The position numbers and the translations under genes are program-made. Source: Dehalococcoidales bacterium (GTDB taxonomy: Bacteria; Chloroflexota; Dehalococcoidia; Dehalococcoidales; W693). From it: 64,000 bases of DNA. Below the pieces are notes generated by a model. It was not told where the DNA came from. It saw only the letters and a list, made by a program, of their open reading frames with translations, and did no database searches. The DNA is taken from positions 13,653 through 77,652 of the forward strand of contig DAOUDM010000019.1 of assembly GCA_034431095.1 (NCBI GenBank), given 5' to 3'. Shown here one piece after another: positions 1 through 64,000 of the stretch; within the stretch, counting starts at the first letter, position 1; each line of letters opens with the position of its first letter.

Positions 1-786
<786 letters not shown>

Positions 787-798
787 AAAGGAGAGTTA

Positions 799-2007
799 AT
801 GAGTAGCAGTTTTGAAAGCTCCCCCAATTATTTGATTACCTCGGAATCGGTTACCGAGGGCCACCCGGACAAGATGTGCGACCAGATATCGGATGCCATC
901 CTGGATGCCATTCTCAAGCAAGACCCCTGCGGCAGGGTAGCCTGCGAGGTAGCCACCACCACCGGACTGGTAATAGTCCTGGGGGAGATTAGCACCAAGT
1001 GCTATGTCGAAATCCCCCGCATCGTACGGGATACGGTGCGTGATATAGGCTATACCAGGCCCGAGTACGGCTTCGATTGTCAGTCGTGCGGGGTGATGGT
1101 CTCCATTACCGAGCAGTCCAGCGATATCGATATGGGAGTAAGCAAGTCGGCGGAAGCCAAAACAAGCCGGACTACCGACGACCTGGACAGGGTCGGCGCC
1201 GGCGACCAGGGGATGATGGTCGGCTTCGCCTGCAACGAGACACCGGAGCTGATGCCCCTGCCCATCTCCCTGGCGCATAAACTGTGCCGCCGGCTGGCTC
1301 AGGTAAGAAAAGATAATACTCTGCCCTACCTCCGCCCCGACGGTAAATCGCAGGTGACGGTGGAATATCGCAACGGAAAACCAAGAAGGGTGGATAGCGT
1401 GGTGATTGGCGCCCAGCACGACGATAATGTCAACCACGACCAGATTGAACAGGATATTATAAAGCGCGTAATCAAGGAAATCGTTCCCCCGGAGTTGATA
1501 GACGATAAGACTAGATACTACGTCAATGCCACCGGACGGTTTGTCATCGGCGGCCCGATATCCGATACCGGCTTCACCGGTCGCAAGATCCTGGTCGATA
1601 CCTATGGCGGCGTCGCCCGTCACGGCGGCGGCGCCTTCTCCGGTAAAGACCCGACCAAGGTCGACCGCTCGGCGACCTATATGGCGCGCTACATCGCCAA
1701 GAACCTGGTCGCCGCCGGCATAGCCGAGCGGCTGGAAATACAGATTGCCTATGTTATCGGCGTCGCCCATCCGCTGTCCGTTTCCGTGGAGACCTTCGGC
1801 ACCGGTAAGATAGATACCCAGACTATCAAAGATCTGATTAAAAAGCACTTTGACCTCAGGCCGGCGGCTATCATCAAGACGCTTGACCTCCGCCGCCCGA
1901 TATACCGGCAGACCGCCGCCTACGGGCACTTCGGCAGAACCGATATTGATTTACCCTGGGAAAAGACTGACATGGCCGATATTTTAAGAAAAGAGGTTGG
2001 GCTTTAA
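799..2007 (+). CDS. metK: S-adenosylmethionine synthetase
   Basis: The 402-aa ORF carries MetK motifs ([29 protein letters not shown]). An AGGAG SD sits upstream at 788-793. Confidence 0.95.
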
Positions 2008-2043
2008 TCACTTTTTCTGAATAGTGCTAACAGGAGATAGCTT

Positions 2044-2562
2044 ATGGATGGGTGGCTATATGGATTATTCGCTCTAGCAGGAGTAATTGTAGGCGGTTTT
2101 TTCACTTTTTTAGGACTTGTTAAGCAACTAGGACAACAAAAGGAATTAGATTCTCGTCAATGGCAACGTAAGATTAGAAGCGAACCGTTACTTAAATTAA
2201 GGGATGAGTTAGCTATAATGGCAACTATGCAAAATAGAGTTGCTAACGCCGCAGAAAAACTATATAACATAGATAGCGATGGGATGGAAAAGGCAAATAT
2301 AGAACTAGAAGAAGCTATAAATGATTGGAATACCTATTTATCAAAGGGAAATCTATTTCAAACTTTGCTTATACAATACGATACAGAACTTTTTAACAAT
2401 GTGCTTAATATTCAGAAAAGTTATATTACCTCTTATCACACCCTACGGCATAAGGTATCTAAAAGAGATGAACGGGATAAAGCTATAGGACCACTAAGTA
2501 AAGTTTGGCAAAATGTAATTTCAGCTCAAGAACTAATCAACAAACGACTAGAGGAACTTTAA
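2044..2562 (+). CDS. hypothetical protein with N-terminal transmembrane helix (AT-rich orphan)
   Basis: 172-aa ORF with an SD (CAGGAG) upstream. The N-terminus is hydrophobic (WLYGLFALAGVIVGGFFTFLGL). It is visibly AT-richer than its flanks and I recognise no family. Confidence 0.5.
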   Translation: MDGWLYGLFALAGVIVGGFFTFLGLVKQLGQQKELDSRQWQRKIRSEPLLKLRDELAIMATMQNRVANAAEKLYNIDSDGMEKANIELEEAINDWNTYLSKGNLFQTLLIQYDTELFNNVLNIQKSYITSYHTLRHKVSKRDERDKAIGPLSKVWQNVISAQELINKRLEEL

Positions 2563-2565
2563 AAA

Positions 2566-2722
2566 GCGGGGAGTTTGAGGGGCGAAGCCCCTCATTAAAA
2601 AGCTTCCCCTTCCCCTTGGCAAGGGGAAGGGGATAAAGGGGATGGGGTTGATAAGAATAAGACACACTTCTATCTTTTCCCACCCGCCGCCCTTTAAGGA
2701 ATAAGATAAGGGGGTGAGGTAG
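2566..2722. repeat. intergenic hairpin-repeat cluster C1 (modules M1+M2+M6)
   Basis: Contains hairpin TGAGGGGC-GAA-GCCCCTCA (2576-2594) and a 13-bp perfect hairpin TCCCCTTCCCCTT-GGC-AAGGGGAAGGGGA (2605-2633) with tail TAAAGGGGATGGGGTTG. It then has TTCCCACCCGCCGCCCTTTAAGGAA. Near-identical copies occur at 39860-39945 and, inverted, at 50459-50545. Confidence 0.85.
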
Positions 2723-4147
2723 ATAAATCCTATAAAGTTTGGCACCGACGGCTGGCGAGCAATCATCGCCGAGGACTTCACCTTTGACAACGTTCGCCTC
2801 TGCGCCCAGGCGGTCGCCGTATATCTTAAAGACAGCGGGCTGGCACAAAGGGGGCTGGTCATCGGCTACGATACCCGCTTTGCCTCCGAAGACTTTGCCC
2901 GGGCCGCCGCCGAGGTAATCTGCGGCAACGGGATAAAGGTATACCTGTGCCCCAGAGCCGCCCCGACGCCGATGGTCAGCTATGGCGTCCTGGCAAAGCA
3001 AGCCGGCGGGGCTATCGTTATCACCGCCAGCCATAACCCGCCGCAATGGAACGGCTTCAAGTACAAGTCGGCAAACGGCACCAGCGCCCCGACGGAGGTC
3101 ATCGCCGAGCTGGAGAAGAGCATCGCCACTATTACCACTACGGGCAAGATAAGCCGAATACCGCTGGCTGAAGCTCAAAAACAAGGGCTGATAGAATACA
3201 CTGATCTGGCGCCAAGCTATGTAGAGCAGATAAAGAGCCTCATAGACCTTGACGGATTAAGAAAAGCCGGGCTCAAGATAGTGGTTGACTCTATGTACGG
3301 TGCCGGCGCTGGCTACTTTAAGATGCTTCTGGATGGAGGTGCCACAAAGCTCCTGGAGATAAACGACGAACGCAACCCTGTCTTCCCCGGCATAAAACAG
3401 CCGGAGCCGATTGCCGTCAATCTAGCTAAGTTATCAGACAGGGTCAGGCGGGAAAAGGCTGACATCGGTATCGCCACCGACGGCGATGCCGACCGTATCG
3501 GCATTATAGATGAAAAGGGCAACTTCCTGACCCAGCTCCAGGTCTTTGCCCTGCTGGCGCTATATCTTCTGGAAGTGCGTGGTGAGCGGGGCGCCATTGT
3601 TAAGACGATAACCACCACCAGCATGCTCTACCGTCTGGGCGAGATATTCAATGTGCCTGTCTATGAAACACCGGTGGGCTTTAAGTACGTCGCCCCGATA
3701 ATGCTCGCCCGGAACGCCCTCGTTGGTGGGGAGGAGAGCGGTGGCTATGGCTTCCGCGGGCATGTGCCCGAGCGCGATGCTATACTCAGCGGACTCTATT
3801 TCCTTGATCTGATGGCCAGGACGGGCAAGACGCCATCGCAGTTGCTGGACTACCTCTACAGCAGGGTAGGTCCTCACTACTACAGCCGTCTGGATATAGA
3901 GTTTGCCGAGGAGCAGAGAGAGAAAATAATCAGCCGCGTCCGGGATAGCTCTCCGGAGACGCTTGGCGGGGTTAAGGTGGCTAACAAAGACACCATCGAC
4001 GGTTTCCGCTTTACCCTGGCCGATTCCTCCTGGCTTCTCATCCGCTTTTCCGGCACCGAGCCACTGCTCCGCATCTATAGCGAAAGCAATAGCCAGTCCC
4101 GCGCCGAAAGACTGCTCGAACTGGGCCGGGAGATAGCCGGGGTCTAG
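2723..4147 (+). CDS. phosphoglucomutase/phosphomannomutase family protein (alpha-D-phosphohexomutase)
   Basis: Has the active-site TASHNP motif and the conserved N-terminus KFGTDGWR, which is encoded at 2735-2758. The frame is open from 2723. The first canonical start is ATG 2972, which would delete about 80 conserved residues. The proposed start is ATA 2723 (or 2732), downstream of AAGGGGGTGA (2708-2717). Confidence 0.8.
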   Translation: MNPIKFGTDGWRAIIAEDFTFDNVRLCAQAVAVYLKDSGLAQRGLVIGYDTRFASEDFARAAAEVICGNGIKVYLCPRAAPTPMVSYGVLAKQAGGAIVITASHNPPQWNGFKYKSANGTSAPTEVIAELEKSIATITTTGKISRIPLAEAQKQGLIEYTDLAPSYVEQIKSLIDLDGLRKAGLKIVVDSMYGAGAGYFKMLLDGGATKLLEINDERNPVFPGIKQPEPIAVNLAKLSDRVRREKADIGIATDGDADRIGIIDEKGNFLTQLQVFALLALYLLEVRGERGAIVKTITTTSMLYRLGEIFNVPVYETPVGFKYVAPIMLARNALVGGEESGGYGFRGHVPERDAILSGLYFLDLMARTGKTPSQLLDYLYSRVGPHYYSRLDIEFAEEQREKIISRVRDSSPETLGGVKVANKDTIDGFRFTLADSSWLLIRFSGTEPLLRIYSESNSQSRAERLLELGREIAGV

Positions 4148-4203
4148 CCATAGTCGGGGGCTGGCAAAGCAGAATCTGGAACTGTCGAATTCCCTGGAGC
4201 TTC

Positions 4204-4599
4204 TTACCGCTTGGTGTATTGTGGTGCTTTGCGGGCGCGCTTGAGGCCGGGCTTCTTCCTCTCTTTAGCCCGCGAGTCGCGGGTCAGCAGCCCGTCCTGG
4301 CGCAGTAGCAGCTTGAACCTCTCGTCTTCCTGTAGCAGGGCGCGGGCGATACCGTGAGCAATGGCGCCGCATTGCCCGGCTATGCCGCCGCCGGCTACCT
4401 TGACCAGGACATCGTATTTGCCTGCGGTCTCGGTCACCACCAGCGGTTTCATTATAGTCTGGAGGTGCGCAATGCGGGTGAACCGCTCATCGTAAGGCAT
4501 GCCATTTATCATGATAGTGCCGCTGCCTGGCATCAGCCTTACCTGGGCAACCGCTTCCTTGCGTTTTCCTGTCCCGTGAGAATAGGTTTTCTTTTTCAA
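4204..4599 (-). CDS. rpsI: 30S ribosomal protein S9
   Basis: 131-aa ORF ending in the typical S9 C-terminus ...RKAPQYTKR. It lies downstream of rplM. Confidence 0.95.
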   Translation of the reverse strand: MKKKTYSHGTGKRKEAVAQVRLMPGSGTIMINGMPYDERFTRIAHLQTIMKPLVVTETAGKYDVLVKVAGGGIAGQCGAIAHGIARALLQEDERFKLLLRQDGLLTRDSRAKERKKPGLKRARKAPQYTKR

Positions 4600-4623
4600 A
4601 TTACCCTCGCAAACTGCAACTGA

Positions 4624-5046
4624 TTATTTACCAGCCCCCGTCTGAGCCAGGTGGGGATGAGAGTCCCCGGCATAGACCTTGAGCTTTTTCATCATGCTGT
4701 TCCCCAGACGGTTCTTGGGCAACATACCCTTAACGGCATGCTCGATTACCCATGATGGCTTGGTCTTGAGCATCTCCTCCAGGGTGATGCTCTTGAAGCC
4801 GCCGGGATACCCGGAGTGCCGATAGTAGAGCTTCTGCTTCGCCTTGTTGCCGCTAACACGAACCTTTTTGGCGTTGACGATAACGACATAATCGCCGGTA
4901 TCCAGGTGGCGGCTGAACATCGGCTTGTTCTTGCCCATTAGCAGGCGGGCAACCTCGGTAGCCATCCGTCCCAGGACCTTATCTGTGGCGTCGATAACAT
5001 GCCACTGGTGCTCTATCTCGGAGGCTTTAACGCTATAGGTTTTCAC
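4624..5046 (-). CDS. rplM: 50S ribosomal protein L13
   Basis: 140-aa ORF with the L13 pattern (WHVIDA..VLGR.A..VA..L.GK). Confidence 0.95.
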
Positions 5047-5906
5047 TTATCTTCTTCCTCAAATGGTTTTTTGTAATTCACCTTTGTTAGGTATAAGCCG
5101 CAGGCGGGAGCCGCCGGCCCCGCCAGCCCGATTTTTTCCGCCTCCATTATACTATAAAACTCTCCGGGCGTCATCCTGCCCAGCCCAACCCTGATGAGAG
5201 CCCCGACCGTGTTGCGCACCTGGTGGGGCAGGAAGGAGTTGGCTGTTATGCTAAAGATGTTCATCTCTCCGTCCCTCGTTACTCCGGCGTGATACACCCT
5301 CCGCCGGGTACGCTTTATCTCTACCCCCAGATTGCTGGCAAACGAGGCGAGGTCGTGCTCACCGATGAGGGTCTGGCACGCCCGGTTCATAGCTTCGATG
5401 TCCAGCTCACCGGTGACCAGATGACAAAACCCATCCCAGACCGGAGAGCGGGTCGGGCTATTCAGTATGTAGTATTCGTATTCACGGCTGACGGCGTGGC
5501 TCCTGACATTGAATGAGTCGCCAGCTTTATAAGCCTCCTTGATGGCGATATCCCTGGGTAGATAGTAATTTAAGCCGTTAACAAATGTCTCCGGTGTAAG
5601 CGTTGACCTGGTCCTGAAGCTGACCACCTGCCCCCGGGCATGAACCCCGCTATCGGTGCGGCTGGCGGCCAGCAACCTGATTCTATCGCCGGTGAGCCTT
5701 TTCAGGGCTCTCTCTATCTCGCCCTGGATGGTGGGCAGTTCTGTCTGGAGCTGGAAACCGCAGTAACGGCTGCCGTTGTACTCGACGACCAGCACCATCT
5801 TGGTGATATTGCTCACCGAAGAAACGCTTTCAGGGTCTCCAGCTGGAGACCCTATCCCCTCTCTTGAGACCTTCTCTAGTCCTGTAGTTATAGAAATAGA
5901 TGCCAT
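5043..5906 (-). CDS. truA: tRNA pseudouridine(38-40) synthase
   Basis: Carries TruA motifs ([19 protein letters not shown]). The ATG at 5906 overlaps the rplQ stop as TAATG. An alternative internal start (MVLVVEY) is possible. Confidence 0.85.
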
Positions 5907-6259
5907 TACTCTACCAGCTTAAGCTGAACCATAGCCGCCCCGTCCCCCAGCCTGGGACCCAGCTTGGTGATGCGGGTATAACCGCCGGGGCGCTCGGCAA
6001 ACCTTACTGAAAGGTCATCGAATAGCTTGCCAACCACCTTTTCATCGTAAATAAAGGCTAGTGCCTGGCGCCGGGCATTAAGCCCGCCGTGCTTGGCCAG
6101 GGTTATCATCTTCTCGGCTATACCCTGCACTTCTTTAGCCTTGGCTTCGGTCGTTTTAATCTTCTCATAATCAAGAAGGTCGGCCACCAGGTTGCGGAAC
6201 AACGCCTTGCGGTGCCCTGTAGACCGCCCCAGACCTCTGCCAGCTATCTTATGCCTCAT
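5906..6259 (-). CDS. rplQ: 50S ribosomal protein L17
   Basis: 117-aa ORF with an L17 N-terminus (MRHK..GR.LGR...HR.A..RN). Confidence 0.95.
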
Positions 6260-6290
6260 TTCAACCTCACTTTAACTGATACCGGACTGC

Positions 6291-7292
6291 TCAAACGGAA
6301 TCTCTTTCCGGCTCTATCCCTGGCTGGGATTCACTATCTTCTACTTCGGGAGAGAGGGTCAGCCCCAATGCCTTGAGGCGTTCCTCTACCTCTTGCTTGG
6401 ACTTCTGCCCGAAGTTGCGTAGCGTCATCAGTTCCTTGTCCCCGGTGCTGATGAGCTCGCCAACAGTGGTAATACCACTGCGCCTCAGGCAATTTATAGC
6501 CCGCACCGACAGGTCTAGCTGTTCCACGGGCATATTGAATAAGTCCTTGGGTATGGAGGCACGCAGAGCCTTCTTCTCCTCCTCCGCCTGGGAAACCTGG
6601 CCGTAATCAACAAACGGGGCTAGCTGTTCTGTTAGCAGGCTGGCCGCATAGCTGATGGCACTTACCGGTGAGATTGTACCGTCGGTCCACACCTCCAGAT
6701 ACAACTGTTCGTGGCTGGTATCCTGGCCAATATGAATCGGCTCGACGGTAAAGTTGACCTTGCGTACCGGAGTAAAGATGGCATCGACCGGAATCGTCCC
6801 TACCGGCAAACTGTCACTCGATTTAGCCGGTTTGTAGCCTATCCCCAGCTCAACATCAATATCTACGTAGAGCTTTGCCTCCGGTGAATCCAGTGTCACC
6901 AGGTAAAGCTCCGGGTTAACGATTTCAACTTCAGACGATGGATTAATGTCAGCGGCGTAGACTTCTCCCTCGTTTTCTTTCTCTAGCGTCAACCTGGCCG
7001 GTCTATCGGAAAGGGGTTTCAGGCGCAGTGCTTTAAGATTGAGCAGGAACTCCAGTACGTCCTCTTTGACATGGGGGATTGGTGAAAATTCGTGTTGTAC
7101 CCCCTCGATATGAACGCGGGTTACTGCCGCCCCGGGAAGGTATTGGAGCAACACCCGCCGCATGGCATTACCCAGGGTAGTGCCGAACCCCTTTTCCAGG
7201 GGCTGGGTTAAAAAGCGCCCGTACTTATCACTGGAGTCAACACATTCAATCTTGGGAACTACTAAACCAAACAAAGATGACCTCCTTACCAA
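6291..7292 (-). CDS. rpoA: DNA-directed RNA polymerase subunit alpha
   Basis: 333-aa ORF with the alpha-NTD (PLE.GFG.TLGNA.RR.LL) and a C-terminal helix-hairpin-helix domain (LSVRA.NCL...I.TVGEL). Confidence 0.95.
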   Translation of the reverse strand: MVRRSSLFGLVVPKIECVDSSDKYGRFLTQPLEKGFGTTLGNAMRRVLLQYLPGAAVTRVHIEGVQHEFSPIPHVKEDVLEFLLNLKALRLKPLSDRPARLTLEKENEGEVYAADINPSSEVEIVNPELYLVTLDSPEAKLYVDIDVELGIGYKPAKSSDSLPVGTIPVDAIFTPVRKVNFTVEPIHIGQDTSHEQLYLEVWTDGTISPVSAISYAASLLTEQLAPFVDYGQVSQAEEEKKALRASIPKDLFNMPVEQLDLSVRAINCLRRSGITTVGELISTGDKELMTLRNFGQKSKQEVEERLKALGLTLSPEVEDSESQPGIEPERDSV

Positions 7293-7297
7293 TCAGC

Positions 7298-7924
7298 CTA
7301 CCGCGAGTAGTGCTCAACAACCGCCGCCACGTCAAATTTGGCTTCGACATCGTCCGGGGTGGGCAGGGATAAAACCCGGCCAACGAGTTTCTGCTTATCC
7401 AGGCTCAGCCAGCTGGGGATAACCTTGCCGCCGACCATCTGAGCCAGTTGTTTATAATATTCTTTCTTGGTGCTTCTCTCATGCCAGCTGATGACATCAC
7501 CCTCTTTGACCAGGCAGGAGGGGATATCGGTCTTGTGCCCGTTGAGCAGGATATGCCCGTGCTGTACTATCTGGCGGGCCTGTGCCCGGGAATCGCTGAA
7601 ACCCAGACGATAGATTACGTTGTCAAGCCGCCTTTCCAGCAGGACCAGCAGGTTTTCTCCGGTAATACCCGGCTGTCTGCCAGCCTGGGCGAAGAACCGC
7701 CGGAACTGCCTTTCCAGGATGCCATAGCTATAACGTACCTTTTGCTTTTCCCGGAGCTGTATCCCGCGGTCGGAGAGACGCCGCCGCCGCCGACCCAACT
7801 GTGGCCCTGGTGGTTTGGGGCGCTTGTCCAGTATACACTTGGTGATGCACTTGTTACCCTTGAGCATCAATTTATCGCCGCTACGGCGGCATAACCGGCA
7901 GACTGCTGCTGTGTACCTAGCCAT
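7298..7924 (-). CDS. rpsD: 30S ribosomal protein S4
   Basis: The S4 N-terminus [14 protein letters not shown] starts at ATG 7924. The ORF-track extension to 7963 overlaps the rpsK end. Confidence 0.9.
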
Positions 7925-7928
7925 ATCT

Positions 7929-8321
7929 CTAGACACGCCTCCTTTTAGGCGGACGGCAACCATTATGCGGGATGGGCGTCACATCGCGGATACTAGTAAT
8001 ATAGAGCCCCGAGCTCTGCAGGGAACGGATGGCGGCTTCGCGGCCGCTACCAGGTCCCTTGATATAGACCTCTACCTGTCTCAAGCCATGCTCCATAGCT
8101 TTCTGGGCGGCATTTTTAGCCGCCAGTTGCGCCGCATAGGGCGTGCTCTTGCGTGAACCCTTAAAGCCAACCGAACCCGAGCTCGCCCAGGCGATAACAT
8201 TTCCCTCCGGGTCGGTCAGGGTCACTATGGTATTGTTGAAGGTAGCCTGTATATAGGCTCTCCCGCTAACAATGGACTTACGTTCCCGTTTCCTCGTCTT
8301 TGTCTTTTTCTTCTGTGGCAT
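7929..8321 (-). CDS. rpsK: 30S ribosomal protein S11
   Basis: 130-aa ORF with the S11 pattern (G.A.I.ATFNNTI.T.TD..GN...W.S.G). Confidence 0.95.
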
Positions 8322-8335
8322 CTATCTCTCCCTTT

Positions 8336-8725
8336 TTACTTCTTAGACATACCGCGTCTCTGGCCCCTGCCGGCAACTGTCTTACGATCACCACGTTTGG
8401 TGCGGGCATTGGTCCGCGTTCGCTGTCCCTTAACCGGCAGATTGCGGCGGTGCCGTAAGCCCCGGTAACTGCCAATATCAAGTAGGCGCTTGATATTAAG
8501 GTTAACCTCTTTTCGGAGTTCGCCCTCGACCCGGTACTCGTGGGCAATAAGCTCGCGGAGACGGTTAACCTCGTCTTCAGTCAGTTTATCGACCCTGGTA
8601 TCGGGGTTTATACCAGCCTGTGCCAGTATCTTGTGGCTCAGGGTGGAACCAATACCATAGATATACTGTAGCGATACCCAGACCTGCTTTGTCTTGGGTA
8701 TATCTACTCCGGCGATACGTGCCAT
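8336..8725 (-). CDS. rpsM: 30S ribosomal protein S13
   Basis: 129-aa ORF beginning [10 protein letters not shown]. Confidence 0.95.
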
Positions 8726-8749
8726 CTACTCCTCCTTAAAGACATAAAG

Positions 8750-8863
8750 CTAGCCCTGCCGCTGTTTGTGCTTGGGGTTGGGACAGATATTTCTCACCAC
8801 CCCATGACGCTTCACTATCTTGCATTTTTCGCACCTGGTTTTAACCGATGCCCTAACTTTCAT
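8750..8863 (-). CDS. rpmJ: 50S ribosomal protein L36
   Basis: Not in the ORF track. I translated the reverse complement by hand to [37 protein letters not shown]. It lies between infA and rpsM as expected. Confidence 0.9.
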
Positions 8864-8912
8864 TATATCCTCTTATGTATCCTCTTAAAATGCCCCTGCC
8901 TATCACGGGCTG

Positions 8913-9131
8913 TTATTTCAGCCGGTAGGTAATCCGGCCGCGGCTCAGGTCATAAGGAGACAGCTCGACCAGTACCTTATCGCCAAGTAAAACCCTGATG
9001 TAATGCACCCTTATTTTACCAGAAATACGAGCCAATACTCTATGCCCGTTAGGTAGCTCGACACGAAAGGTAGCGTTGGGTAGTGCCTCAACTACCGTTC
9101 CCTCGACCTCTATAGCTTCCTTCTTGCCCAT
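8913..9131 (-). CDS. infA: translation initiation factor IF-1
   Basis: 72-aa ORF with the S1-like fold signature (EGTV.E.LPNA.FRV.L.NGH...A.ISGK.R). Confidence 0.95.
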
Positions 9132-9143
9132 AAATCACCCTAT

Positions 9144-9893
9144 TCAGACAACGGTGAGCACCTCGGGCTCACTGTCAGTAATGGCTATAGTGTGCTCAAA
9201 GTGTGCCGAAAGACTGCCATCGTCGGTGAGCACCACCCAGTTGTCGCTGCCGACCCGGGTGCGCCAGCTGCCGGCGCTGACCATAGGCTCCAAGGCTAGG
9301 GTCATACCCTTTTTAAGCTCTGGCCCTGTCCCCGCCCAGCCGAAGTTGGGGATCTGGGGTTCCTCGTGTAGTTCACGACCGATGCCGTGGCCGGTATACT
9401 CCCGCACCACCGAGTAGCCTCTCGACTCAACATAATTTTGGATAGCGGCTGATACATCCCCTAACCTTGCCCCATCGTGGGCGGCGCTAATACCAGCCCT
9501 GAGGGCGGCTTCGGTTGTTTCCATAAGCTGTCTTGCCTGGGAGATGGTCTTGCCCACCCCGACCGTTATGGCGGCATCACCCTGGAAACCATCAAAGGTT
9601 GCCCCCAGGTCGAGGGAGACGATATCACCCTCTTTTATAACCCGCTTCCCGGGAATGCCGTGCACTATCTCATCGTTTATTGAGACACAGAGACTGGCCG
9701 GAAAACAGCGGTAGCCCTTAAAAGAGGCTTTAGCCCCCAGTTTTTCCAGCTCCCTGGCAGCAATAACATCCAGTTCCTTGGTTTTTATACCCGGTCTTAG
9801 TTGCGACCTGAGCACCTCCAGCACCCTGGCTGCAATCCTGCTTGCCTGCCTCATAGCGGCAATCTCACGTTCCGATTTAATAATTATACTCAT
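9144..9893 (-). CDS. map: type I methionine aminopeptidase
   Basis: 249-aa ORF with MetAP metal-ligand motifs (D...GY.GD...T, HG.G...HE). Confidence 0.95.
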   Translation of the reverse strand: MSIIIKSEREIAAMRQASRIAARVLEVLRSQLRPGIKTKELDVIAARELEKLGAKASFKGYRCFPASLCVSINDEIVHGIPGKRVIKEGDIVSLDLGATFDGFQGDAAITVGVGKTISQARQLMETTEAALRAGISAAHDGARLGDVSAAIQNYVESRGYSVVREYTGHGIGRELHEEPQIPNFGWAGTGPELKKGMTLALEPMVSAGSWRTRVGSDNWVVLTDDGSLSAHFEHTIAITDSEPEVLTVV

Positions 9894-10546
9894 CCAGTTA
9901 TATATTCCCTCTCCCGCAGGACGCCGGTTATCCTGCGGGCAACTTTATCAACACTCCCCTCGCCATCTACCTCCAGTAGCTTGCCACTCTTCTTGTAGTA
10001 CTCGATGAGAGGGGCCGTTTCGTCAAAGTATACCTTGAGCCGTTCCTTAACCGTTTTGATACTATCATCGGGCCGCTGGTAGAGCTCACCGCCGCACTTC
10101 TGGCATTTGCCTTTGGTATAGGCGGTTTCTTTGCCGTAGGGAGTTTGGCATTGGCGACATACTAGACGCCCGCCCAACCGCTTTATGAGCTCCTTCTCAG
10201 AGACCTTGATATGAACCACCCAATCTAAATTTTTATTCTGCCGCTTGAGAGCCTTGTCCAGCACCTCAGCCTGCTTCAGGTTTCTGGGGAAGCCATCAAA
10301 GACGACCCCGTCCCGGCAGTCTGGAGACGACATCCTCTCCAGGACCACCTGTGCCGTTATCTCGTCGGGGACCAGAACCCCTTTCTCCAGATAATCTTTA
10401 ACCTTAAGCCCCAGCTCATCCCCTCGCTCTACGGCCTGCCGGAACAGGTCGCCGGAGGCAATAGCTTTCAGTTTGAGCTCCCGGGCTACGTTTGCCGCCT
10501 GGGTGCCCTTACCTGCCCCCGGAGCCCCTAAAAAAACGATAAACAC
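9890..10546 (-). CDS. adk: adenylate kinase (zinc-lid type)
   Basis: Has the P-loop GAPGAGKGTQA and a lid with CxxC...CxxC (CRQC...CQKC). Confidence 0.95.
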   Translation of the reverse strand: MFIVFLGAPGAGKGTQAANVARELKLKAIASGDLFRQAVERGDELGLKVKDYLEKGVLVPDEITAQVVLERMSSPDCRDGVVFDGFPRNLKQAEVLDKALKRQNKNLDWVVHIKVSEKELIKRLGGRLVCRQCQTPYGKETAYTKGKCQKCGGELYQRPDDSIKTVKERLKVYFDETAPLIEYYKKSGKLLEVDGEGSVDKVARRITGVLREREYITG

Positions 10547-10574
10547 TTTTCACCCCGGTTTACAGTTGCCATCT

Positions 10575-11897
10575 TTATTTAAGAAAGCCCTCGTAGCGAC
10601 GCATCGCTAGTTGTGCTTCCATCTGCTTCATAGTATCCAGAACAACACCAACGACGATAAGCATACCGAAGCTGGACATCTGGATTGTCTGGACATCGCT
10701 TACCTCACGTACGACAAAGGGCAGTATCGCCACAGAAGCCAGGAAAAGCGCCCCGGCCGCGGTTATACGGGTAATTACGCCGTTCAGGTAGCTGGATGTC
10801 TGTTTCCCCGGTCTGATGCCGGGGATGAATCCGCCCTGCCGCTGGAGAACACCGGGCAGGTCCTGCTGCTGGAAGATAACCATGGTATAGAAGAAGGCAA
10901 AACCGACTACCAGCAGGAAATAGAAGCCCCAGTAGAATAGGCCTAAAGGGAAATCAGCATTGGGGCTGAATATATTCATAATATGATTGGCCAGGTTGGG
11001 GTCGACAGAGGTGGGATTGGCAAAGTAGCTGGCGATAATACCGGGGAACATTACAAATGCCATACCAAAGATGAGGGGTATCATGCCGGCGGTGTTGACC
11101 CGGAGAGGTATATAGGTTGAACCCGACTGCCTGTACATCCGGCCGCCGCGAAAGGTGCTCTTGGCGTATTGCACCGGGATGCGGCGGTGCGCTTCGGTAA
11201 AGATGACAATAAGCAGAGTCGTTGCCAGGGCGATGAGAATAAGGACAACCAGACCCAATGTTTGCCCCTGCTCGCCGGCTAAAAATCCCTGCCCGACCAT
11301 CTCCGGCAGACTGGCCACGATGCCGGCAAAGATGATAATGGATATGCCGTTGCCTATGCCGTACTGGGTAATCTGTTCCCCCAGCCAGACCAGAAACATA
11401 GTGCCGGCTATTATGGCTAGAACTATAGCCACTGTTGGCAGCGTCTCAGTGCTGGCGATAGCCCCGGCGCGTTGTAATAAAACCAGCTGACCGTAACCAC
11501 CCAGACCGGCCATGGGTACCGTTAGCCAGTGGGTAATCATATTAATCTTATTCCGCCCGGCCTCCCCCTCTTTAGATAAAGCTTGTAGCTTGGGAATGAC
11601 GGGCGTCATTAGATTCATAACTATGCTCGCTGTGATATAGGGGTAGACCCCCATTGCCGCCACGCTGAAATTCCTCAGAGCACCACCGGAGAACAAGTCA
11701 AGCATGGGTAACAGGGCGTTGCTCTCAAACATCGCCCGCATGGCGTCGGCGTCTACTCCGGGAAGAGGCACGTGCGCCACCAGGCGAAATACCACCAGAA
11801 TGCCGAAGGTGATGAGAATGCGTCGCCTCAGGTCGGGCAGACTGAAGGCGTCAATCATCGCCTGGAGCAGTTTTGGCCTAGACTGCTTTGGGCTCAT
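10575..11897 (-). CDS. secY: preprotein translocase subunit SecY
   Basis: Multi-TM SecY pattern. I chose ATG 11897 because GAGGAGG lies 6 nt upstream. The ORF-track TTG at 11912 sits inside that SD. Confidence 0.9.
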
Positions 11898-12342
11898 AGC
11901 CGACCTCCTCAACCTTCCCCCCGGCGGCCTCTATCTTGGCCTTTGCCGCCGCTGAAAACCTGTTTGCTTTGACGGTGAGGGGGCGGTCTATGCTCCCCTC
12001 AGCCAGAACCTTGGTTGGCTTTCGCAGTGACTTGACCACTCCGGCGGCGACCAGTGCTTCGGTTGTTACCTCGCTGCCGGCTTCGAATACGTTGAGACTG
12101 CCCAGGTTAACGATGCTGTACTCCGTCTTGAAGATATTGACGAAGCCGCGCTTACGGGGCAGGCGCTTGATTAAGGGCAGTTGCCCTCCCTCGAAGCCAG
12201 GCCTCATCTTGAAGCCGGAACGGGACTTCTGCCCCTTACAGCCCCTGCCGGAGTAGGTGCCGTGGCCACTGCCGTCGCCACGCCCCACCCGTTTCCTGTC
12301 CTTCCGGGAACCCGGGGCTGGCGCCAGTCCATCCTGTCTCAC
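11878..12342 (-). CDS. rplO: 50S ribosomal protein L15
   Basis: 154-aa ORF with a Gly/Arg-rich N-terminus (RVGRG.GSG.G.T.GRG.KGQ). Confidence 0.95.
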
Positions 12343-12524
12343 TAGTTTACTGCCTCCACTTTAACCAGATGCCTTACCTTAATAACCATGCCCCGAAGCG
12401 ATGCCGAATCTTCGTGGATGACACTCTGATTCAGCCGCCCGAGACCGAGGGCCTTCAGCGTCTTCTTTTGATCTTCGGCATAGCCAATGCCGCTTTTAAC
12501 CATAGTAATACGGAGCTTAGCCAC
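12342..12524 (-). CDS. rpmD: 50S ribosomal protein L30
   Basis: 60-aa ORF beginning [14 protein letters not shown]. Its position between rpsE and rplO supports the call. Confidence 0.9.
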
Positions 12525-13068
12525 CTGTTACCGCCTCCGCCCCCGACTCCGGCTCTTTTAATTTTCCTTTACGCTTGGCTATCTCTAGCTTCGGGTCCTT
12601 GAACTGGCTCAGGGCGAGCATCGTTGCCTTGGCGGTATTAATCCGATTGGAACTGCCCAGTGATTTGGTCAGGATGTCCTTGATACCGGCGGCTTCGACC
12701 ACAGCCCGGACACTGCCACCGGCGATAATACCGGTGCCCATCGACGCCGGCTTCAGCAGCACCTTGGTCGCCCCGAACTTGATAAGCATTTCATAGGGTA
12801 TGGTGTTGCCGCTCAATTGTACTTTAACCAAATTCTTCCTGGCAACTACCCCCGCCTTGTTAATGGCTTCGGGTACCTCGTTGGACTTGCCCATACCGAT
12901 GCCGACATGACCGTTGCCGTCGCCGGTTACCACCAGGGCGCTGAAGCTGAGCCGCCTGCCCCCCTTGACCACCTTGGAGACGCGGTTGAGATAGATCAGC
13001 TTATCGGTCAAAGCCAGCTCTGTCGGGTCTATCTTGCTCTTTGCTATATTCTTAGCCTTCTTAGACAC
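12517..13068 (-). CDS. rpsE: 30S ribosomal protein S5
   Basis: 183-aa ORF with the S5 pattern (NRV.KVVKGGR..SF.ALVV.GD..G.VG.G.GK). Confidence 0.95.
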
Positions 13069-13083
13069 CTTAGACCATCCCTC

Positions 13084-13449
13084 CTAAAACTTCAGCCCAC
13101 CCTGTCGGGCTGCTTCTGCCAGGGACTTAACCCGGCCGTGATATTTGTAGCCGCCACGGTCGAAGACTACCTGGGTTATACCCATTTCCAGGACGCGCTT
13201 GGCGACCAGAGTGCCGACCAGCCCGGCATGCGCCGATTTATTCTTACCGTTCATCTCTCCCTTTATCTCCAGGGAAACGGTTGAGGCAGAGACCAGGGTA
13301 TGCCCCCTGTCGTCATCGATAACCTGAGCGTAGATATGATTCAGGCTGCGGAAGACAGATAGACGAGGCCTTGATTCTTTACCCTTAACCTTAGCCCTTA
13401 CCCGGGCATGCCGGTTACAGCGCGCCGCTTTTGGTTTATACTTAGCCAT
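13084..13449 (-). CDS. rplR: 50S ribosomal protein L18
   Basis: 121-aa ORF with the L18 pattern (RPRL.VFRS..HIYAQ.IDD). Confidence 0.95.
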
Positions 13450-14003
13450 TAAACACTGCCCCCTATAGCCCTACCTGCCTTGCCCGCCTTGAGGCGAACC
13501 ACCTCTCCGGCATATCTAATGCCCTTACCCTTGTAGGCATCGGGGGGGCGAACCGCTCGGATTTCAGCCGCCATCTGACCGACCGTCTCTTTATCAATGC
13601 CGCTAATTTTAATCTTATTAGTTCCCTCTACCGCCAGGGTGATGCCGGGCCGGGGTGATATGTTGACCTGGTGCGAAAACCCGATGCGCAGTATCAGCCC
13701 GTCGCCCGACTTTTCCGCCCGGTAGCCGACACCTACTATCTCAAGGGTCTTTTCAAAGCCCTCGGTTACCCCCTCAACCATATTAGCCAGGAGGCTTCGC
13801 GTCAGCCCGTGCAGGGAGCGGTGCTGTCTGTTATCACTCGGCCGCGATACATTAAGGGTACTATCATCCAAGGTGATAGCCATCTCGGGGCTGAAATGGC
13901 GGCGCAACTCCCCCTTGGGGCCGGTGACGGTAACCTCACCACCCTTGATATTGACCGCCACCCCCGGCGGCACTGCTATTGGCATTCGTCCTATCCTAGA
14001 CAT
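13449..14003 (-). CDS. rplF: 50S ribosomal protein L6
   Basis: 184-aa ORF beginning [13 protein letters not shown]. Confidence 0.95.
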
Positions 14004-14024
14004 AGATTATACCCCAATGCCCGT

Positions 14025-14423
14025 CTACCAGACATAACATAGTAGTTCACCACCAATTCCCTGATGCCAGGCTTTCTGTCCGGTCATCACTCCCTTGGAG
14101 GTGGAGATGATAGAAATGCCTAGACCGCCGTAGACACGGGGAATCTCCTTACCCTGAACGTATATCCTCAGACCCGGCTTGCTAATCCGCTTCAGTCCGG
14201 AGACAAACGGCTGGTTTTTCTCATCGTATTTCAATACCATCTTAATCTGTCGCCAGGAACGGTCGCTTATAACCTCGTAATCGGTAATAAAGCCCTCCTG
14301 CTTGAGGATTTTGGCGATATACAGCTTCATTCTTGAGGAAGGTATAAGCACTGAGTCATGCCGCGCCATAATGGCGTTGCGTATTCGAGTCAACATATCT
14401 GCTATTGGGTCTGTTATGGCCAT
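14025..14423 (-). CDS. rpsH: 30S ribosomal protein S8
   Basis: 132-aa ORF with an S8 N-terminus ([13 protein letters not shown]). Confidence 0.95.
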
Positions 14424-14458
14424 CCCCTATACTCCTTGGTCTATTTAATTAATCCGGA

Positions 14459-14644
14459 TTACCAGCTGGATTTTCTTACGCCCGGAATCTGCCCGGCAAG
14501 AGCCAGCTGCCGGAAACAGATGCGGCACAGGCCAAACAGGCGTATGAAAGCGCGCGGTCGGCCGCACAGGAGACAGCGGTTGTGTTGCTGTACTCTATAC
14601 TTTGCCGAGCGCTCCGATTTTATAATCTTCGACTTCTTAGCCAC
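14459..14644 (-). CDS. rpsN: 30S ribosomal protein S14, type Z (zinc-binding)
   Basis: 61-aa ORF with CLLCGR...CRIC. Confidence 0.95.
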
Positions 14645-14651
14645 TTCTACC

Positions 14652-15194
14652 TCAATCCTTGCTGAAAGGCATACCTAATAGCTCTAGCAGGTGTCTGCCT
14701 TCCTCGTTTGTTTTGGCTGTTGTAACAATCGCTATCTCAATACCCCGCAGCTTGTCTATATCATCATAGTTTATCTCGGGGAAGACGGACTGCTCCTTAA
14801 GCCCCAGGGTATAGTTGCCATAGCCGTCGAAGGAGTCCGGCGAGACCCCCTGGAACTCCCGAATCCGGGGCAGGACGATGTTCATCAGCTTATCGAGAAA
14901 GTGGTACATCCGCTCTCCGCGGAGGGTTACCTTCAAGCCGATGGGCATCCCGGTTCTCAGTTTGAAGGCGGCGATTGACCTCCGGGCGCGGGTAATCACC
15001 GGGTGCTGTCCGGAAATGGTCACCATGTCACGCTCAGCCGTTTCCAGGGCTTTGGCGTTTTGAATCGCCTCGCCAGCACCGATATTGAGCACCGCCTTTT
15101 CCAGACGGGGCACCTGCATTATATTCTTATAGCCATAGTGCTCCATCAGGCTGGAGACGACCTCATTCTTGTATTTTTCCTTGAGCCCCGGCAT
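14652..15194 (-). CDS. rplE: 50S ribosomal protein L5
   Basis: 180-aa ORF with the L5 pattern. Confidence 0.95.
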
Positions 15195-15512
15195 TTAATC
15201 AATCACCTCTTTACAGGATTTGCAGTAGCGGACCCTCTTGCCGTCCTCGAGAAAGCGAAAACCGATCCGCACCGGGTGGTGGCACTTGTCGCACAGGAAC
15301 ATCACGTCCGATATGTGAATCGGCGACTCGTGGTCTATGATGCCAGCCTGCCTGACCTGGCCGGTTGCTCGGACATGTTTCTTGATAAAGTTGATGCCTT
15401 CAATAATCAGCTTTTCATCTTTAGGATAGGCGAAACGAACCTTACCCTTCTTGCCCCTGTCCTTACCGGCAATCACCAATACAGTATCGTTCTTTCTGAT
15501 ATTCATTGTCAT
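15195..15512 (-). CDS. rplX: 50S ribosomal protein L24 (with CxxC...CxxC C-terminal part)
   Basis: 105-aa ORF with a KOW motif (GD.V.VIAGKD.GK.G.V). The C-terminal half carries CDKC...CKSC. Confidence 0.9.
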   Translation of the reverse strand: MTMNIRKNDTVLVIAGKDRGKKGKVRFAYPKDEKLIIEGINFIKKHVRATGQVRQAGIIDHESPIHISDVMFLCDKCHHPVRIGFRFLEDGKRVRYCKSCKEVID

Positions 15513-15542
15513 TAAAGCCGCCTTAAAAAGATTAACCGGCTC

Positions 15543-15788
15543 TTACTTTTTCCCCCTCAATCGGTTGTACTTCTCCTCGCCGAGGCATTCCCTGGCGGCA
15601 TGGCACCAGTCAATGCAGGAAGGAATAGCCTCCCTGAAGACCACAACGCCGCATTGGGTGCACTTAGCCTTCAGTTCGTCACTCCATATCTCCACTTCCT
15701 CCCCGCACTCGGGACATTTTTTCAGGGTGGGGACGGGAGTTCTGATATTTCCGCTTCCCGGGCATTTATCCAGCACTTCGTTTACCAC
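15543..15788 (-). CDS. cysteine-rich zinc-ribbon protein of unknown function embedded in the spc operon
   Basis: 81-aa ORF with a GTG start 1 nt after the rplN stop (TAA-G-GTG) and an end 30 nt before rplX. It has 8 Cys: CPECG...CTQCG plus CIDWCHAAREC. I recognise no family. Confidence 0.6.
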   Translation of the reverse strand: MVNEVLDKCPGSGNIRTPVPTLKKCPECGEEVEIWSDELKAKCTQCGVVVFREAIPSCIDWCHAARECLGEEKYNRLRGKK

Positions 15789-15789
15789 C

Positions 15790-16158
15790 TTATAAGACCT
15801 CTGGCGCCAGCGAGATAATCTTGGTGTAGTTCTTCTCTCTCAGCTCGCGGGCTACCGGTCCGAAGATTCTGGTTCCCTTCGGGTTGTTCTTGTCGGTAAG
15901 TATCACGGCGGCATTTTCATCAAATTTGATGTAGGAGCCATCAGGGCGCCGGTAGGGGCGGGCACAGCGCACGATAACCGCTCGCACTACCTCCCCCTTC
16001 TTGACTGTCGCCTCCGGAATCGACTTTTTCACCGAAGCCACGATGACATCGCCAATCCGGGCATATCTTCGCCTGGTGCCACCAAGTACATTGATGCACA
16101 TAATCTGTCTGGCACCGGTATTATCTGCTACTTTAAGTCTGGTATGGGTCTGAATCAT
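15790..16158 (-). CDS. rplN: 50S ribosomal protein L14
   Basis: 122-aa ORF beginning MIQ..T.L.VADNTGA. Confidence 0.95.
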
Positions 16159-16172
16159 ACGGGTCTATCCTT

Positions 16173-16454
16173 TTAGGTTATTTCCTGAGGTTTTACCTCT
16201 GCCATTTCTTCTCTGATTATTATCTCAGCCACTCGCCATCGCTTCTGACGGGAGAGCGGCCTGGTCTCGACAATCCTTACCTTGTCACCCGGCTTACACT
16301 GGTTATCTTCGTCGTGAGCTTTGTACTTGACCACCCTCTTGAAGGTCTTCCGATAAAGTGGGTGACGCTTCAAGGTTTCCACGGCGACAACCGCGGTCTT
16401 GTCCATCTTGGTGCTGACCACGTTGCCAATCCTGGTTTTGCGTTTCGTCTCCAT
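16173..16454 (-). CDS. rpsQ: 30S ribosomal protein S17
   Basis: 93-aa ORF with the S17 pattern (G.VVS.KM.KT.VV.VE....HP.Y.K). Confidence 0.95.
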
Positions 16455-16465
16455 AACTCTAAAAC

Positions 16466-16663
16466 CTACCTTATTCCCAGCTCCCTTTCCCTTATTATCG
16501 TCTTGAGCAGGGCAATCTTTCTCTTAGCTCTCGGAAGCTCACGGTGGTTTTTCAACTGCTTGGTAGCGGTACTGAGCCGGAGGTCGAAATACTCCTTGTG
16601 CGCCGCCTCCAGTTGCTTCTTCAGCTCATCGTCTCCGAGAGCCCGGACTTCCTTAACTTTCAA
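16466..16663 (-). CDS. rpmC: 50S ribosomal protein L29
   Basis: 65-aa ORF in the expected position with the L29 helical pattern. Confidence 0.9.
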
Positions 16664-17114
16664 CCTGCGTTAGCTCCTTCTTTGCTGAATCACTGCCGGC
16701 TTCACTGCCCTCTCTGACTACGAACCTGGTGCCGATAGGCAGTTTGTGTGACGCCAGACGCATCGCTTCCTTGGCCAGGTCGTGGTCGACGCCGCCCAGC
16801 TCAAAAAGAATCCGCCCCCGCTTGACCACGGCTACCCAGTGGTCGGGAGCCCCCTTGCCGCTGCCCATTCGGGTCTCGGCAGCTTTCTTGGTCACCGGCT
16901 TGTCGGGGAAGATGCGTATCCATACCTTGCCGCCGCGGCGAACGTGGTGAACGATAGCCCGCCGTGCCGCCTCAATCTGTCGGCTGGTAATCCAGGCTGA
17001 ATCCAGTGCCTGCAGTCCGAACTCACCAAAGACAACAGTAGCCCCCACCTGGGCTTTACCCCGGCGGTGCCCTTTATGACTCTTGCGATACTTAACCCGT
17101 TTCGGTTGTAACAT
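16653..17114 (-). CDS. rplP: 50S ribosomal protein L16
   Basis: 153-aa ORF beginning [11 protein letters not shown]. Confidence 0.95.
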
Positions 17115-18327
17115 CCGTCTCCTCGGTCTCTATGTCTGCTGCCGGCTTTGCTTTTGTTGTCTTCGTTGCCTTCTTGGCCTTAGTATCCTTTTCCTTTGGC
17201 TCTTTAGTGGCTTTAGTCTTCGCCTTTGTCTCCTTAACCGCCGCCGGCTTCGCCTTCGCCTTTCGCTTGGCCGGTGGTTTTTCAGCCTTCTCTGGCTTTG
17301 CGGCAGGCTCCTCCGCTTTTGCCCCAGCCTCTTCAGCCACCGCCGGTTTCGCCTTAGTGGCTCTCTTTGCTTTTGGTTTAGCCGGCTCGGCTTCCACCTC
17401 GGCAACCGCCGGTTTCGCCTTAGTGGCTCTCTTTGCTTTTGGTTTAGCCGGCTTGGCTTCCGCTTCGGCAACTGCCGGCTCCGCCTTTTTCTTTGCCCTC
17501 GGTTTTACCGGCTTGGCCTCTGGCTCGGCTTCCTCTTTTACTTCTTTTACTTCGGCTTTTATCTTCTCTTCTGCCGTTATTGCCTCTTCAGCTACCGGTG
17601 GCGCCGGTATTTCTTTTGGCTCGACTGCCGCCGGTTCCGCCTCAGTAGCTATGACGGCTTCTGGTTCGGCTGTTATCTCCTCGGCTATTACCTCCTTAAG
17701 CTCCGGCAGAATATCTCCCCGGTATATCCACACCTTGACCCCGATGCGGCCCAGGGTGGTACATGCCTCGGTGAAGCCATAGTCGATATCAGCCCGCAGC
17801 GTGTGTAGCGGTACCCGCCCCCGGTGCATCGTCTGGCGGCGGGCTATCTCGACACCACCCAGCCTGCCGGAACAGCTTATCTTCATTCCCTGGGCCCCAG
17901 CCTGCATGGTGCGGAAAAGCGCCTGTTTCATAGCTCTGCGATAGGCAAGACGACGCTCAATCTGCTCGGCTACCATCCGGGCTACCAGAAAAGCGTCCAG
18001 CTCGGGCTGTCGAATCTCCTGTATATTAAGCTGAACCCTCTTTTTGATAAGGCTCTCAAGGTAGTTCTTGACTTCGTCAACTCGCTGTCCGCCCCGCCCG
18101 ATAACGATGCCGGGCCGGGCGGTGTAGATAGATACCGATACCTTATGTGCCTGACGCTCAATCTCGACCAGAGAGACACCGGCATCGACATATTTATCGC
18201 TGATGGCGTTCCTTATCTTTATGTCCTCGTGGAGGAACTCCGAGTAGTGCTTGTCGGCATACCACTTTGCCTGCCAGTCGCGTATGATGCCAATCCTGAA
18301 CCCAAACGGGTGAACCTTACGTCCCAT
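17092..18327 (-). CDS. rpsC: 30S ribosomal protein S3 with a roughly 190-aa Lys/Ala/Pro/Glu-rich C-terminal extension
   Basis: The N-terminal ~215 aa is canonical S3 (MGRKVHP.GFR). The frame then stays open through a low-complexity tail that runs to, and overlaps by 23 nt, the rplP start. Confidence 0.85.
17339..17470. repeat. 66-bp tandem duplication (2 copies, 63/66 identical) inside the S3 tail
   Basis: 17339-17404 and 17405-17470 align with 3 mismatches. Each copy encodes the 22-aa unit [23 protein letters not shown] degenerate third copy follows. Confidence 0.9.
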
Positions 18328-18668
18328 TAGACCTCCTGCGCCTCGGCAACGATGACTGTAATATGGCTGGAGCGCTTAAGGATACGATGCGCCCGCCCCC
18401 GGGACACGGCACGGAATCTCTTCATCGGTCTTGCCTCATCGGCGTAGATATTAACCACCTTCAAATCTGCGGGCTCCATCTGGAAATTGTTCTCGGCGTT
18501 AGCCGCCGCCGATTTCACCACCTTGGCTACCACACGGGCTAGCGGCGATGGAGTAAAGCGGAGTATTGTCAGGGCTTCTTCGACCTTCTTGCCCCGCACC
18601 ATATCCACCAGCAGACGTATCTTCCGCGGTGATACGCCGGTATCCTTGGCTACTGCTCTAACTTCCAT
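18327..18668 (-). CDS. rplV: 50S ribosomal protein L22
   Basis: 113-aa ORF with the L22 pattern (SPRK.R...D..RG). Confidence 0.95.
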
Positions 18669-18699
18669 TATAACCCTTCTTGAAACAGACCTCTAATAC

Positions 18700-18990
18700 C
18701 TATCTCTTCTTGACCTGGGCAGTCTTTTCTCCCCTGGAGGTGTGCCCCCTGAAGGTTCTGGTGGGAGCGAACTCGCCCAGCTTGTGCCCGACCATGTTCT
18801 CGGTGATGAAAATGGGCACATGCCGGCGGCCATCGTGCACGCCGATATTGAGTCCCACCATCTGGGGCAGGATGGTAGACGCTCGCGCCCAGGTCTTGAT
18901 GACCACCTTTTGCTGAGAGCGGTTGGCCGCATCAACCTTCTTCAACAGCTTGGCACTAACGGCTGGTCCCTTTTTAACTGACCTTGACAT
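18700..18990 (-). CDS. rpsS: 30S ribosomal protein S19
   Basis: 96-aa ORF beginning MSRSVKKGP. Confidence 0.95.
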
Positions 18991-18995
18991 TTTAC

Positions 18996-19826
18996 CTACT
19001 TACCTCGACGTTTGACAATCATTTTATCCGAAGCCTTTGGCTTCTTCCGGGTTTTATAACCCAGTGCCGGCTTACCCCAGGGCGTTTTGGGCCCCGGCAT
19101 GCCTATCGGCGACCGGCCTTCACCACCGCCGTGGGGGTGGTCGCGCGGGGTCATTGCCGAACCCCTTACCGTGGGCCGCCAGCCCATCCATCGCTTACGG
19201 CCGGCCTTGCCCAGCTTGATATTCTGGTGGTCGACATTGCCCACCTGCCCGATGGTAGCCGTGCAATCACTGCGAAAACGCCTCATCTCACCGGATGGCA
19301 GTCGCACCAGGGCATAATCGCCCTCCTTAGCCATTAGCTGGGCGGCAGCTCCGGCACTGCGTACCAATTGACCGCCTTTACCACTCACCATCTCGATGTT
19401 ATGAATCATGGTTCCGCCCGGCATCGATTTCAAGGGCAGGGTATTGCCCGGTTTTAGTTCGGCACCCTCACCTGATTTTATAGTATCGTCGACGCCCAGC
19501 CCCAGAGGAGCCAGGATATAGCGCTTGTCGCCATCGGCGTAGAAGATAAGAGCCAGATACGCCGAGCGGTTGGGGTCGTATTCAATGGCGGCAACCCTGC
19601 CGGGGACACCGATTTTATCCCGCCTGAAGTCGATGATGCGCAGCCGCCGCTTGGCGCCGCTACCACGGTGACGAACGGTTATTCTGCCCTTATTGTTCCG
19701 CCCGGCGTTGCTTTTACGGGGCAGGAGCAGTGACTTTTCCGGCTTCTTCTTGGTTATCTCCTCAAAGGTAGAGCCGGTCATACCCCGCCTGCCGGGGGAA
19801 GTGGGGCGATATGTCTTCAGCGCCAT
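18996..19826 (-). CDS. rplB: 50S ribosomal protein L2
   Basis: 276-aa ORF with the L2 pattern ([15 protein letters not shown]). Confidence 0.95.
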
Positions 19827-19892
19827 TGCTATTTGGTCTCCTTATTTATTGCCACTATCATTTTCATAAACCCTAAAACTATTATAATTTAT

Positions 19893-19918
19893 ACAACCTC
19901 TTCCCATTAAGCCCCATC
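19893..19918. repeat. degenerate half-copy of repeat module M3 in the rplW-rplB spacer
   Basis: ACAACCTCTTCCCATTAAGCCCCATC resembles the M3 5' flank ACAACCTCTCCCCCTTAATCCCCCTC. No purine arm follows, so no hairpin can form. Confidence 0.5.
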
Positions 19919-19930
19919 TTTATTAAGATA

Positions 19931-20215
19931 CTAAACTCCCTCGAATAGCTCTATTTTATCTCCCGGTTTAAGGGTGACTATCGCCTTTTTCCAGGATGGG
20001 TTTTGTACCTCACGTCCCCTCATTCGTTTCTTCTTTCCCGGGACTGTCATAACATTGACTGCGGTCACGTTTACCTTAAACACCGTCTCGACCGCCTGCT
20101 TTACCTGCAGTTTGTTAGCCTTGCCGGCTACTTCAAAGACGTATTTACCCTGAGCCTGGAGAGATGTATTCTTCTCCGTTATCAACGGGCGGCGCAGGAC
20201 TTCATAGAGATGCAT
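19931..20215 (-). CDS. rplW: 50S ribosomal protein L23
   Basis: 94-aa ORF with the L23 pattern in the expected operon position. Confidence 0.95.
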   Translation of the reverse strand: MHLYEVLRRPLITEKNTSLQAQGKYVFEVAGKANKLQVKQAVETVFKVNVTAVNVMTVPGKKKRMRGREVQNPSWKKAIVTLKPGDKIELFEGV

Positions 20216-20858
20216 TGCTTGCCTCCTGGGGTAATCCCTCTCCCCATAGCTGTTCTACCTGGCGTACCGCCGCCTCGGTCATCAACAGATTCTTGTGCGA
20301 GGTAATATCGACTACATTGAGCAGTCGGGCGGGGATTGTCTTGACCCGGGGCAGATTGCGGGCTGATTTCACCAGGTTCGCCTCCGGGTTGCTTGTGGCA
20401 ATCAGTGCGGAGCCTTCTATCACCAGCGCTGATAGAACCTTTGCCATCTCTTTGGTCCTGGGTTCGTCGAACTTTAAATCATCCAGCACCATCAGCTCCT
20501 TGTCGCCAGCCTTGGCTGAAAGGACGCACCTGAGAGCCAGCCGTCGCATCCCCTTGGGCATTGCCTGGCGGTAACTCCTCGGTTTGGGCCCGAAGGCGAC
20601 GCCGCCACCACGGCGCAGTGGCGACCTTATGCTGCCAGCCCGGGCACGCCCGGTGCCTTTCTGGCGGTACATCTTCTGCTTACTGCCGGCGACTTCGCTG
20701 CGGGTCTTGGTGCTGGCAGTTCCCTGGCGTGCGTTCGCCAGCTGTCTTACCAGCGCCTGGTAGACTACCGCCTCATTGGCTGGCACGGCGAAGACGCTAT
20801 CGGCAATGTCGATATGTTTCACCACTTCACCGCTCATACTATAAACTGGAACCTGCAT
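20202..20858 (-). CDS. rplD: 50S ribosomal protein L4
   Basis: 218-aa ORF with the L4 pattern ([21 protein letters not shown]). Confidence 0.95.
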
Positions 20859-20861
20859 CTG

Positions 20862-21479
20862 TTACTTCCCCGATTTACCTATAAGTAATAATCCGTTTTT
20901 AGCGCCGGGTACAGCTCCCTTGACCAGCAACAGGTTGCGCTCGGGGTCGGTCTTGAGCACCTCAAGTTTTCGTACTGTGACCCGTTCGTCCCCCATGTGT
21001 CCGGACATACGTGTTCCTTTAAACACCCGGCCGGGTGAGGAGCCGGCCCCGATAGAGCCCGGAGCCCGGTGCCGGTCGGACTGGCCGTGTGTTTTCGGCC
21101 CACCGGCAAAGCCGTAGCGCTTGACGGTTCCGGCAAAGCCCTTCCCCTTGGACACGCCGGTAACATCAACCAGGTCGCCAGCCTGAAACAGGCTGACATC
21201 GACGCTATCTCCCACCTTGATACCCTCGGTATCATCCAGCCTGAACTCTCTTAGATATTTGAAGTCTCCCAGCTCTTTGAGGTGTCCCCGCTGGGGAGAC
21301 TTGAGCTTTTTCGCCCTGCCGAAGCCAAGCTGGGCGGCGTTATAGCCCTCCTTGGCTTCTGTCTTAACCTGTATCACAACGCACGGGCCGGCCTCGACGA
21401 CGGTTACCGCCTCGGCTTTGCCGTTGTCCCTGAATATCTGGGTCATGCCCAGCTTGCGTCCTATAATCTCCTGAATCAT
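20862..21479 (-). CDS. rplC: 50S ribosomal protein L3
   Basis: 205-aa ORF with the L3 pattern (G.KLGMTQIF, GKGFAG..KR). Confidence 0.95.
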   Translation of the reverse strand: MIQEIIGRKLGMTQIFRDNGKAEAVTVVEAGPCVVIQVKTEAKEGYNAAQLGFGRAKKLKSPQRGHLKELGDFKYLREFRLDDTEGIKVGDSVDVSLFQAGDLVDVTGVSKGKGFAGTVKRYGFAGGPKTHGQSDRHRAPGSIGAGSSPGRVFKGTRMSGHMGDERVTVRKLEVLKTDPERNLLLVKGAVPGAKNGLLLIGKSGK

Positions 21480-21490
21480 ACCGGTATAAC

Positions 21491-21808
21491 CTATGTACCT
21501 ATAGTCTTTATGTCTATGCCAACCCCGGCTGGTAGGTTGAGTTTGGTCAGAGCGTCTATCGTCTTCGAGGTCGTCTCTACAATATCAATAAAGCGCTTAT
21601 GTGTCCTGATTTCAAACTGCTCCTGCGAGTCCTTGTCGATAAAAGGTGAGCGGATGACACTGAACCTCTTGATGCGGGTTGGCAGTGGCACCGGGCCGAT
21701 AGTAATAGCCCCCGTTCTCTCCAGCGCCTCGACAATCTGCTGAGCCGCCTGGTCGAGTATCTTATGGTCAAAACCCTTTAGTTTGATGCGAATCTTCTGC
21801 TTTGGCAT
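21491..21808 (-). CDS. rpsJ: 30S ribosomal protein S10
   Basis: 105-aa ORF containing [13 protein letters not shown]. Confidence 0.95.
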
Positions 21809-21834
21809 ATATAAATCACCCTAATCCTGGATAA

Positions 21835-23916
<2,082 letters not shown>

Positions 23917-23992
23917 GACCATAGCCTCTCGTTTCAACCCTGCCGTTAGCGGCTTTTTTTCTATTATTCTGGTATTTATAGTCTGTAACCTC

Positions 23993-24463
23993 TCACCATC
24001 TATAGTGGGCAAAAGCCCGGTTAGCCTCGGCCATCTTATGAGTATCCTCACGCTTCTTGACCGCCGCTCCCTGTCCCTTTGAAGCATCGATAAGCTCCGA
24101 TGCCAGTTTTTCCGCCATAGACTTACCGGTTCTGGCTCGGGCTGATTTGAGCAGCCACCGTATAGCCAGGGCTATGTTGCGGCCCGGCCTGACCTCCACC
24201 GGCACCTGATAGGTAGCGCCGCCAACGCGACGCGGCTTTACCTCAAGTAAGGGGGTGGCATTGCGCACCGCCGCCTCCAGAATACTGACCGGCTCTCTAC
24301 CCTCGCTCTTCTCTATAATCTCCAGAGACTGGTAAACAATCTGCTCGGCGGTAGTCTTCTTACCGTTAAGCATTACTTTATTAACCAGCCTGGATACGGT
24401 TAGATTATTGTACTTGGCGTCAGGTATGACCTCTCTTTTCTTGACCGCTGCCCGCCTTGGCAT
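23993..24463 (-). CDS. rpsG: 30S ribosomal protein S7
   Basis: 156-aa ORF beginning MPRR, with the C-terminus [10 protein letters not shown]. Confidence 0.95.
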
Positions 24464-24471
24464 CTCTCCCC

Positions 24472-24909
24472 CTATACTTCGTCAGTCTCAGCCGTCTTTT
24501 TAGCCCGCTTACTGCCGTATTTACTGCGGCCCTGACGGCGATTGGCGACACCGCTGGTATCCAGCGTTCCCCTTACAATATGATAGCGGACGCCAGGCAA
24601 ATCTGGCACCCGCCCACCACGAATCAGCACCACGGAGTGCTCCTGAAGCTCATGTCCTTCTCCGGGGATATAAGCTGTCACCTCCATGCTATTGGACAAC
24701 CGCACCCTGGCTATCTTGCGCAGTGCCGAATTAGGCTTCTTGGGTGTGGCCGTCTTGACCTGTATGCAGACCCCCCGCTTTTGCGGCGAGCCAGCCCCGC
24801 GTACCACCTTGTTCTTCAAGGCGTTGTAGGTAAATCTGAGCGCCGGCGTCTTGGTCTTCTTGGCGACCTTCTTGCGCCCTTTACGAACCAGTTGATTAAC
24901 AGTGGGCAA
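24472..24909 (-). CDS. rpsL: 30S ribosomal protein S12
   Basis: The conserved N-terminus [11 protein letters not shown] follows TTG 24909, with a GGGGGAG SD just upstream. The ORF-track start at 24963 adds 18 non-conserved residues. Confidence 0.9.
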
Positions 24910-25034
24910 TTTCTCCCCCTTCTCCGGACAATTTCGAAGGATGAGCCTTAGCTCATCCTTCACAAGCCAAATGAATCGACTGGAACTTTAGCCCAATCAA
25001 TAACCATAGCTGAAGTGGCTATCAACAGCCGCTA

Positions 25035-25064
25035 AGTCTAGCACAAACAAAATATAGATGTCAA
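25035..25064 (-). promoter_or_regulatory. sigma-70-like promoter for rpsL-rpsG-fusA
   Basis: On the minus strand this reads TTGACA (25064-25059), N18, TAGACT (25040-25035), with TGC immediately 5' of the -10 (extended -10). Confidence 0.55.
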
Positions 25065-25092
25065 CAGCTATGATAGCCGATGATATTGCCGC

Positions 25093-25121
25093 TTGACAAG
25101 CGCCCCATCCCGTGCTATATT
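25093..25121 (+). promoter_or_regulatory. near-consensus sigma-70-like promoter for the aromatic amino acid operon
   Basis: TTGACA (25093-25098), N17, TATATT (25116-25121). It lies about 235 nt upstream of the DAHP synthase ATG. Confidence 0.65.
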
Positions 25122-25148
25122 TCTATAAAAGAAAGCTGTGATTTAAAG

Positions 25149-25235
25149 ATGTTAGTTACTGCCAGCCCCCGTGGAATGAATTATTACGCGTATTTTACAT
25201 TTTTCTGGCGCACCAGTGCGCCCGGGAGGTTTTGA
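25149..25235 (+). CDS. candidate aromatic-amino-acid leader peptide (28 aa; or 19 aa from ATG 25176)
   Basis: Hand translation gives MLVTASPRGMNYYAYFTFFWRTSAPGRF*. Seven of nine consecutive codons (25182-25208) are Tyr/Phe/Trp. The ORF lies between the promoter and a terminator hairpin. Its SD is weak. Confidence 0.55.
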   Translation: MLVTASPRGMNYYAYFTFFWRTSAPGRF

Positions 25236-25274
25236 TTTGAAATCCTAGAGAAGAAATCATCGTAAATCCTTAAA

Positions 25275-25301
25275 ATCCTCCCGCCGGGAGGATATTTTAT
25301 T
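25275..25301 (+). terminator. attenuator terminator in the aro leader
   Basis: ATCCTCCC-GCC-GGGAGGAT forms an 8-bp stem followed by ATTTTATT. The upstream duplicate CCGGGAGG (25222-25229, at the end of the leader ORF) can pair with the 5' arm CCTCCCG (25277-25283) as an antiterminator. Confidence 0.55.
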
Positions 25302-25357
25302 AATAAGGGAAAGCCAGGGGGCAATTTATTAAAATACAGGAATAACGGGGGGAGAAG

Positions 25358-26434
25358 ATGATTATAATGGAGAGAGACGCCACATCGGAGCAAATAAAAC
25401 ATGTTGTCAGCGAGATAAAAAAACACGGATTGAGGGCTGATATTTCCAAGGGGGAATTTAGAACGATTATCGGCCTGGTCGGAGATGAAAGCAGGATATC
25501 CTTTGCTCACCTGGCCGCTCTACCAGGAGTCAAGGAAGCCAGGATGGTGGAAACTCCCTATAAATTGATTAGCCGGGAGTACAGCGAATTGTTTGAGGGC
25601 AAAGACGAGAGCCGTATCGTTGAGGTGGGCGATGTTAGAATCGGCGGTAACGAGCCGATATTCATCGCTGGACCCTGTGCTATAGAGAGTAAAGCACAGC
25701 TATTCCGAATTGCAGAAGAGGTTAAAAGAGCCGGGGCTCATATTTTGAGGGGCGGCATCTTCAAGCCGAGGAGCTCGGTGCACTCCTTCCAGGGGCTGGG
25801 TGCCCAGGGTAATGAAGAAGCCAGGGAGGCACTGACCTGGCTGCGTGACGCCGGGCAGAGGTTCGGTATGCCGGTAGTGACCGAGGTGAGAGGGGAGTCA
25901 CAGGTTGACCTGATAGCCGAGTATGTCGACATTCTGCAGATTGGTGCTAGGAATATGTACCACCAGGATATGCTCAGCCGGGTAGCCAGGAAGGGCAAGC
26001 CGGTCCTTTTCAAGAGGCATTTTGGCGCCAGCGTAGAGGAGTTTCTCTCCTTTTCCGAGTATATTGCCGCCGAGGGCAACAAGGATATCATCCTTTGCGA
26101 GCGGGGAATAGTCCCCATCGGCAAGGGTAAGAGCTATACCAGATACACCCTTGACCTGGCGGCAGTCCCGGTCGTCCAGAAAGAGACCTATCTGCCGATA
26201 ATAGTCGACCCCAGCCACGCCGCCGGCCGCCGCGACCTCATCTTCAGCATGAGCTGTGCCGCTATCGCTATCGGTGCCAGCGGCCTGGTGATTGAGGTAC
26301 ACTATAATCCAGCCGAGGCGCTGGTTGACGCACAGCAGATGGTAACCCCCGAGGAACTGGGTAGGATTATCGCCACATGCAAGGGAATCAGCAAGATGGT
26401 GGCATCTGATAAGAAAAGGGTTAAAGCGGTATAG
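25358..26434 (+). CDS. aroF: 3-deoxy-7-phosphoheptulonate (DAHP) synthase, type I-beta with N-terminal regulatory domain
   Basis: 358-aa ORF with a KDO8PS-like core (IAGPCAIES, ILRGG.FKPR.S..SFQG). A ~90-aa N-terminal extra domain is present. A GGGGGGAG SD sits upstream. Confidence 0.9.
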   Translation: MIIMERDATSEQIKHVVSEIKKHGLRADISKGEFRTIIGLVGDESRISFAHLAALPGVKEARMVETPYKLISREYSELFEGKDESRIVEVGDVRIGGNEPIFIAGPCAIESKAQLFRIAEEVKRAGAHILRGGIFKPRSSVHSFQGLGAQGNEEAREALTWLRDAGQRFGMPVVTEVRGESQVDLIAEYVDILQIGARNMYHQDMLSRVARKGKPVLFKRHFGASVEEFLSFSEYIAAEGNKDIILCERGIVPIGKGKSYTRYTLDLAAVPVVQKETYLPIIVDPSHAAGRRDLIFSMSCAAIAIGASGLVIEVHYNPAEALVDAQQMVTPEELGRIIATCKGISKMVASDKKRVKAV

Positions 26435-27508
26435 ATGAGGACAGTAAAGGTAAACCTTGAAAATAGAAGCTATCAGGTTGTCGTCGGCGCCGGCATACTC
26501 GGGCAGGCAGGCAGTTGGCTGAAGGAGGTCGGTGCTGTTGATAGGCTGGTGATTATCACCAATCCTGTCGTGCAGGGGCTATACGGCGACGGGCTAAGGG
26601 AGAGCCTGTCGGCTGATGGTTTTAGGGTAGATGTCTTGACGGTCGCCGATGGGGAGGAGCAGAAGTCGCTTGATGTCGCCGGCAGGCTCTATAACGAGCT
26701 TACTGCTGTCTACGCCGAGCGGGCGACGCCCGTACTGGCTCTGGGTGGTGGTGTTATCGGCGACCTGGCTGGTTTTGTCGCCGCCACCTACCTGCGGGGA
26801 GTGCCGCTGGTGCAGATACCGACCACCCTGCTGGCGCAGGTCGACAGCAGTATCGGCGGCAAGGTGGCGGTAAACCACGGACAACTGAAGAACAAAATCG
26901 GCGCTTTCTACCAGCCACGGCTGGTGTTATCCGATACGGCGATACTGAGGACACTGCCGGTCGGGGAATTCGCCAACGGCATGGCTGAAGTCATCAAGAG
27001 CGCTGTTATCCGGGATGGAGGCTTCTTTGCCTTCATAGAAACAAACATTGATAAAATAAGAGAACTGGACGATACTACGATGGAAGAAGTCGTTTTCCGC
27101 TCGGCTGAGATTAAAGCCAGGGTGGTGGAGCAGGACGAAACCGACCTGGGCTTGAGAAACATCTTAAACTTTGGCCATACGGTAGGCCACGCCATTGAGA
27201 CCGTCTCCGATTTCGGGGTGGAGCATGGCCAGGCGGTTGCCATGGGCATGGTGGCGGCAGCTAGCATCGCCCGGAGGATGGACATTCTTGAAGACGGCGA
27301 GCTGGCAAGGCTGAGAAGTGTCATTGAGGGTGCCGGTCTGCCCGTGGATATGCCGCGGCTGGATACCGGAAAGGTTATTCAGGCGATGAAACACGACAAG
27401 AAGATAGTCGGCGGCAAAGTAAGATTTGTTTTGCCCCGGGCGATAGGCGATGTCTTTGTCACCGATGAGGTAAGCCTGTCGCTGGTCGAGGAGGTTCTGG
27501 GGGGCTAG
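26435..27508 (+). CDS. aroB: 3-dehydroquinate synthase
   Basis: 357-aa ORF with AroB motifs (LGGGVIGDLAGFVAATY.RG, GGKV.VN, LNFGHT.GHA.E). Confidence 0.95.
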   Translation: MRTVKVNLENRSYQVVVGAGILGQAGSWLKEVGAVDRLVIITNPVVQGLYGDGLRESLSADGFRVDVLTVADGEEQKSLDVAGRLYNELTAVYAERATPVLALGGGVIGDLAGFVAATYLRGVPLVQIPTTLLAQVDSSIGGKVAVNHGQLKNKIGAFYQPRLVLSDTAILRTLPVGEFANGMAEVIKSAVIRDGGFFAFIETNIDKIRELDDTTMEEVVFRSAEIKARVVEQDETDLGLRNILNFGHTVGHAIETVSDFGVEHGQAVAMGMVAAASIARRMDILEDGELARLRSVIEGAGLPVDMPRLDTGKVIQAMKHDKKIVGGKVRFVLPRAIGDVFVTDEVSLSLVEEVLGG

Positions 27509-27509
27509 C

Positions 27510-28166
27510 ATGAAGAAGCCGGTAATCTGTGGCGTCGTTGTCAACAGGGAAATGGCAGCGATAAGAGAGGTTGAGCCGTTGGTGGATATGTTCGAGGTTC
27601 GCATAGACCTTATCGGTAGCGGCTGGCAGGGTGTTGCCGGTCAGCTTGAAAAGCCCTGGATAGCCTGCAACCGTATAGTCCGGGAAGGGGGCAACTGGCA
27701 GGGTAGCGAAGCTAGGAGGAAAGAGGAACTGCTCAGGGCATGTGAGCTGGGTGCCAGCATGGTTGATATTGAGCTTAGCACCACCAACCTGGAGAGAGTG
27801 GTGCCGATTATAAAGAAGAAGGCGAAGTGCCTCATCTCTTTTCACGAGCTGGAGAAGACTCCCCCTCTGGGCAGCCTGAAAAAGATTGTAAAGATGCAGT
27901 TAGCCGCCGGTGCCGATATCTGCAAGGTGGTCACCACCGCCCAGAAGTTCGAGGATAACCTGACTTTGCTTGAGCTCGTTGGAGAGTTCCCCGAAACGAA
28001 TATAATTGCCTTTGCCATGGGGGCTCTGGGATTACCCAGCCGTGTTCTTATCCCGTTGGTCGGCGGTGGCATCGCCTATGCCGCCATTAGAGAGGGTGGT
28101 GAGTCGGCACCGGGACAGGTAACGGTAGCCGAATTGCATAAGCTGTATCGGATGATAAGCCGATGA
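27510..28166 (+). CDS. aroD: type I 3-dehydroquinate dehydratase
   Basis: 218-aa ORF with the type I DHQase pattern (E.R.D, S.H....TP, K.V..A). Operon context supports the call. Confidence 0.85.
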   Translation: MKKPVICGVVVNREMAAIREVEPLVDMFEVRIDLIGSGWQGVAGQLEKPWIACNRIVREGGNWQGSEARRKEELLRACELGASMVDIELSTTNLERVVPIIKKKAKCLISFHELEKTPPLGSLKKIVKMQLAAGADICKVVTTAQKFEDNLTLLELVGEFPETNIIAFAMGALGLPSRVLIPLVGGGIAYAAIREGGESAPGQVTVAELHKLYRMISR

Positions 28167-29029
28167 TATCAGCCAGGACCAGGGTCTGTGGGCTAATAGG
28201 CGACCCGGTCGAGCACAGCGTGTCGCCGGCGATGCACAATGCCGCCTTCAGCCACCTGAGGCTGGATTATATATATCTCCCCTTCAGAGTGGGGGGAAAG
28301 CATCTGACAGGGGCTATTGACGGTGCCAGAGCTCTTGGTATCAGGGGACTTAATGTAACCATTCCCCACAAGGTTGCCGTCATTCCTCTTCTGGATGAGC
28401 TTGACCCGCTGGCGGAGAAGATAGGCGCCGTCAACACCATAGTCAATGATAATGGCATTTTGAAGGGCTATAACACCGATGCCGGCGGTTTTTTGAAAGC
28501 ATTGTTACACAGGGGAGTTGAGCCTCAGAATAGAAGGGTGGTGCTGCTGGGTGCTGGTGGCGCTTCACGGGCTATTTCCTTCGCCCTTGCCGAGAACGGG
28601 GCTGAGCTTGTTATACTGAACCGGCAACAGGAGATAGACTGGGCGGTCGAGCTGGCTGGCAGTATCTCACGGCTTTCCGGTAAGGAAGTAAAGGCTTTTG
28701 AGCTTAACGAGCAGAACCTTAGAGCGGCGCTGGAGCCAGCCGATTTGCTGGTTAATGCTACCAGCGTCGGTATGAGCCCCAATACTGGCCAGACACCGGT
28801 TGCCAGAAAGCTGCTAAAGCCAGGTCTGGTTGTTTTCGATGTCGTCTATAATCCAATTAAGACCAGGTTACTAACTGAAGCCGAGGAGGCTGGCGCCAGG
28901 ACGATAGACGGCATCAATATGCTGGTATGGCAGGGGGCTTTAGCCTTTGAGATGTGGACCGGGCTTAAACCCCCGGTGGAAATAATGAAAGCGGCAGCAG
29001 TTAAGGCGTTAAAAGAGCATGAAGACTAA
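28163..29029 (+). CDS. aroE: shikimate dehydrogenase
   Basis: 288-aa ORF with SPAMHNAAF, NVT.PHK and GAGGA motifs. Confidence 0.95.
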   Translation: MISARTRVCGLIGDPVEHSVSPAMHNAAFSHLRLDYIYLPFRVGGKHLTGAIDGARALGIRGLNVTIPHKVAVIPLLDELDPLAEKIGAVNTIVNDNGILKGYNTDAGGFLKALLHRGVEPQNRRVVLLGAGGASRAISFALAENGAELVILNRQQEIDWAVELAGSISRLSGKEVKAFELNEQNLRAALEPADLLVNATSVGMSPNTGQTPVARKLLKPGLVVFDVVYNPIKTRLLTEAEEAGARTIDGINMLVWQGALAFEMWTGLKPPVEIMKAAAVKALKEHED

Positions 29030-29534
29030 TATCGCCCTGATAGGCTTTATGGGGGCGGGTAAGACTGCCGTCGGCAGGTTGCTGGCTAAAAAGCTGGGCA
29101 AAAAACTGGTAGAGCTGGACAACCTGATTGAGCTTAAGGCAGGGAAACCTATCCCCGATATCTTTCACGAGGACGGCGAGGCAGCCTTTCGCCAGCTTGA
29201 GATTGAGGTTACCAGGGAGGTAGCCAGTAGCAGAAACCAGGTTATCGCCTGTGGCGGTGGTGTAGTCCTTAACCAGATAAACATTGGCCGACTTAAAGAA
29301 GAAGGGATAGTAGTCTACCTTGCTGCTTCCCCGGAGGTGATACTGCAGAGGGTATCGGACGATAGCTCGGTAAGGCCTTTGCTTGAGAATAACAATAAAG
29401 CCCTGACTATACGGGAGCTTTTGAGATTCAGACAGCCTCTGTACGAGCGGGCGGCAGATATTAGGATAGACACCTCAGAGATGGATGTTGAGACAGTCGC
29501 AGAACAAATAATAGCCAGGCTTGAAGAATTATGA
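29019..29534 (+). CDS. aroK: shikimate kinase
   Basis: 171-aa ORF with the P-loop GFMGAGKT and FR..E motif. Confidence 0.9.
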   Translation: MKTNIALIGFMGAGKTAVGRLLAKKLGKKLVELDNLIELKAGKPIPDIFHEDGEAAFRQLEIEVTREVASSRNQVIACGGGVVLNQINIGRLKEEGIVVYLAASPEVILQRVSDDSSVRPLLENNNKALTIRELLRFRQPLYERAADIRIDTSEMDVETVAEQIIARLEEL

Positions 29535-30787
29535 AGGCAGTAATCGATAAGAGCGAGATAAGGGGCAAAACATCTGCCCCTCCCTCCAAGAGCTATACTA
29601 TCCGCGGGCTGATGTGTGCCGCTTTAGCTAGAGGCGACAGCCGCATAATAAATCCCTTGAGCTCGGATGATACCGAAGCCGCCGGTGAAGTGCTGGGACA
29701 GGTCGGGGTTGATATAAATAAAGCGGATAACTCGTGGCAGGTCCGGGGCGGCAATTTACACCAGCCGGAGAGAGACCTTTTCTGCCGTGATTCGGCGGCT
29801 ACCCTGAGGTTTATGACCGCTATCTCGTCGCTTATTCCCGGCAGGTGCCGCCTGACCCCGGGGCCGTCCCTCTCCAGGAGACCGATAAAGCCACTGCTCG
29901 AGGCGTTGGCGCAACTGGGAGTGGACTGTTACGACGATGGCGGCTCGGCGGTGGTTTACGGCGGCAAATTGAAGGGCGGCGCGGTGGAAATGCGAGGCGA
30001 TATCAGCTCGCAGTTTGTCTCCGCCCTGTTGCTAATATCACCACTGGCTGAGGTGGGGGCAACCATTCGTTTGACCACGCCGCCAGAATCGAAACCCTAC
30101 CTGAGGATGACGCTGGATTGCCTTAAAAGATTTGGTATAGAGGTAAAAGCCACGGAAGATTTAAGGCAGTTTGATATATCCAGGCAAGAATATAAGCCTG
30201 TTAGCTATGAGATTGAGGGAGACTGGTCGTCAGCTTCATATTTTTTAGCCCTGGGGGCTGTCTCGGGGCAGGTTGAAGTCATCAGCCTGAACGCGGAGAG
30301 TTTGCAGGGCGACAGGATAATGCTAAACTTACTGCAAGAGATGGGGGCCCAAGTTTCGGTGAGCAATAATTCGGTTACAGTCCGGCAGTCAAAGCTAAAG
30401 GCCCTCACTGCTGACCTGTCCGACTGCATAGACCTGTTGCCCACTCTTGCAGTTCTGGCGGCGGTCGCCGACGGACGGAGCAGTTTCACCGGCATCAGCC
30501 GGGCGCGGCTCAAGGAATCAAACCGGGTTATGGCTCTGAGGGGTGGGCTGGAAAGGATGGGCATACCGGTTACCGAGGAGGAGGATAGAATGACGATAAA
30601 AGGGATGAAACCATCTGGCTCGACTATAGACAGCTTTGGTGACCACCGCATAGCCATGGCTTTCAGCGTTTTGGGCTCGGTAGCTGGTAATACGATAATT
30701 GAAGGCGCCGAATGCGTTGCCAAGACATACCCCGAGTTCTGGCAGGTATTCGAAAGCCTGGGGGGTAAGGTGAAGCTGGATGTCTAA
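29531..30787 (+). CDS. aroA: 3-phosphoshikimate 1-carboxyvinyltransferase (EPSP synthase)
   Basis: 418-aa ORF with PPSKS, LKESNR and DHRIAMAF motifs. Confidence 0.95.
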
Positions 30788-31871
30788 CAGTCTGGGTAAG
30801 CTGTTTACCATAACCAGTTTCGGCGAGAGCCATGGCAACCTGGTCGGGGTGATTATAGACGGTTGCCCGGCGGGGCTGGCTATTAACGAGGAAGACATCC
30901 AGCGAGAGATGGAAAGGAGAAAGCCGGGAGCCAGCCCGCTGACTACGACAAGGAAGGAAGATGACCGGGTGGAGGTTCTCTCCGGCATCTTCAATGGTCA
31001 CACCACCGGCGCTCCCATCTGTCTGGCAGTATGGAATAAGGATATTGACTCCAGCGAATACGAAAAGGCAAGGTTTTTACCCCGGCCGGGACAGGCTGAC
31101 TACACCGCCTATACGAAATACGGAGGCTTTAACGACTACCGGGGCGGTGGTAGGTTCTCCGGCAGAATCACCGCCGGTTTCGTTATGGCCGGTGCCGTTG
31201 CCCTTAAACTGCTGGCTATCATCGGGACTGAGGTCTTAGCCCATACCGTTGAGATAGGCGGTATAGTCGCCCAACCCAGAGAATCCGATGAAATAAGGGG
31301 AAGCGCTGATAAAAACGCAGTTCACTGTGCCGACCCCGGAGCGGCAAAGAAAATGATAGCGGCTATCGAAGAAGCCAGACGACAGAGAGACAGCCTGGGT
31401 GGGGTTATAGAGGGCATCGCCCTCGGACTTCCGGTCGGGCTGGGCGAGCCGGTCTTCGATGCAATTGACGCCGAGCTGGCGAAAGCGCTCTTTGCCATCC
31501 CTGCGGTCAAGGGGGTAGAGTTCGGCGCCGGTTTTCAAGCCGCCAGAAAGAAAGGCTCGGAGAACAACGACCCGTTTACTGTAAAAGACGGCAAGATAAT
31601 AACCACCAGCAACAACGCCGGCGGTATACTCGGCGGCATAAGCAGCGGCATGCCACTGGTGGTCAGGGTAGCTGTAAAGCCGACGGCATCCATAGCCAGA
31701 GAACAGCTGACGGTGGATATCAGTAAAATGACCGAGGCTCGTTTAGCAGTCAAAGGAAGGCATGACGCCTGTATCGTGCCCAGAGCCGTGGTCGTGGTAG
31801 AATCAATGATGGCGGTAACCCTGTGCGACCTCGCTATGAGGGCCGGGCTGATACCGAGGGTAATAAGATGA
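30780..31871 (+). CDS. aroC: chorismate synthase
   Basis: 363-aa ORF with FGESHG, RPGQADY and GGRFSGR motifs. Confidence 0.95.
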
Positions 31872-32959
31872 AACTTGAAGAGCTGAGAAAGAAGATAGAC
31901 GATGTCGATACCAGTATCGTAAACCTCATCGCCGAGCGGATAGGGCTTGCCGAGCAGATAGGCAGGGTAAAAAGGGAGCAGGGGCAGCAGATAGAGGACG
32001 TTCAGAGGGAAGAGAGGATTCTGGGGCACATCAGAGGACTGGCTAAAGATAAAGGTATAAAACAGGCGGATATAGAGAATATCTACCACCAGATATTCAC
32101 CGCCGCCAAGAGTATCCAGGGGGGCATCGTTGCCTTTCAGGGGGAGCTGGGGGCCTACAGTGAGGAGGCGGCGGTCAACTTCTTCGGCGCCGGGGTTCAG
32201 GTCAAACCCTACGAGAGGCTGGAGGACGTCTTCCGGGCGGTAGAGCAGGACGAAGTGCAGTTCGGCATCGCCCCCATCGAGAACTCGCTTGAGGGCAGTA
32301 TCAGCAAGACCTATGATCTGCTTCTGGACTCGGACATCAAGGTCTGCGGGGAGATAGAGCTCAAGGTCTCCCACTGCCTGATAGTCAACCCCGGGGTAAC
32401 TCTGGATGCCATAAAGAAAATCTACTCCCACCCGCAGGCACTGGGGCAGTGCCAGGCTTTCATCAAGCACCTGGACTGCGAGCTGATACCGACCTACGAC
32501 ACCGCCGGCAGTGTCAAGATGATAAAGGAGAAGGGGATGTCCGACGGCGCCGCTATCGCCGGCATTAGAGCCGCCGATATATACCAGATGAAGATTATCG
32601 CCCGCGGCATCGAGGATAACCCGAACAACTTCACCAGATTCTTCATTCTGGCTAAAGAGGACGCTCCGCCCACCGGCAACGATAAGACATCTGTGGTCTT
32701 TTCGGTAAAGCACAAACCGGGGGCTTTGTTCGGCTTCCTCGAGGAGCTGGCGGCTAAGAAAGTCAACCTGACCAAGATAGAGTCCCGGCCGACCCGACAG
32801 AAGCCCTGGGACTATAATTTCTACCTTGACTTCGAGGGCCACCGTGAGGAGAAAGCACCCAGAGAAGCCCTGAAAAACCTGGAGGACTATGCCACCTTTA
32901 TCAAGGTGCTCGGCTCTTATCCCAAGGCGAATAAAAGCAACCAAGGAGCCGGCAGATGA
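31868..32959 (+). CDS. pheA: bifunctional chorismate mutase / prephenate dehydratase (P-protein) with ACT domain
   Basis: The start ATG 31868 overlaps the aroC stop as ATGA. The protein has an AroQ chorismate mutase N-terminus (LRKKID.VD..IV.L), a prephenate dehydratase core and a C-terminal ACT domain (TS..F...H.PGAL...L). Confidence 0.9.
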
Positions 32960-33825
32960 AGGTAGCCATAATCGGCGGCTCGGGTAAGATGGGGCGGTGG
33001 TTTGCCAAGTTTCTACTGGATGAGGGCAAGGAGGTAGTGTTAATTGGTAGGAGCAAGGCAAAGCTGGAAGAAGCCAAGCGCCAGCTCGGTGTTCCGGTAA
33101 CCACGGATATAGAGGCGACCAGAGGCGCCGATGTCGTCCTGATATCGGTGCCCGTAGACCATTTTGAGGAGGTCGTGGAGCAGGTTAGCCCTTGTACACA
33201 TTCCAATCAGATTATCTTGGACATTACCTCGGTGAAGGCATTGCCGGTAGCGGCTATGCACCGCCATATAAAAAAGGGTCAGGTGCTGGGAACACACCCG
33301 GTATTCGGCCCCGGCGCCAGGAGCTTCGCTAACCACAACTTCGTCCTGACGCCGACGAATCAGGCAGAGTCCGCCCTGGCGGAGAAAGTAAAGAGCTATC
33401 TGGAAACCAGAAGAGCCAAGGTCCATCTGATGACGCCGCAGGAACACGACGATATGATGGCTGTAATCCTGGGGCTGGCTCACTATATCGCCATCGTCTC
33501 CGCCGATAGCCTGACAAACTTCGAACGGCTGAAGGAGATGGAAGCCATCGGCGGTATTACCTACAAGGTATTGCTGACGCTGGTGGAGAGCGTTATCTCG
33601 GAGGACGCCGATTTTTACGCCTCACTGCAGATGAGTCTGCCCAACCTACCGCAGATTCAGAGGGGCTTCCAGAAAAGCTGCCAGGAATGGGCTGACCTGG
33701 TGGAGAAGAAGGACAGGCGGGAGTTTGCCACAAGAATAGAAGCTATAAGAAATAGGCTTGAAGCGAATAATCCCGACTTCGGCAAATCCTACGACAACAT
33801 GTACAAGATTGCCCAGGGGCTTTAG
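32956..33825 (+). CDS. tyrA: prephenate dehydrogenase
   Basis: 289-aa ORF with an N-terminal Rossmann motif IIGGSGKMG and HP.FGP. Its start overlaps the pheA stop. Confidence 0.85.
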   Translation: MKVAIIGGSGKMGRWFAKFLLDEGKEVVLIGRSKAKLEEAKRQLGVPVTTDIEATRGADVVLISVPVDHFEEVVEQVSPCTHSNQIILDITSVKALPVAAMHRHIKKGQVLGTHPVFGPGARSFANHNFVLTPTNQAESALAEKVKSYLETRRAKVHLMTPQEHDDMMAVILGLAHYIAIVSADSLTNFERLKEMEAIGGITYKVLLTLVESVISEDADFYASLQMSLPNLPQIQRGFQKSCQEWADLVEKKDRREFATRIEAIRNRLEANNPDFGKSYDNMYKIAQGL

Positions 33826-33884
33826 CGAGTCGCTGGGACTGCAGAGCCTCTTTTATACGCTATCGCCTGCTAGAACAGAATCCG

Positions 33885-34307
33885 CTATTTGCTCTCTACC
33901 AGCTCGAGCTTAAATGTCAGGTCTTTCCCGGCCATGGGGTGGTTGGCATCTATCGTTATCGCCTTTTCGGCAACTTCGGTAATGGTAACGATAGACATCT
34001 GGCCATTTGCCTTCTGCATCTGCAATCGCTGTCCAACCTCTGGGTTCAAGCCCTTGGGCAGCTGGCTTTTTTCGATTGGTACTAACAGGTCACTGCGGTG
34101 CGGTCCATAGGCTTCTTCCAACGGAATGGTGACCGTCTTCGATTGCCCGACCTCCATGCCTTTGACTGCCGCTTCAAAACCAGGGATTACCTTGCCCTCA
34201 CCCAGGGTAAACTCCAGCGGCTCGCGCTCTGAAGAGGTATCGAATACGGTACCGTCCTCAAGCGTACCCGTGTAGTGAACTTTTACCGTGCTCCCGTCTT
34301 CTACCAT
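33885..34307 (-). CDS. FKBP-type peptidyl-prolyl cis-trans isomerase (SlyD-like)
   Basis: 140-aa ORF with V.VHYTG.L.DG..FD.S and GF..A..GM..G motifs plus an insert-in-flap region. Confidence 0.85.
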   Translation of the reverse strand: MVEDGSTVKVHYTGTLEDGTVFDTSSEREPLEFTLGEGKVIPGFEAAVKGMEVGQSKTVTIPLEEAYGPHRSDLLVPIEKSQLPKGLNPEVGQRLQMQKANGQMSIVTITEVAEKAITIDANHPMAGKDLTFKLELVESK

Positions 34308-34433
34308 AACTAAGCCTACCTTTCTATTTTATAGGTCACCAGCTAAATCGTTTCCCCGGGTTGGGGGTGTAATTAAACTGCTGGATTATATCACAACGGC
34401 AAAGAATCAGCCAGGATTGCTATAGGAGATATA

Positions 34434-34468
34434 AACAGGGAGCTTGTTAAGAGGCTCCCTGTTTTATT
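34434..34468. terminator. bidirectional-looking intrinsic terminator downstream of the lipoprotein gene
   Basis: AACAGGGAGC-N10-GCTCCCTGTT forms a 10-bp stem. It is followed by TTTTATT on the plus strand and by TTTAT on the minus strand. Confidence 0.6.
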
Positions 34469-34508
34469 ATCAAAGATTGAGCTAGTGTACCGGATGTCCT
34501 TCACCAGT

Positions 34509-35261
34509 CTACATCCCCGGTATTTCCATTATCTCCACCCCTTCTGGGAGCTCAAACATACTGTCCGGGATATCGACGAACTCTATATTTTTATACTCTA
34601 TTATAACCGTACCTTCGGCAGTCGTCATCTCTACCCGGATAGGGAACCCGTTTTCTTTCCATATCCACATTTTAGTCGTTGTTACCTCGGCGGTATATTC
34701 GACTACCAGGCAGACCTTACCGTCGAGTGTCTCTGGGTCTAAAATCGTCGGATTGTAGTCCGTAATAGACTGGACTTCATCCATAACGCTTTCCACCGGC
34801 TCGTATGTCATTCCCGTAGCCATGTTCTGGTCTGGATAGTAAATATATATTGTCTGAGCATCCATATCCAGCAGCGAAATTATGGTTTGACCTTCGGCGG
34901 TCACTTCCATCCGCATCTTGTTATTTTTAATCCACATCTTCGTAGTCATTGTTGGCATCCCGGGAGAGGTCATCATCACATCGTATTTCACCGAGGTTAT
35001 GCCGGCTGAACGGCCTAAAATCTCACCCAGTGTTTCACCGGGCGTAGTCGTCGTAGTCGGTGTTGTGGTCGTAGGAGTAGTAGTCGTCGGTGCGGTCGTC
35101 GTTGGCGTTGTTGTAGTCGGTGTCGTGGTCGTTGGCGTTGTTGTAGTCGTCGGTGTGGTGGTCGTTGGCGTCGTCGTTGTCGTGGCACAGTTACAGGAAG
35201 CAATCAATAACACTGCGGTTACCAATGCCGCAATCAACAGCAATGACAGCGATTTCCTCAT
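34509..35261 (-). CDS. putative lipoprotein with Thr/Pro-rich linker and LolA-like/DUF4367-like beta domain
   Basis: The start ATG 35261 has a GGAGGGAGG SD. The signal peptide ends in LLIASC (lipobox-like). About 50 aa of (P)TTTT repeats follow. The C-terminal domain (MWIKNNKMRMEV, MWIWKENGFPIRVEM) is assigned to a family only tentatively. Confidence 0.7.
   Translation of the reverse strand: MRKSLSLLLIAALVTAVLLIASCNCATTTTTPTTTTPTTTTTPTTTTPTTTTPTTTAPTTTTPTTTTPTTTTTPGETLGEILGRSAGITSVKYDVMMTSPGMPTMTTKMWIKNNKMRMEVTAEGQTIISLLDMDAQTIYIYYPDQNMATGMTYEPVESVMDEVQSITDYNPTILDPETLDGKVCLVVEYTAEVTTTKMWIWKENGFPIRVEMTTAEGTVIIEYKNIEFVDIPDSMFELPEGVEIMEIPGM
35030..35185. repeat. short tandem codon repeats encoding the Thr/Pro linker
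   Basis: GGTGTYGTNGTCGTNGG-type units are reiterated about 10 times on the plus strand. This is the complement of the (ACN)4CCN codons. Confidence 0.8.
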
Positions 35262-35332
35262 ATTTAACCTCCCTCCTTGGGCTATACCTGCTGAGTCTAG
35301 TCTCGTCATACTCGATTGTCAATACCTTTTAT

Positions 35333-35355
35333 TGGTGGTGGGGGCTGGATTCGAA
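35333..35355 (-). pseudogene. tRNA 3'-end remnant (T-loop to CCA), similar to the tRNA-fMet 3' end
   Basis: The minus strand reads TTCGAATCCAGCCCCCACCACCA, against TTCGAATCCAACCCCCGCTACCA for tRNA-fMet (20/23 identical). No 5' half is present. Confidence 0.6.
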
Positions 35356-35476
35356 GGGGACGAAATCTCGGAAAACGTAATCACAGAAAATAAGCCCCTA
35401 GGCTTCAAGGGGTAGCTGCTAAGCGTTTTGATGAAATGCTTAAATCACATACTGAGTGATTTTTTTATTAGCAAAA

Positions 35477-35504
35477 AGTAAAAAGCCCCCCATTTGGGGG
35501 GGGC
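35477..35504 (-). terminator. intrinsic terminator of the tRNA transcription unit
   Basis: The minus strand reads GCCCCCC-CCAAAT-GGGGGGC followed by TTTTTACTTTTT. Confidence 0.75.
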
Positions 35505-35510
35505 TGATGA

Positions 35511-35600
35511 TTTCGTTGAGGGGGGTCGAACCCCTGCGAGTTTCCTCAACAGTTTGGCAAGCTACTGCGTATTCCAGTTCCGCCACAGCAGGACGTAGTC
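35511..35600 (-). pseudogene. class-II tRNA-like element (Leu/Ser-type D arm, variable arm and T arm) that does not fold into a canonical cloverleaf
   Basis: The minus strand has GTGGCGGAACTGGAATACGC (D arm as in tRNA-Leu), GAG-GAAA-CTC (variable arm) and AGGGG-TTCGACC-CCCCT (T arm). However, the acceptor strands pair at only 4/7 positions and the anticodon stem CAGT/ACTG encloses a 10-nt loop. Confidence 0.4.
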
Positions 35601-35608
35601 CCAAAAAT

Positions 35609-35683
<75 letters not shown>

Positions 35684-35771
35684 CTGATACTGTATAGTCC
35701 AGTATAGATTTTAGCGGGGGGTGGTGTCAAGGAGCTTTACGGGCTACCGGAACAGTAAAAGAGGCGGCGGC

Positions 35772-37103
35772 TTACTCTTTATCCTTCTCCTGCCACCAGC
35801 CTTTCAGCCGCTCCGAGACCTGCTTTTCGTACCCCTGGTCGCCGGGGGTGTAAAAACGCTTACCCTGCAATGAATCGGGCAGGTTCTGCTGCCTGACGAA
35901 GTGCCCCGGGTAGTCGTGGGCGTACTTGTAGCCCTTGCCGTAGCCGATATCCTTCATCAGAGAGGTCACTGGGTTGCGCAGGTGCAATGGGACCGATTCG
36001 CTGGAGCCTTGCTTAATCTCCTCCTGGACTTTGGTGTAGGCTTGATATAAGGAATTGCTCTTGGGTGCCGTCGCCAGGTAGACGGCTGCCTCAGCCAGAG
36101 CCAGCTTACCTTCCGGCATGCCGATAAAGTGCACCGCCTGCTGTGCCGCCATCGCCACCACCAGCGCCTGCGGGTCAGCCATGCCGACATCCTCGGAGGC
36201 GAAACGCACCAGACGGCGGGCGACGTAGAGCGGGTCTTCGCCGGCTTCCAGCATACGCCCCAGCCAGTAGAGGGATGCGTCCGGGTCGGAGCCGCGCATT
36301 GACTTGTGCAGTGCCGAGATGGTGCCGAAGTGTTGTTCGCCACCTTTGTCGTAGGCTAAAGCCCTCTGCTGAATTGTGTCTTCGATGGTAGCCAGCGAGA
36401 TATGCCGTTTGCCATTGGCGTCCACCGGCGTAGTCAGGGCGGACATTTCCAGTGTGTTGAGGGCCGACCTGGCGTCGTTATTGGACATAGCAATAAGGTG
36501 TTCCAGGGCATCGTCAGCCATCTCTACCTTCAAAGCGCCGAGACCGCGCAAGCCGTCCTTCATAGCGCGAAAGGCGATTATTCTTATTTCGTCACTGGTC
36601 AGCGGCTTGAGGGTGAACACCTGACAGCGGGATAACAGGGGCGAGATGACCTCAAAGGAGGGGTTCTCGGTGGTCGCCCCGATAAGGGTTATGGTGCCGT
36701 CCTCGACAAAGGGCAGGATGGCGTCCTGCTGTGACTTGTTGAAGCGGTGAATCTCGTCAATAAAGAGGATGGTTCGCTGGCGGTTCAGCTTGCGCCGCTC
36801 CTTGGCTTCCTCGATTATCCGCCGCAGGTCGGCGACGCCGGCGCTGACAGCGGACACCGGGCTGAAGTGGGAATCGGTGGTGCTGGCGATGATGTAAGCC
36901 AGGGTGGTCTTGCCACTGCCCGGCGGTCCCCACAGGACGATTGACGGCAGTTTATCGGATTCAATAGCTCTCCTGAGGACACGCCCCTTGCCGACTATAT
37001 GTTCCTGCCCGACGAACTCGTCGAAGCTGGTGGGTCTCATCCGCGCCGCCAGTGGTGCTTCTTTCAATCTATCTTTTTCAAACTGCTGCTCGAACATGTC
37101 CAT
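35772..37103 (-). CDS. rarA: replication-associated recombination protein A (AAA+ ATPase)
   Basis: 443-aa ORF with Walker [12 protein letters not shown], Walker [12 protein letters not shown], and a MgsA C-terminal domain. Confidence 0.9.
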
Positions 37104-37147
37104 AGGCTATCACCGCAACTGCTGTTTTATAATGTTCACTACCTCTA

Positions 37148-38473
37148 TCACTTATACCTCTTTACCTCAAAGCGGTAGAGCTCTACCGGCTCGTTGGGTA
37201 GAATGCCTGCCTTCTGGCGGCAGATGGCAATCTGCTGGTCGACGCTATCTACCCCGTCTAAATCAGGTAGCAGCAGCCCCTTTCTGTAGCCGCACTCTAC
37301 AATAACCCCATACTTCTTTGGGTTCAGTCTGCCTTTGTCTTTTACGGGCCTGGGCTTGGTCAGCACATCCACGCTGTACTCCAGGTTTTTAAGCTCCTTG
37401 GCGGTAACCGGGGGGAAGCGGGGGTCTCTGGTAGCCGAGCTGATGGCGTTGACGATGACTTCCCGGGCGACGGTTTCCTGGGTTGGCCCGAAGGTGCCGA
37501 TACAGCCCCTCAGCCGGCCTAGCTTGTGTAGTGAGACAAAGGTTCCAGCCTGCTTTTTCAGCTCGGGAGCGAGCTTGTCCGGCGGCGGGATGGTACTACC
37601 TTCTTTGATATAGGTCTCCACCGCTTCCTTTGCCAGCCTGACCAGGGGCGACATCTCAGCTGCTTTTATGGTTACTCCGGCGTAGCCGACCACAGCGCTG
37701 TAGTCGCCGGTGGTATCGCCGCTGGTCCGGTACTTCACCAGCTCCGTCTTACCTGCCCCCAACTCCTTAGCCGCCGTGATGAGGCTGACCGCCGGGGCAT
37801 AGCCGCACATTGATATATTAAGCTCTTCTATCCGCCTTAACAGCTCGTCTTCGTCCAGGTTCAGTATAGCCTCGATTGCTTGGTAGTCCTTTCTCTGGGC
37901 GGATTCCTGCGGCTCGTAATGGGTCATATCGCTGGAGGCTATGATGACGACCTCTCGATCCAAGTCTTTGGCCGCCATGGCTATTTCCCTGCCGATCTCT
38001 TTATAGATGGCGCTTGAAGCGTAGGAGAGCACGATGGGTACCAGCCTGAAGTTGCTGTTAAAATACTGTAGAAATGGTAACTGGACTTCAATAGAATGCT
38101 CAAACCGGTGAGCGTTATAGTCCTCCTCCAGGTGTTTTGATGAAGCCAGAATCCGCTTGCCCAGCTCCGAGTCTATCCTCAACTCCCCCAAGGGCGTCCG
38201 CCATATCCCTTCGGTCATAATGCTGAAGGGCTTGCCCAGCCCGGTGTGGTTGGGCCCCATTATAATAAAGGTATCCTTGAACTTGACCCTGGAGATGGCA
38301 GCCCCGGCGACCGAGCCGGAGTATATGTATCCGGCATGGGGCGACACTAGCCCGATTATCTCTTCTTTTATTGCCTTTTCGTCGACCATGCCGGCTATCA
38401 TTTCTCTAAGCTGTGTCGGTGAACCGGGGTAAAACTGTCCTGCCACAACCGCTTCTCTAATCATAAAGACCAC
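37148..38473 (-). CDS. fused AmmeMemoRadiSam system protein B (Memo-like) and protein A (AMMECR1)
   Basis: The N-terminal ~270 aa is Memo-like ([16 protein letters not shown]). The C-terminal ~165 aa is AMMECR1 ([16 protein letters not shown]). It lies directly downstream of the radical SAM partner. Confidence 0.8.
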
Positions 38474-38476
38474 CCC

Positions 38477-39487
38477 CTAAGCTGTCCTGAAATTGAGCTC
38501 GGCACCACAGAATCTGCACTTCGAGCTTGCCAAGCCTGTTACCTCTGCCTGGTAGCCGCACCGCTTAACGGCGGTCTTGCCGCATGAGTAGCAGACGGTG
38601 CTCTCACTGCCGTGCCCCGGGACGTTGCCGGCATAGATGAATTTAAGCCCGGCTTTCTTACCGATGTCGGCGGCATGCTCTAGGGTGGATACCGGGGTCG
38701 GTGGTAAATCGGCGAGGTAGTGGTGAGGATAGAACCTGGTTACATGCCAGGGCGTCAACTCGCCCAGCTCGTCGTGTATCCATCTGGCGATGCCCTCGAG
38801 CTGTTGGTCGTCATCGTTCATGGTAGGTATGATATTGGTAACAACCTCAATGTGCATCCGCCACTTGTCTTTAGCCCTCTTGGCGACATCGAGGATACCG
38901 CGCCAGTGGCTTATCTTCGCCAGTTTACGGTAGAAGGCATCGCTGAAGCCCTTGATATCAACCCGCCAGGCGTCCAGATAAGGACCTATGGTATCCAGCG
39001 CCTCGGGGGTTATGTAGCCGTTGGTAACATAGACGGTGTACAGGTTATTCTCCTTGGCCAGCTTGGCGGAGTCCAGTGTATACTCAAACCAGACGGTAGG
39101 TTCGTTATAGGTCCAGGCTATGCCCTGGCAGTGGTACTCCTTTGCCAGCCTGACCGCCTCTTCGGGTTGAAGCTGGCGCCCTGTCTGCGGCAGGTCGACG
39201 CACGATATCTCCCAGTTCTGGCAGTCCTGGCAGTGGAAGTTGCAGCCCCAGCCGCCGATGGAGAAAGCCAGGCTACCGGGGAAGAAGTGAAACAGGGGCT
39301 TCTTTTCGATGGGGTCAACGGCTACTGATGACGCCTGAGCATAGTTCATACTGTAGAGGGCGCCGTCTTCGTTGCGGTACATTCTGCAGACGCCGCTCTT
39401 ATCCAGCCCTATCCGGCAGCGCCACTGGCAGATGTTACATTGCACCCTGGAGCCAGGGAGTTTTTCATATAGCATCGCCTGGTGCAT
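38477..39487 (-). CDS. amrS: AmmeMemoRadiSam system radical SAM enzyme
   Basis: Has an N-terminal Cys cluster (CNICQWRC) and the radical SAM motif CNFHCQDCQN. The start ATG 39487 has an AAGGGG SD 6 nt upstream. The ORF track starts at TTG 39493. Confidence 0.85.
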   Translation of the reverse strand: MHQAMLYEKLPGSRVQCNICQWRCRIGLDKSGVCRMYRNEDGALYSMNYAQASSVAVDPIEKKPLFHFFPGSLAFSIGGWGCNFHCQDCQNWEISCVDLPQTGRQLQPEEAVRLAKEYHCQGIAWTYNEPTVWFEYTLDSAKLAKENNLYTVYVTNGYITPEALDTIGPYLDAWRVDIKGFSDAFYRKLAKISHWRGILDVAKRAKDKWRMHIEVVTNIIPTMNDDDQQLEGIARWIHDELGELTPWHVTRFYPHHYLADLPPTPVSTLEHAADIGKKAGLKFIYAGNVPGHGSESTVCYSCGKTAVKRCGYQAEVTGLASSKCRFCGAELNFRTA

Positions 39488-39547
39488 AGTCAACCCCTTG
39501 AGCTAATTATATCACTCGGTTGCCGTCAATTATAGGCTTCCTTGAAG

Positions 39548-39955
39548 GTTGGCGGGTGGCTATAGATAAATAAAAGAGAGATTATTTTTCTTAGCAACCT
39601 CTCCCTGCTTAATCCCCCTCTCCTATCAATGAGAGGGGGAAATATCTATAATGGAGGGACTGCGTCCCTCCAAGCCTCCCGCTTTTATAAATGCAAAGCC
39701 TTTCTTAAGCTCTCCAATTTATCGTTCTTCCCTCTCCCTTTAATGAAGGGAGAGGGATAGAGGGTGAGGGATTTATAATAGTTCGCCCCTCTCAAACTCC
39801 CCATTTAAGTCCGTGCCATCTTAAACAACCATCCTAAGCATCCCTGTTTTTCGTTTAAGGGGGGAGTTTGAGAGGGGCCAGCCCCCTCAAATAGAACTTC
39901 CCCTTCCCCTTATTAAGGGGAAGGGGATAAAGGGGATAGGGTTGGTGAAGAAATA
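39548..39955. repeat. intergenic hairpin-repeat cluster C2 (M6-M3-M4-M5 followed by M1-M2)
   Basis: Hairpins lie at 39613-39640, 39653-39671 (GGAGGGAC-TGC-GTCCCTCC) and 39730-39756. A long-range inverted pair lies at 39781-39802 / 39861-39885. M2 with its tail spans 39897-39944. The left part is collinear with C8 and the right part with C1. Confidence 0.9.
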
Positions 39956-39971
39956 AGGCGGGGTTACATTA

Positions 39972-40901
39972 TCAAGCAAGATAGATGATAGCTATACCGC
40001 CGGCTATCATAGCGGTGGCGATGAGCCTTATTGCCAGCACCCCCCTGCCAGTTTGCCCCTTCAGGAGAAAATCGGGCAGGAGGCGGTTAAGGATAAGAGC
40101 CAGGATAAAGACGAATAGGGGGCGGCACCCGCTTATGGTGGCAACCAGAGATACCGGTCCCGACTCCATCGCCCGGAAAATGAGCACGATTCCTGCCATC
40201 GCCAGCGTTTCGTTGACCGTTATTAAAGCCATGGTCGAGTTCCGCCTTGGCATGTTGATTAGCTCCCTGAGAACACCGGAGCGCAATGTAAAAACCAGAT
40301 AAATCCCCGCTAAACAGAGGGAGCCAATCCAGTACATATTCCAGAAGGAGATATAGGACAGGGCATACTTGCTGGCAACGTCCGCTACCGCCATCAGCAA
40401 TCCAGAGCCAAGGAGAAGGAAGAATGTCTTGCCCGGCCAGGTGGTTGAGCCACCCGAACCCCGTTTAATCGAGATGATTACCGCCCCGGTGACCACGACA
40501 ACGATAGCCAGCCACTGCATATAACCCAGCACCTCTCCCAGCAGAGGCGCTGCCATAATGGCGACGAAGACGGGATAGGTGTGGAGCAAGGGAATAGCCC
40601 ATGATACCTCTTCTGTCTTCAGGATATAGATAAAAATCGCTACTGCCACAGCCCGCAGTACCCCGGAAGCTACTGCCACCAGCAACGGCTGGATGCCAAT
40701 ATCCTCGGGCAGTGGGAAAAGGAAGAAGGTAACCAGACCATAGACCAGGATAACGATGCTCACCGGTAGCAGGTAAGCCCGTAAACCGGGCATTCGCCGG
40801 GAGATAAGGTGGCTATCGAGGATGCTCACCAGCGCCAGGGCAACGGTGCCCAGTATAGCTGTGCTGACCCAATCAATTGTCATTAATATACTCTTTACCA
40901 A
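39972..40901 (-). CDS. DMT superfamily (EamA-like) transporter
   Basis: 309-aa ORF with about 10 predicted TM helices and a two-EamA-repeat architecture. Confidence 0.75.
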   Translation of the reverse strand: MVKSILMTIDWVSTAILGTVALALVSILDSHLISRRMPGLRAYLLPVSIVILVYGLVTFFLFPLPEDIGIQPLLVAVASGVLRAVAVAIFIYILKTEEVSWAIPLLHTYPVFVAIMAAPLLGEVLGYMQWLAIVVVVTGAVIISIKRGSGGSTTWPGKTFFLLLGSGLLMAVADVASKYALSYISFWNMYWIGSLCLAGIYLVFTLRSGVLRELINMPRRNSTMALITVNETLAMAGIVLIFRAMESGPVSLVATISGCRPLFVFILALILNRLLPDFLLKGQTGRGVLAIRLIATAMIAGGIAIIYLA

Positions 40902-40984
40902 GTATAAGCAGAACCCAGTTTACACCAAAACGGGCATAGAACTAAACCTTGACTACCCGATTATTAGTAGCTAGACTTGGTGGC

Positions 40985-41572
40985 ATGAAGGTTATCGGTC
41001 TTACCGGCGGTATCGGTAGCGGCAAGAGCACGGTAGCCGGGTTTCTGGTCGGGTTGGGGGTGGTTGTCATTGACGCCGACAAGGTCGGGCACGAGGTTCT
41101 CGAAGGTGATGGCGAAGCCCAACGGCAGGTTGTGGCTGTTTTCGGTCAGCATATCGTTACCCCCGACGGCAAGGTTGACCGTAAGAAGCTGAGCAGTATA
41201 GTTTTTGGCAGCCCTGAGGCACTGTCCCGGCTGAACCGCATTATGCACCCGAGGATTAGTGAGGCGGTAAAAGTACAGCTTGAGCAGTATCGGCAGCAGG
41301 GGGTGGATATAGTCGTCATTGAAGCCCCACTGCTTATTGAGGCCGGCTGGGCGGCAAAGGTTGACGAGGTCTGGGTTACCACTGCTCCCCGGGTGGCAAT
41401 ACTCAAGCGGCTTGAGCAATTGGGGCTGTCTCGTACCGAAGCTATGGCGCGCATTCGTTCCCAGTTGCCAGACAGGGAGCGGGTGAAGCAGGCCAATGTG
41501 GTCATCAACACTGACTGTAGCCTTGATGAGCTTAAAGAAAGAGTGGAGGAGCTGTGGGAGGGATTGTGCTAG
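40985..41572 (+). CDS. coaE: dephospho-CoA kinase
   Basis: MKVIGLTGGIGSGKST starts at ATG 40985. The ORF-track start at 40949 adds 12 non-conserved residues. Confidence 0.9.
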   Translation: MKVIGLTGGIGSGKSTVAGFLVGLGVVVIDADKVGHEVLEGDGEAQRQVVAVFGQHIVTPDGKVDRKKLSSIVFGSPEALSRLNRIMHPRISEAVKVQLEQYRQQGVDIVVIEAPLLIEAGWAAKVDEVWVTTAPRVAILKRLEQLGLSRTEAMARIRSQLPDRERVKQANVVINTDCSLDELKERVEELWEGLC

Positions 41573-41647
41573 GGCAGAAAGTCAAGATATTTAAATGTGT
41601 TAAGCAATGTTAGATGTTCCTGTGCATTCCTGTAAGAGTATAAACGT

Positions 41648-41677
41648 TTGACACCTATAAACGGTTGCTGATAGAAT
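41648..41677 (+). promoter_or_regulatory. sigma-70-like promoter for rplU-rpmA-rpmE
   Basis: TTGACA (41648-41653), N18, TAGAAT (41672-41677), with TGA immediately upstream (extended -10). Confidence 0.6.
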
Positions 41678-41705
41678 ATAGTGTTTTGATTGATGGAGGC
41701 CTGTT

Positions 41706-42086
41706 ATTTACGCTGTTGTTGAAACCGGTGGCAAGCAGTATAAAGTAGCCCCCGGTCAGACCATAGATGTCGAGCGCCTGGGGGTAGCCGAGGGCGATAC
41801 CGTCGAGCTGGACAGGGTATTGCTTATTGCCGACGGCGATAGTGTAACGGTAGGCAAGCCCACCATTCCCGGGGCTAAGGTAGTGGCTACTGTAAAGGGA
41901 GAGGGCAAGGGCGATAAGGTTATCGTCTTCAAGTACAAGCCCAAGGTACGTTACCGTAAGAAGACAGGTCATCGTCAGTTCTACACCAGGCTGTCCATTG
42001 ATAAGATAAGCCAGCCGGGGGATCAAGGAGAGAAGCCCAAGAAACCCCGGCGGAGTAAGAAAGAGGTAACCGAAGGTGGCGCATAA
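41706..42086 (+). CDS. rplU: 50S ribosomal protein L21 (apparent ATT start codon)
   Basis: The conserved N-terminus (I/M)[13 protein letters not shown] is encoded from ATT 41706. An in-frame TGA lies at 41691, and no ATG/GTG/TTG occurs before ATG 41820. A GGAGG SD at 41695-41699 sits 6 nt upstream of the ATT. Confidence 0.8.
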
Positions 42087-42330
42087 GAAGGGTGGCGGCT
42101 CGACACGATATGGCCGCGATAGCAATGCCAAGCGGCTCGGGGTAAAGAGATACGCCGGGCAGAGGGTAAATGCCGGAACCATCCTGGTGCGGCAGCGGGG
42201 GACATATATCCACGCGGGTAACAATGTCGGTGTCGGCAGGGACCATACCCTCTTCGCCCTTATTGACGGCGTCGTCAAGTTCGAGCCAGCGACCAAGAAC
42301 AGGAGGAAGGTCAGCATCTGTGCTGGCTAA
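42076..42330 (+). CDS. rpmA: 50S ribosomal protein L27
   Basis: 84-aa ORF beginning MAHKKGGGS. Confidence 0.95.
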
Positions 42331-42335
42331 AGGCT

Positions 42336-42542
42336 GTGAAGGATAAGATTCATCCCAAATACTATAACGATGCCAGTGTAGTCTGTTCCTGTGGTAACAC
42401 CATTACCATTGGTTCGACCAAAAAAATGATGAAGGTCGAGCTGTGCAGTGCCTGTCATCCGTTCTTTACCGGCGAGCGCCGGATGGTGGATACCGCCGGG
42501 CGCGTGGAGCGGTTCAGGCGACGCTACAAGATAAAGGACTGA
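42336..42542 (+). CDS. rpmE: 50S ribosomal protein L31 (zinc-binding type)
   Basis: 68-aa ORF with a GTG start, IHPKY, and CSCG...CSACHPF. Confidence 0.9.
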   Translation: MKDKIHPKYYNDASVVCSCGNTITIGSTKKMMKVELCSACHPFFTGERRMVDTAGRVERFRRRYKIKD

Positions 42543-42568
42543 GAGGTTATACGGTTGGCCGAAAGCGG

Positions 42569-42598
42569 GGAGCGGGCTTGACTGACCGCTCCTTTTTT
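42569..42598 (+). terminator. intrinsic terminator after rpmE
   Basis: GGAGCGG-N10-CCGCTCC followed by TTTTTT. Confidence 0.75.
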
Positions 42599-42614
42599 GT
42601 TAGGAGCTTTTATT

Positions 42615-43517
42615 ATGGCGGGTAAACTCCATTATGGTGGACAGGCGGTTATGGAGGGGGTGATGATGCGCGGGCAGAAGACCGTAGCCACTGCGGTACG
42701 CCGCCCCAACGGCGAGCTGATTATTCAGAATAAACCTCTATCCTCCATCTATACCGGCCGGATGCGAAAAGCCCCGTTTATACGGGGTGTTATCGTCCTG
42801 CTGGAATCGATGGTGCTCGGCATCGGCAGCCTGATATACTCGGCTAATGTGGCGCTGGAAGAAGAGGAAGAGAAGATATCGGGCGGCTCGGTCTGGTTGA
42901 TGCTGCTGTTTTCACTGGTACTTGCCGTCGGTCTGTTCTTCCTGGCTCCCCTTTTCCTTACCAAGCTACTAGACCCCTATATCGGTTCGTCGCTGGTCTT
43001 TCACCTGATAGAGGGCGGGATACGGCTGGCTATCTTCCTGGGCTACCTGTGGCTGATGTCTTTGCTGCCCGATATAAAACGGGTCTTTGCCTATCACGGC
43101 GCCGAGCACAAGACGATTAACGCCTACGAAGACGGGGCGCCGCTGGAAGTAAAAGCAATCGGTAAATACAGCACCGCCCACGCCCGTTGTGGCACCGCTT
43201 TCCTGCTGGCGGTGCTGATTATAGCCATCCTCGTTTTTGCCCTCGTTGGCCGCCAGGAGGTATGGCTGATGGTGCTGTCACGGGTTCTCCTGCTGCCGGT
43301 TATAGCTTCTCTGGGCTACGAGGTAACCCAGTTCGGTGCCAGGCATTTGAAAAATGGCTTCGTCCGGGCGATGATGGCTCCGGGGCTATGGTTGCAGAAA
43401 CTGACTACGCGTGAGCCGGATGACAGACAGGTAGAGGTCGCTATCGCCGCCCTGGAATCGGTGCTAGCCAGCGACCGGGAAGCGGCTCAAGCGGTGTCTT
43501 CCCCGGACAACCTCTGA
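42615..43517 (+). CDS. DUF1385 (YqhQ-like) membrane protein
   Basis: Has the [15 protein letters not shown]-terminus and HGAEHK motif. ATG 42615 has an AGGAG SD 8 nt upstream. Confidence 0.8.
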
Positions 43518-43807
43518 AAGAAGCAGCTTCTTTCGCCGGTGTGGCAGGTCGGGCCCAGTGGTTTTGCCTTGACCAGGATGGCATCGCCATCGCAGTCCCG
43601 CCATAGCTCTCTTACCATCAGGCGGTTGCCCGAGGTAGCCCCCTTGTGCCACAGCTCCTGACGGCTGCGGCTGTAAAACCAGACCTCGCCGCTGGACAGA
43701 GTGCGCTCTATGGACTCCCGGTTCATATAGCCCAGCATCAGCACCTCGCCGGTATCGGCGTCCTGGACTATAGCCGGTATGAGCCCCTTTTCGTTAAACT
43801 TTAGATT
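43487..43807 (-). CDS. hisI: phosphoribosyl-AMP cyclohydrolase (start codon unresolved)
   Basis: HisI motifs are present ([31 protein letters not shown]). The frame is open only from 43807. The first canonical start, GTG 43744, would remove the conserved GLIPAIVQD strand. In-frame ATG-GGG-TTA-TTG-TAA lies immediately upstream (43822-43808). Confidence 0.75.
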
Positions 43808-43810
43808 TTA

Positions 43811-44055
43811 CAATAACCCCATCCCTCTATTTATTTTGTTAATCTCTCCCCCTTAATCCCCCTCTCTTTAATAAAGAGAGGGGGAAGAGGATTAGAGGGG
43901 CTTCGCTCCTCTAAAACACCCTGTAATACTTTAAGATTTTGTATCTCTTAGACACCCTGTAATATATTTATAGGTTTCACCTCTTTTAAACACTCCTTTT
44001 ATCCCCCCTTCCTTTGGCAAAGGAAGGGGGTCAGGGGGATGGATTTTCCCAGCTT
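43811..44055. repeat. intergenic hairpin-repeat cluster C3 between hisA and hisI
   Basis: Contains an M2-tail complement (AACCCCATCCC), an M3 hairpin (TCCCCCTCTCT-TTAATAA-AGAGAGGGGGA), a degenerate M1 (GAGGGGCTTCGCTCCTC) and an M2 variant. That variant reads CCCCCTTCCTTT-GGC-AAAGGAAGGGGG with tail TCAGGGGGATGG. Confidence 0.85.
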
Positions 44056-44063
44056 TCTCTCTC

Positions 44064-44777
44064 CTAGCTAACGGTGTCCAGTGCCTGTTTTAGATTGATG
44101 TCTCCGGTATAGAGCGCCTTGCCCAGTATGGCGCCGGCGGCGCCGAGCTTCTTCAATACCTTGAGGTGAATCAGGGACGAGATGCCGCCGGAGGCGATAA
44201 CGGGAAACTTGGTTGAGTCAATCAGCTCAAAGATAGCGCAGAAGTTGGGCTCGGTCAGGGTGCCGTCACGGCCGATATCGGTATAGATGAAACGCTTCGC
44301 CCCGAGCTTTACCATAGAGTGGACGAACTCCACCACCCCCAGCTCTGTATCCTGCTGCCAGCCGTGGGTTGCCAGACAGCCCTCTCTGGCATCGATGCTG
44401 ATTAAGACGGACTTGTTGAAGCGGCGGCAGGCTTCTTTAACCATCTCTGGGTCTTCTACCGCCGACGTGCCCAGAATGACACGGTCAACCCCTGCTTTGA
44501 ATAGCTTCTCAATCGTCTTTATATCACGGATGCCGCCGCCTACCTGGATGGGAATTAGCAGTGAGTCGGCTATCTCCGTGATGATGTTCAGGTTCTGGAG
44601 ATTGCCGCTGGCGGCGCCATCGAGGTCGACGATATGCAGTCTCATCGCCCCCAGCGACTGCCACTTCATAGCCGTGCCCACCGGGTCGTTGGAGAACACC
44701 GTCTCCATACCGTAGTCGCCCTGATACAGGCGGACGCACCTGCCATCTCTCAGGTCTATAGCCGGAATAACTTCCAT
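44064..44777 (-). CDS. hisA: 1-(5-phosphoribosyl)-5-[(5-phosphoribosylamino)methylideneamino]imidazole-4-carboxamide isomerase
   Basis: 237-aa ORF with MEVIPAIDL.DG.CVRL.QGD and the (beta/alpha)8 HisA pattern. Confidence 0.9.
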   Translation of the reverse strand: MEVIPAIDLRDGRCVRLYQGDYGMETVFSNDPVGTAMKWQSLGAMRLHIVDLDGAASGNLQNLNIITEIADSLLIPIQVGGGIRDIKTIEKLFKAGVDRVILGTSAVEDPEMVKEACRRFNKSVLISIDAREGCLATHGWQQDTELGVVEFVHSMVKLGAKRFIYTDIGRDGTLTEPNFCAIFELIDSTKFPVIASGGISSLIHLKVLKKLGAAGAILGKALYTGDINLKQALDTVS

Positions 44778-44869
44778 TTTAGTCTACTGCTTCCTGTTTT
44801 GCTTAGGGGTAATCATTATAACACCTCTGCTGATGACTAACAATAATAAAAACTAGGTGTATACCTTTG

Positions 44870-45253
44870 TCAGTCGCTGGAGCGGACAGTAAGCACGGTG
44901 CTGACCTGCTTGACTACGGTAACTTCCTCGCCGACGTCTATCCTGCTTCCCGTCGACTTCGCCCGCCACAGCTCGCCACCGATTTTGATCAGGCCATCCG
45001 GGTCTAGAGGGTGGACCACCTTGCCTTTCATACCAATCATAGCCTCCGGGCCAACCATCGGCTTTACTCTCAGGGCATGACTGCCCGCCCGGTAGACGAT
45101 AACCGCTACGACCGCCCATCCTATCATCAGGACTATGAGGACGGCTAGAGGGAGCCGGATACCCAGCTCGGGTAAGCCGACCAGCACCACCACCGCCAGG
45201 GCTGTTTCCTCCAGCAGGGTGCTCAATATAGCCAGTATAAGTCTACCGCTCAT
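44870..45253 (-). CDS. NfeD-family membrane protein (OB-fold C-terminus)
   Basis: Two or three TM helices are followed by G..G.V......G.I...GE.W.A. The start is ATG 45253, or 45313 in the longer ORF. Confidence 0.7.
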   Translation of the reverse strand: MSGRLILAILSTLLEETALAVVVLVGLPELGIRLPLAVLIVLMIGWAVVAVIVYRAGSHALRVKPMVGPEAMIGMKGKVVHPLDPDGLIKIGGELWRAKSTGSRIDVGEEVTVVKQVSTVLTVRSSD

Positions 45254-45299
45254 CCTATCGCCCGGATTATCTCTCCCCAGATTATAGCACGAAGCTCTG

Positions 45300-45329
45300 T
45301 TGCCGATGGTCAAATGCGGGTGCTATAAT
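45300..45329 (+). promoter_or_regulatory. candidate promoter for gatC
   Basis: TTGCCG (45300-45305), N18, TATAAT (45324-45329), with TGC immediately upstream (extended -10). Confidence 0.5.
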
Positions 45330-45359
45330 AGCGATGCGGAAAATAGATATGGAGCAACG

Positions 45360-45647
45360 ATGAAACTAAGCCGCGAGGAAATACTGCATATCGCCCGCCT
45401 GGCACGGCTGGGCATGACCGATGATGAAGTGGACAGGATGAGCGAGCAGTTATCCCACATACTAGAGAACTTCGAGGTGTTACAGCAGGTAGATACCGCT
45501 GGTGTTCCGCCTACGGCACAACCCAATACGTTGCAAAATGTATTAAAGGCAGACGAAGCAAGACCTTCACTACCGCAGGGCGAGGTGCTGGCTAACGCCC
45601 CCTGCAGGGAAGGGGACTTCTTTAGAGTGAGGGCTGTACTGGAATAG
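45360..45647 (+). CDS. gatC: Asp-tRNA(Asn)/Glu-tRNA(Gln) amidotransferase subunit C
   Basis: MKLSREEILHIARLARL starts at ATG 45360, with a GGAG SD 5 nt upstream. Confidence 0.9.
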   Translation: MKLSREEILHIARLARLGMTDDEVDRMSEQLSHILENFEVLQQVDTAGVPPTAQPNTLQNVLKADEARPSLPQGEVLANAPCREGDFFRVRAVLE

Positions 45648-45657
45648 AGGAGATTGG

Positions 45658-46362
45658 GTGGTGGTTAAGCCAAAGTGGTTGGCTGGTCTGGCGCTTCTGC
45701 TTCTGGCTATAAAGTCGGCCTGCAGTTCGGCTGATAGTGAGATATTGATGACCGAGAACGGCGTTACCATAATACTGCCCGAGCCGAAATATGACGGCGA
45801 TGCCCCTGTAGAAGAGGCTCTGCTTAAAAGAAGGTCAGTCAGGGAATACAGCGGCCAGGCTTTGACCCTTCAGGAATTAACCCAGCTCCTCTGGGCAGCC
45901 CAGGGAATCACCGACAAAAGAGGCCTCAGGACAGCGCCCTCAGCGGGGGCTACCTATCCTCTTGAGGTATATGCCGTTGTGGGTGATGTGAAGGGTGTTG
46001 CCGAGGGAATCTACCGCTATAAGCCGCAAGAGCATCAGCTGCTGAGGGTGGTTTCGGGTGAGTGGAGAGAGGCTCTGGCGCGAGCGGTTTTAGACCAGCA
46101 GTGGGTGACCCAGGGGGCGGTAAATATCGTGATTACCGCTATCTACGAAAGGACAACGGGGCATTACGGTAAAAGGGGAGTCCGCTACGTCGATATGGAA
46201 GCGGGACACGCCGCCCAGGATGTCTATCTCCAGGCGGTTGCTCTGAACCTAGGTACAGTGGCCATCGGAGCCTTTCATGACAACCAGGTGGCCGAGATAC
46301 TGGAGCTACCCGATAACGAGATACCCCTTTACATAATGCCAGTAGGCAGGATAACAGATTGA
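45658..46362 (+). CDS. SagB/ThcOx-type nitroreductase-family protein with N-terminal signal/anchor sequence
   Basis: 234-aa ORF with a GTG start and a hydrophobic N-terminus ([16 protein letters not shown]). The SagB-type pattern is present ([39 protein letters not shown]). Confidence 0.75.
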
Positions 46363-46372
46363 GGAGTGCAAG

Positions 46373-47833
46373 TTGATAGAAGATAGACGGTTGACTATAC
46401 ACGAAGCGTATCAGCTTCTAAAGACGAAACAGGTGTCGTCGGTTGAGCTGACAAAGGCATCGCTGGAGAGAATAAGAACGCTGGAACCCGATGTCAAAGC
46501 CATCGTCACCGTTACCGAGGGGCTTGCCCTCAAGCAGGCTCGTAGCGCTGATGACAGGCTCGCTTCTGGCAACGGCAGCCCTCTCAACGGCATTCCGGTA
46601 TTGATAAAGGACGTTATTTGCACCCGGGGGGTGAAGACCACCTGCTCGTCAAGGATGCTGGAGAACTTCATACCCCCCTACGACGCTGCGGTAATGGAGA
46701 GGCTGAATGACTGCGGCGCCGTGGTTGTCGGTAAGACCAATATGGACGAGTTCGCTATGGGCTCGTCCACCGAGAACTCGGCCTTCTTTACCACCCGCAA
46801 TCCATGGGATTTAGAGCGTGTCCCCGGTGGCTCCAGCGGCGGCTCGGCGGCGGCGGTAGCCGCCGGTGAAGCTATCTATGCCTTGGGCTCCGATACCGGC
46901 GGCAGTATCCGCCAGCCGGCCAGCTTCTGCAGTGTCACCGGTCTGAAACCCACCTACGGGCGGGTCAGCCGCTACGGGCTAGTCGCCTTCGCCAGCTCTC
47001 TCGACCAGATTGGGCCGCTTACCCGGGACGTTACCGATGCCGCCCTGGTGCTGAACGCCATCGCCGGCTATGATACGAGAGACTCCACCTCGGTGGATAT
47101 GCCAGTCCCAGATTATACCAAGTGTCTCACCGGTGATATAAAGGGACTGCGTCTCGGTGTCCCCAGGGAATACTTTGTCGAGGGGATACAGCCGGGGGTA
47201 GCCGATGCCGTTAATAACGCCATCGCCAAACTTGAAGGGCTAGGGGCGAACGTAGACCGGGAGGTATCCCTGCCCCACACCCCCTATGCCCTGGCGGTGT
47301 ATTACATCATCGCCCCGTCCGAAGCCTCGGCTAACCTGGCTCGCTACGACGGCGTCAAATACGGCTATTCCTACCAGGATGCCGATAGTATGTGGGAGGC
47401 GATGGAAAAGACGAGGCAGTACGGCTTCGGCGCCGAGGTCAAGAGACGCATAATGCTGGGCACCTACGCCCTGTCCGCCGGCTACTACGACGCCTGGTAT
47501 CTCAAGGCGCAGAAGGTGCGCACCTTGATTCGGCGGGAGTTCGACGCCGCCTTTGAGAAATACGACGCCCTGATAACCCCCACCTCGCCCACCGTCCCCT
47601 TCAAGATTGGGGAGAAGACTGACGACCCATTGCAGATGTACCTTTCTGATGTCTGCACCCTGCCGGTGAACATCGCCGGGCTGCCGGCAATCTCCATCCC
47701 GGCGGGATTTGCCGACGGACTGCCGGTGGGCTTGCAGATTATCGCCAAGCCCTTCGCCGAGGAGACCATCCTCAAAATCGCCCACGCCTTTCAGCAGGCG
47801 ACAGACTGGCATAAACGGAGGGCTGGGATTTAG
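46373..47833 (+). CDS. gatA: Asp-tRNA(Asn)/Glu-tRNA(Gln) amidotransferase subunit A
   Basis: 486-aa ORF with the amidase signature ([24 protein letters not shown]). Confidence 0.95.
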
Positions 47834-47848
47834 GGTAAGGAGGTTGTT

Positions 47849-48277
47849 ATGGGATTATCAAATAAAGAGTCTGAGGCCAAACCATCTCAAGTTACTGATG
47901 TGTATTGGATTCATGCTGATAGAAGGAAAGGTAGCTATCCAATGCCTACCTCAAGAAATGGAAAATGGCTTATATTTGTAAAGGATAGAGACATAGATGA
48001 AGTATGGGATAAAATTAGAAAGGCTACAGAGGATGGTAAGTTAGGTAGTGGTGCGAAGGTAGCAACGGCTAAGCCTAGTCTACTAGGAGAATCGGGCACG
48101 AAGGTTATTTGTGTTTATACTTATGATTGGACAGACGAAAAAGATGTAAAGAGAGTTCGTGAAGAGCTTAAAAAACTTGGCATAACCAATAAGATACCTT
48201 ATAAATCGGATGAAGATACGCTAAGTGGGAAGTATATAGCAACTGGACACACAAGAATTAGTAAGTACTATGAATGA
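47849..48277 (+). CDS. AT-rich hypothetical protein (tentatively DUF1917/Bles03-like fold)
   Basis: 142-aa ORF with a GGAGG SD upstream. The pattern GKWLIF....IDEVW.KI..A...G.LG..AKV.T......VICVYT.DW.D..DV.RV...L resembles that family from memory only. Confidence 0.55.
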   Translation: MGLSNKESEAKPSQVTDVYWIHADRRKGSYPMPTSRNGKWLIFVKDRDIDEVWDKIRKATEDGKLGSGAKVATAKPSLLGESGTKVICVYTYDWTDEKDVKRVREELKKLGITNKIPYKSDEDTLSGKYIATGHTRISKYYE

Positions 48278-48289
48278 TTGTCTGCTCAT

Positions 48290-48507
48290 TTAGGGAGTCT
48301 AAGAGAGGCGAAGCCTCTCTTAGACTCCCTTCCCCCTCCCTTATCAAGGGAGGGGGATACAGGGGGAGGGTTGTATTGAAAATCAAAGGGGAGTGGATGG
48401 GGAAGGCTCTTATAATAGAACTCTTTCTTTCCCACCCAAGCCCGCCCTCGTCAGCTTCTTTAAAATATCGGGGGGGTAGCCCCACCGCCCCTTAAGGAAG
48501 GATAGGG
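48290..48507. repeat. intergenic hairpin-repeat cluster C4
   Basis: Contains a 17-bp perfect hairpin GGGAGTCTAAGAGAGGC-GAA-GCCTCTCTTAGACTCCC (48293-48329) and an M2 variant TCCCCCTCCCTT-ATCA-AAGGGAGGGGGA with tail TACAGGGGGAGGGTTG. M6 complements (TTTCCCACCC, CCCCACCGCCCCTTAAGGAAGG) follow, and the cluster ends in GGATAGGGTTG. Confidence 0.85.
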
Positions 48508-48735
48508 TTGGATGATATAAAAGTAAGGTGCTATTCCGGCTATACCTATGCCGAAAGACCCGTTTCTTTTACCTGGCAGAGGGTAGATTACGAGGTCGAA
48601 AGCATAGAGAAAGAGTGGCGGGGAGAGGGGGTAAAATGTTTCCTGGTCAGGACAGGGGATAACAAACGCCTCCAACTCTGCTATAATGAAGCCCAAGATA
48701 ACTGGTCTATAACAGAGCCAGCTAAGGAGCAGTGA
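48508..48735 (+). CDS. small hypothetical protein upstream of the Lrp-family regulator
   Basis: 75-aa ORF whose TTG start is the last 3 nt of the repeat tail GGATAGGGTTG. Its stop lies 1 nt before the next gene. The composition looks coding-like. Confidence 0.5.
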   Translation: MDDIKVRCYSGYTYAERPVSFTWQRVDYEVESIEKEWRGEGVKCFLVRTGDNKRLQLCYNEAQDNWSITEPAKEQ

Positions 48736-48736
48736 G

Positions 48737-49219
48737 ATGCTAAAGGAAATACTTAAGATACTGGAAGATAATGCCTGCACCACCACCAAACAGCTCGCCA
48801 CCATGACCGGCAGCTCTGAAGGCGAGGTCAAAAGCCTCATCAAGAAGGCGGAAGAAGAGAAGGTTATCCTGAAGTACAAGACGCTGGTCAACTGGGACAA
48901 GGTGGGCGACGAGCACGTCTGGGCGTTGATAGAGGTCAAGATTACCCCCCAGCGGGATGTCGGCTTCGACTCCATCGCCGAGCGTATCTACCGCTTCCCC
49001 CAGGCGCGCACCGTCTATCTGGTATCGGGGACCTATGACCTGGCAGTATTGATTATGGGTAAGTCCATGCACGAGATAGCCGACTTCGTCACCCAGAAAG
49101 TCGCCCCCATCGAGGGGGTGCGGGGGACGACCACTCACTTCCTGCTCAAGCGCTACAAAGAGGATGGCGAGATACTGGAGGGCGGGGAGGGCAACAAGAG
49201 GCAACCGGTGGTGCTCTAA
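48737..49219 (+). CDS. Lrp/AsnC family transcriptional regulator
   Basis: 160-aa ORF with an N-terminal HTH (ILKILEDNA..T.KQLA..TG.S...V) and a C-terminal RAM/ACT-like domain. Confidence 0.85.
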   Translation: MLKEILKILEDNACTTTKQLATMTGSSEGEVKSLIKKAEEEKVILKYKTLVNWDKVGDEHVWALIEVKITPQRDVGFDSIAERIYRFPQARTVYLVSGTYDLAVLIMGKSMHEIADFVTQKVAPIEGVRGTTTHFLLKRYKEDGEILEGGEGNKRQPVVL

Positions 49220-49243
49220 TACTCTTGCCGTTGAGAGATTGTT

Positions 49244-50437
49244 ATGACGATGGATAAACTGGCCAAGCTGGATAAACACGCCAGCCCGATATCGTACCGG
49301 GTGAGGCAGGTATCGCCCTCCGGCATACGCAAGTTCTTCGACCTGCTGGCTTCTATGGAGGGTGTAATCTCGCTCGGCGTCGGCGAGCCGGACTACACCA
49401 CCCCGTGGCACATAAGAGAGGCGGCTATCTACTCCGTAGAGAAGGGCTTTACCATGTATACCTCCAACCTGGGTATGCCGGAACTGCGGCAGGGGCTGGC
49501 TAGTTATCTCAATGACAGCTATGGATTGGATTACGACCCGGAAAGCGAACTGCTGGTTACCGTCGGTGTCAGCGAAGCACTGGACCTGGCTATGAGGGCC
49601 GTAATCGACCCCGGCGACGAGGTCATCATGCCCGACCCGTGCTATGTATCGTATAACGCCTGTGCCATCCTCGCCGGCGGCACACCGGTTATGGTGCCCA
49701 CCAGCGAGGAAAACGGTTTTGAAATTGATGCCGCCGGTATCGAAGCCAGGATTACGGATAAGACCAAGGCTATCTTGCTGGGCTATCCGGCAAACCCCAC
49801 CGGCGCCGTTATGCCCAGAGACAAGCTGGTACAGATAGCCGTGGTAGCCCGTAAGAACAACCTGATTGTAATCTCGGATGAAATCTACGCCCGCCTGGTC
49901 TACGGCGTGGAGCATACCTGCTTGGCGGCTCTGCCCGGCATGAGAGATAAGACGATACTGCTGGGCGGTTTCTCCAAGTCCTACGCCATGACCGGCTGGC
50001 GCATCGGCTATGCGGCGGCTAGCCGGGATATAATCGCCGCCATGACCAAGATTCACCAGTACACCATAATGAGCGCCCCGACGATGGGGCAGGTAGCCGC
50101 CATTGAGGCGCTGGAATCGGGTGATGACAGCGTCGCCGAAATGGTCGAGGACTACAACCGACGGCGGCTGGTTATGGTCAAGGGGCTGCGCGACATCGGC
50201 TTATCCTGCTTCGAGCCGAAGGGAGCCTTCTACGCCTTCCCTTCGATAAAGAGCACCGGTATGGCCTCGGAGGATTTTGCCGAGAAGCTGCTGGTGGAGG
50301 AGAAGGTAGCCGTCGTCCCCGGTAGTGCCTTCGGCAGTTGCGGCGAGGGGTATGTCCGCTGCTGCTATGCCACCTCGCTGGACGATATTGAGGAAGCGCT
50401 GGAGAGAATAAGGCGTTTCGTCAATAAGTATAAGTAA
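49244..50437 (+). CDS. class I/II PLP-dependent aminotransferase (aspartate/aromatic aminotransferase-like)
   Basis: 397-aa ORF with NPTG and the SFSKSYAMTGWRIGY (PLP lysine) motif. Confidence 0.9.
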   Translation: MTMDKLAKLDKHASPISYRVRQVSPSGIRKFFDLLASMEGVISLGVGEPDYTTPWHIREAAIYSVEKGFTMYTSNLGMPELRQGLASYLNDSYGLDYDPESELLVTVGVSEALDLAMRAVIDPGDEVIMPDPCYVSYNACAILAGGTPVMVPTSEENGFEIDAAGIEARITDKTKAILLGYPANPTGAVMPRDKLVQIAVVARKNNLIVISDEIYARLVYGVEHTCLAALPGMRDKTILLGGFSKSYAMTGWRIGYAAASRDIIAAMTKIHQYTIMSAPTMGQVAAIEALESGDDSVAEMVEDYNRRRLVMVKGLRDIGLSCFEPKGAFYAFPSIKSTGMASEDFAEKLLVEEKVAVVPGSAFGSCGEGYVRCCYATSLDDIEEALERIRRFVNKYK

Positions 50438-50454
50438 GGCTTAGTGTTTTAGTC

Positions 50455-50548
50455 TTAACAACCCTATCCCCTGTATCCCCTTCCCCTTACAAGGGGAAGG
50501 GGAATATTTTTATAAGAGGGGCTTCGCCCCTCTCGGACTCTCGATTTA
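50455..50548. repeat. intergenic hairpin-repeat cluster C5 (M2+M1 in inverted orientation)
   Basis: CAACCCTATCCCCTGTATCCCCTTCCCCTT-ACA-AGGGGAAGGGGAA is followed by GAGGGGC-TTC-GCCCCTC. This is the reverse-orientation counterpart of C1. Confidence 0.9.
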
Positions 50549-50571
50549 CTTATTGAGGCTTGTAAAAGGGA

Positions 50572-50600
50572 TTGACAAAACAGTAAATAAATGTTACACT
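50572..50600 (+). promoter_or_regulatory. sigma-70-like promoter of the AT-rich ORF
   Basis: TTGACA (50572-50577), N17, TACACT (50595-50600), with TGT immediately upstream. Confidence 0.55.
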
Positions 50601-50636
50601 AATAACAATCTTACTAATAATACTATGGAGGTAAAT

Positions 50637-51119
50637 ATGTCACCGGTTATACGCATTGATGACGAGGTAATGAAGGCTCTAAAGGAGAGAGCAGTAAAAT
50701 TAGGGTTAGTTTTTAGTACTCCAAATGAGGTACTAAGGGCCTTATTTGAGTTGGATAAGCGAAATAATATATGTAGTGATAAGTTCGTAGATATACAAAT
50801 AAAAAATATATATACTCCACAACGGTGGGCTCTCATCCCTATACCTAGAAGGAAAAGGCGGTTTTTCCCTGGTTTTAAGCTACCATTCTTATTAGAAACA
50901 GACTTAGGTGATATTAGAACGCATGTTACATCTGCTCTAAGAGGAACACGTATAGGTGACCCAGATGGTGGGGCATATATACAGACTAAACTTCGCAGGT
51001 GGTTTGACGAACATGAATCGCAACTGGTAGATGGAGTCACTCTTCGCTTCGAAGCTCTAGAACAGGGGAAACGATATAAGCTTTCCATAGTAGGCGGCGA
51101 GTCAAAGAAGGGTGTTTAA
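50637..51119 (+). CDS. AT-rich hypothetical protein (possible RHH-like N-terminus plus beta-barrel DNA-binding-like domain)
   Basis: ATG 50637 has a GGAGG SD 5 nt upstream. The protein begins MSPVIRIDDEVMKALKERAVKLG. The remainder (FFPGFKLPFLLETDLGDI, LRRWF, GVTLRFE) only loosely resembles B3/AbrB-type barrels. Confidence 0.5.
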   Translation: MSPVIRIDDEVMKALKERAVKLGLVFSTPNEVLRALFELDKRNNICSDKFVDIQIKNIYTPQRWALIPIPRRKRRFFPGFKLPFLLETDLGDIRTHVTSALRGTRIGDPDGGAYIQTKLRRWFDEHESQLVDGVTLRFEALEQGKRYKLSIVGGESKKGV

Positions 51120-51205
51120 GGGGGGGTCAACCCCCTCTTTCTATGTTTCCCCTTTTACGATATTATAACTGGTATCGTTTTCGGGGGTCAGGGGGATGGA
51201 TTCAA
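51120..51205. repeat. intergenic repeat cluster C6
   Basis: A GGGGG-TCAA-CCCCC hairpin sits directly after the stop codon. An ACGATA-N10-TATCGT hairpin follows, then the M2-variant tail CGGGGGTCAGGGGGATGGATT, as in C3. Confidence 0.7.
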
Positions 51206-51210
51206 AGAGG

Positions 51211-52188
51211 CTATATAAGCCTCATATTCTTCTTGACTTCTGCCATTGTCTCCCGGGCGATGACCCGTGCCCTCTCGGCGCCGTCAGCCAGCACCTCGGC
51301 TATGTATTTGGGATTTGCCGCCAGCTCGGCTCTTTTTTCTCTTATCGGCTTGAGGGCGGTATTAATTACCTCGGCCAGCAGCATCTTGCATTCGACACAG
51401 CCGATTTCGGCTTTTCGGCACTTCTCGGCGACGTCGCCTGCCCTGGTGGAGTTGAAGTATCCCATCAGCTTATGGACGTTGCACTTATCCGGGTGGCCCG
51501 GGTCGGAGCGGTAGCGTCGGGCGGGGTCGGTATAGGCTGTCTTTATCTTTTCTATCGTCTCCTTTGGAGATAGGGCTATCTCGATGTCGTTGCCGGCCTG
51601 TTTGCTCATCTTGTCCTTGCCGTCCAGCCCGATGACCAGCGGGTATCTGGTCAATTTAGCTTGGGGCTCAGGGAAGGTATCGCCGAAGAGGCTGTTGAAG
51701 CGGCGGGCAATCTCCCGGGTAAGCTCCAGGTGGGGCAACTGGTCCTCGCCGACGGGCACCACCGTGGCTTTATAGAGCACTATATCCGACGCCATCAGCA
51801 CCGGATAGCCGACCAGCCCGTAGTTCACGTTTTCCGGCTGAAGCTTCACCTTCTCCTTGAAGGTGGGCACCCGCATCAGCCAGCTCAGCGGGGTTATCAT
51901 GCTGAGCAGGGTATGTAGCTCCATCACCTCGGGGACGTGGGACTGGACAAAGAGAATGCACTTTCTGGGGTCGAGCCCGACTGCCAGCCAGTCGAGTATC
52001 ATCTCGTGGATGTTGCTCTGGAGCTGGCTGGTGTCTGTCATAGAGGTCAGGGCGTGAATGTCAACGGTGCAGTAGATGCAGTCGTATTCGTCCTGAAGCC
52101 TCGCCCAGTTCTGTAAAGCCCCCAGATAGTTGCCTATATGCTGACGGCCCGTGGGGCGGGCTCCGGAAAAGATGCGCCCTTTTTTCAT
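51211..52188 (-). CDS. trpS: tryptophan--tRNA ligase
   Basis: 325-aa ORF with a HIGH-type motif (GRQHIGNY) and a KMSKS-type motif (KMSKQ). Confidence 0.95.
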   Translation of the reverse strand: MKKGRIFSGARPTGRQHIGNYLGALQNWARLQDEYDCIYCTVDIHALTSMTDTSQLQSNIHEMILDWLAVGLDPRKCILFVQSHVPEVMELHTLLSMITPLSWLMRVPTFKEKVKLQPENVNYGLVGYPVLMASDIVLYKATVVPVGEDQLPHLELTREIARRFNSLFGDTFPEPQAKLTRYPLVIGLDGKDKMSKQAGNDIEIALSPKETIEKIKTAYTDPARRYRSDPGHPDKCNVHKLMGYFNSTRAGDVAEKCRKAEIGCVECKMLLAEVINTALKPIREKRAELAANPKYIAEVLADGAERARVIARETMAEVKKNMRLI

Positions 52189-52252
52189 AGTTATTCAGGT
52201 ATGAAGTTTAGCATAAACGGCGAGGCGATAACAAATTGATGCCGCTTAAGGC

Positions 52253-53104
52253 TCAGGATAGTGTTTCCAACCTGGCGACCACTTTATCTATGGTCTGCTC
52301 GTCGGTGGAAGCCCCCGAGGTTACACCGATGCAGCGCTGACCTTCCAGCCAGGAAGATTGAATCTCATCGGCGGTTTCCACCAGATATGTTTTGGTCAGC
52401 GTGGAGCACAGCTCGACCAGGTGGCGGCTGTTGGCGCTGGTGTGCCCGCCGACAACAATAACCAGGTCTGATTCTTTAGCCAGATTGAGAGCGGCGGCTT
52501 GGCGTTGCCTGATATCGTGGCAGATGGTATCGATAATACGTAGCTCGGTGTCCTTAAAGGACGGAGATTCGACCAGCCCCCTGACGAACTCGGCGAAGCA
52601 GGCTGGTATCTGGGTTGTCTGAGAGAGGACACCCAGACGGCGAGGCAATTTATTAAGTCGGGTTATTTCCCCGGCATCCAGCGTCGCTATTCCCTTGCCA
52701 TTAGCCCAACCGAGTATACCCCTGACCTCGGGGTGGTCGACATCACCGTAGACAATGGTGTAGAACCCACACTCGGTTAGCCTTTGGGCGGCGACCTGGG
52801 CTCGCTTGACGAAAGGGCAGGTGGTATCGACCACTTCTATATTACGCGACCTGATTTCCTCTATAACCTGCGGGCTTACCCCGTGGGAGCTGGTTACCAC
52901 CACATCGCCCTGTATATCGGGCACGGTTTTGACCACCTTCACCCCGATATCAGCCAGACGGCGCAACACCTGCTGGTTATGCACAACCGCTCCCAGAGTC
53001 TCTACCCCGCCGCGCTCGGTAGCGACCCGCTCTAGGATATCGATGGCTCGCCTGACACCCAGGCAGAAGCCTATGCCGGCCGCCTTTTTAATCTCTAGTG
53101 CCAT
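52253..53104 (-). CDS. ispH: 4-hydroxy-3-methylbut-2-enyl diphosphate reductase
   Basis: 283-aa ORF with GFCLGV, TTCPFV and HTSANS motifs. Confidence 0.9.
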   Translation of the reverse strand: MALEIKKAAGIGFCLGVRRAIDILERVATERGGVETLGAVVHNQQVLRRLADIGVKVVKTVPDIQGDVVVTSSHGVSPQVIEEIRSRNIEVVDTTCPFVKRAQVAAQRLTECGFYTIVYGDVDHPEVRGILGWANGKGIATLDAGEITRLNKLPRRLGVLSQTTQIPACFAEFVRGLVESPSFKDTELRIIDTICHDIRQRQAAALNLAKESDLVIVVGGHTSANSRHLVELCSTLTKTYLVETADEIQSSWLEGQRCIGVTSGASTDEQTIDKVVARLETLS

Positions 53105-53742
53105 TCCGTCTCCTTGCTGGCGTAGTAGCCTCCGCGGTATTTCGGTGGTACTAGCTCGGCGATACGCACCATAATAACATCAGTAAGTCGGGAAAGCCCG
53201 TCTTTAGTCAATTTACCACTAATCGGCGGCAGGGTAAAGGTTTTGCCGATGGTGACTGTTATCTCGGGGCGGTGCCATAACCAGGATAAGCCCTTTATCC
53301 TTTCCGTGCCGCTGATGCCTATCGGGATTAGCGGGGCGCCACTGCGCAAAGCTACCAGTGCCGCTCCCGGGAAGGCGAGCCCGAGCCGCCCGCTTTTACT
53401 CCTCATTCCCTCGGGGAAGATGACCAGGGCTTGCCCATCAGCCAGCACCTGCATTGCCCTGTGCAATGCCCTTCTATCCGGCTGTCCTTTGTTAACCGGG
53501 AAGGCGCCAAGACCGCCCGTAATGTAGCCGGTTATCCTGGAGCGGAATAGCTCTTCTTTAGCCATAAACGCCGCTCTCCGACCGAGAATAGAGTCGACAA
53601 GCGGCGGGTCAATTAAGCTAAGGTGGTTGGCGACGACTATGAGCGGCCCCTGTCTCGGGATGTTGTCCCTGCCCCTCACCCGACGGCGAGTGAACATCAG
53701 GAGCAGTATGGCTACTATCACCCGGCTGATGCGGTAAAGCAA
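53095..53742 (-). CDS. plsC: 1-acyl-sn-glycerol-3-phosphate acyltransferase
   Basis: 215-aa ORF with NHLSLIDP (HX4D) and FPEG motifs. It has a TTG start. Confidence 0.85.
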   Translation of the reverse strand: MLYRISRVIVAILLLMFTRRRVRGRDNIPRQGPLIVVANHLSLIDPPLVDSILGRRAAFMAKEELFRSRITGYITGGLGAFPVNKGQPDRRALHRAMQVLADGQALVIFPEGMRSKSGRLGLAFPGAALVALRSGAPLIPIGISGTERIKGLSWLWHRPEITVTIGKTFTLPPISGKLTKDGLSRLTDVIMVRIAELVPPKYRGGYYASKETEWH

Positions 53743-53879
53743 ATTACTACTAATCCTGCCAGATTGAGCTTGGCCTGGTAATTATAGCCTGTGGCTGGAT
53801 ACCAGACAAACCGCCCCGTTCCGGTGAGGATTTAGCTGTCGGCTGACAAGCGATATTTATCTACGGTTTCGCTCTCTTT

Positions 53880-53945
53880 TGGTTGAGGACTACCTCACCC
53901 CCTGTGTCCCCCTCTCCTAACAAGGGAAGGGGTAGGGGATAGGTT
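53880..53945. repeat. intergenic repeat cluster C7 (degenerate M2/M3)
   Basis: CACCCCCTGTGTCCCCCTCTCC-TAACA-AGGGAAGGGGTAGGGGATAGGTTG. The hairpin is imperfect and carries a G-tract tail. Confidence 0.7.
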
Positions 53946-53970
53946 GTTTACAACCAAGTTAGAACGTTAT

Positions 53971-54396
53971 CTATCTATTCGTCTTGTTAAGGCTCTTAAG
54001 TATGGAAAGTATAGTGAGGACGGCGAACTGTATCTCGATGGGCTCTTTTGCCAGTACCCGGGCGACATGGGGGCTCAGATTAGCATGGTCATAGCCTGGA
54101 TTTGCCTCGGCTATAGTATCGGGCTGTGGTGGAAGATAGCCAGCCAGGATGAATAACTCGTTCTCGTTAAAACTTAGGGGCTGGGCAATCTTTCTCAGGA
54201 TAGACGCTGAGGGGAAACGCTCATTCTTTTCTATGCGACCCAGATATGACGGGGATATCCCGGATATCTGGGCGAGCTCTTGTAGCGTCAGCGGTATCAA
54301 CACTCTATGCTGTCTGATAATCCTACCCAAGCCATCACTTTTATTGACGGATATCTCTGTTGTGGTTCCCTTTCTAACTATTACTGTGTTAGCCAA
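53971..54396 (-). CDS. XRE-family helix-turn-helix transcriptional regulator
   Basis: 141-aa ORF with the HTH LTLQELAQISGISPSYLGRIEKNERFPS. Confidence 0.8.
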   Translation of the reverse strand: MANTVIVRKGTTTEISVNKSDGLGRIIRQHRVLIPLTLQELAQISGISPSYLGRIEKNERFPSASILRKIAQPLSFNENELFILAGYLPPQPDTIAEANPGYDHANLSPHVARVLAKEPIEIQFAVLTILSILKSLNKTNR

Positions 54397-55073
54397 TGCT
54401 CAAACTCTTCACTGTTTTGTTGCGTTCCTCCATTGGCTTCGTCTTCTGTGATACCTGTTAGCTCCTGCTCGACTTCTATCTCAAAGCCCGGTTTTGCTTT
54501 GCCAGCTACTTCTTCCGGTTTCTGTTGATTCTGTTGCCCGCCTGCGGCTGACATAGCCTCGCCTTCGGCTACACCTTTCCGGGCGGCATTGCTGTTATCG
54601 CCGCTTCCAATACCGCTTTCCACCCCGGCCTTGACTCCGGTCAATGCCTGTTCAGCTTCCTTACCGGCTGTCTCCTGCAGTGTCTGGGTGAGCCGCTCGG
54701 CTTTTTTACTGAACTCGGCGACCGCATCGGCGACCGCCTCGGTCGAGGACTTCTCGATTCTCATCATAATGGCTTCGCCCAGCCTGCTGGCGATTTCTAC
54801 AGTCCTGGATTTCGCCTCCTCCCTGATTTTCAGGACAATCTGCCTGGTTTTTTGCTCGTATTCACGGAGAGCCTTCTCCAGTTCCTGCTCTGCCTCTCGC
54901 TTGGCTGCCTCGCAGGCTTTGATGATGACCTGTTCCGTCTCCCGGGCTACTATCTCGATTATATCGGCCGATTCGGCCTCGGACTTATTATCCTCGGTGG
55001 CTTTCACTTCCGTCTCCTGCCTGAATAAACCTCTCCTTTTATTCTTGTTTATTTTGGACTGGATTACAATCAC
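54381..55073 (-). CDS. Glu/Ala-rich coiled-coil hypothetical protein
   Basis: 230-aa ORF with a long heptad-like acidic helical region. It overlaps the XRE gene start by 16 nt. I recognise no family. Confidence 0.5.
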   Translation of the reverse strand: MIVIQSKINKNKRRGLFRQETEVKATEDNKSEAESADIIEIVARETEQVIIKACEAAKREAEQELEKALREYEQKTRQIVLKIREEAKSRTVEIASRLGEAIMMRIEKSSTEAVADAVAEFSKKAERLTQTLQETAGKEAEQALTGVKAGVESGIGSGDNSNAARKGVAEGEAMSAAGGQQNQQKPEEVAGKAKPGFEIEVEQELTGITEDEANGGTQQNSEEFEHWLTQ

Positions 55074-55205
55074 CCGATAGTAACTTATTGCTGGTAATAT
55101 AGTACCGGGTCTGGCACGGGGGAGAGGCTTTGCAGGAAAGACCTTGAAGGACTGTTCGGGAAGGGTGGCGATACAGCTCAGGTCATGATGATTATGATGG
55201 TCGAG

Positions 55206-56828
55206 CTACAGTTCAAGTGTTTGCCCCACAACGGGAAGGGTGACGCTTATACTGGTGCTACTTAGGGATGGGAGGTAGAGTTCGGGGTGTTCACTGTGGA
55301 TGGGGATGAGAATCTCCGGGTTTATCTCTTTTGCCAGCCGGATAAGGTCGCTACTGCAGGCGTGCCCCGAGGCGTGCAGTCCCCTTTCGGCATCAGGTAT
55401 CTGCCATCCACGGTCCGTCTCCAGGGGTAGCCCGAAGCCCTTGAAGCCGAAGTGTTTCAGCCACTGGTGCAGGCGGCGGAAGTCGATCTCCTGTTCCTCA
55501 TCGTGGGGCTCGCTGGAGCTGTAGACATAGAGGCTGTCCGGTCGGGGGCGGATGCTGGGCAGTTCGTTCAGGTCGAAAAAGCTGAAGCAGAGTATAAAAC
55601 GGTCCGGTGCCGATGCTACGTCGTCAGCGAGGACAATCTTGCTCTGGTATTCCTGGTATATATTACGTTGCCAGTAGTCGGGAGATTTGCTGGCGGTGGT
55701 TTTCTGGTAGATAACGATGCAGTCTTCCCGGGCGATATCGGGAATCTGCGGCTCCAGCAAGCGCACCGTCTTCAGCAGATAAGCATCCTTGGGCAGTATC
55801 GCCAGCTTCCGGCCTGTGTCCCTGGCTATTTGAAGGAAGGTGAGCAGGCGGTCGATATCTCTGGGCGAGAAATCGGCGATGACCAGGCCATCACAGCCGG
55901 CGATGGCTTTGAGGCCATTTTCGTATACCTCCTGCTCGCTGACATTCTTCTGGCTGAAACTGGACTCGTCGTGCAGATTGGTGCCTTCGAGTATAAGAGC
56001 TCTGGGCTTCAGTCTGGCGGCGTCTGCGATAAACCTTTCGGTCAGATGGGAGCGCTTGCCGTGGAGACGCAGGTCGCCGCTGTAGATAATCCAGCCGGAC
56101 TCACTCTCGATACCCCAGGCGCAGGCGCCGGGTATGGAATGGTCGACGGGGAAACAACGCAGTTTAAGGTTACAATCACTGTAAACAGACAGAGGAGCGC
56201 AGGCGAACTCTCCCTGTCTGGCTGTCCTCTCCCAGAAGCCGTCCTCCCAGAAGCGGGTCGCCTTCGGGCTGAGGTCTTGCGGGTCGATGTCAGCCGGGCA
56301 GAACTGCCGCTGTATCCTCTTCCTGCTGTCGCTGAGGCAAGCCATCTGCCGCCAGCCGGAAGGGCAGTCGTAGGAGACCGGATTAAAATAGCACACCTGC
56401 TGGTCGAAGCCCGCTCTACCGGAGTCCTGGTTTGCCTTGGCGATGAATGCGGTAACGGCGGTAGCCAGCACCGGGATACCCTCACTAAGGAAGGGGATAT
56501 AGCCGGAGTGGTCTAGATGAGCATGGGATAGCAGGACTGCGTCAACTCCATCGAGTTCCCGGTAGAGCGGGCTGGTGTGAAAGCGCTGCCATAGCCCTGG
56601 TATCGTCAGCTCCTCCCGGTAAAGCCCTTCCAGTGGCGGTAACAGCCCCATTGCCAGGGGGTCGAGCAGGCCGGCGCCGCCGCGCGGTCTCAGGTATTCC
56701 TCGTAGAACAGCTTGTTTCCCTTGAAGGGAAAGCCGAAGTCCAGAAACAGCCGCCGCCTCCCGTCCTCCATAAGGACCTTGTTGCCACCGATTTCATTAA
56801 TGCCGCCGTAGAACGTCAGCTTTGCCAT
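55206..56828 (-). CDS. MBL-fold / beta-CASP (RNase J-like) metallo-hydrolase
   Basis: The start MAKLTFYGG at ATG 56828 has a GAGGTGAGG SD. Motifs SHAHLDHSG, VDHS, SGD and HASGHA are present. The ORF-track extension to 57218 overlaps the upstream gene and is rejected. Confidence 0.8.
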   Translation of the reverse strand: MAKLTFYGGINEIGGNKVLMEDGRRRLFLDFGFPFKGNKLFYEEYLRPRGGAGLLDPLAMGLLPPLEGLYREELTIPGLWQRFHTSPLYRELDGVDAVLLSHAHLDHSGYIPFLSEGIPVLATAVTAFIAKANQDSGRAGFDQQVCYFNPVSYDCPSGWRQMACLSDSRKRIQRQFCPADIDPQDLSPKATRFWEDGFWERTARQGEFACAPLSVYSDCNLKLRCFPVDHSIPGACAWGIESESGWIIYSGDLRLHGKRSHLTERFIADAARLKPRALILEGTNLHDESSFSQKNVSEQEVYENGLKAIAGCDGLVIADFSPRDIDRLLTFLQIARDTGRKLAILPKDAYLLKTVRLLEPQIPDIAREDCIVIYQKTTASKSPDYWQRNIYQEYQSKIVLADDVASAPDRFILCFSFFDLNELPSIRPRPDSLYVYSSSEPHDEEQEIDFRRLHQWLKHFGFKGFGLPLETDRGWQIPDAERGLHASGHACSSDLIRLAKEINPEILIPIHSEHPELYLPSLSSTSISVTLPVVGQTLEL

Positions 56829-57274
56829 CGCCTCACCTCTCTGGCTGTCTTTTGCTGCTTCAATGTTTTTATAGACAGGATATGTATCGAAACGCCGACG
56901 GCTATTAGAACGAGTATGATTCTGACCGTTAAAGACTGAACCGCGAATACAACCGAAACCCCGATGGTTAACCAAAGCAATGCCACAGTCACTATCTTTA
57001 TCTTTAACGGCATCCCCCGTTTCTGCCTGTAGTTGTCTATATAAGCACCGAACCACCTGTTGCTCAACAGCCAGTGGTAGAACCTTTGAGAGCCTCTGGC
57101 GTAGCAGGTGGCCGCCAGTAAGAGGAATGGGGTGGCGGGCAATATGGGGATAAATATGCCGACAATGCCCAGGCCGAGAAAAATAGTGCCGGCTATAATA
57201 AACAGCGGCCTGAGCCATTTTCCGGCAAGCGTCTTTTTATGTGTCATTGAATAATCGGTATGTTCGACTCTCAT
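56816..57274 (-). CDS. DUF454 (YbaN-like) inner membrane protein
   Basis: Has G.P..P..PF.LLAA.C..R.S.RF..WL pattern and several TM helices. An alternative start is ATG 57247. Confidence 0.7.
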   Translation of the reverse strand: MRVEHTDYSMTHKKTLAGKWLRPLFIIAGTIFLGLGIVGIFIPILPATPFLLLAATCYARGSQRFYHWLLSNRWFGAYIDNYRQKRGMPLKIKIVTVALLWLTIGVSVVFAVQSLTVRIILVLIAVGVSIHILSIKTLKQQKTAREVRRWQS

Positions 57275-57307
57275 TTCTACGATAGCTAGTTCGGTTTACT
57301 GAACGCC

Positions 57308-58174
57308 CTATGTTTTTGGCTCAAGCTCAAGGCTGAAGTCCAGCGCCTTCGCCGAGTGGGTTATAGCGCCAACGGAGATGGTATCGACCCCGGCCAGAGC
57401 CACCGTGCGGACGTTATCCAGTGTTATGCCTCCCGAGGCTTCGGTCTTTACCTTCGCCGGCATTAACTCCATCACCCGTTTTATCTGGTCAGGGGGTATA
57501 TTGTCCAGCATAACTATATCGGCGCCGGCATTAGCGGCTTCTATCGCCTCGGCAGTGGTATCGACCTCTATTTCAATTTTTAAGCCCTCGGGGGCATTCT
57601 TTCTGGCCCTGGTTATTATGTCTGCCAGGCTCATACCCAGCGCCCGTAGTGCCGCTATATGATTGTCCTTGATAAGAATCCCGTCGCCGAGGTGGAGGCG
57701 GTGGTTCTGCCCGCCGCCGATGCGTACCGCATATTTGTCGAGCAGTCTCATACCCGGTGCCGTCTTGCGGGTATCGGTTATGATGGTGGCAAATCCCTTT
57801 ACCCGGGCGACGTATCTGGCTGTCTCGGAGGCGACGCCGCTCAGGCGGCTCAGGAAGTTGAGGGCGACCCGCTCCGCCCTGAGAATACCTGCCACGTTAC
57901 CGGCGATGGTGGCTACCCTGTCCCCCGCTTTTAGCCCTTCTCCATCCGGGATAAGTAGCTCTACCGCCAGCGATGGCTCAGCCCTGACAAACACCAGCCT
58001 GGCGATGTCACCGCCAGCCAGTATGCCTTCTTCTTTAGCCACTATGGCTGCCCTGCCGGCGAGGTCGGCTGGTATCAGTATCTGGCTGGTTATATCACCA
58101 CCGCCGGTATCCTCGGCCAGCGCCAGGTCTATGATTCTATCAACCTGCTCTTCGGATAGTTGAAGTTTATCCAT
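57308..58174 (-). CDS. nadC: nicotinate-nucleotide diphosphorylase (carboxylating)
   Basis: 288-aa ORF with the QPRTase pattern (AL.ED.G.GD.T, RKT.PG.R, IMLDN). Confidence 0.9.
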   Translation of the reverse strand: MDKLQLSEEQVDRIIDLALAEDTGGGDITSQILIPADLAGRAAIVAKEEGILAGGDIARLVFVRAEPSLAVELLIPDGEGLKAGDRVATIAGNVAGILRAERVALNFLSRLSGVASETARYVARVKGFATIITDTRKTAPGMRLLDKYAVRIGGGQNHRLHLGDGILIKDNHIAALRALGMSLADIITRARKNAPEGLKIEIEVDTTAEAIEAANAGADIVMLDNIPPDQIKRVMELMPAKVKTEASGGITLDNVRTVALAGVDTISVGAITHSAKALDFSLELEPKT

Positions 58175-58194
58175 CTACCTCACCCCTGTAACAT

Positions 58195-58512
58195 TCTCTT
58201 GGAGGGTGGTGGGTGGGTATAGATACTAAAAGAAAAATTACTATTCATAACAACCTCTCCCCCTTAATCCCCCTCTCCTTGTAAGGAGAGGGGGAGGGTT
58301 AATATGGAGGGACTGCGTCCCTCCAAACCTCCCTCTATTATGTTTTATATGGGTTATATTCCCCTAAACCTCACTCTATTGTGTTTATATGGGCTGTATC
58401 CCCCAAACTTCCCTTTCGAGCTTTGCCCCTCTTAAACATTCCTTTTATTCCATTTATTCCCTCTCCCTTTATTACAAGGGAGAGGGATAGAGGGAGAGGG
58501 ATTTATATAATT
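58195..58512. repeat. intergenic hairpin-repeat cluster C8 (M6-M3-M4-spacer-M5) between nadB and nadC
   Basis: Holds GGGTGGTGGGTGGGTATAGA, an 11-bp hairpin at 58268-58295, GGAGGGAC-TGC-GTCCCTCC at 58306-58324, and an 11-bp hairpin at 58459-58486 with tail ATAGAGGGAGAGGGATTTATA. It is collinear with the left part of C2. Confidence 0.9.
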
Positions 58513-58515
58513 ATG

Positions 58516-60060
58516 CTAATCATTATTTATCACGATGTGCTTGCGCCACTCGGGTGAAGTCTCGGGGAAATCGGAGCGGAAGTGAGCGCCACGGCTCTCC
58601 TGTCTCAGGATAGCCGCCTCGGTCAGCAGGCGTCCGGTCAAGACCAGGTTTGCCATCTCGTACGAAGGACGGTCTTTCGGCTGGGGCAGGGACTCCTGCC
58701 AGCCAGCCAGTGTCTCGGCGGCTTCGACCAGCCCTTCTTCGTTCCGGATGATGCCTGCTTTATCCCAGAGGAGCCGTTGCAGGGTGGGAAGGCTGGGTGA
58801 AATCTTCCTCTTGGGTGGCTGTCTCCGCTCGAGCGAGAGGTGGATGTCTGCATCCTGACCGGGGACGGTCGCTGTCGGTTTGTCCGGCCTGCCGGTCTTT
58901 TCTATAATCCTCTTACCGAAAATCAGCACCTCCAGCAGTGAGTTCGAAGCCAGTCGGTTTGCCCCGTGGGCTCCGGTGCAGGCAACTTCGCCGGCGGCGA
59001 ACAGCCCGGTTATGCTGGTTTCGCCCCAGGTGTTGACCCTGACGCCGCCTATGGTGTAGTGGGCGGCTGGTGCCACCGGTATCGGTTGCTTGGTTATATC
59101 CAGGCCGTGGTCGAGGCAGAAGCAGTATATCTGGGGGAATCTGGTGGCGGTAATGTGGGGTGGTAGATGGGTGACGTCGAGCAGGACATTGTCCGCCCCG
59201 GTCTTTTCCATTTCGTGTAAAATACTGCGGGCGACGATGTCTCGCGGCGCCAGCTCGGCCTGCGGTGTATAGTCGGGCATAAAGCGGTAGCCTTCTATGT
59301 TGCGCAGTATTCCCCCCTCGCCCCTTACCGACTCCGAGATGAGGAAAGGGATTACCCCGGGAAGACACAGTGCGGTGGGGTGGAACTGGAAAAACTCCAT
59401 GTCTACTATCTCGGCGCCAGCCCGGAAAGCCAGGGCTATGCCGTCGCCGGTGGCTATCGGGGGGTTGGTGCTGAACTTAAATAGCTGTCCGGCGCCGCCG
59501 GTAGCCAGCATCAAGAAGTGGCCGCCGAACTCTTCGGTGGAGTTGTTCTCGCAGTCGAGGACTCTTACCCCGTTGACCCTGCCCTTCTCCACGATGATAT
59601 CGGTCGCCAGGTGGTGCTCCATGACCCGTATTTCAGTTGAGAGCACCCTTTTACTCAGCGTTAGCTCGATATGTTCACCGGTGGTATCGCCTCCGGCGTG
59701 GAGGATACGGGGCAGGCTGTGTGCCGCCTCCAGGGTGAGGTCAATCTCTCCGTCTAGTGTATCGAAGGGCACGCCCAGGTTGACTAGGTCAGCGATGCGG
59801 TCGGGGGCTTCGTTGACCAGGATACTCACCGCCTCTTCGTTGCACAGACCATCGCCGGCGGTTATGGTATCCTTGAAGTGTAGCTCCGGCGAGTCGCTTT
59901 TGCCTATAGCGGCGGCGATGCCCCCCTGGGCTAACCTGGTATTGCAGTCGTCGATACTGCCCTTGGTTATCAGGAGCACGCTTCCCTGCTCCTGTGCCAG
60001 CAGGGCACAATACAGCCCGGCAATACCACTGCCGACTATGATGTAATCATAGCGATAAAT
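58516..60060 (-). CDS. nadB: L-aspartate oxidase (apparent ATT start codon)
   Basis: The FAD-binding N-terminus YDYIIVGSGIAGL is encoded upstream of the first canonical start, GTG 59979. The frame is open from 60117. ATT 60060 has GGGAGG 7 nt upstream. Confidence 0.8.
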   Translation of the reverse strand: MYRYDYIIVGSGIAGLYCALLAQEQGSVLLITKGSIDDCNTRLAQGGIAAAIGKSDSPELHFKDTITAGDGLCNEEAVSILVNEAPDRIADLVNLGVPFDTLDGEIDLTLEAAHSLPRILHAGGDTTGEHIELTLSKRVLSTEIRVMEHHLATDIIVEKGRVNGVRVLDCENNSTEEFGGHFLMLATGGAGQLFKFSTNPPIATGDGIALAFRAGAEIVDMEFFQFHPTALCLPGVIPFLISESVRGEGGILRNIEGYRFMPDYTPQAELAPRDIVARSILHEMEKTGADNVLLDVTHLPPHITATRFPQIYCFCLDHGLDITKQPIPVAPAAHYTIGGVRVNTWGETSITGLFAAGEVACTGAHGANRLASNSLLEVLIFGKRIIEKTGRPDKPTATVPGQDADIHLSLERRQPPKRKISPSLPTLQRLLWDKAGIIRNEEGLVEAAETLAGWQESLPQPKDRPSYEMANLVLTGRLLTEAAILRQESRGAHFRSDFPETSPEWRKHIVINND

Positions 60061-60117
60061 TGGGCTACCTCCCAGACCATATAGTTGACTTTGGTTAGGG
60101 GTATGGCGAACGGGTCT

Positions 60118-60477
60118 CTACCTGGTTTCTTCCTGTTTGCCGGCGATGCCGTTTCTGGCGACCCTTATTGTTGCCCCCGATTCCACCTTCAGGACGACAC
60201 TGTCCTCCTGGACGCTTTCAATGCGACCGTAGATACCGCCTACGGTGATTACCCTGTCGCCCTGGCTCAGCCCTTCGGCAAGCTCCTGGTGCTCCTTTTG
60301 TCTTTTACGCTGTGGTCGGATGATAAGAAAATAGAAGATACCAAAAAGCAATGCCATGAAGACTACCAGATAGATGGTGCTGGTGGTGTCTCCACCTTCC
60401 GTCGTGGTACAACCGCCCATAAGTGCCAGACCTAGCGCCAGCAATAGTACCAGGGCTAGAGATGCTACCTTTGCCAT
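60118..60477 (-). CDS. yajC: preprotein translocase subunit YajC with N-terminal signal/lipobox-like extension
   Basis: The YajC core is present (FYFLIIRPQRKRQKEHQ, GD.V.T.GGI.G). It is preceded by a signal-like LALMGGC segment. Confidence 0.8.
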   Translation of the reverse strand: MAKVASLALVLLLALGLALMGGCTTTEGGDTTSTIYLVVFMALLFGIFYFLIIRPQRKRQKEHQELAEGLSQGDRVITVGGIYGRIESVQEDSVVLKVESGATIRVARNGIAGKQEETR

Positions 60478-60501
60478 TTTTCCTCCTTAGACTAGTCAGT
60501 G

Positions 60502-61749
60502 CTATCTATGTATTCTTCCCTGGAGCGACCAGGGGCTTGTTTTTTCAATCTTCACTTTCACTAATTTCCCCAGCAGTTCGTCGTTTTCGCTGAAGAACAC
60601 CAGTTTACCACTTTGGCTTCTGCCGTGCCACCTGCCCTTCCTCCTACCCTCTACCAGGACTTCAACTGTTTTGCCCAGAAGCTGACTGTTTATCTCGGTG
60701 GCTATCTTCTCCTGTAGTTGCTCGATAGTATCCAGCCTCTCCTTTTTAACCGATGGCGGGACGTTATCTTCAAGATTTCGGGCGGCGATGGTGTCCGGCC
60801 GGGGTGAATAGGCGGCGACGTGTACGTTATCAAACCTCAGCTCGCGGAGCAGGTCGACCGTTGCCCGGAACTGCTCTTCGCTCTCCAAGGGGAAGCCGAC
60901 GATAACATCGGTGCTCAGGGAGATTGCTGGCACCTGGCTCCGTATTCGGCTGACCAGGTGACGGTATTGCCTGGAGGTATAGCCCCGCCCCATCGTCTTC
61001 AGAACCTCATCGTCTCCCGCCTGGACGGGCAGGTTTATCTGCTGGCATACCTTGTCCAGCTTGGCTATTGCCTCGATAAGCCGGTCGCTCATATCCTTGG
61101 GGTGGTTGGTCAGGAAGCGGATGCGGGCGATGCCGTCTATGCCATTCAGCTCGTAGAGCAGGTGGGCGAGGTCGGGCTTATCGGGCAGGTCGTGGCCGTA
61201 AGAGTCCACGTTCTGCCCCAGCAGGATAACCTCCTTCACCCCGCGCTGTGCCAGCTCTTTTACCTCGTCGACTATTTTAGAGACCGCTCGGCTCTTCTCC
61301 CGCCCGCGGCGGTTGGGGACGACGCAATAGGAACAGAAGTTATCACAGCCCTGGATGATGGGGACGTAGGCGCTCGGCGACGGTTGCTGTGGCAACATCG
61401 GGAACGGCTCGTTTTTTGCCAGCCAATCCGGGTATTCACCGGGCTTGAAGAAGTGGTCGACGTGGGGGAATCGCCGCTTGAGCCTGGCGGTGTCAGAGTT
61501 GACGAGGCAGCCGGTGACGGCCAGCATCGGCGGTCGGGGCGACCTCTTTAGTGTCTTCAGGGCGTTGATTTTGTTTACAATACGGTCTTCAGCATGCTGG
61601 CGCACGACACAGCTATTGAGCACGATGAGGTCGGCTTCCCCGGCGATAGCCGTCGGCTGGTAGCCGAGGTGCTGGAACAGGCTCTCCAGCCGCTCCGACT
61701 CCGCCTTGTTCATCTGACAGCCGATAGTCCAGATATGATATAGGGGCAT
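60502..61749 (-). CDS. miaB: MiaB-family radical SAM methylthiotransferase
   Basis: 415-aa ORF with an N-terminal UPF0004 domain (IWTIGCQMN), radical SAM motif CDNFCSYCVVP, and a C-terminal TRAM domain. Confidence 0.85.
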   Translation of the reverse strand: MPLYHIWTIGCQMNKAESERLESLFQHLGYQPTAIAGEADLIVLNSCVVRQHAEDRIVNKINALKTLKRSPRPPMLAVTGCLVNSDTARLKRRFPHVDHFFKPGEYPDWLAKNEPFPMLPQQPSPSAYVPIIQGCDNFCSYCVVPNRRGREKSRAVSKIVDEVKELAQRGVKEVILLGQNVDSYGHDLPDKPDLAHLLYELNGIDGIARIRFLTNHPKDMSDRLIEAIAKLDKVCQQINLPVQAGDDEVLKTMGRGYTSRQYRHLVSRIRSQVPAISLSTDVIVGFPLESEEQFRATVDLLRELRFDNVHVAAYSPRPDTIAARNLEDNVPPSVKKERLDTIEQLQEKIATEINSQLLGKTVEVLVEGRRKGRWHGRSQSGKLVFFSENDELLGKLVKVKIEKTSPWSLQGRIHR

Positions 61750-61771
61750 AAAAACTAACCTATATTTTTAG

Positions 61772-61963
61772 CTATAAGAACCAAAGTTGGAATTGTTGAT
61801 AAGTCTCTTTATCGTGAAAATCCATGTCTTTGTCATCTTCCCAGACTAATTCAGTAAAGTTGTCATAATCTTCACCGTATCCTTTGCACATGACGAATAT
61901 TCGCCTAAAAGGATTGAGTTTTAAAATAACTCTTGCTAAAAACGGATTAATTGTTGTTGACAT
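61772..61963 (-). CDS. small AT-rich hypothetical ORF downstream of the DpnI-like gene
   Basis: A 63-aa ORF from ATG 61963, which lies 4 nt after the upstream stop, or 74 aa from TTG 61996. No SD is evident and I recognise no family. Confidence 0.35.
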   Translation of the reverse strand: MSTTINPFLARVILKLNPFRRIFVMCKGYGEDYDNFTELVWEDDKDMDFHDKETYQQFQLWFL

Positions 61964-61967
61964 GCTT

Positions 61968-62738
61968 TTATGCAAGGCGGTAAAGTCCTCGTTCAATAAA
62001 CTCCAGATAGCCTTTATCTCTTAAAATCTGTAACTGTTGGCGGATTTTATCTTTAATGTGCTTGTTATCTGGATGTTTTTTGCTTAATACGTTTTCGAAA
62101 GCGTAGACTTCATCAAGGGAAAATTCTTCATTCCCAAGTTCTTCAACACATTTCATGACGTCCAAAAGCCAGCCTTTTGCGTATATCTCCTTTTCTTCTC
62201 TTAAGAAAAGAGTCTTTTGCCATGTTGCAAGAACTTTATCCTTAGGCTCAACTTGGCTGTTTTTAATAAAGAATATTTTCCCTGTTTGAGGAATGCTTTT
62301 CAGTATAATATTACATCCGACCCAACCAGCACGTCGTGCAGTTTGTGCTAACGCTTTTCTTTTTTCTATTATCTCAGGAATAAAGAAGTGTTTGGGTATA
62401 ACGAAAAGATTTAAAACCATAAGATTTTTTAAGTCGTAATTTAACAGAAAGAAGTTTGGATTATTGCTATCCAGCAATCTTTCAATCATGGTACTGTATG
62501 CGCCATTGACTATTTTATTTCCAAATTTATCCCTCTTGCTTTTTAATTCATAAACCTCCTTACAGTTAGAACAGAAAAAATCGGAGACAGGTTTATTGTT
62601 CGCATATTTATTGATGTCAATATTCCCGCAGTTAGGACAATAAACATGATTGCCAACCCAACTCTCAGTTAGAACTCTAATTCTTTGAGATGGATTTTTA
62701 TAATCCTGGGCTAAATCTATTTGAAAGGATAGATTCAT
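61968..62738 (-). CDS. DpnI-like (Dam-replacing family) methyl-directed type IIM restriction endonuclease
   Basis: 256-aa AT-rich ORF. It closely parallels remembered DpnI features: SQRIRVLTE.W....YCPNCG, PV.DF.C..C.E.YELKS, NNPNFF.L.Y, ARRAGW.GCNI, and a C-terminal winged helix with HIK.KIRQQLQILRDK. Confidence 0.85.
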   Translation of the reverse strand: MNLSFQIDLAQDYKNPSQRIRVLTESWVGNHVYCPNCGNIDINKYANNKPVSDFFCSNCKEVYELKSKRDKFGNKIVNGAYSTMIERLLDSNNPNFFLLNYDLKNLMVLNLFVIPKHFFIPEIIEKRKALAQTARRAGWVGCNIILKSIPQTGKIFFIKNSQVEPKDKVLATWQKTLFLREEKEIYAKGWLLDVMKCVEELGNEEFSLDEVYAFENVLSKKHPDNKHIKDKIRQQLQILRDKGYLEFIERGLYRLA

Positions 62739-62802
62739 ATTTCCAGATAGAGCTTTAAGTGTGGTACTTCATAGTAAGGAGTTTTCATTTTTTATCTTTC
62801 TC

Positions 62803-62894
62803 TGGCGGAGGGGGAGGGATTCGAACCCTCGACCCCGGTTTCCCGGGGTAAGCGCTTAGCAGGCGCCCGCACTAGGCCACTATGCGACCCCTCC
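62803..62894 (-). tRNA. tRNA-Ser (anticodon GCT), CCA encoded
   Basis: The reverse complement is GGAGGGGTCGCATAGTGGCCTAGTGCGGGCGCCTGCTAAGCGCTTACCCCGGGAAACCGGGGTCGAGGGTTCGAATCCCTCCCCCTCCGCCA. It forms a class II cloverleaf with a long variable arm and anticodon loop CTGCTAA. Confidence 0.92.
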
Positions 62895-62974
62895 TCGCCT
62901 TGTAGTATCTCAGAGCCCTGGTTGACACCTTTAATATATCATATCAACCTTGATAGCTCAAAGATATTTTAAGT

Positions 62975-63185
62975 CTTTAACAACCTTTCCCCTTAGCCCT
63001 CTTCCTTAAGGGTGGTGGGTGGGAATAGACAGTAAGAGAGGGATTTATATTTGCTACCAACCTCACCCCCTTAATCCCCCTCTCCTTATAAGGAGAGGGG
63101 GAGATATAAGAAAGAGGGGGCATAAGCCCCCTCTAAACACCCCCTTCCAGGTGCTGGTTAGGGGAGAGAGATAAAAAGAAATAGG
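62975..63185. repeat. intergenic hairpin-repeat cluster C9
   Basis: Contains M6 (GGGTGGTGGGTGGGAATAGA), an M5 tail fragment (AGAGGGATTTATA) and an M3 11-bp hairpin at 63075-63102. An M1-type hairpin AGAGGGGGC-ATAA-GCCCCCTCT lies at 63113-63134. Confidence 0.85.
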
Positions 63186-63249
63186 GGCTACACTCTTCAT
63201 GGGCTCCCTATTTGAGGGCTACTCAACGCTATGCTATGATGAGATACAC

Positions 63250-63723
63250 ATGGAAATCAACGTTCTGTTCGATGAAGGCTTCGAGGACTGCCTTGGCGCC
63301 GAATGGCTTCAGGGGATAGCCGGGGCGGTGCTGGTTGCTCAGGGTATCGGGGACGATGTCGAGATGGGGCTGGTGATTGCCAGCCAGCAAAGGGTGCAGG
63401 AGCTGAATAAGACCTACCGGGGCAAAGATAAGCCCACCGATGTTCTCGCCTTTGCCCTGCTACCCGAAACCGATACAGAGCCGGATTTATCGTTCACCGC
63501 ACCGCCTGATGGGGTAAAGCACCTGGGAGAGGTGATTATCAGCTACCCGCAGGCTGTCCGACAGGCGGAGGAGCACCAGCATTCGCTAAAGAGGGAGGTG
63601 GCTATCCTCGCCATCCATGGGGTGCTTCACCTGCTGGGCTATGACCATATCGGATCTGATGAAGCAGCTTTGATGTCAGCTAAAGAGGCAGAAATACTGA
63701 AGGTGGTTGAGGCAGAGCTGTAA
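63250..63723 (+). CDS. ybeY: rRNA maturation endoribonuclease YbeY
   Basis: Has the zinc motif HGVLHLLGYDH. The start is ATG 63250. The ORF-track start at 63199 adds 17 non-conserved residues. Confidence 0.9.
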   Translation: MEINVLFDEGFEDCLGAEWLQGIAGAVLVAQGIGDDVEMGLVIASQQRVQELNKTYRGKDKPTDVLAFALLPETDTEPDLSFTAPPDGVKHLGEVIISYPQAVRQAEEHQHSLKREVAILAIHGVLHLLGYDHIGSDEAALMSAKEAEILKVVEAEL

Positions 63724-64000
63724 TGAAGGTGCTGGGGATTGCCGGCAGTCCGCGGCGGGGTGGCAATACCGACCGGCTGCTGGCTGAGGTTATGAAGGGT
63801 GCCGCCAGCAGGGGGGCTGAGGCCGAGACCATCGTCCTCAATGACCTGAATATTGCTCCCTGCCAGCACTGCAATACCTGCTATGAGGCAGGCAAATGTA
63901 AGTACGATGACGATATGCAGATGGTCTACCGGAAGCTGGCCAATGCCGACCGGATTGTGCTGGCTTCGCCGATACACTTTATGGGGGTGACCGCCCAGGC
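63723..64000 (+). CDS. flavodoxin-like / NADPH-dependent FMN reductase family protein (iron-sulfur flavoprotein-like), 3' end outside window
   Basis: Hand translation gives MKVLGIAGSPRRGGNTDRLL...CQHCNTCYEAGKCKYDD...SPIHFMGVTAQ. The ATG overlaps the ybeY stop as TAATG. It is absent from the ORF track because no stop falls inside the window. Confidence 0.75.
   Translation, partial: MKVLGIAGSPRRGGNTDRLLAEVMKGAASRGAEAETIVLNDLNIAPCQHCNTCYEAGKCKYDDDMQMVYRKLANADRIVLASPIHFMGVTAQ

What the first reader, a model, noticed from the sequence alone, without database searches (positions are those of the whole stretch)
17092..17700. Ribosomal protein S3 carries a roughly 190-aa histone-H1-like Lys/Ala/Pro/Glu tail built from recent 66-bp tandem duplications
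Canonical S3 ends near residue 215-230. Here the frame continues for about 190 more residues ([74 protein letters not shown]...[29 protein letters not shown]). It terminates 23 nt inside rplP, so the tail exactly fills what would otherwise be a 570-nt gap. Two 66-bp units (17339-17404 and 17405-17470) are 63/66 identical, indicating recent expansion and likely length polymorphism. AKP-rich basic tails bind nucleic acid in other proteins. On S3, at the mRNA entry channel, such a tail could affect mRNA or rRNA contacts.
Basis: partly seen in the sequence, partly recalled or inferred. Interest (0 to 1): 0.6.

Follow-up and report, generated by a model that had tools for sequence, protein, structure and literature searches.

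The report
Long disordered tail on ribosomal protein S3
In this Dehalococcoidales bacterium, ribosomal protein S3 carries a real 204-residue floppy, highly charged tail that grows and shrinks by in-frame tandem duplication; it is an extreme, apparently undescribed case of a known kind of ribosomal-protein extension, it is not truly histone-H1-like, and its function is untested.

Summary
rpsC (minus strand, 17092-18327) encodes 411 aa. Residues 1-207 are canonical bacterial uS3 and residues 208-411 are a low-complexity A/K/E/P tail. The gene ends 23 nt inside rplP, and two 66-bp units are 63/66 identical.

The tail is not an artefact. The 120 closest database homologues are all 277-428 aa. Indels against close relatives are in frame. 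Tail dN/dS is 0.26-0.47, against 0.04-0.12 for the core. The closest relatives carry one or zero copies of the 22-aa unit, so copy number does vary.

"Histone H1-like" is only partly apt. The tail is a block polyampholyte:
- residues 208-270 are acidic (net -14);
- residues 271-400 are basic (net +23);
- residues 401-411 are acidic, and that end is largely the alternate-frame reading of the rplP ribosome-binding site and start.

Overall net charge is only +5. Across 45 Dehalococcoidales-type species tails, the proximal part is acidic in 98% and the whole tail is net negative in 87%.

About half of these tails contain their own tandem repeats, and all but one have a period divisible by 3. Many share a short module, KP-x(0-4)-[RK]3.

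AlphaFold2 predicts disorder. I found no paper describing this tail. The function is inferred, not shown: a flexible electrostatic appendage near the mRNA entrance.

The parts
17092..18327 (-). rpsC, complete coding sequence for a 411-aa uS3 (stop codon at 17092-17094)
   Evidence: ORF list. TIGR01009 rpsC_bact 288 bits. Lies between rplV (18327..18668) and rplP (16653..17114), the usual S10-operon order.
17707..18327 (-). Canonical uS3 core, residues 1-207 (KH domain plus S3 C-terminal domain). The mRNA-entry residues R130, R131 and K134 are retained.
   Evidence: Pfam and NCBIfam matches. R130 and R131 are invariant and K134 is at least 90% conserved in a 69-sequence alignment. AlphaFold2 gives the expected alpha/beta fold, with block pLDDT mostly 50-89.
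17518..17706 (-). Tail segment 1, residues 208-270: acidic E/A/P/V/I-rich spacer, net charge -14
   Evidence: Charge profile. A net charge of -14 in the first 63 tail residues was reached in 0.015% of 20,000 shuffles. The proximal part of the tail is net acidic in 98% of species-level relatives, and the shared start (LPEPKEVE...) is also present in short-tailed Dehalococcoidia.
17128..17517 (-). Tail segment 2, residues 271-400: basic K/A/P(+E,T) block, net charge +23. It holds four copies of a module of the form E-x-(K/E)P-x-KP-x-AK(K/R), whose matched residues begin at 275, 295, 317 and 350.
   Evidence: Composition and module map. The relaxed module KP-x(0-4)-[RK]3 occurs in 27 of 46 tails, against about 2.3 expected from shuffles.
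17339..17487 (-). 66-bp tandem repeat, 2.3 copies. The two full units are 17339-17404 and 17405-17470. In codon register they encode residues 286-307 and 308-329 (VAE[A/V]EA[K/E][15 protein letters not shown]).
   Evidence: TRF. 63/66 identity, with a codon-shuffle maximum of 43. The closest relatives have one unit or none.
17092..17127 (-). Tail end, residues 401-411 ([11 protein letters not shown]) plus the stop codon. This stretch is dual-coded with the rplP ribosome-binding site (GAGGAG, 17119-17124) and the first 23 nt of rplP (ATG at 17112-17114).
   Evidence: Sequence read on the minus strand. D[AV]TT[EQ]xG is the +1-frame reading of the conserved rplP start MLQPKR. Overlaps are mainly 14, 23 or 41 nt, all in this same frame (32 of the 35 overlapping cases; the other three are single cases of 17, 32 and 59 nt), among 56 loci where rplP was located, and they include S3 proteins of only 226 aa.
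16653..17114 (-). rplP (uL16, 153 aa). Its start lies inside the 3' end of rpsC.
   Evidence: Pfam Ribosomal_L16, E = 9e-55; ORF list.

Best explanation
This is a genuine, translated, intrinsically disordered C-terminal extension of ribosomal protein uS3. It is characteristic of the order Dehalococcoidales (Chloroflexota) and is close to its longest here.

Shown:
- An ancestral short acidic tail lies between the S3 core and a fixed 3' end that overlaps rplP.
- That tail has been repeatedly lengthened in different lineages by in-frame tandem duplication of 18-141-nt units. In this genome the latest event is a 66-bp duplication.
- The result is a block polyampholyte: an acidic E/A/P spacer next to the core, followed by a K/A/P block holding four copies of a short basic module.
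- Selection keeps the frame, the composition and the acidic-then-basic polarity, but not the exact sequence.

Inferred from the known position of the bacterial S3 C-terminus: the tail projects from the solvent face of the 30S head beside the mRNA entrance. There it most likely acts as a flexible electrostatic appendage. The acidic spacer would be repelled from rRNA and hold the chain off the surface. The multivalent basic modules would make weak, non-sequence-specific contacts with RNA, either incoming mRNA or nearby rRNA.

Also inferred: because rpsC terminates inside rplP, rplP translation is probably coupled to rpsC translation.
For: Identity and reality:
- The core is canonical uS3.
- The 120 best homologues are all 277-428 aa.
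- The organism is placed in Dehalococcoidales by 80 genome loci.
- Tails of 18-233 aa with the same composition occur across those loci.
- Indels against three close relatives are all in frame. Tail dN/dS is 0.26-0.47 and core dN/dS is 0.04-0.12.

Growth by duplication:
- The 66-bp units are 63/66 identical.
- Relatives carry one or zero units.
- 26 of 49 tails have their own tandem repeats, with periods of 18-141 nt, and 25 of those 26 periods are divisible by 3.

Architecture:
- Charge blocks of -14, +23 and -4, and the segregation exceeds shuffles.
- The proximal segment is acidic in 98-99% of relatives.
- The basic module is enriched more than tenfold over shuffles.

Disorder: AlphaFold2 block-mean pLDDT is 32-42 with no secondary structure from residue 202 onward.

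Specific to S3: no other AEKP-rich stretch occurs in the 64-kb window, and the neighbouring ribosomal proteins checked have ordinary domain extents.

Overlap with rplP.

Precedent for charged uS3 extensions near the mRNA entry: the Chlamydomonas chlororibosome (PMC12919044).
Against: - There is no direct evidence of translation or of tail retention in mature ribosomes (no proteomics, ribosome profiling or structure).
- Function is entirely inferred.
- Length varies from 18 to 233 aa, dN/dS is 3-4 times that of the core, and many relatives lack the basic block. These are also what a weakly constrained, tolerated low-complexity expansion would show.
- The homologue sets are phylogenetically non-independent. 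The set is also biased towards tails resembling the query.
- dN/dS in low-complexity sequence depends on the alignment.
- The position of the S3 C-terminus on the 30S subunit comes from general knowledge of bacterial ribosome structures. It was not computed here.
Confidence: 0.6

Rival explanations
1. The tail is real and translated but is essentially tolerated low-complexity material. Replication slippage in a solvent-exposed disordered tail expands and contracts it. Selection acts only against harmful compositions (hydrophobic or aggregation-prone), frameshifts, and loss of the rplP start context. On this reading the tail has no specific molecular role.
For: - Tail length ranges from 18 to 233 aa among relatives.
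- Repeat units have different periods in different lineages.
- dN/dS is 3-4 times higher than in the core.
- Net charge ranges from about -42 to +9 in the species set and up to +32 in the homologue set.
- The C-terminal conservation is explained by dual coding with rplP.
- The tail alone finds nothing in 1.84 billion representative proteins.
Against: - The extension persists across an entire order.
- The acidic proximal polarity is nearly universal, at 98-99%.
- A short basic module recurs far above shuffle expectation in diverged tails.
- dN/dS stays below 0.5.
- Among about 30 ribosomal protein genes in the window, only S3 has such a tail. Generic slippage does not predict that.
Confidence: 0.3
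2. The proximal acidic segment acts as a nucleic-acid mimic. It folds back onto the basic mRNA-entry surface formed by uS3, uS4 and uS5, or onto the tail's own basic block. In this way it gates or plugs the entrance, for example in idle or hibernating ribosomes of these slow-growing cells.
For: - The acidic segment directly follows the S3 C-terminal domain and is the most conserved property of the tail.
- The basic helicase residues R130, R131 and K134 are retained.
- Charge segregation within the tail is significant.
- There is a precedent for a ribosomal-protein extension occupying the mRNA entrance: the uS5 N-terminal extension of C. acnes (PMC10085706).
Against: There is no structural or biochemical evidence. 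An acidic start is also found on short tails (36-48 aa) that may not reach the channel. AlphaFold2 predicts no docked conformation.
Confidence: 0.1
3. The K/A/P block is a histone-H1-like DNA-binding module. It would give S3 a moonlighting role in the nucleoid or tether ribosomes to DNA.
For: Residues 271-400 are K 28.5%, A 29% and P 12%, with [16 protein letters not shown] repeats. Bacterial H1-like proteins with K/A/P repeats and variable repeat number are known, such as Chlamydia Hc2 (PMC2848022) and Pseudomonas AlgP (PMC9239181).
Against: - The whole tail is nearly neutral, at net +5 with 21% acidic residues.
- 87% of related tails are net negative and about half lack a basic distal part.
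- No linker-histone domain is present.
- S3 is a stoichiometric ribosome component, so RNA is the more likely partner.
Confidence: 0.05
4. The tail is an artefact. Either an assembly or frameshift error hides a true stop near residue 220, or the 66-bp copy number is an assembly error.
For: - The window comes from a metagenome-type assembly.
- 8 of 80 related loci have a 100-N run exactly inside the S3 tail, which shows that this region is hard to assemble, or that it is masked in the collection.
- The other frames are also open across the tail.
Against: - More than 100 independent assemblies keep the same frame open through to the rplP overlap.
- Indels are in frame and dN/dS is below 1.
- Without the tail there would be about 590 nt of apparently gene-less sequence inside a compact operon.
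- The two repeat copies differ at 3 positions and span about 150 nt, which short reads can resolve. Copy number remains the least certain item.
Confidence: 0.03

Closest known systems
C-terminal extensions of uS3 in Actinobacteria and Mycoplasma (Mycobacterium 274-275 aa, Cutibacterium acnes 269 aa, Mycoplasma pneumoniae 273 aa)
   Same: A lineage-specific extension on the same protein at the same terminus, beyond a conserved core of about 207-217 residues. These are the longest bacterial uS3 chains among solved ribosomes.
   Different: Those tails are about 50-65 aa, whereas this one is 204 aa, roughly three times longer. It is built from tandem repeats and has an acidic-then-basic block architecture. 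The mycobacterial and C. acnes ribosome papers I read discuss other extensions, such as uS5, bS16, uL4 and uL22, but assign no role to the uS3 tail.
Chlamydomonas chloroplast uS3c (712 aa) and the small-subunit 'arm' extensions
   Same: A large extension of uS3 placed near the beak and mRNA entry. It is positively charged in part and has been proposed to stabilise or thread mRNA (PMC12919044; chain 28jw_c).
   Different: The algal extension is largely folded (helical) and interlocks with dedicated chloroplast-specific proteins. The tail here is predicted to be fully disordered, is low-complexity, and occurs in a free-living bacterium with otherwise ordinary neighbouring ribosomal proteins.
Bacterial histone-H1-like K/A/P repeat proteins (Chlamydia Hc2/HctB, Pseudomonas AlgP, actinobacterial HU C-terminal tails)
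   Same: K/A/P-rich short repeats encoded by tandem DNA repeats whose number varies between strains (PMC2848022, PMC9239181). Residues 271-400 here resemble them in composition.
   Different: By my own knowledge, not a test run here, those proteins are strongly basic throughout and bind DNA or polyphosphate. This tail is 21% acidic, has a net charge of +5, begins with a 63-residue acidic block, is attached to a ribosomal protein, and has net-acidic relatives.
The short disordered C-terminal tail of canonical bacterial S3 (E. coli S3 is 233 aa in solved structures)
   Same: From my own knowledge of bacterial ribosome structures, a solvent-exposed tail of about 20-30 residues follows the S3 C-terminal domain and is generally not resolved. 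The tail here starts at the same point.
   Different: The length is about 204 aa against 20-30 aa. This tail is repetitive and modular, and its stop codon lies inside rplP.

Membership tests
Bacterial ribosomal protein uS3 (rpsC; TIGR01009) | Full-length match to the bacterial S3 equivalog model above its curated cutoff | tested here: met
   TIGR01009.1 scores 288.3 bits against a cutoff of 114.5, covering residues 1-207 and model positions 1-209 of 212.
Bacterial ribosomal protein uS3 (rpsC; TIGR01009) | KH type-2 domain followed by the S3 C-terminal domain | tested here: met
   PF07650 covers residues 37-110 (E = 3e-17) and PF00189 covers 119-201 (E = 2e-34).
Bacterial ribosomal protein uS3 (rpsC; TIGR01009) | Gene located between rplV and rplP in the S10 operon | tested here: met
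   L22 is at 18327..18668 and L16 at 16653..17114 on the same strand. The order is the same in relatives.
Histone H1 / bacterial H1-like proteins | Strongly basic K/A/P composition with very few acidic residues across the region | tested here: not met
   The tail is K 21%, R 2%, E 19% and D 1.5%, a net charge of +5 over 204 aa. Only residues 271-400 are net basic (+23), and they still hold about 14% acidic residues.
Histone H1 / bacterial H1-like proteins | Detectable homology to a linker-histone or known H1-like family | tested here: not met
   No Pfam or NCBIfam hit covers the bulk of the tail; the furthest-reaching match ends at residue 231. No PDB sequence hit at E up to 1. No hit among 1.84 billion representative proteins.
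Histone H1 / bacterial H1-like proteins | Binds and compacts DNA | not testable with these tools
   This needs gel-shift or compaction assays with the recombinant tail.
Lineage-specific intrinsically disordered ribosomal-protein extension | Appended to a conserved ribosomal-protein core and restricted to one lineage | tested here: met
   Among the 80 fetched loci, long tails occur in Dehalococcoidales/Dehalococcoidia genome bins. Other Dehalococcoidia in that set have tails of 12-48 aa, and the Anaerolineae and Lactobacillaceae loci have 13-aa tails.
Lineage-specific intrinsically disordered ribosomal-protein extension | Predicted to lack stable structure | tested here: met
   AlphaFold2 with a 69-sequence alignment gives block-mean pLDDT of 32-42 and no helix or strand from residue 202 to 411.
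Lineage-specific intrinsically disordered ribosomal-protein extension | Present on the mature ribosome | not testable with these tools
   This needs proteomics or cryo-EM of Dehalococcoidia ribosomes.

The most novel reading that the evidence does not exclude
The uS3 tail could be a functional, tunable module of the Dehalococcoidales ribosome. A conserved acidic gate next to the mRNA entrance would be combined with a variable number of short basic RNA-binding modules (KP-x-[RK]3). Together they would capture or retain mRNA, or reversibly plug the entry channel or bridge ribosomes in idle cells. Repeat number would then act as an evolvable dial on translation in these slow-growing organisms with small genomes.
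Probability: 0.12. Interest if true: 0.7.

Novelty: new variant of a known kind. Interest (0 to 1): 0.45.

Why it matters
uS3 helps form the mRNA entrance and helicase site of every ribosome. A 200-residue charged tentacle anchored there, conserved as a feature across an environmentally important order (organohalide-respiring and subsurface Dehalococcoidales), would be one of the largest appendages on a universal small-subunit protein in a free-living bacterium. No solved bacterial ribosome contains anything comparable.

It offers a natural series of 18-233 aa tails, with 0-5 basic modules, for asking what disordered ribosomal-protein tails do.

There is also a practical point. rpS3 is widely used as a single-gene marker for species-level profiling of metagenomes (for example PMC3971608). 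A repeat-bearing, length-variable 3' half that seems to break assemblies (100-N runs in 8 of 80 loci) can distort clustering and length filters for this lineage.

Tried and rejected
- Tail-only homology searches found nothing useful. The word-indexed search of 5.8 billion proteins returned a single S3 relative. The exhaustive phmmer search of 1.84 billion representatives returned zero hits. The PDB search returned none. Composition correction removes low-complexity matches, so these nulls say only that the tail is not a recognisable domain.
- I looked for the organism or accession behind the identical protein P0001. It is not on record in the contig index, and cluster look-ups gave no names or accessions. 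I therefore could not establish whether cultured Dehalococcoides mccartyi or Dehalogenimonas carry a long tail. A literature search for the locus tag DET0480, which I recalled from memory as the D. mccartyi rpsC gene, found nothing.
- Literature searches for a description of this tail found none. The absence covers only the open-access library that was searched.
- I considered a separate gene or antisense gene within 17100-17800. The plus-strand ORFs 17083..17808 and 17132..17782 translate to L/F/C/R/S-rich nonsense, and they are open only because the region is low-complexity. Rejected.
- I considered foreign origin of the tail. GC content is 0.53-0.57, the same as the flanks. Rejected.
- Rfam finds only two tRNAs in the window and nothing in the operon.
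- I considered the conserved C-terminal motif as a functional peptide. It is better explained by dual coding with the rplP ribosome-binding site and start.
- The apparently over-long EF-G (750 aa) and S12 (163 aa) ORFs are start-codon over-extensions of the mechanical ORF list. Their Pfam domains begin at residues 65 and 57.
Full report
**What is there**

On the minus strand, the ORF 17092..18327 encodes a 411-aa protein. Residues 1-207 match the bacterial S3 equivalog model TIGR01009 at 288 bits against a cutoff of 114.5. They contain the KH_2 domain (37-110) and the Ribosomal_S3_C domain (119-201). The gene lies between rplV (18327..18668) and rplP (16653..17114; Pfam Ribosomal_L16) in an S10-spc-alpha ribosomal gene cluster. 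No family model matches beyond residue 231, and TIGR01009 ends at residue 207.

The remaining 204 residues (208-411, nt 17095-17706) are A 25%, K 21%, E 19%, P 12%, T 8% and V 6%. This is the only stretch in any frame of the 64-kb window with at least 70% A+E+K+P over 40 residues. The neighbouring ribosomal proteins have ordinary domain extents.

rpsC ends 23 nt inside rplP. TRF finds a 66-nt repeat at 17339-17487 (2.3 copies, 92% matches). The two full units are 63/66 identical, with one synonymous and two non-synonymous differences. The best tandem match in 300 codon shuffles was at most 43/66.

**Whose genome, and is the tail real?**

Eighty genome loci encoding relatives are almost all Dehalococcoidales or Dehalococcoidia metagenome-assembled genomes. 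The 120 best protein hits, drawn from NCBI, ENA, JGI and Logan assemblies, are all 277-428 aa. In the species-level loci the S3 ORF runs on for 18-233 residues past the core, with the same A/E/K/P/V/T composition. By contrast, an Anaerolineae locus and several Lactobacillaceae loci have 13-residue tails.

I compared the window with three close relatives for which I fetched DNA (L081, L082, L084). All tail indels are multiples of three. Nei-Gojobori dN/dS is 0.26-0.47 in the tail and 0.04-0.12 in the core. The tail is therefore under relaxed but real purifying selection in the S3 frame. A frameshift or missed stop is very unlikely.

The plus-strand ORFs across the region translate to L/F/C/R-rich nonsense. 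They are open only because the sequence is low-complexity. GC content matches the flanks.

**Recent duplication and length variation**

In the protein alignment A1 (confirmed at codon level), the window has two copies of the 22-aa unit VAE(A/V)EA(K/E)[16 protein letters not shown]0002, P0003 and P0004 (87-89% identity in the alignment) have one copy, and P0005 has none. The two copies differ by 4.5%, whereas core dS to these relatives is about 0.2. The duplication therefore post-dates their divergence.

The pattern is general. In 26 of 49 species-level tails, TRF finds a tandem repeat of period 15 nt or more. The periods range from 18 to 141 nt and differ between lineages, and 25 of the 26 are divisible by three. 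Examples are three copies of 75 nt, four of 123 nt, 4.3 of 108 nt, 6.6 of 54 nt and about 22 of 21 nt. Tails therefore grow repeatedly and independently by in-frame tandem duplication.

There is a caveat. Eight of the 80 loci contain a single 100-N run, always inside the S3 tail. These are either scaffold gaps at the repeats or masking by the collection. Copy numbers taken from short-read assemblies, including this window, are the least secure numbers here.

**Architecture**

The tail is not uniformly basic:
- Residues 208-270 have a net charge of -14 (E 32%, A 21%, P 13%).
- Residues 271-400 have a net charge of +23 (K 28.5%, A 29%, P 12%, E+D about 14%).
- Residues 401-411 have a net charge of -4.
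- The whole tail has a net charge of +5 and a pI of 9.0.

This segregation exceeds shuffles. A net charge of -14 in the first 63 residues was reached in 0.015% of 20,000 shuffles, and the local patterning statistic was reached in about 0.1% of 2,000 shuffles.

Polarity is conserved. Among 119 homologues the first 20 tail residues average -5.8 +/- 1.4, and the first 60 are net negative in 99%. In the less biased species-level set (45 tails of at least 60 aa), the first 60 residues are net negative in 98%. However, only 49% have a net-positive remainder, and 87% of whole tails are net negative, with a median of -9.

Short-tailed Dehalococcoidia already begin with the same acidic start, LPEPKEVE.EE.... 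The ancestral and lineage-wide trait is therefore an acidic tail. The K-rich block is an elaboration of this clade and some others.

Within the basic blocks a short module recurs, (E)EKPAKPxx(R/K)3 in many lineages. Here it appears as [34 protein letters not shown] and [10 protein letters not shown], with the matched residues beginning at 275, 295, 317 and 350. The relaxed pattern KP-x(0-4)-[RK]3 occurs in 27 of 46 tails, against 2.3 expected from shuffles (maximum 8). These counts are inflated by shared ancestry, but they span core identities down to about 55%.

AlphaFold2 with a 69-sequence alignment gives block-mean pLDDT of 32-42 and no secondary structure from residue 202 to the end.

**The C-terminal motif is dual coding**

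The tail end...[13 protein letters not shown], looks conserved. The minus-strand sequence shows why: GAG ACC GAG GAG ACG GAT GTT ACA ACC GAA ACG GGT TAA. It contains the rplP Shine-Dalgarno sequence GAGGAG (17119-17124) and the rplP start ATG TTA CAA CCG AAA CGG GTT AA.

The motif D(A/V)TT(E/Q)xG(EIPQES) seen across homologues is the +1-frame reading of the highly conserved L16 N-terminus [10 protein letters not shown]. Overlaps are mainly 14, 23 or 41 nt, all in that frame; these three lengths account for 32 of the 35 overlapping cases among 56 resolved loci, and the other three are single cases of 17, 32 and 59 nt. They include S3 proteins of only 226 aa.

The overlap therefore predates tail expansion. 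Expansions were inserted between the acidic start and this fixed 3' end. The arrangement implies that rplP translation is coupled to rpsC, which is an inference.

**How it most likely works**

Shown: the tail is a real, S3-specific, disordered, modular polyampholyte that evolves by in-frame tandem duplication under constraints on composition, polarity and a short motif.

Inferred from general knowledge of bacterial 30S structures, not computed here: the S3 C-terminal domain sits on the solvent side of the head and lines the mRNA entrance together with uS4 and uS5. The last ordered residue, about 207, is surface-exposed. The helicase-site residues R130, R131 and K134 are retained here.

A 204-residue chain anchored there could reach the mRNA entrance, the beak and neighbouring ribosomes. 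My preferred reading is an electrostatic appendage. The acidic spacer would be repelled by rRNA and keep the chain off the surface. One to five basic modules would make weak multivalent contacts with incoming mRNA or nearby rRNA.

The rival readings are:
- essentially neutral, tolerated low-complexity material (0.3);
- an acidic mRNA-mimic gate at the entry channel (0.1);
- literal H1-like DNA binding (0.05);
- an assembly or frameshift artefact (0.03).

**Comparison with what is known**

The longest uS3 chains in solved bacterial ribosomes are 269-275 aa, in Mycobacterium, Cutibacterium acnes and Mycoplasma pneumoniae. The papers I read on those ribosomes discuss other extensions but assign no role to the uS3 tail.

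The Chlamydomonas chloroplast uS3c (712 aa) has a large, partly positively charged extension near the mRNA entry that has been proposed to stabilise mRNA. That extension is folded and is supported by organelle-specific proteins.

Bacterial H1-like proteins such as Hc2 and AlgP share K/A/P repeats and repeat-number variation. From my own knowledge they are basic throughout. The tail here fails that composition test, and it shows no linker-histone homology.

Five literature searches found no description of the Dehalococcoidales uS3 tail. The sequences themselves are in public databases, annotated simply as S3.

**Verdict**

This is a new variant of a known kind, namely a lineage-specific disordered ribosomal-protein extension. 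It is extreme in length and has a clear modular, repeat-driven evolutionary mechanism, but its function is untested. Interest is moderate (0.45).

Noticed in passing
L014 1254-1353; L019 3855-3954; L022 3780-3879; L025 3837-3936; L029 3774-3873; L041 3928-4027; L057 3747-3846; L076 3791-3890: Eight of the 80 related genome loci contain exactly one run of 100 N, and in every case it lies inside the S3 tail coding region and nowhere else in the locus. These are either scaffold gaps caused by the tail repeats or masking by the collection. In either case, tail lengths from short-read genome bins are uncertain.
   Followed up: partly
window 15543-15788 (-): An 81-aa Cys-rich zinc-ribbon-like ORF (CPxC...CxxC motifs) sits between rplN and rplX inside the ribosomal operon. 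Its only Pfam hit is Zn_ribbon_NUD, below the cutoff. By tblastn it is found only in the closest relatives L005, L081 (apparently split across two frames) and L082.
   Followed up: partly
window 17092-17114 and loci L003-L073: The rpsC stop lies inside rplP, mostly by 14, 23 or 41 nt and then always in the same frame. This holds across Dehalococcoidia, including species whose S3 is only 226 aa. It is an unusually long, conserved gene overlap that predates the tail expansion and suggests translational coupling.
   Followed up: yes
window 16653-17114 (-): uL16 is 153 aa. About 20 residues extend beyond the Pfam L16 domain, which covers residues 4-132, and they form a short acidic/Ser-rich C-terminal end, [19 protein letters not shown]. 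The same 153-aa length is seen in close relatives.
   Followed up: no
window 17150-17750: The plus strand shows a strongly negative AT skew across the tail region (-0.5 to -0.7, against about -0.1 to -0.3 in the flanks). The tail mRNA is therefore very A-rich relative to T, while GC content is unchanged.
   Followed up: no
window 21835-24087 (-) and 24472-24963 (-): The mechanical ORFs for EF-G (750 aa) and S12 (163 aa) look over-long, but their Pfam domains begin at residues 65 and 57. The true starts are probably downstream, so these are not real extensions.
   Followed up: partly

Follow-up and report, generated by a model that had tools for sequence, protein, structure and literature searches.

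The leader of a nine-gene aromatic amino acid operon in a Dehalococcoidia bacterium (Chloroflexota) is read here, from its sequence and that of its relatives, as a probable ribosome-mediated transcription attenuator sensing charged tRNA-Tyr and tRNA-Phe, a reading to which a probability of roughly 85% may be assigned. The operon lies in a stretch of 64 kb (64,000 nucleotides), referred to below as the window. Its leader carries a unit consisting of a promoter with TTGACA and a TGn-extended −10 element, an ORF with aromatic codons (Tyr > Phe > Trp), a hairpin (P1), a G-rich segment, and a terminator, and this unit is found 5′ of the DAHP synthase gene in all of the 80 related Dehalococcoidia genomes that were compared. 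The sequence features are conserved throughout the set, and three helices formed by them covary. Stalling of a ribosome on the aromatic codons and masking of a downstream segment by a ribosome at the stop codon, the logic proposed in an earlier note made from the sequence of the window, is supported both by the geometry of the window and by covariation in the 80 related genomes.

Organization of the operon and its leader

The promoter, leader ORF, codon run, duplicated 8-mer, and terminator described in the earlier note all lie where it had placed them (Table 1). The promoter matches the consensus at 11 of 12 positions and is the top promoter-like site across 24–35 kb of the window; the TG at 25113–25114 makes it an extended −10 promoter. 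Transcription of the aro operon probably starts near 25128, about 20 nt 5′ of the leader ORF. Among the relatives, TTGACA is present at 73 of 79 loci and the TG extension at 69, and at least 10 of 12 consensus positions are matched at 65 of the 79. A divergent gene for ribosomal protein S12 is located only ~130 nt upstream of this promoter.

Downstream, every gene of the proposed aroF-B-D-E-K-A-C-pheA-tyrA operon was confirmed by Pfam, namely DAHP synthase, DHQ synthase, DHQase I, shikimate dehydrogenase, shikimate kinase, EPSP synthase, chorismate synthase, CM-PDT-ACT, and prephenate dehydrogenase. The start of aroF follows the leader ORF (25149–25235) at 25358, and this ORF-before-gene layout is kept in nearly all of the 81 loci (the 80 related genomes plus the window).

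Seven of nine consecutive codons in the leader ORF (25182–25208) specify Tyr, Phe, or Trp, and the operon includes pheA and tyrA. This cluster, already pointed out in the earlier note, stands well above the expectation from shuffled sequences. At least six aromatic codons in the best 9-codon window are found in 69 of 81 real upstream regions and in 22 of 1620 dinucleotide shuffles (1.4%), and at least seven in 46 of the 81 regions and in none of the 1620 shuffles. Over the runs of the whole family, Tyr codons (358) outnumber those of Phe (177) and Trp (64). A further test, in which most aromatic codons fall in the leader frame at 78 of 81 loci, was set aside as partly circular because the frame had been chosen from the aromatic window.

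An in-frame ATG precedes the aromatic run, mostly by 5–11 codons, in nearly all of the 81 loci, and the leader start MLV/MIV/MIA is common to the window and its closest relatives (L001–L003). An internal ATG at 25176, from which a 19-aa version of the peptide might have started, is missing in the close relatives L001 and L003, and the conserved start is the ATG at 25149. The Shine-Dalgarno sequence of the leader is weak, as had been noted for the window (GUGAU, −5.8 kcal/mol), and it is so family-wide: the leaders have a median of −4.0 kcal/mol, compared with −9.8 at aroF and −3.3 in random 15-mers. Since the leaders as a family are no better than random in this respect, efficient translation of the leader is assumed rather than evident.

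Table 1. Features of the aro operon leader in the window (positions counted from the first nucleotide of the window).
Feature	Position	Strand	Description
Sigma-70-type promoter	25093–25121	+	−35 TTGACA 25093–25098; 17-nt spacer; TG 25113–25114; −10 TATATT 25116–25121
Leader ORF	25149–25235	+	28 codons plus TGA; encodes MLVTASPRGMNYYAYFTFFWRTSAPGRF
Regulatory codon run	25182–25208	+	Tyr Tyr Ala Tyr Phe Thr Phe Phe Trp
Region 1	25199–25212	+	AUUUUUC (codons Phe18–Phe19), U, P1 5′ arm GGCGCA
P1 hairpin core	25207–25222	+	GGCGCA-CCAG-UGCGCC
Region 2 (antiterminator 5′ arm)	25223–25235	+	CGGGAGGUUUUGA, containing the leader stop codon (25233–35)
Region 3	25270–25283	+	UUAAAAUCCUCCCG; pairs either with region 2 (antiterminator) or with region 4 (terminator)
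Intrinsic terminator	25275–25301	+	AUCCUCCC-GCC-GGGAGGAU then AUUUUAUU; −13.0 kcal/mol, z −2.9; as DNA, hairpin ATCCTCCC-GCC-GGGAGGAT (25275–25293) then ATTTTATT
Regulated operon	25358–33825	+	aroF(FXD)-aroB-aroD-aroE-aroK-aroA-aroC-pheA(CM-PDT-ACT)-tyrA; genes abutting or overlapping

Alternative helices and their covariation

Three alternative pairings can be drawn in this leader. The 8-mer CCGGGAGG occurs at two sites, 25222–25229 and 25284–25291, and both copies had been suggested to pair with CCTCCCG. The second copy does so in the terminator hairpin through GGGAGG(AU), with the two leading C's placed in the loop. The first GGGAGG copy pairs with region 3 as suggested, and the helix is longer than had been stated: in the antiterminator, 25223–25235 is paired with 25270–25283 over 13 bp with one bulge, so that the G-rich 3′ end of the leader ORF is bound to the 5′ arm plus the loop of the terminator. 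The equivalents of region 2 in the relatives mostly end 1–28 nt before the leader stop codon, which in most cases follows within about 20 nt.

The third pairing did not figure in the earlier note. In the window, AUUUUUC (25199–25205), made of Phe codons, pairs with GGGAGGU (25224–25230) and encloses P1; this would be the classical 1:2 anti-antiterminator, completing the 1:2 / 2:3 / 3:4 scheme. The segment 25195–25240 folds as a single extended hairpin (−14.5 kcal/mol, z −2.1). Before region 3 exists, the G-rich core of region 2 pairs upstream at 61 of 80 loci, and in 56 of these 61 its partner overlies the aromatic codons. P1 itself, which is followed by G-10/U-1/G+1 at about 25233, may act as a transcriptional pause hairpin.

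It had been proposed that the leader be compared upstream of related aro operons, and both the ORF and the alternative pairings prove to be kept there, with covariation, in the 80 genomes. The loci share 68 to 91% identity in aroF. The antiterminator pairs were picked by RNAalifold on an unbiased MAFFT alignment, and the 10-bp core is 88% paired over the 81 sequences, with compensatory changes in 7 to 8 of the 10 pairs. The paired cells amount to 88.5%, a value that falls to 64% or less on sliding the partner columns, and cells with a double, compensatory change number 66, compared with 23.8 ± 3.8 in shuffles (0/500 shuffles reaching this number); kinship among sequences can beat such shuffle controls without any structure, a problem that the slid-column controls and the covariation in the loop lessen but do not remove. 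One antiterminator pair links region 2 to the terminator loop and is found as UA in 35, GC in 17, and CG in 10 sequences. Alignment by a covariance model reproduces the result for the antiterminator; in this alignment, 6 of 7 pairs of P1 are changed on both sides and 10 of 11 pairs of the terminator stem covary, so that terminator and P1 together show compensatory change in 16 of 18 pairs.

Every one of the 81 loci has a terminator between the leader ORF and aroF, the median energy being −15.2 kcal/mol, and a hairpin with a U-tail at −9.8 kcal/mol or better is found in all 81 regions and in 2.7% of shuffles. These per-locus hairpins are better evidence for the terminator than the paired fractions in the alignments (79–85%), which are underestimates because neither MAFFT nor the covariance model fully resolves the stem register across the loop-length classes.

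A search of 532 kb with the covariance model R1 gives a single copy at each locus and no further hits. Within the 64-kb window, no second attenuator was detected by a scan for runs of codons for a single amino acid or by the covariance-model search. A search for homologous proteins yielded only sequences of at least 74% identity, and the range of the element is accordingly known within the Dehalococcoidia.

Proposed attenuation mechanism

In the proposed mechanism, RNA polymerase would first deliver region 1, comprising the Phe codons together with the P1 5′ arm, and then region 2, comprising the P1 3′ arm and CGGGAGGUUUUGA. A spacer of ~35 nt would separate these from region 3 (AAAAUCCUCCCG), after which region 4 (GGGAGGAU) and the U-tract would emerge. 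When Tyr and Phe are plentiful, the ribosome would reach the stop codon and mask region 2; region 3 would then join region 4, and the transcript would end near 25298–25301. When Tyr or Phe is scarce, a ribosome stalled at 25182–25208 would hold region 1 and leave region 2 free. The free region 2 would grab region 3 as soon as it is made, the terminator would not form, and the nine-gene aro-pheA-tyrA operon would be transcribed. If the leader is not translated, region 1 may sequester region 2, favoring termination again.

Folding of the alternative structures had been suggested in the earlier note. Equilibrium folding of the whole leader was dropped as a discriminator since the terminator wins in most states, and it was replaced by folding of transcripts cut before region 4 and before region 3. 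With region 4 cut off, the fold of lowest energy is the antiterminator at 79 of 81 loci for a ribosome stalled in the middle of the run, and at 76 of 81 for one stalled at the last Tyr or Phe codon. In full-length RNA with the ribosome at the stop codon, the terminator forms at 81 of 81 loci. Even with a stalled ribosome, the terminator is still preferred at 57–65 of 81 loci in full-length RNA at equilibrium, so that the proposed switch would have to operate kinetically, during transcription, like the classical systems. In ribosome-free RNA with region 3 included, the antiterminator remains the minimum-energy structure at 47 of 81 loci, so that the branch in which no translation means termination is not robust in every relative.

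Alternative explanations

The leader might be translated and yet sense something other than tRNA charging, if arrest of the nascent peptide, as in TnaC, responded to a free amino acid or to some other metabolite. Conserved stretches do occur in the C-terminal part of the peptide (WR..CAWEALV, SAGEGFV), but these residues coincide exactly with P1 and region 2, which are constrained as RNA. Apart from the RNA pairing, the aromatic class is the only conserved feature of the peptide, and how many Tyr, Phe, and Trp codons there are, and in which order, varies; such a variable run is typical of the sensing of hungry codons and atypical for arrest peptides. Furthermore, the operon makes Tyr and Phe, so that induction by their excess would be counter-productive. 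Arrest of this kind is thus thought quite improbable.

Alternatively, the switch may be real and be set by a trans-acting RNA-binding protein, a tRNA, or a small ligand (TRAP-like, T-box, or riboswitch), with the ORF a by-product of a U/A-rich recognition sequence. The family-wide weakness of the leader Shine-Dalgarno would suit such a factor, the UAU/UAC/UUU repeats might conceivably serve as a nucleotide motif, and T-boxes are in use in Dehalococcoides, at trpE and at a trpB-like gene (PMC2494555). Nevertheless, an Rfam search for a known riboswitch or T-box, one of the checks originally proposed, gave no match to either at E ≤ 10 in 24950–25420, including T-box (RF00230), and 19 relatives likewise yielded no match that reached the gathering threshold. 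A TRAP-type site, sought as 9–11 (G/U)AG triplets at 2–3 nt spacing in 25128–25357, is likewise not seen, the triplets being unchained and the longest chain a single triplet. P1 is the only conserved structure between the codon run and region 2, and an in-frame ATG and a stop codon flank region 2 in nearly all loci. Moreover, the leader is Phe-rich or Tyr-rich depending on the gene that follows, whereas the RNA module remains constant (see below), as codon sensing predicts. A trans-acting factor is considered very improbable on these grounds.

That chance produced the small ORF and the duplicated 8-mer, and that the hairpin is a terminator or stabilizer of an upstream or antisense transcript, is hardly credible: the 8-mer repeat is short by itself, the leader as a whole is of ordinary stability (z −0.58 relative to shuffles), and the S12 gene diverges nearby, but the comparative sequence data effectively refute this idea, as the whole unit with three covarying helices and its own conserved promoter is present at 81 of 81 loci that are not near-identical copies of one lineage (see the aroF identities above), always followed directly, on the same strand, by aroF or a different amino-acid-related gene.

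Relationship to known attenuators

Ribosome-mediated attenuation through a leader peptide is thus retained as the preferred reading. Its mechanism is most likely the textbook one, and the Tyr/Phe attenuator family most likely an uncatalogued one, in a phylum (Chloroflexota) for which no report was found. No Rfam 15 family reaches its gathering threshold on the element, whether in the window or in 19 relatives. Phe_leader (RF01859) comes closest, at 25175–25301, with 24.5 bits against a threshold of 55 and E 0.072 on 471 nt; because only the ATG and the terminator contribute to this match, which lies below the threshold, the element is not a member of Phe_leader. A published account of the family was not found in the literature searched, although earlier regulatory surveys could already mention the element; in one of these, D. 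mccartyi 195 was scanned and eight uORF candidates were reported (Narunsky et al., 2024).

The four-region logic is shared with E. coli pheL-pheA, where region 1 likewise contains Phe codons and the terminator is GC-rich and CCUCCC/GGGAGG-like. A Phe-only leader, pheL governs one gene, whereas the element in the window has Tyr, Phe, and Trp codons and precedes nine genes. The trpL, hisL, thrL, and leuL leaders of E. coli and Salmonella also combine a short ORF, tandem codons for the end product, alternative 1:2 / 2:3 / 3:4 pairings, a stop codon that lets the terminating ribosome mask region 2, and an intrinsic terminator. In contrast to these, region 2 in the window pairs with the terminator loop too, wobble pairs abound in the 1:2 pairing (UUUUUC with GGGAGG), which is lacking in about a quarter of the relatives, the leader Shine-Dalgarno is weak, and two or three amino acids would be sensed together.

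The earlier note had placed such attenuation mainly in Proteobacteria, which overstates the novelty: leader-peptide attenuators are known in Actinobacteria and Firmicutes, including that of Corynebacterium glutamicum aroF (PMC11802643). There, the aroR leader (Phe-Tyr-Phe) attenuates aroF (PMC11802643, citing Neshat et al., 2014). By functional analogy alone, aroR-aroF is the nearest precedent found, having a mixed-aromatic leader peptide and an operon headed by a DAHP synthase gene outside Proteobacteria. It belongs to a different phylum, Actinobacteria, and has three regulatory codons only, whereas the Dehalococcoidia leaders have runs of 5–9. Tyr supply is reportedly without effect on aroR, whereas the Dehalococcoidia leaders are dominated by Tyr (PMC11802643). 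The operon in the window, in turn, spans the entire common pathway together with pheA and tyrA.

In Dehalococcoides, trpE and a trpB-like gene have been described as carrying T-box leaders (PMC2494555), i.e., in the same organisms and the same metabolic area, with the same terminator/antiterminator read-out of tRNA charging as that proposed for the attenuator. A T-box binds uncharged tRNA directly and needs no ORF, whereas the element in the window has no T-box signature. Together with these published trp T-boxes, the attenuator suggests that the aromatic pathway is split between two sensors of tRNA charge: the Trp branch appears to be controlled by T-box, and the common pathway with the Phe and Tyr branches by leader peptide.

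If the attenuator operates as proposed, classical leader-peptide attenuation would extend to Chloroflexota, with a Tyr-dominated leader that is uncommon among described attenuators. The family counts more than 100 instances, and its covariation is clear enough for an Rfam-type entry. It would also provide a testable regulatory handle on the shikimate/Phe/Tyr pathway in organohalide-respiring Dehalococcoides and Dehalogenimonas and in uncultured marine relatives, where little regulation is known; the element occurs in Dehalococcoides mccartyi and Dehalogenimonas (loci L067, L068, and L080).

A possible aromatic regulon

The element is not confined to aro operons. A pattern scan of metagenomes gave 80 loci, 54 of which were discarded as chance matches without a leader or U-tail. 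On metagenomic contigs, the cassette is also found 5′ of pheS, of genes for amino-acid ABC binding proteins, and of paired CoA-transferase genes. Its leaders are Phe-only at pheS and Tyr-rich at the ABC binding proteins; of the two CoA-transferase paralogs, one has a Phe-type and the other a Tyr-type leader, and this pairing is conserved across two contigs. Naming of the CoA-transferase/dehydratase cluster by NCBIfam was abandoned, every match being below the curated cut-off.

A tentative proposal, which may well prove wrong, is that a mobile modular cassette has spread in the Dehalococcoidia and built an aromatic regulon, with the leader codons retuned to each gene. The CoA-transferase cluster would then supply Phe and Tyr, because the cassette would turn genes on under Tyr or Phe starvation. 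If true, the cluster of family III CoA-transferase, 2-hydroxyacyl-CoA-dehydratase-like protein, and activase would make Phe and Tyr, by salvage or from aryl acids, instead of fermenting them. Cassette sites could serve as functional annotation, flagging genes needed under Phe or Tyr starvation, including this radical dehydratase cluster.

Leader architecture and conservation

Judged from its sequence, the element upstream of the nine-gene aromatic amino acid operon is very probably a Tyr/Phe-sensing ribosome-mediated transcription attenuator (probability about 0.85), the residual doubt arising because a weak Shine-Dalgarno sequence leaves leader translation uncertain. The attenuation mechanism proposed in the earlier note is essentially right in view of the conserved architecture, the covariation and the folding with a ribosome as mask, and the promoter, leader ORF, aromatic codon run, duplicated 8-mer and terminator that it described are all found in the sequence, as are the nine tightly packed genes, whose identities are confirmed by Pfam. 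The model gains a pairing between regions 1 and 2, which it had missed; its antiterminator becomes longer, its start codon is better supported, and Dehalococcoidia is identified as the taxonomic home. The aro promoter is the top promoter-like site within 24-35 kb of the window. At the far end of the operon, the pheA ORF with its called GTG start shares 49 nt with the end of aroC; the true start may lie further downstream, because the chorismate mutase domain begins only at residue 21.

A DAHP synthase search with one genome per species gave 80 relatives' loci in which this enzyme is 68-91% identical; all belong to Dehalococcoidia or Dehalococcoidales (Chloroflexota), and a Dehalococcoides mccartyi MAG (L067) and Dehalogenimonas (L068, L080) are among them. 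Across the resulting 81 loci, both the peptide run and the alternative pairings are kept. In nearly every locus, a short ORF ends 90-130 nt 5′ of aroF, with runs such as YYYYYFYFSW or YYAYFTF and an in-frame ATG mostly 5-11 codons 5′ of the run. The best 9-codon window holds at least six aromatic codons in 69 of the 81 real regions vs 22 of 1620 dinucleotide shuffles, and at least seven in 46 vs none; on the reverse strand, six are attained in just two of 81 regions. Codon totals of the runs (Tyr 358, Phe 177, Trp 64) make the leader family Tyr-dominated. The promoter is also kept: TTGACA is found in 73 and a TG-extended -10 in 69 of 79 loci. An internal ATG at 25176 had been suggested as an alternative start; since the internal Met is absent from two relatives (L001, L003) and the closest relatives keep an MLV/MIV/MIA start, the sequences favour 25149. 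The weakness of the leader Shine-Dalgarno, suspected from the window, extends to the whole family (median -4.0 kcal/mol, vs -3.3 for random 15-mers and -9.8 for aroF) and is the chief soft spot of the attenuator model.

Features of the aro leader, its surroundings and related elements (L numbers, loci of relatives and metagenomic contigs; otherwise window numbering)
Feature	Position	Strand	Details
S12 gene	24472-24963	-	divergent, upstream of aro leader
Promoter-like sites (two)	25035-25099	-	overlap aro promoter region
Promoter	-35, 25093-25098; TG, 25113-25114; -10, 25116-25121	+	TTGACA, 17-nt spacer, TATATT; 11/12 consensus positions
Leader ORF	ATG 25149; TGA 25233-25235	+	MLVTASPRGMNYYAYFTFFWRTSAPGRF; 28 codons
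Leader codons 12-20	25182-25208	+	Tyr Tyr Ala Tyr Phe Thr Phe Phe Trp
Region 1	25199-25212	+
P1 extension	25199-25205 with 25224-25230	+	AUUUUUC (codons Phe18-Phe19) with GGGAGGU, across a U-C mismatch
P1 hairpin	25207-25222	+	GGCGCA-CCAG-UGCGCC; between aromatic run and region 2; conserved
8-mer, two copies	25222-25229; 25284-25291	+	CCGGGAGG
Region 2	25223-25235	+
Region 3	25270-25283	+
Terminator hairpin	25275-25293	+	AUCCUCCC-GCC-GGGAGGAU, then AUUUUAUU; -13.0 kcal/mol, matched by 1/200 shuffles; 3′ arm, region 4
Operon genes (nine)	downstream of leader	+	DAHP synthase (N-terminal FXD domain), DHQ synthase, type I dehydroquinase, shikimate dehydrogenase, shikimate kinase, EPSP synthase, chorismate synthase, chorismate mutase-prephenate dehydratase-ACT, prephenate dehydrogenase
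aroC/pheA overlap	31823-31871	+
tRNA genes (two)	35612-35683; 62806-62894	-
pheS element	L090:8544-8686	-	leader MSLCEVSRHFKVNFIFKER, short, Phe-only; stop codon within P1 region
Peripla_BP_6 elements	L156:3264-3398; L138:1888-2021	+	Tyr-rich leaders, 200-290 nt 5′ of two amino-acid ABC substrate-binding proteins
CoA-transferase elements	L127:647-789; 2123-2266	+	family III; one per adjacent paralog
CoA-transferase elements	L153:2412-2559; 980-1113	-	family III; one per adjacent paralog
CoA-transferase element	L128:1257-1393	+	family III
HMGL-like enzyme element	L152:1717-1864	+
Moco/tungsten riboswitch	L067:2539-2658	-	opposite strand, about 170 nt upstream of aro leader
L10 ribosomal leader	L153:6845-6964	-

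Mutually exclusive helices

A U-tailed hairpin lies between the leader stop and aroF in all 81 regions (median -15.2 kcal/mol; the weakest, -9.8, is attained by only 2.7% of shuffled regions). Its core, CCCUCC/GGAGGG, has flanks that vary by lineage yet remain complementary. The terminator 5′ arm and loop find their best partner, in almost all loci, at the 3′ end of the leader ORF: a segment, typically (C)GCUUGGGAGG, that mostly ends 1-28 nt ahead of the stop codon. This antiterminator has a median duplex energy of -19.8 kcal/mol, vs -15.2 for the terminator, and is better than 95% of shuffles in 75 of 81 loci. The earlier note had formed it from the first 8-mer copy: the pairing stands, with covariation over the 81 loci, and the helix is longer than was stated.

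When the 81 leaders are aligned with MAFFT alone and folded by RNAalifold, exactly four pairs result, all of the antiterminator. In the same alignment, the 10-bp helix is paired in 88.5% of cells vs 40-64% with the 3′ partner columns slid, and seven of its ten pairs have two-sided changes; double-change cells number 66 vs 23.8 ± 3.8 in shuffles (0/500). A covariance-model alignment agrees. The most telling covariation is that between region 2 and the terminator loop, the loop being free of terminator constraint: one pair is UA in 35, GC in 17 and CG in 10 loci, and another is UA in 42, UG in 14 and CG in 12. Variable positions of region 3 are matched in region 2 and likewise in region 4, the signature of mutually exclusive helices.

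P1 has compensatory changes in six of its seven pairs. In the window, its extension over two Phe codons is predicted to give the classical anti-antiterminator, region 1 falling on the regulatory codons. The energies are -14.5 kcal/mol for the extended hairpin (z -2.1), about -14.4 for the antiterminator and -13.0 for the terminator. Until region 3 has been transcribed, 61 of 80 loci pair the G-rich core of region 2 with upstream sequence, which in 56 of the 61 lies over aromatic codons. The 3′ end of P1 is 11 nt upstream of U25233/G25234, and position -10 is a G (25222-25234); this agrees with the geometry of hairpin-stabilised pause sites (G-10/Y-1/G+1). In the family consensus, GGGAGG is followed by a CUUUGG-like motif. 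The position may be a pause site at which RNA polymerase is coupled to the ribosome.

With a Tyr or Phe codon in the A site (25182-25205), the ribosome would reach no further than about 25217, disrupting region 1 and leaving region 2 free, while with TGA in the A site its footprint would cover roughly 25218-25245 and mask all of region 2. Folding agrees with the switch envisaged in the earlier note. In transcripts cut before region 4, the minimum-energy structure is the antiterminator in 79 of 81 loci with the ribosome stalled mid-run and in 76 with it on the last Tyr or Phe codon; with no ribosome, 47 form the antiterminator and 32 sequester region 2. At full length, the terminator is formed in all 81 with the ribosome at the stop codon, in 73 with none and in 57-65 with a stalled one. 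Because full-length RNA is mostly in the terminator form even then, the decision must be co-transcriptional, like that of classical attenuators.

Other copies and target genes

R1, a covariance model trained on the 81 leaders, matches exactly one element per locus (38-121 bits); a search of the 64-kb window and of 532 kb of related DNA found no second copy. A pattern covering regions 2 and 3, run over metagenomes, hit 80 further loci, in 26 of which R1 accepts 28 elements; the rest, not recognised by R1, were dismissed as chance matches. Eighteen of the 28 precede aroF and ten other genes. The pheS element, with its Phe-only leader, is analogous to pheM-pheST attenuation in E. coli, and the two Peripla_BP_6 proteins may take up aromatic amino acids as members of the same regulon.

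Five elements on three contigs precede family III CoA-transferases. On two independent contigs (L127, L153), each of two adjacent paralogs has its own element, one with a Phe-type leader (SWSLFTSFTF, ALFFANFIF) and one with a Tyr-type leader (DYYYAYYF, QVYYYTYF); identity is 83% among Phe-leader paralogs, 80% among Tyr-leader paralogs and 66% across types. On L127, the sole contig long enough, two HGD-D-type dehydratase subunits (2-hydroxyacyl-CoA dehydratase / benzoyl-CoA reductase-like) and an activase follow. Every NCBIfam match in this cluster is under its cut-off; the predicted starvation-induced control suggests that the cluster serves Phe and Tyr acquisition, not their fermentation.

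In L152, a short ORF, MIIITETDATPEQIIARRGGTGT, between the terminator and the HMGL-like gene, about 100-170 nt downstream of the element, is similar to the N-terminal end of the DAHP synthase encoded in the aro operon, MIIMERDATSEQI, and looks like a remnant of a cassette copied along with the aroF start. Further targets are an opine-dehydrogenase-like enzyme and a metallo-beta-lactamase. The RNA switch is constant while the leader amino acid content tracks the downstream gene. Such gene-matched leaders are predicted by codon sensing, but not by recognition of a nucleotide motif or binding of a protein.

Relation to known regulators

Membership of Phe_leader, an enterobacterial Rfam family and the best permissive match, was rejected: the score is 24.5 bits vs a threshold of 55, and only the ATG and terminator carry the alignment. 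A known riboswitch or T-box, an identity the earlier note wished to exclude, finds no match on the leader under permissive Rfam settings; at Rfam 15 gathering thresholds, the whole window yields two tRNAs only, and the leader in 19 relatives none. A TRAP-like triplet array was looked for in the leader and not found.

Leader-peptide attenuation is textbook knowledge for trp, phe, his, thr, leu and ilv in Proteobacteria. The earlier note placed it mainly there, but it is also reported in Actinobacteria and Firmicutes (PMC1262725, PMC2965389, PMC10272879). The nearest functional precedent is in C. glutamicum, where the aroR leader (Phe-Tyr-Phe) precedes aroF (PMC11802643, citing Neshat 2014). The aromatic pathway of Dehalococcoides seems to be split, T-boxes serving the Trp branch and the leader the common pathway and Phe/Tyr branches, since trpE and a trpB-like gene are described as having T-boxes (PMC2494555). 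No published description of the element was found in a literature search that did not extend to Lopatovskaya et al. 2010 or to the complete list of candidates of Narunsky et al. 2024, who scanned D. mccartyi 195; either may include it. The element is an uncatalogued example of a well-known regulator type, not a new type, and its mechanism will not surprise specialists; the family is useful and publishable for its broad conservation, its Tyr-dominated leader and, above all, the gene-matched leaders on other operons.

Neighbouring elements

The ORF for ribosomal protein S12 has 163 aa from its GTG; its true start is probably further in, because the Pfam match begins at residue 57. Two minus-strand promoter-like sites overlap the aro promoter region. 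The D. mccartyi MAG has a Moco/tungsten riboswitch upstream of its aro leader, and an L10 ribosomal leader is found near the CoA-transferase cluster on L153.

Follow-up and report, generated by a model that had tools for sequence, protein, structure and literature searches.

Intergenic arrays of small hairpin-plus-third-strand repeats of the BoxC/PIT/TM kind in Dehalococcoidales

In the 64,000-nucleotide stretch of Dehalococcoidales DNA analyzed here (the window), two segments, at 39548-39780 (C2-left) and 58195-58512 (C8), run through the same series of repeats and hairpins and raise the question of whether they are copies of a single mobile element. An earlier note on this DNA had read them as collinear copies of a non-autonomous, MITE-like element of 230-320 bp. 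The collinearity itself is borne out: BLASTN of 39540-39785 against the window aligns 39541-39688 with 58198-58341 (81% over 148 nt, E 6e-32) and 39725-39777 with 58454-58507 (91% over 54 nt, E 4e-15), and a MAFFT alignment (A1) gives both segments the same order of modules, with an additional block of about 74 nt in C8. The hairpins described in that note are indeed perfect palindromes (39613-39640, 39652-39672, 39729-39757, 58268-58295, 58305-58325, 58458-58487), and a third region, C9, which had been taken for a shuffled subset, is in its left part (63004-63107) collinear with 39540-39645 (BLASTN, 78.5%, E 3e-16). The segments are repeated, modular, non-coding, non-autonomous and polymorphic between relatives, as the MITE-like reading supposed, but the unit of repetition is only about 98 nt long, and below that level it is the single hairpin with its third block; terminal inverted repeats, a consistent target-site duplication and a transposase that recurs beside copies in 115 loci are all missing. 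C2-left and C8 are intergenic arrays of small hairpin-plus-third-strand repeats, not one jumping element.

The core of the unit consists of two homopyrimidine/homopurine hairpins, each with an adjacent block that is the mirror image of its purine arm. Its elementary module, one such hairpin plus the neighboring mirror block, is an intrastrand triplex motif of the kind found in BoxC/PIT/TM_ECO, and two of these motifs, a-b-b' and c-c'-d, stand back to back in the ~98-nt unit. Knowledge of BoxC/PIT/TM motifs in E. coli goes back decades. In the long form, the a side of the unit is extended by a G-rich box and an A-rich spacer; the G-box lies 44-51 nt upstream of the unit in the window copies, L055, L089 and L014, and is present in L174, L214, L171 and L233 as well. 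Potential for G-quadruplex formation was noted for the G-box and for the G-rich arms.

Read along the plus strand, C2-left begins with the G-box GGTTGGCGGGTGGC plus TATAGATA (39547-39568; direct reading), the left module of the long form, and continues with a full unit at 39589-39688 (covariance model CM R1, 82.8 bits, E 4e-18), in which block a (39596-39607), a TTAA joint, hairpin 1 (39613-39640), hairpin 2 (39652-39672) and block d (39673-39681) follow each other; on the minus strand, the triplex finder places a purine-motif class II triplex motif at 39599-39638. A decayed copy of the hairpin 2 3' arm plus block d (39696-39724) aligns in A1 with 58422-58447 of C8, and the right-hand hairpin of C2-left is a class II intrastrand triplex motif, CCCTCTCCC..GGGAGAGGG..GGGTGAGGG, at 39730-39770. 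Beyond it stands a half-copy of the hairpin 2 3' arm plus block d (39782-39807, plus strand; direct-repeat family D7, inverted repeat I1) and then, on the minus strand, a full unit of the GGGGAAGGGGA subfamily (39854-39950; 87.4 bits; triplex motif at 39898-39941). This last unit is a full copy of the one at 2561-2656, in agreement with the earlier note, and the stem proposed there between the half-copy and the next unit is also present, 39785-39808 pairing with 39855-39878 over 24 nt (92% complementary, 46 nt apart).

C8 is laid out in the same manner. Its G-box, GGAGGGTGGTGGGTGGG plus TATAGATA (58201-58225, plus strand; direct reading), is retained in L235 and L236, and its full unit (58245-58341, plus strand; 101.7 bits) comprises block a (58252-58263), TTAA (58264-58267), hairpin 1 (58268-58295), hairpin 2 (58305-58325) and block d (58326-58334), with a triplex motif on the minus strand at 58255-58294. 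The additional block of about 74 nt, in what had been called a variable spacer, is a 41-nt tandem repeat of the hairpin 2 3' arm, block d and a tail, present in 2.4 copies on the plus strand (58318-58414; 81% matches, score 125 with Tandem Repeats Finder). A half-copy of the hairpin 2 3' arm plus block d (58422-58447, plus strand), again of family D7, leads to the right-hand hairpin, the class II intrastrand triplex motif CCCTCTCCC..GGGAGAGGG..GGGAGAGGG at 58459-58500 (plus strand). Both arrays thus terminate in an additional TM_ECO-like motif.

Altogether, the CM R1 finds eight full, mutually alignable copies and at least five partial ones in the window. The remaining full units lie at 2561-2656 (C1, minus strand; 99 bits, also detected by the triplex finder), 43834-43929 (plus strand; 95.3 bits, with an ortholog in L128), 48285-48380 (minus strand; 84.8 bits), 50453-50550 (plus strand; 96.1 bits) and 63052-63150, the last forming, with a G-box at 63010-63023 and a spacer, the C9 array (63010-63150, plus strand; 84.8 bits). 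The model matches 219 times (187 + 32) at E < 1e-5, in 115 loci that include related MAGs and hence are not all independent. Nearly all of these loci are Dehalococcoidales-like. An apparent spread across phyla, suggested by labels such as delta-proteobacterium, Calditrichales and Bathyarchaeia, was dropped: most of the odd-labeled loci, a few short contigs excepted, align with Dehalococcoidales loci over kilobases (72-84%), so that their labels or bins must be wrong. Many matches fall at contig ends.

Conservation across 150 copies falls to background about 10 nt beyond the unit, and unit identity reaches 83-97% between genomes whose genes are only ~70% identical. The copies are intergenic, overlapping predicted ORFs in only 2 of about 147 cases. 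Within the hairpins, 97.8% of cells are paired and two-sided changes occur in 19 of the 22 pairs; G-U pairs are as rare as mismatches, which fits a constraint on the DNA level or on both strands. The predicted RNA folds are stable (z between -4.4 and -6 for five of the six strands folded, among them -5.2 for 39589-39688 and -5.45 for 58245-58341; -2.4 for the minus strand of 63052-63150) and leave blocks a and d unpaired. At gathering scores, Rfam 15 matches nothing in the window except two tRNAs, and the segment 39480-39980 yields nothing near threshold even with permissive settings. Literature searches with the arm sequences retrieved unrelated eukaryotic papers only, and none on such repeats in Dehalococcoidia was found.

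Set against b' in mirror image, block a matches in 9.63 of 11 positions, compared with 8.69 +/- 0.14 for shuffled pairings (0 of 10,000 as high) and 5.98 in direct orientation, and block d agrees with c at 4.91 of 7 positions (shuffles 4.62 +/- 0.07; 2 of 10,000 as high); these mirror statistics count over few subfamilies, and related copies inflate the shuffle statistics. Matched third blocks are kept in at least five hairpin-1 subfamilies and in five hairpin-2 variants, and where orthologous sites carry different subfamilies, as in the comparison with L128, all three blocks are altered together. Without selection on the three-block geometry, or a part for it in the copying, such co-variation would be difficult to account for. 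With 8-nt stems, a perfect hairpin and at most one triad mismatch, the triplex finder reports 11 purine-motif triplex motifs of class II and two of class I for the window; 20 shuffles yielded none.

The units show the general PIT/BoxC/TM arrangement, in which a pyrimidine block, its purine partner and a Hoogsteen-type third block lie on one strand; they are multicopy, conserved and intergenic, and their loci are rearranged or deleted between close relatives, as judged on repeat-bearing spacers alone. The two right-hand motifs, at 39730-39770 and 58459-58500, come closest to TM_ECO in comparison with the published sequences: their arms match, those of 39730-39770 being identical to E. coli TM_ECO no. 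2. The strict pattern (CCCTCNCCC N3-6 GGGNGAGGG N3 GGGNGAGGG) excludes them, since the loops measure 9-10 and 5 nt in that register, and they match only when the loops are widened to 3-10 and 3-5, a pattern for which 0 matches are expected by chance. The triplex finder also detects both. Because of the loop lengths, we assign these motifs to the general class and not to TM_ECO. When the right-hand module was compared with E. coli genomes by BLASTN, there was no match, for which low-complexity filtering is the probable reason. The arms are G/C tracts of low complexity, and their resemblance to TM_ECO, like that of the third block to a Shine-Dalgarno sequence, could be partly compositional or convergent.

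The units are not placed at random with respect to genes. In co-directional spacers, the G-rich end points toward the next gene in 47 units and away from it in 19, and 96 of 132 a ends face a gene start, compared with 59 of 130 d ends, counts that include related MAGs whose loci are not independent; the bias could stem from the direction of replication rather than from the downstream gene. Divergent spacers hold 27 units and convergent ones seven. In 16 of 92 units, an ORF start codon follows the a' G-run by 8-20 nt, and a pattern search found solo a' blocks ahead of two genes. One of these, ACAGGGGTGAGGT (58176-58189, minus strand; also by direct reading), is retained in the short nadB-nadC spacers of relatives and is a putative Shine-Dalgarno sequence of nadC, whose ATG begins 8 nt past its G-run; the other (2708-2720), likewise a putative Shine-Dalgarno sequence, precedes a PGM-like gene and follows C1 and a C-box (2679-2692). 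By its sequence and position, the a' block may well be used by the downstream gene in this capacity. Scans of both arrays for sigma-70 promoters gave no more than shuffles. A role as terminators was considered and dropped, because an intrinsic terminator scan of both arrays was no better than shuffles and the units are rare between convergent genes.

Close relatives differ at these sites by whole modules. The nadB-nadC spacer, 341 nt long in the window, measures only 93 nt in two genomes whose NadC is 89% identical, and relatives with a protein identity of 91-96% have 280, 169 and 122 nt between an EamA and a radical SAM gene where the window has 478 nt. Both filled and empty sites occur in other MAGs too, with near-consensus units at sites that are empty in relatives. 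In both spacers, relatives have some parts of the composite (the G-box and a) but not the rest, so the composite is not an all-or-none unit; two indel borders, independent of each other, coincide with the a|TTAA|b joint, block a being kept in the 'empty' relatives. The junctions vary (ACC/ACC in L007, none in L020, GATTA/GATTA at nadB-nadC, CCC/CCC in L239 versus L237), and all of these differing repeats are compatible with microhomology. Mobility, which the earlier note had made dependent on relatives that differ from each other, is thus not contradicted, since clusters do differ and empty sites do exist; its remark that neither terminal inverted repeats nor target-site duplications are visible is confirmed by the inverted-repeat scan and the junction comparisons.

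We consider it probable that C2-left and C8 are intergenic arrays of shared modules from a triplex-motif family that extends across the Dehalococcoidales, and that the instability of these modules reshuffles them. A DNA strand left unpaired during replication, transcription or supercoiling would fold into the hairpins, the third block would then occupy the major groove of the hairpin, and the G-rich strand would form a purine-motif triplex of G.G-C, A.A-T and T.A-T triads; judging by in-vitro results for identical arms, the Dehalococcoidales units may be capable of this. Triplex folds should cause replication to stall and slip and should favor repair; modules would be duplicated, deleted or exchanged whole at the joints, and spacers would lengthen or shorten between close relatives. 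Copies persist mainly in the spacers ahead of genes; there the G-rich third block (AAGGGGGTGAGGT) is turned toward the gene, often as its putative Shine-Dalgarno sequence. Instability accounts for loss and local duplication, but not for near-consensus units at new sites, and it leaves unexplained why the units are so much better conserved between genomes than the genes; a transposition-like or conversion process is still needed besides it.

In a rival explanation, a single-strand-specific HUH transposase (RAYT or IS200/IS605-type), encoded once elsewhere in the genome, would recognize the hairpins as its sites and place copies of the units in further spacers without duplicating the target; the arrays would then be BIME-like mosaics. 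Numerous hairpin-based, intergenic copies, inverted overlapping pairs and mosaic clusters, the lack of terminal inverted repeats and target-site duplications, near-consensus units where relatives have empty sites, conservation above that of genes, and two indel borders coinciding with the a|TTAA|b joint all speak for this REP/REPIN-like origin. We nevertheless regard it as unlikely: the foot of the hairpins lacks the GTAG/CGTC head and has the consensus TTAA-TCCCCC and AAAGAGGGGC; the only protein families recurring beside copies in the 115 loci, a search for RAYT and other transposases that covered the copy neighborhoods alone, are those of housekeeping genes; a REP family is usually confined to one species, whereas this unit is common to genomes with ~70% gene identity; and the mirror-image third blocks would be left unexplained. 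A classical MITE, in which the composite of 230-320 bp would derive by deletion from an insertion sequence and be moved whole by a transposase binding its terminal inverted repeats, fares far worse. The module order common to two copies, similar unstructured spacers included, its recurrence in L166 (unit, spacer, right hairpin) and the GATTA that flanks the 250-nt difference at nadB-nadC on either side can be cited for it, but the scan of both arrays detected internal hairpins only and no inverted repeats at the composite ends, the ends of the unit (gTTTATCAACC... and ...AACTCCCCTTTT) are not complementary to one another, the junctions in four comparisons share no duplication, relatives keep pieces of the composite, and the boundaries of conservation delimit the 98-nt unit. 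This reading is largely refuted and has, in our view, a minimal probability.

The units might instead be cis-acting RNA leaders, situated in 5' UTRs, whose hairpins and (anti-)Shine-Dalgarno-like tracts control mRNA stability or translation downstream. Their enrichment upstream of genes and in divergent spacers, the orientation bias, the Shine-Dalgarno distance of a' from a start codon in 16 of 92 cases, the very stable predicted hairpins, and the a' block itself, of which 10 nt are complementary to the canonical 16S 3' tail, count in its favor. Yet both orientations are found, units also lie 100-900 nt from starts, G-U pairs are no commoner than mismatches, the same genes in close relatives do without units, a matching Rfam family is absent, and the pairing predicted between the C-box and the Shine-Dalgarno block does not exceed that of shuffles (z = 0.07 and -0.26). 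Moreover, purine-motif triplexes do not form in RNA (PMC4666352), and we consider a role as leaders rather improbable. A bolder proposal would give the third block a dual part, as Shine-Dalgarno sequence of the downstream gene and as Hoogsteen partner, with modules inserted at the TTAA joint by triplex-guided choice of target: the incoming hairpin would pair with the target strand beside an existing Shine-Dalgarno-like tract. The a|TTAA|b indel borders and the way in which block a tracks b' across subfamilies at orthologous sites are compatible with this scheme, which we hold to be very unlikely; if true, it would represent nucleic-acid-guided target choice comparable to the guide sequences of IS200/IS605, achieved by triplex, and would give portable ribosome-binding cassettes.

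For the BoxC/PIT/TM motifs, the triplex-motif arrays favored here provide comparative evidence that had been missing, namely that the third block co-varies with its hairpin across subfamilies and orthologous sites. A streamlined, uncultured lineage with otherwise short spacers offers testable features in its orientation-biased bipartite unit, the third block of which is also a putative Shine-Dalgarno sequence, and in the gain and loss of modules between close relatives. There are practical consequences as well, as contigs of Dehalococcoidales MAG assemblies end at triplex-motif repeats, and these repeats can seed spurious ORF calls.

Among known systems, REP/BIME elements (Enterobacteria, Pseudomonas; mobilized by RAYT) are likewise short intergenic palindromes of high copy number that form variable mosaic arrays without target duplications; the Dehalococcoidales repeats differ from them by strictly homopurine/homopyrimidine arms with a mirror-image third block, by the absence of the GTAG/CGTC tag and of a RAYT gene beside the copies, and by a distribution across genera. 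With MITEs such as Correia/NEMIS, Nezha and Chunjie, they have in common a size of 100-300 bp and a non-coding, intergenic and strain-polymorphic nature, whereas the window arrays possess neither terminal inverted repeats nor a fixed target-site duplication. The pneumococcal BOX element (boxA-boxB-boxC) is modular, with a variable number of internal modules, intergenic, predicted to fold stably and devoid of an obvious transposase of its own; it has defined terminal modules and is not known to be related in sequence to the Dehalococcoidales units or to consist of triplex-type mirror repeats.

The closest relatives by construction are the BoxC/PIT/TM_ECO repeats, intrastrand triplex motifs found in E. 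coli and further Enterobacteria and reported from cyanobacteria as well (Hoyne et al. 2000; Holder et al. 2015, PMC4666352). TM_ECO oligonucleotides from E. coli form a stable triplex in vitro, although in-vivo DMS footprinting did not detect the triplex in E. coli, and reporter tests in that host revealed neither promoter nor terminator activity; the repeats are intergenic, lie more often upstream of ORFs, occur as inverted pairs and mark hypervariable loci (PMC4666352). In the Dehalococcoidales, too, pyrimidine arm, purine arm and a reverse-Hoogsteen block in which T faces an A-T pair are consecutive on one strand, and the right-hand motifs have the TM_ECO arms CCCTCTCCC / GGGAGAGGG / GGG(T/A)GAGGG; copies are intergenic, multicopy, highly conserved and upstream-biased, inverted pairs are common, and the loci are unusually variable between close relatives, with no transposase recurring beside the copies. 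Unlike TM_ECO, the Dehalococcoidales family has longer loops than the definition permits, arms of 11-13 nt in several co-varying subfamilies, an optional G-box module and a ~98-nt unit of two mirror-arranged motifs (class IV + III on one strand, I + II on the other); its units are biased toward the downstream gene, with the third block as a putative Shine-Dalgarno sequence, whereas an orientation bias was reported to be absent in TM_ECO, and its host is an uncultured lineage of the Chloroflexota. The family is hence an abundant, fast-changing variant of the BoxC/PIT/TM kind in an uncultured lineage.

The best reading of the collinear repeats C2-left (39548-39780) and C8 (58195-58512) is that both are arrays of intrastrand triplex motif repeats. 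Repeats of this type are known; here they take a new, more elaborate form and occur in a new lineage. Common to eight aligned copies in the window is one unit of about 98 nt with the consensus gTTTATCAACCTCACCCCC-TTAA-TCCCCCTCTCCTT-loop-AAGGAGAGGGGGA-(~10 nt)-AGAGGGGC-TTC-GCCCCTCT-tA-AACTCCCC-TTTT, whose blocks are labeled a, b and b' (hairpin 1), c and c' (hairpin 2), and d; a' denotes the G-rich complement of block a. A covariance model built from these eight copies finds eight full units in the window (2561-2656, -; 39589-39688, +; 39854-39950, -; 43834-43929, +; 48285-48380, -; 50453-50550, +; 58245-58341, +; 63052-63150, +) and at least five partial ones, as well as 187 + 32 matches (E < 1e-5) in 115 loci pulled from species-representative genomes by the hairpin pattern. 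Conservation, scored position by position, reaches background level about 10 nt 5' of AACC and directly after CTCCCC; therefore, the repeated entity is this unit and not the 230-320 bp element that an earlier note had proposed. In a long form, a G-rich box (GGGYGGYGGGTGGG), TATAGATA and an A-rich spacer of about 25 nt adjoin the a side of the unit; it is present in the window at C1 (the unit at 2561-2656), C2-left, C8 and C9 (62975-63185), and elsewhere in L014, L055, L089, L174, L214, L171 and L233.

The collinearity of the two arrays is borne out by two BLASTN matches in the same order (39540-39785 against the window: 39541-39688 with 58198-58341, 81% over 148 nt, E 6e-32; 39725-39777 with 58454-58507, 91% over 54 nt, E 4e-15) and by a MAFFT alignment, in which the module order is the same and C8 is longer by a block of about 74 nt. 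This additional block comprises 2.4 tandem copies of a 41-nt repeat (58318-58414) made from the 3' arm of hairpin 2 and its tail. Two minus-strand genes flank each array. The C2 array, with an EamA transporter gene on one side and an AmmeMemoRadiSam radical SAM gene on the other, runs G-box, unit (+), decayed half module, TM-like hairpin, half module, unit (-), while C8 occupies the entire nadB-nadC spacer and runs solo a', G-box, unit (+), tandem half modules, half module, TM-like hairpin. The hairpins named in the earlier note are all perfect palindromes, and the stem that it drew from an inverted half-copy exists (39785-39808 with 39855-39878, 24 nt, 92% complementarity); C9, described there as a shuffled subset, is collinear with the left half of C2-left. 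A decayed unit remnant lies at 19827-19929 between the L23 (rplW) and L2 (rplB) genes of the S10 operon, where L064 carries an intact unit. In the ribosomal protein gene cluster, the ORF at 17092-18327 (-) contains 66-nt repeats (17229-17459).

Both hairpins of the unit are strongly supported: pairing extends to 97.8% of the cells, changes on both sides are seen in 19 of 22 pairs, and neither shuffled nor slid pairing controls come near the observed value. The scarcity of G-U pairs, which are roughly as infrequent as mismatches, suggests that the constraint acts on the DNA or on both strands instead of on a single RNA. Fold z-scores range from -4.4 to -6 for five of the six strands folded (63052-63150 minus, -2.4), and blocks a and d are unpaired in the folded strands. 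Unexpectedly, block a is the mirror image of hairpin arm b, neither its complement nor a direct copy, and in five or more subfamilies its non-C positions track the A positions of the purine arm b' (b'/a pairs: GGAGAGGGGGA/CCTCACCCCCT, GGGGAAGGGGA/CCCCATCCCCT, GGGAAGGGGGA/CCCATCCCCCT, GGGGAGAGGGA/CCCCTCACCCT, AGGGAGGGGGA/ACCCTCCCCCT, AGAGAGGGGGA/TCTCTCCCCCT). In mirror orientation, a matches b' at 9.63/11 positions when averaged across 41 distinct pairs, versus 8.69 +/- 0.14 for shuffled pairings (0/10,000 as high); in direct orientation the value is 5.98. Block d mirrors hairpin 2 (4.91/7 versus 4.62 +/- 0.07; 2/10,000 as high), as in the pairs AGAGAGG/ACTCTCC, GAAGGGG/CTTCCCC and GGAGGGA/CCTCCCT. 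At orthologous sites of relatives with about 82% identity, the subfamily differs and the three blocks have switched jointly (C1 versus L154; the unit at 43834 versus L128). With the third blocks (a and d) on the G-rich strand, the triads are solely G.G-C, A.A-T and T.A-T, the antiparallel purine motif, and a simple triplex-motif finder returns 11 motifs of class II and 2 of class I for the window, and for 20 shuffles it returns none. The architecture of the unit is that of intrastrand triplex motifs, and we infer that it can fold accordingly into a triplex.

The genes of the window share about 70% DNA identity with the MAG loci of Dehalococcoidales that the genome scan yielded, and 82-83% with L154 and L128, which are the closest metagenome contigs; the unit is 83-97% identical to the copies in these loci. 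For the NadC and radical SAM relatives, the source records give the names Chloroflexota or Dehalococcoidales. Eight public MAG records (L014, L015, L018, L037, L060, L075, L092, L113) are labeled delta-proteobacterium, Deltaproteobacteria or Calditrichales; they align with Dehalococcoidales contigs over kilobases at 72-84% nucleotide identity, and so they seem to have been mislabeled or wrongly binned. The family is therefore, a few short contigs aside, essentially confined to Dehalococcoidales. The high-GC soil metagenome contigs L119 (4514-4667) and L137 (2055-2216) contain an identical hairpin (TGGAGGGAC-TGC-GTCCCTCCAA plus ACCTCCC) as the final module of a different multi-hairpin repeat of about 155-160 nt, bounded by 15-19-nt inverted repeats (TAGGACGTACGCAA... 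/ ...TTGCGTACGTCCTA); this repeat resembles a MITE or a GTAG-type REP, and another phylum is its probable source.

Spacers of relatives differ by modules. Two genomes whose NadC is 89% identical have a nadB-nadC spacer of 93 nt, which retains nothing but a', the spacer, TATCTATA and the C-box; that of the window is about 250 nt longer, the surplus comprising hairpins 1 and 2, the tandem repeat and the right hairpin, with GATTA at both borders and its end at the TTAA joint. The EamA-radical SAM spacer, 478 nt in the window, measures 280 nt in L237, 169 nt in L239 (each 91% protein identity) and 122 nt in L238 (96%); the promoter-proximal 60 nt or so are kept, all differences are whole modules, and a purine arm without a partner in L237 is a deletion scar. 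We infer structure-induced instability of the repeats. For the step by which near-consensus units arrive at new sites, the main rival is a REP/RAYT-like single-strand mechanism. L036 reads TGATACC|ATG where L007 and L020 have inserts of 135 and 200 nt, each containing a unit in the same orientation but of a different subfamily, and in a further case L031 is filled where L072 is empty. Because relatives differ in this way, they do not all carry identical clusters lacking empty sites, the pattern that would speak against the mobility envisioned earlier; the MITE model itself is nevertheless unsupported, since no fixed duplication is common to the junctions compared, the arrays lack terminal inverted repeats, as had been noticed by eye, and no transposase-like family recurs near the copies in the 115 loci.

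Units with two called neighbors lie in 66 co-directional, 27 divergent and 7 convergent spacers; the G-rich strand is sense in 47 and antisense in 19 of the co-directional ones, and a gene start is faced by the a end in 96 of 132 cases and by the d end in 59 of 130, counts that overstate the sample size because related loci are not independent. Block a' (AAGGGGGTGAGGT) can pair over 10 nt, one G-U pair included, with the canonical 16S 3' tail. A start codon follows the a' G-run by 8-20 nt in 16 of 92 units facing an open frame, and a solo a' stands ahead of nadC and of a PGM-like gene; judged from sequence, a' is likely the Shine-Dalgarno element of these two genes and of those with a start codon at that spacing. 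The C-box is predicted to form a regulatory hairpin with the Shine-Dalgarno block, but this pairing does no better than chance. The PGM/GlmM-like gene lacks a canonical start codon (2708-2735): its conserved N-terminus (IKFGTDGWR) begins directly after an in-frame TAG (2720-2722), and its frame has no ATG, GTG or TTG upstream of 2972. An ATA at 2723 lies 8 nt past the G-run of the solo block, the spacing of the nadC ATG, and this GGTAG-ATA arrangement recurs in L021.

Elsewhere in the window, the segment 61700-63000 is low in GC (0.38 versus 0.54 window-wide), contains a DpnI-family restriction endonuclease gene (61968-62738) adjoining tRNA-Ser (62803-62894), and may be a small acquired island. 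Cumulative GC skew is minimal near 25000, where gene orientation changes from minus to plus around a non-coding spacer (25.0-25.36 kb); this could be a replication origin or merely an operon boundary. The ORF at 34509-35309 (-) contains a repeat of 15/9-nt period (GTCGTCGTAGTC-like, 35041-35196).

Intrastrand triplex motifs were named BoxC in E. coli, later PIT elements (Hoyne et al. 2000) and then TM_ECO, with the pattern CCCTCNCCC N3-6 GGGNGAGGG N3 GGGNGAGGG (Holder et al. 2015, PMC4666352). In vitro, the triplex that TM_ECO oligonucleotides form is stable; DMS footprinting did not detect a triplex in vivo, and PIT elements showed no promoter or terminator activity (PMC4666352). The TM_ECO motifs are always intergenic, are commoner upstream of ORFs and frequently form inverted pairs, and E. 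coli strains differ unusually strongly at the loci that carry them (PMC4666352). The right-hand hairpins of our two arrays (39730-39770 and 58459-58500) have arms that are exactly those of E. coli TM_ECO no. 2, including the T of the third block, but fit the pattern only with widened loops, a fit for which the chance expectation is none. The loops of the window elements lie outside the strict definition, and we therefore file these elements under the general class of intrastrand triplex motifs rather than under TM_ECO.

Follow-up and report, generated by a model that had tools for sequence, protein, structure and literature searches.

The gene for ribosomal protein bL21, rplU, occupies positions 41706–42086 on the forward strand of the window, the whole 64-kb stretch of Dehalococcoidales DNA analysed here, and comprises 126 codons followed by TAA (42084–42086). 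Its reading frame is closed on the 5′ side by an in-frame TGA (41691–41693), 15 nt before the triplet ATT (41706–41708), and a reading of the sequence finds no in-frame ATG, GTG or TTG between the two. A Shine–Dalgarno (SD) sequence, GGAGG (41695–41699), is followed by the 6-nt spacer CCTGTT and then by ATT, after which the frame continues TAC GCT GTT GTT GAA ACC GGT GGC AAG CAG; the first-pass annotation of this DNA had placed the start of rplU at the ATT behind this stop and this SD sequence, and on direct reading all of its coordinates hold. Translated from ATT, with Met put at codon 1, the product scores 123.3 bits against the bL21 model TIGR00061 (cutoff 43.7), with all of profile positions 1–101 of 101 falling on residues 2–102; membership in the bL21 family models (TIGR00061/PF00829) was judged by a full-length match above the curated cutoff, and the match here runs end to end. 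The first canonical in-frame codon is TTG (41820–41822), at codon 39, and initiation there would cost 38 conserved residues, as had been predicted, although the codon had been taken for ATG. As far as the letters of the window go, rplU is without a usable canonical start, and AUU 41706 is the point at which its conserved N-terminus starts.

Immediately downstream, rpmA (bL27; TIGR00062, 130.6 bits) runs from a GTG start at 42076 to 42330 on the same strand, and rpmE (bL31; NF000612, 102.9 bits), also on the forward strand, forms the third gene of the cluster at 42336–42542, an order shared with two relatives (L161, L162). The rpmA GTG overlaps the 3′ end of rplU by 11 nt (42076–42086), an overlap of the same length being present in 52 of 75 loci of the ATT clade defined below. 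Because the rpmA start lies inside the end of rplU, synthesis of L27 is probably coupled to translation of rplU. The conserved C-terminal tail of L21 (KKEVTEGGA) encodes the SD sequence and start of rpmA, which may explain the conservation of this tail.

The best database homologues of the window L21 are 73–89% identical to it, and those with a named source derive from Dehalococcoidia or Chloroflexota, with a patchy series of called N-termini (VIYAV, MIYAV, LGGREIYAI, MGGSKIYAI, MEVGKIYAI, MLYGGAHIYAV) and, in other calls, 143-aa forms carrying 17 extra residues and one 114-aa truncation. Among the best 120 homologues, Ile precedes the conserved Tyr in nearly all, behind extensions of 1–17 residues, and only two begin MYA. 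Uneven and unconserved extensions of this kind, which often read through GGAGG (the ‘GG’ of LGG and MGG), are what results when gene callers seek a canonical codon that is absent. The call recorded for the window's own 145,298-bp contig is an 88-aa product from TTG 41820 (P0362), a false start, and the first downstream canonical codon differs from relative to relative, lying between codons 13 and 97. The expectation of the first-pass annotation that callers limited to ATG, GTG and TTG would mis-annotate the gene is borne out by the 88-aa record and by the extensions among the best 120 homologues. NCBI starts the L21 of GCA_011170385.1 (L162) at ATT, written as Met (product MYAVIES...), and the database convention thus already covers the AUU-start case. 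Nearly every public L21 call in the clade has a wrong N-terminus, through extension by 1–17 residues or through truncation, and, bL21 being a common marker protein, these errors pass into marker-gene alignments. In a literature search, no paper came up that describes rplU as starting at AUU or reports non-canonical starts in Dehalococcoidia.

For comparison at the DNA level, loci were sampled from species-representative genomes (80), metagenomes (80) and several single contigs, anchored on the motif YA(V/I)(V/I)ETGGKQ. The 80 loci with ATT or ATC at codon 1 reduce on de-duplication to 77 unique loci (the ATT clade), consisting of the window together with Dehalococcoidia MAGs and metagenome contigs, and 59 canonical-start loci served as the comparison set. 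In one complete-genome MAG (L014, CP070810.1) the rplU start region, at about 1417–1500, consists of masked letters (N), which hide the start codon. The first-pass annotation had left it to an alignment of relatives to decide whether ATT is conserved or alternates with ATG; the aligned 5′ regions show a conserved ATT and no free alternation with ATG, and this conservation gives strong support to its claim of initiation at AUU 41706. Codon 1 is ATT in 74 of the 77 unique loci, ATC in 3 and ATA in none, the ATC loci (L019, L020, L121) having the same SD spacing as the others. Internal Ile codons of the same genes are ATT 324 times (47%), ATA 208 times and ATC 156 times, a difference from codon 1 with a binomial p of about 8e-21 in a test that ignores phylogeny, which indicates a constraint on nucleotides and not on isoleucine. 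At four-fold degenerate sites of conserved residues in these genes the major allele has a mean frequency of 0.53, silent sites having largely turned over. Beyond the clade, in other Chloroflexota, Firmicutes and further groups, the codon that aligns with the ATT is ATG, GTG or TTG.

Perfect GGAGG lies upstream in 72/77 ATT-clade loci, as against 28/59 canonical-start loci, and begins 10–14 nt 5′ of the start codon in 74 of the 80 ATT/ATC loci counted before de-duplication. In 39/77 loci no in-frame canonical codon occurs between the nearest upstream stop and ATT, this stop being placed in some members of the clade 6–18 nt from ATT; in 37/77 an in-frame ATG, GTG or TTG is present somewhere upstream, mostly 5′ of or within the SD sequence or promoter and at unconserved positions. 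Codon −1 is free, with 23 different codons across the clade. The rplU gene shows the features by which an AUU-start gene was recognised, namely no available canonical codon, an SD sequence at functional spacing, and AUU conserved beyond Ile usage.

Constraint extends to codon 2 (TAC, 41709–41711), which is TAC in 75 of the 77 clade loci and TAT in none, as compared with 52 TAT and 23 TAC at Tyr codon 12 of the same genes (Fisher p = 3e-22, phylogeny ignored). Were codon 2 TAT, the G of the following GCN would complete an out-of-frame ATG at +4, 4 nt past the AUU and within reach of the same SD sequence. TATG or CATG at the start is found in 15/59 canonical-start loci and in 0/77 ATT loci, and no out-of-frame ATG falls within −6 to +12 of the start in the ATT clade. 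We infer from these counts that TAC at codon 2, constrained at the nucleotide level, serves the avoidance of an out-of-frame ATG.

The promoter reported in the first pass as TTGACA-N18-TAGAAT, about 50 nt upstream, is present on the forward strand: promoter scanning identifies a −35 hexamer TTGACA (41648–41653), an 18-nt spacer and TAGAAT (41672–41677) as part of an extended −10 element TGaTAGAAT (41669–41677, with TG at 41669–70), matching the consensus at 11/12 positions. The −10 element ends 28 nt, and the −35 element begins 58 nt, 5′ of ATT 41706, and the distance originally given was roughly right. A near-consensus sigma-70 promoter is kept directly 5′ of rplU across the clade (L001–L163): TAnAAT is present in 62/77 loci, mostly 20–30 nt 5′ of ATT, and of these 62 the TG extension is found in 59 and a perfect TTGACA, 16–19 nt upstream of the −10, in 51. 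The position of the −10 predicts a 5′ untranslated region of only ∼20 nt. The layout of the clade thus runs from TTGACA and TGnTAnAAT through a short leader to GGAGG, which a spacer, mostly of 6–8 nt, separates from ATT-TAC-GC; its recurrence in 76 other unique loci means that it is not due to chance. Rfam searches at the gathering score returned two tRNAs only for the whole window and, at E ≤ 1 over 41500–41850, no match and no known leader RNA; RNAalifold predicted 0 pairs for the start region of 32 clade sequences; and the single-sequence fold of the rplU 5′ region was no better than shuffles (z = −0.63). No structured ribosomal-protein leader, of the Rfam L21 type or another, was found at the window rplU by these searches, and nucleotide conservation around the start is not explained by RNA structure. 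Directly 5′ of the SD sequence stands an out-of-frame ATG (41693, within ATGGAGG), which opens a 9-codon ORF ending at TGA 41720 (41693–41722). ATG, TTG or GTG at the equivalent position is common to many, not all, members of the clade, and may simply reflect the T-rich sequence that precedes the SD sequence.

In a neighbour-joining tree of the first 100 L21 residues, the ATT and ATC loci fall into one contiguous cluster of 87 leaves, within which nested escapes are few and all directed towards canonical starts. ATG has replaced the start in place at a single locus of the cluster (L116) and stands one codon upstream in L015; in a small group it lies three codons upstream, giving M-x-x-T-YA, and a further group has acquired a Lys-rich N-terminal extension, its old codon 1 being now internal and variable (ATT, ACT, GCT). 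The tree is shallow evidence, based on 100 residues and unbootstrapped, but its pattern fits a single old origin of ATT followed by retention. The comparisons taken together indicate that rplU almost certainly starts at AUU, and that this start, present in at least 76 other unique sequences from Dehalococcoidia, is an old, selected feature.

The probability that rplU starts at AUU 41706, as judged from sequence comparison, is put at about 0.85–0.9, and other explanations of the ATT were weighed against it. The true start might be the codon before it, which is GTG in the nearest relatives, with GTT 41703 in the window a recent mutation or base-call error; VIYAV or MIYAV is indeed the called N-terminus of the best protein matches, and GTG ATT is the reading in L161 and L163. 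Yet this codon varies between GTG, GTA and GTT among the window and the three nearest relatives fetched (L161–L163), is GTT in L004 and L081 also, elsewhere in the clade is AAG, GAG or any of 20 further codons, and stands only 3 nt from GGAGG, whereas ATT is kept in each locus compared; the variation explains the ‘VIYAV’ gene calls and excludes GTG as the genuine start, and an origin of the frame at this codon is very improbable. That ATG was misread or misassembled as ATT at 41708 is suggested by prior expectation only and is scarcely conceivable: 73 other unique loci, drawn from assemblies and samples that are unrelated, also have ATT, and 3 more have ATC.

Initiation at TTG 41820 would yield the 88-aa L21 recorded for the source contig and would use the first canonical codon in frame, but deletes residues that include the N-terminal motif matching the family profile from position 1; protein conservation at the codon level continues 5′ of 41820 across the clade, the first canonical codon shifts its place between relatives over the range already given (codons 13 to 97), and a start there is given next to no credence. 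Hardly any greater weight attaches to a start at the out-of-frame ATG 41693 with programmed frameshifting into the L21 frame: the ATGGAGG sequence is common to several close relatives, but the ATG has no SD sequence of its own and commands only the 9-codon ORF to TGA 41720, a start codon is missing from this place in many clade members (for example ACGGAGG, CAGGAGG), in L002 the short ORF ends after 3 codons, and there is neither a slippery site nor a conserved RNA structure.

Two further genes in the window had been cited in the first-pass annotation, together with rplU, as a sign of recurrent AUU and AUA initiation, of which the part concerning nadB stood and that concerning the pgm-like gene proved specific to the window. 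The nadB gene (L-aspartate oxidase; 58516–60060, minus strand) begins at ATT 60060–60058 with GGAGG 7 nt upstream, and a start at its first canonical codon, GTG 59979, would leave the protein without the GxGxxG FAD motif. Both ATT and SD sequence are kept in four close relatives (L164–L167), one of the four (P0121) is started by NCBI at ATT, and more distant NadB homologues begin M/V/L-N-Q-YDY; on this comparison nadB is a second, younger AUU start. Many public nadB calls are truncated to 437–495 aa, and in the sub-lineage of the window callers truncate NadB as they do L21, with loss of the FAD-binding motif. The pgm/PMM-family gene (2723–4147, forward strand) follows a TAG (2720–22) with ATA at 2723–25 and again at 2732–34, offers no canonical start until codon 83, and is truncated to 391 aa in its public call (P0249). 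Its 5′ end reads TAG ATA AAT CCT in the window and TTG AAA AAT AAT CCT in the nearest relative (L168), and nearly all listed homologues have canonical starts; this window-specific start loss, for which the evidence is weaker than for nadB, may reflect initiation at ATA, an error in base calling or damage to the gene. A crude SD-based scan of the window for further near-cognate starts found only rplU and nadB credible, the other matches being shadow ORFs or triplets beside a canonical start, as with ATA 19832 and ATG 19826 in rplB.

Judged by sequence conservation, the AUU of rplU joins the known non-canonical-start genes infC, pcnB, ebpA and Deinococcus rpsL as an unusually well supported case by comparison. 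Like E. coli infC, rplU is a gene of the translation apparatus with an SD-driven start, and the AUU, AUC or AUA of infC is conserved across many taxa (PMC7797042, PMC5499595, PMC2830850), the start codon being in both a selected feature and not an accident; unlike that of infC, the product of rplU is a 50S protein rather than a proofreading factor, and a direct autoregulatory loop is not implied. In Deinococcus-Thermus, CTG, ATC and ATA starts of rpsL (S12), dnaA and infC, respectively, are supported by proteomics (PMC2830850). The rpsL case shares with rplU a ribosomal protein gene, a lineage-conserved non-canonical start, mis-annotation and the involvement of several genes, and differs in gene, in codon (CUG as opposed to AUU) and in phylum; the rplU evidence is comparative only, yet extends across many more genomes. 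AUU is likewise a genuine start in E. coli pcnB and, as ATT, in Enterococcus faecalis ebpA (10.1101/063800, PMC4447247), where the annotated downstream ATG proved wrong (PMC4447247). In pcnB and ebpA the rare codon limits proteins of low abundance, whereas L21 is stoichiometric with the ribosome and its promoter and SD sequence are near maximal. The L21 leader of Firmicutes is a structured ribosomal-protein leader RNA, catalogued in Rfam, upstream of rplU; like it, the AUU would be a control element acting in cis at the head of the rplU–rpmA operon, and the leader in the window differs in being ∼20 nt long and unstructured, with no Rfam match.

By established mechanism, pairing of the SD sequence with the anti-SD would position the 30S subunit at AUU, where initiator fMet-tRNA (anticodon CAU) would read the codon with a third-position mismatch, giving the same Met-Tyr-Ala N-terminus as in other bacteria; ribosomes completing rplU would reinitiate at the overlapping rpmA start, by which AUU would gate both L21 and L27. 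AUU is rejected by IF3, the basis of infC autoregulation (PMC7797042, PMC5499595), and nutrient limitation and ppGpp preferentially inhibit mRNAs with non-AUG starts (PMC5499595). If the AUU is kept for conditional output, as tentatively proposed below, initiation at rplU would remain open to proofreading of the start codon and would respond to IF3 and to nutrient state or ppGpp, and the synthesis of 50S protein would be tied to initiation capacity. Initiation at AUU in E. coli proceeds at ∼1–2% of the AUG level (range 0.02–3%) (bioRxiv 10.1101/063800), which is awkward for a stoichiometric protein such as L21 unless context or lineage raises its efficiency.

With promoter and SD sequence near maximal, the start held near-cognate and competing AUGs purged, a reading in which AUU is maintained for conditional, and not merely low, output of L21 and L27 is favoured, tentatively and at somewhat less than even odds. 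More doubtful is the fuller proposal that, in a large part of Dehalococcoidia, rplU–rpmA would act as a translational valve with output tracking free IF3 and, via IF2, ppGpp; if true, it would be the ribosomal-protein counterpart of infC autoregulation, perhaps within a lineage-wide rise in AUU use that takes in nadB too. Feedback by IF3 on a ribosomal protein is, in its simple form, not obviously homeostatic, and a search for infC by motif in the six-frame translation of the window yielded nothing credible.

The main alternative to conditional output is that the AUU is real and non-regulatory, near-cognate starts being tolerated in this lineage because its selection of start codons is relaxed, and the codon being a frozen accident for which a strong promoter and SD sequence compensate. 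In keeping with tolerance, the same 64-kb window holds nadB with its conserved ATT behind GGAGG and the pgm-like gene without any canonical start, and the enrichment of GGAGG in the ATT clade (72/77 against 28/59) is to be expected from compensation. A neutral state should, however, drift to ATG, GTG, TTG or ATA, whereas T is kept in 74/77 loci and ATA never occurs, in genes with largely turned-over four-fold sites and in a cluster with only one locus bearing ATG in place; the neighbouring codon 2 is constrained in a manner that protects a weak start, and the initiator tRNA retains the three G–C pairs used in start-codon discrimination. Tolerance with compensation is rated unlikely overall, while remaining the strongest competitor.

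The tRNA in question is an initiator-type tRNA-Met on the minus strand (35609–35683), beginning CGCGGGG and with anticodon CAU, in which the anticodon stem carries the GGG/CCC pairs and position 1:72 is unpaired, as a C1 × U72 mismatch. The corresponding mismatch of the E. coli initiator tRNA is C1 × A72. In its sequence the window initiator tRNA appears ordinary, and nothing points to a special AUU decoder.

On this essential, stoichiometric ribosomal protein a near-cognate start has persisted over a long span of evolution, with promoter, SD sequence and flanking codons tuned around it. The rplU gene offers a clean natural case for the question of why bacteria keep weak start codons, and its AUU makes it possible to test whether initiation fidelity (IF3, ppGpp) is linked to ribosome biogenesis in anaerobes that grow slowly. 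The sub-lineages of the cluster that have left AUU are natural experiments on its replacement; taken together, the escape loci are L009, L012, L113, L123 and L143, then L015, L116, and L129, L130 and L139.
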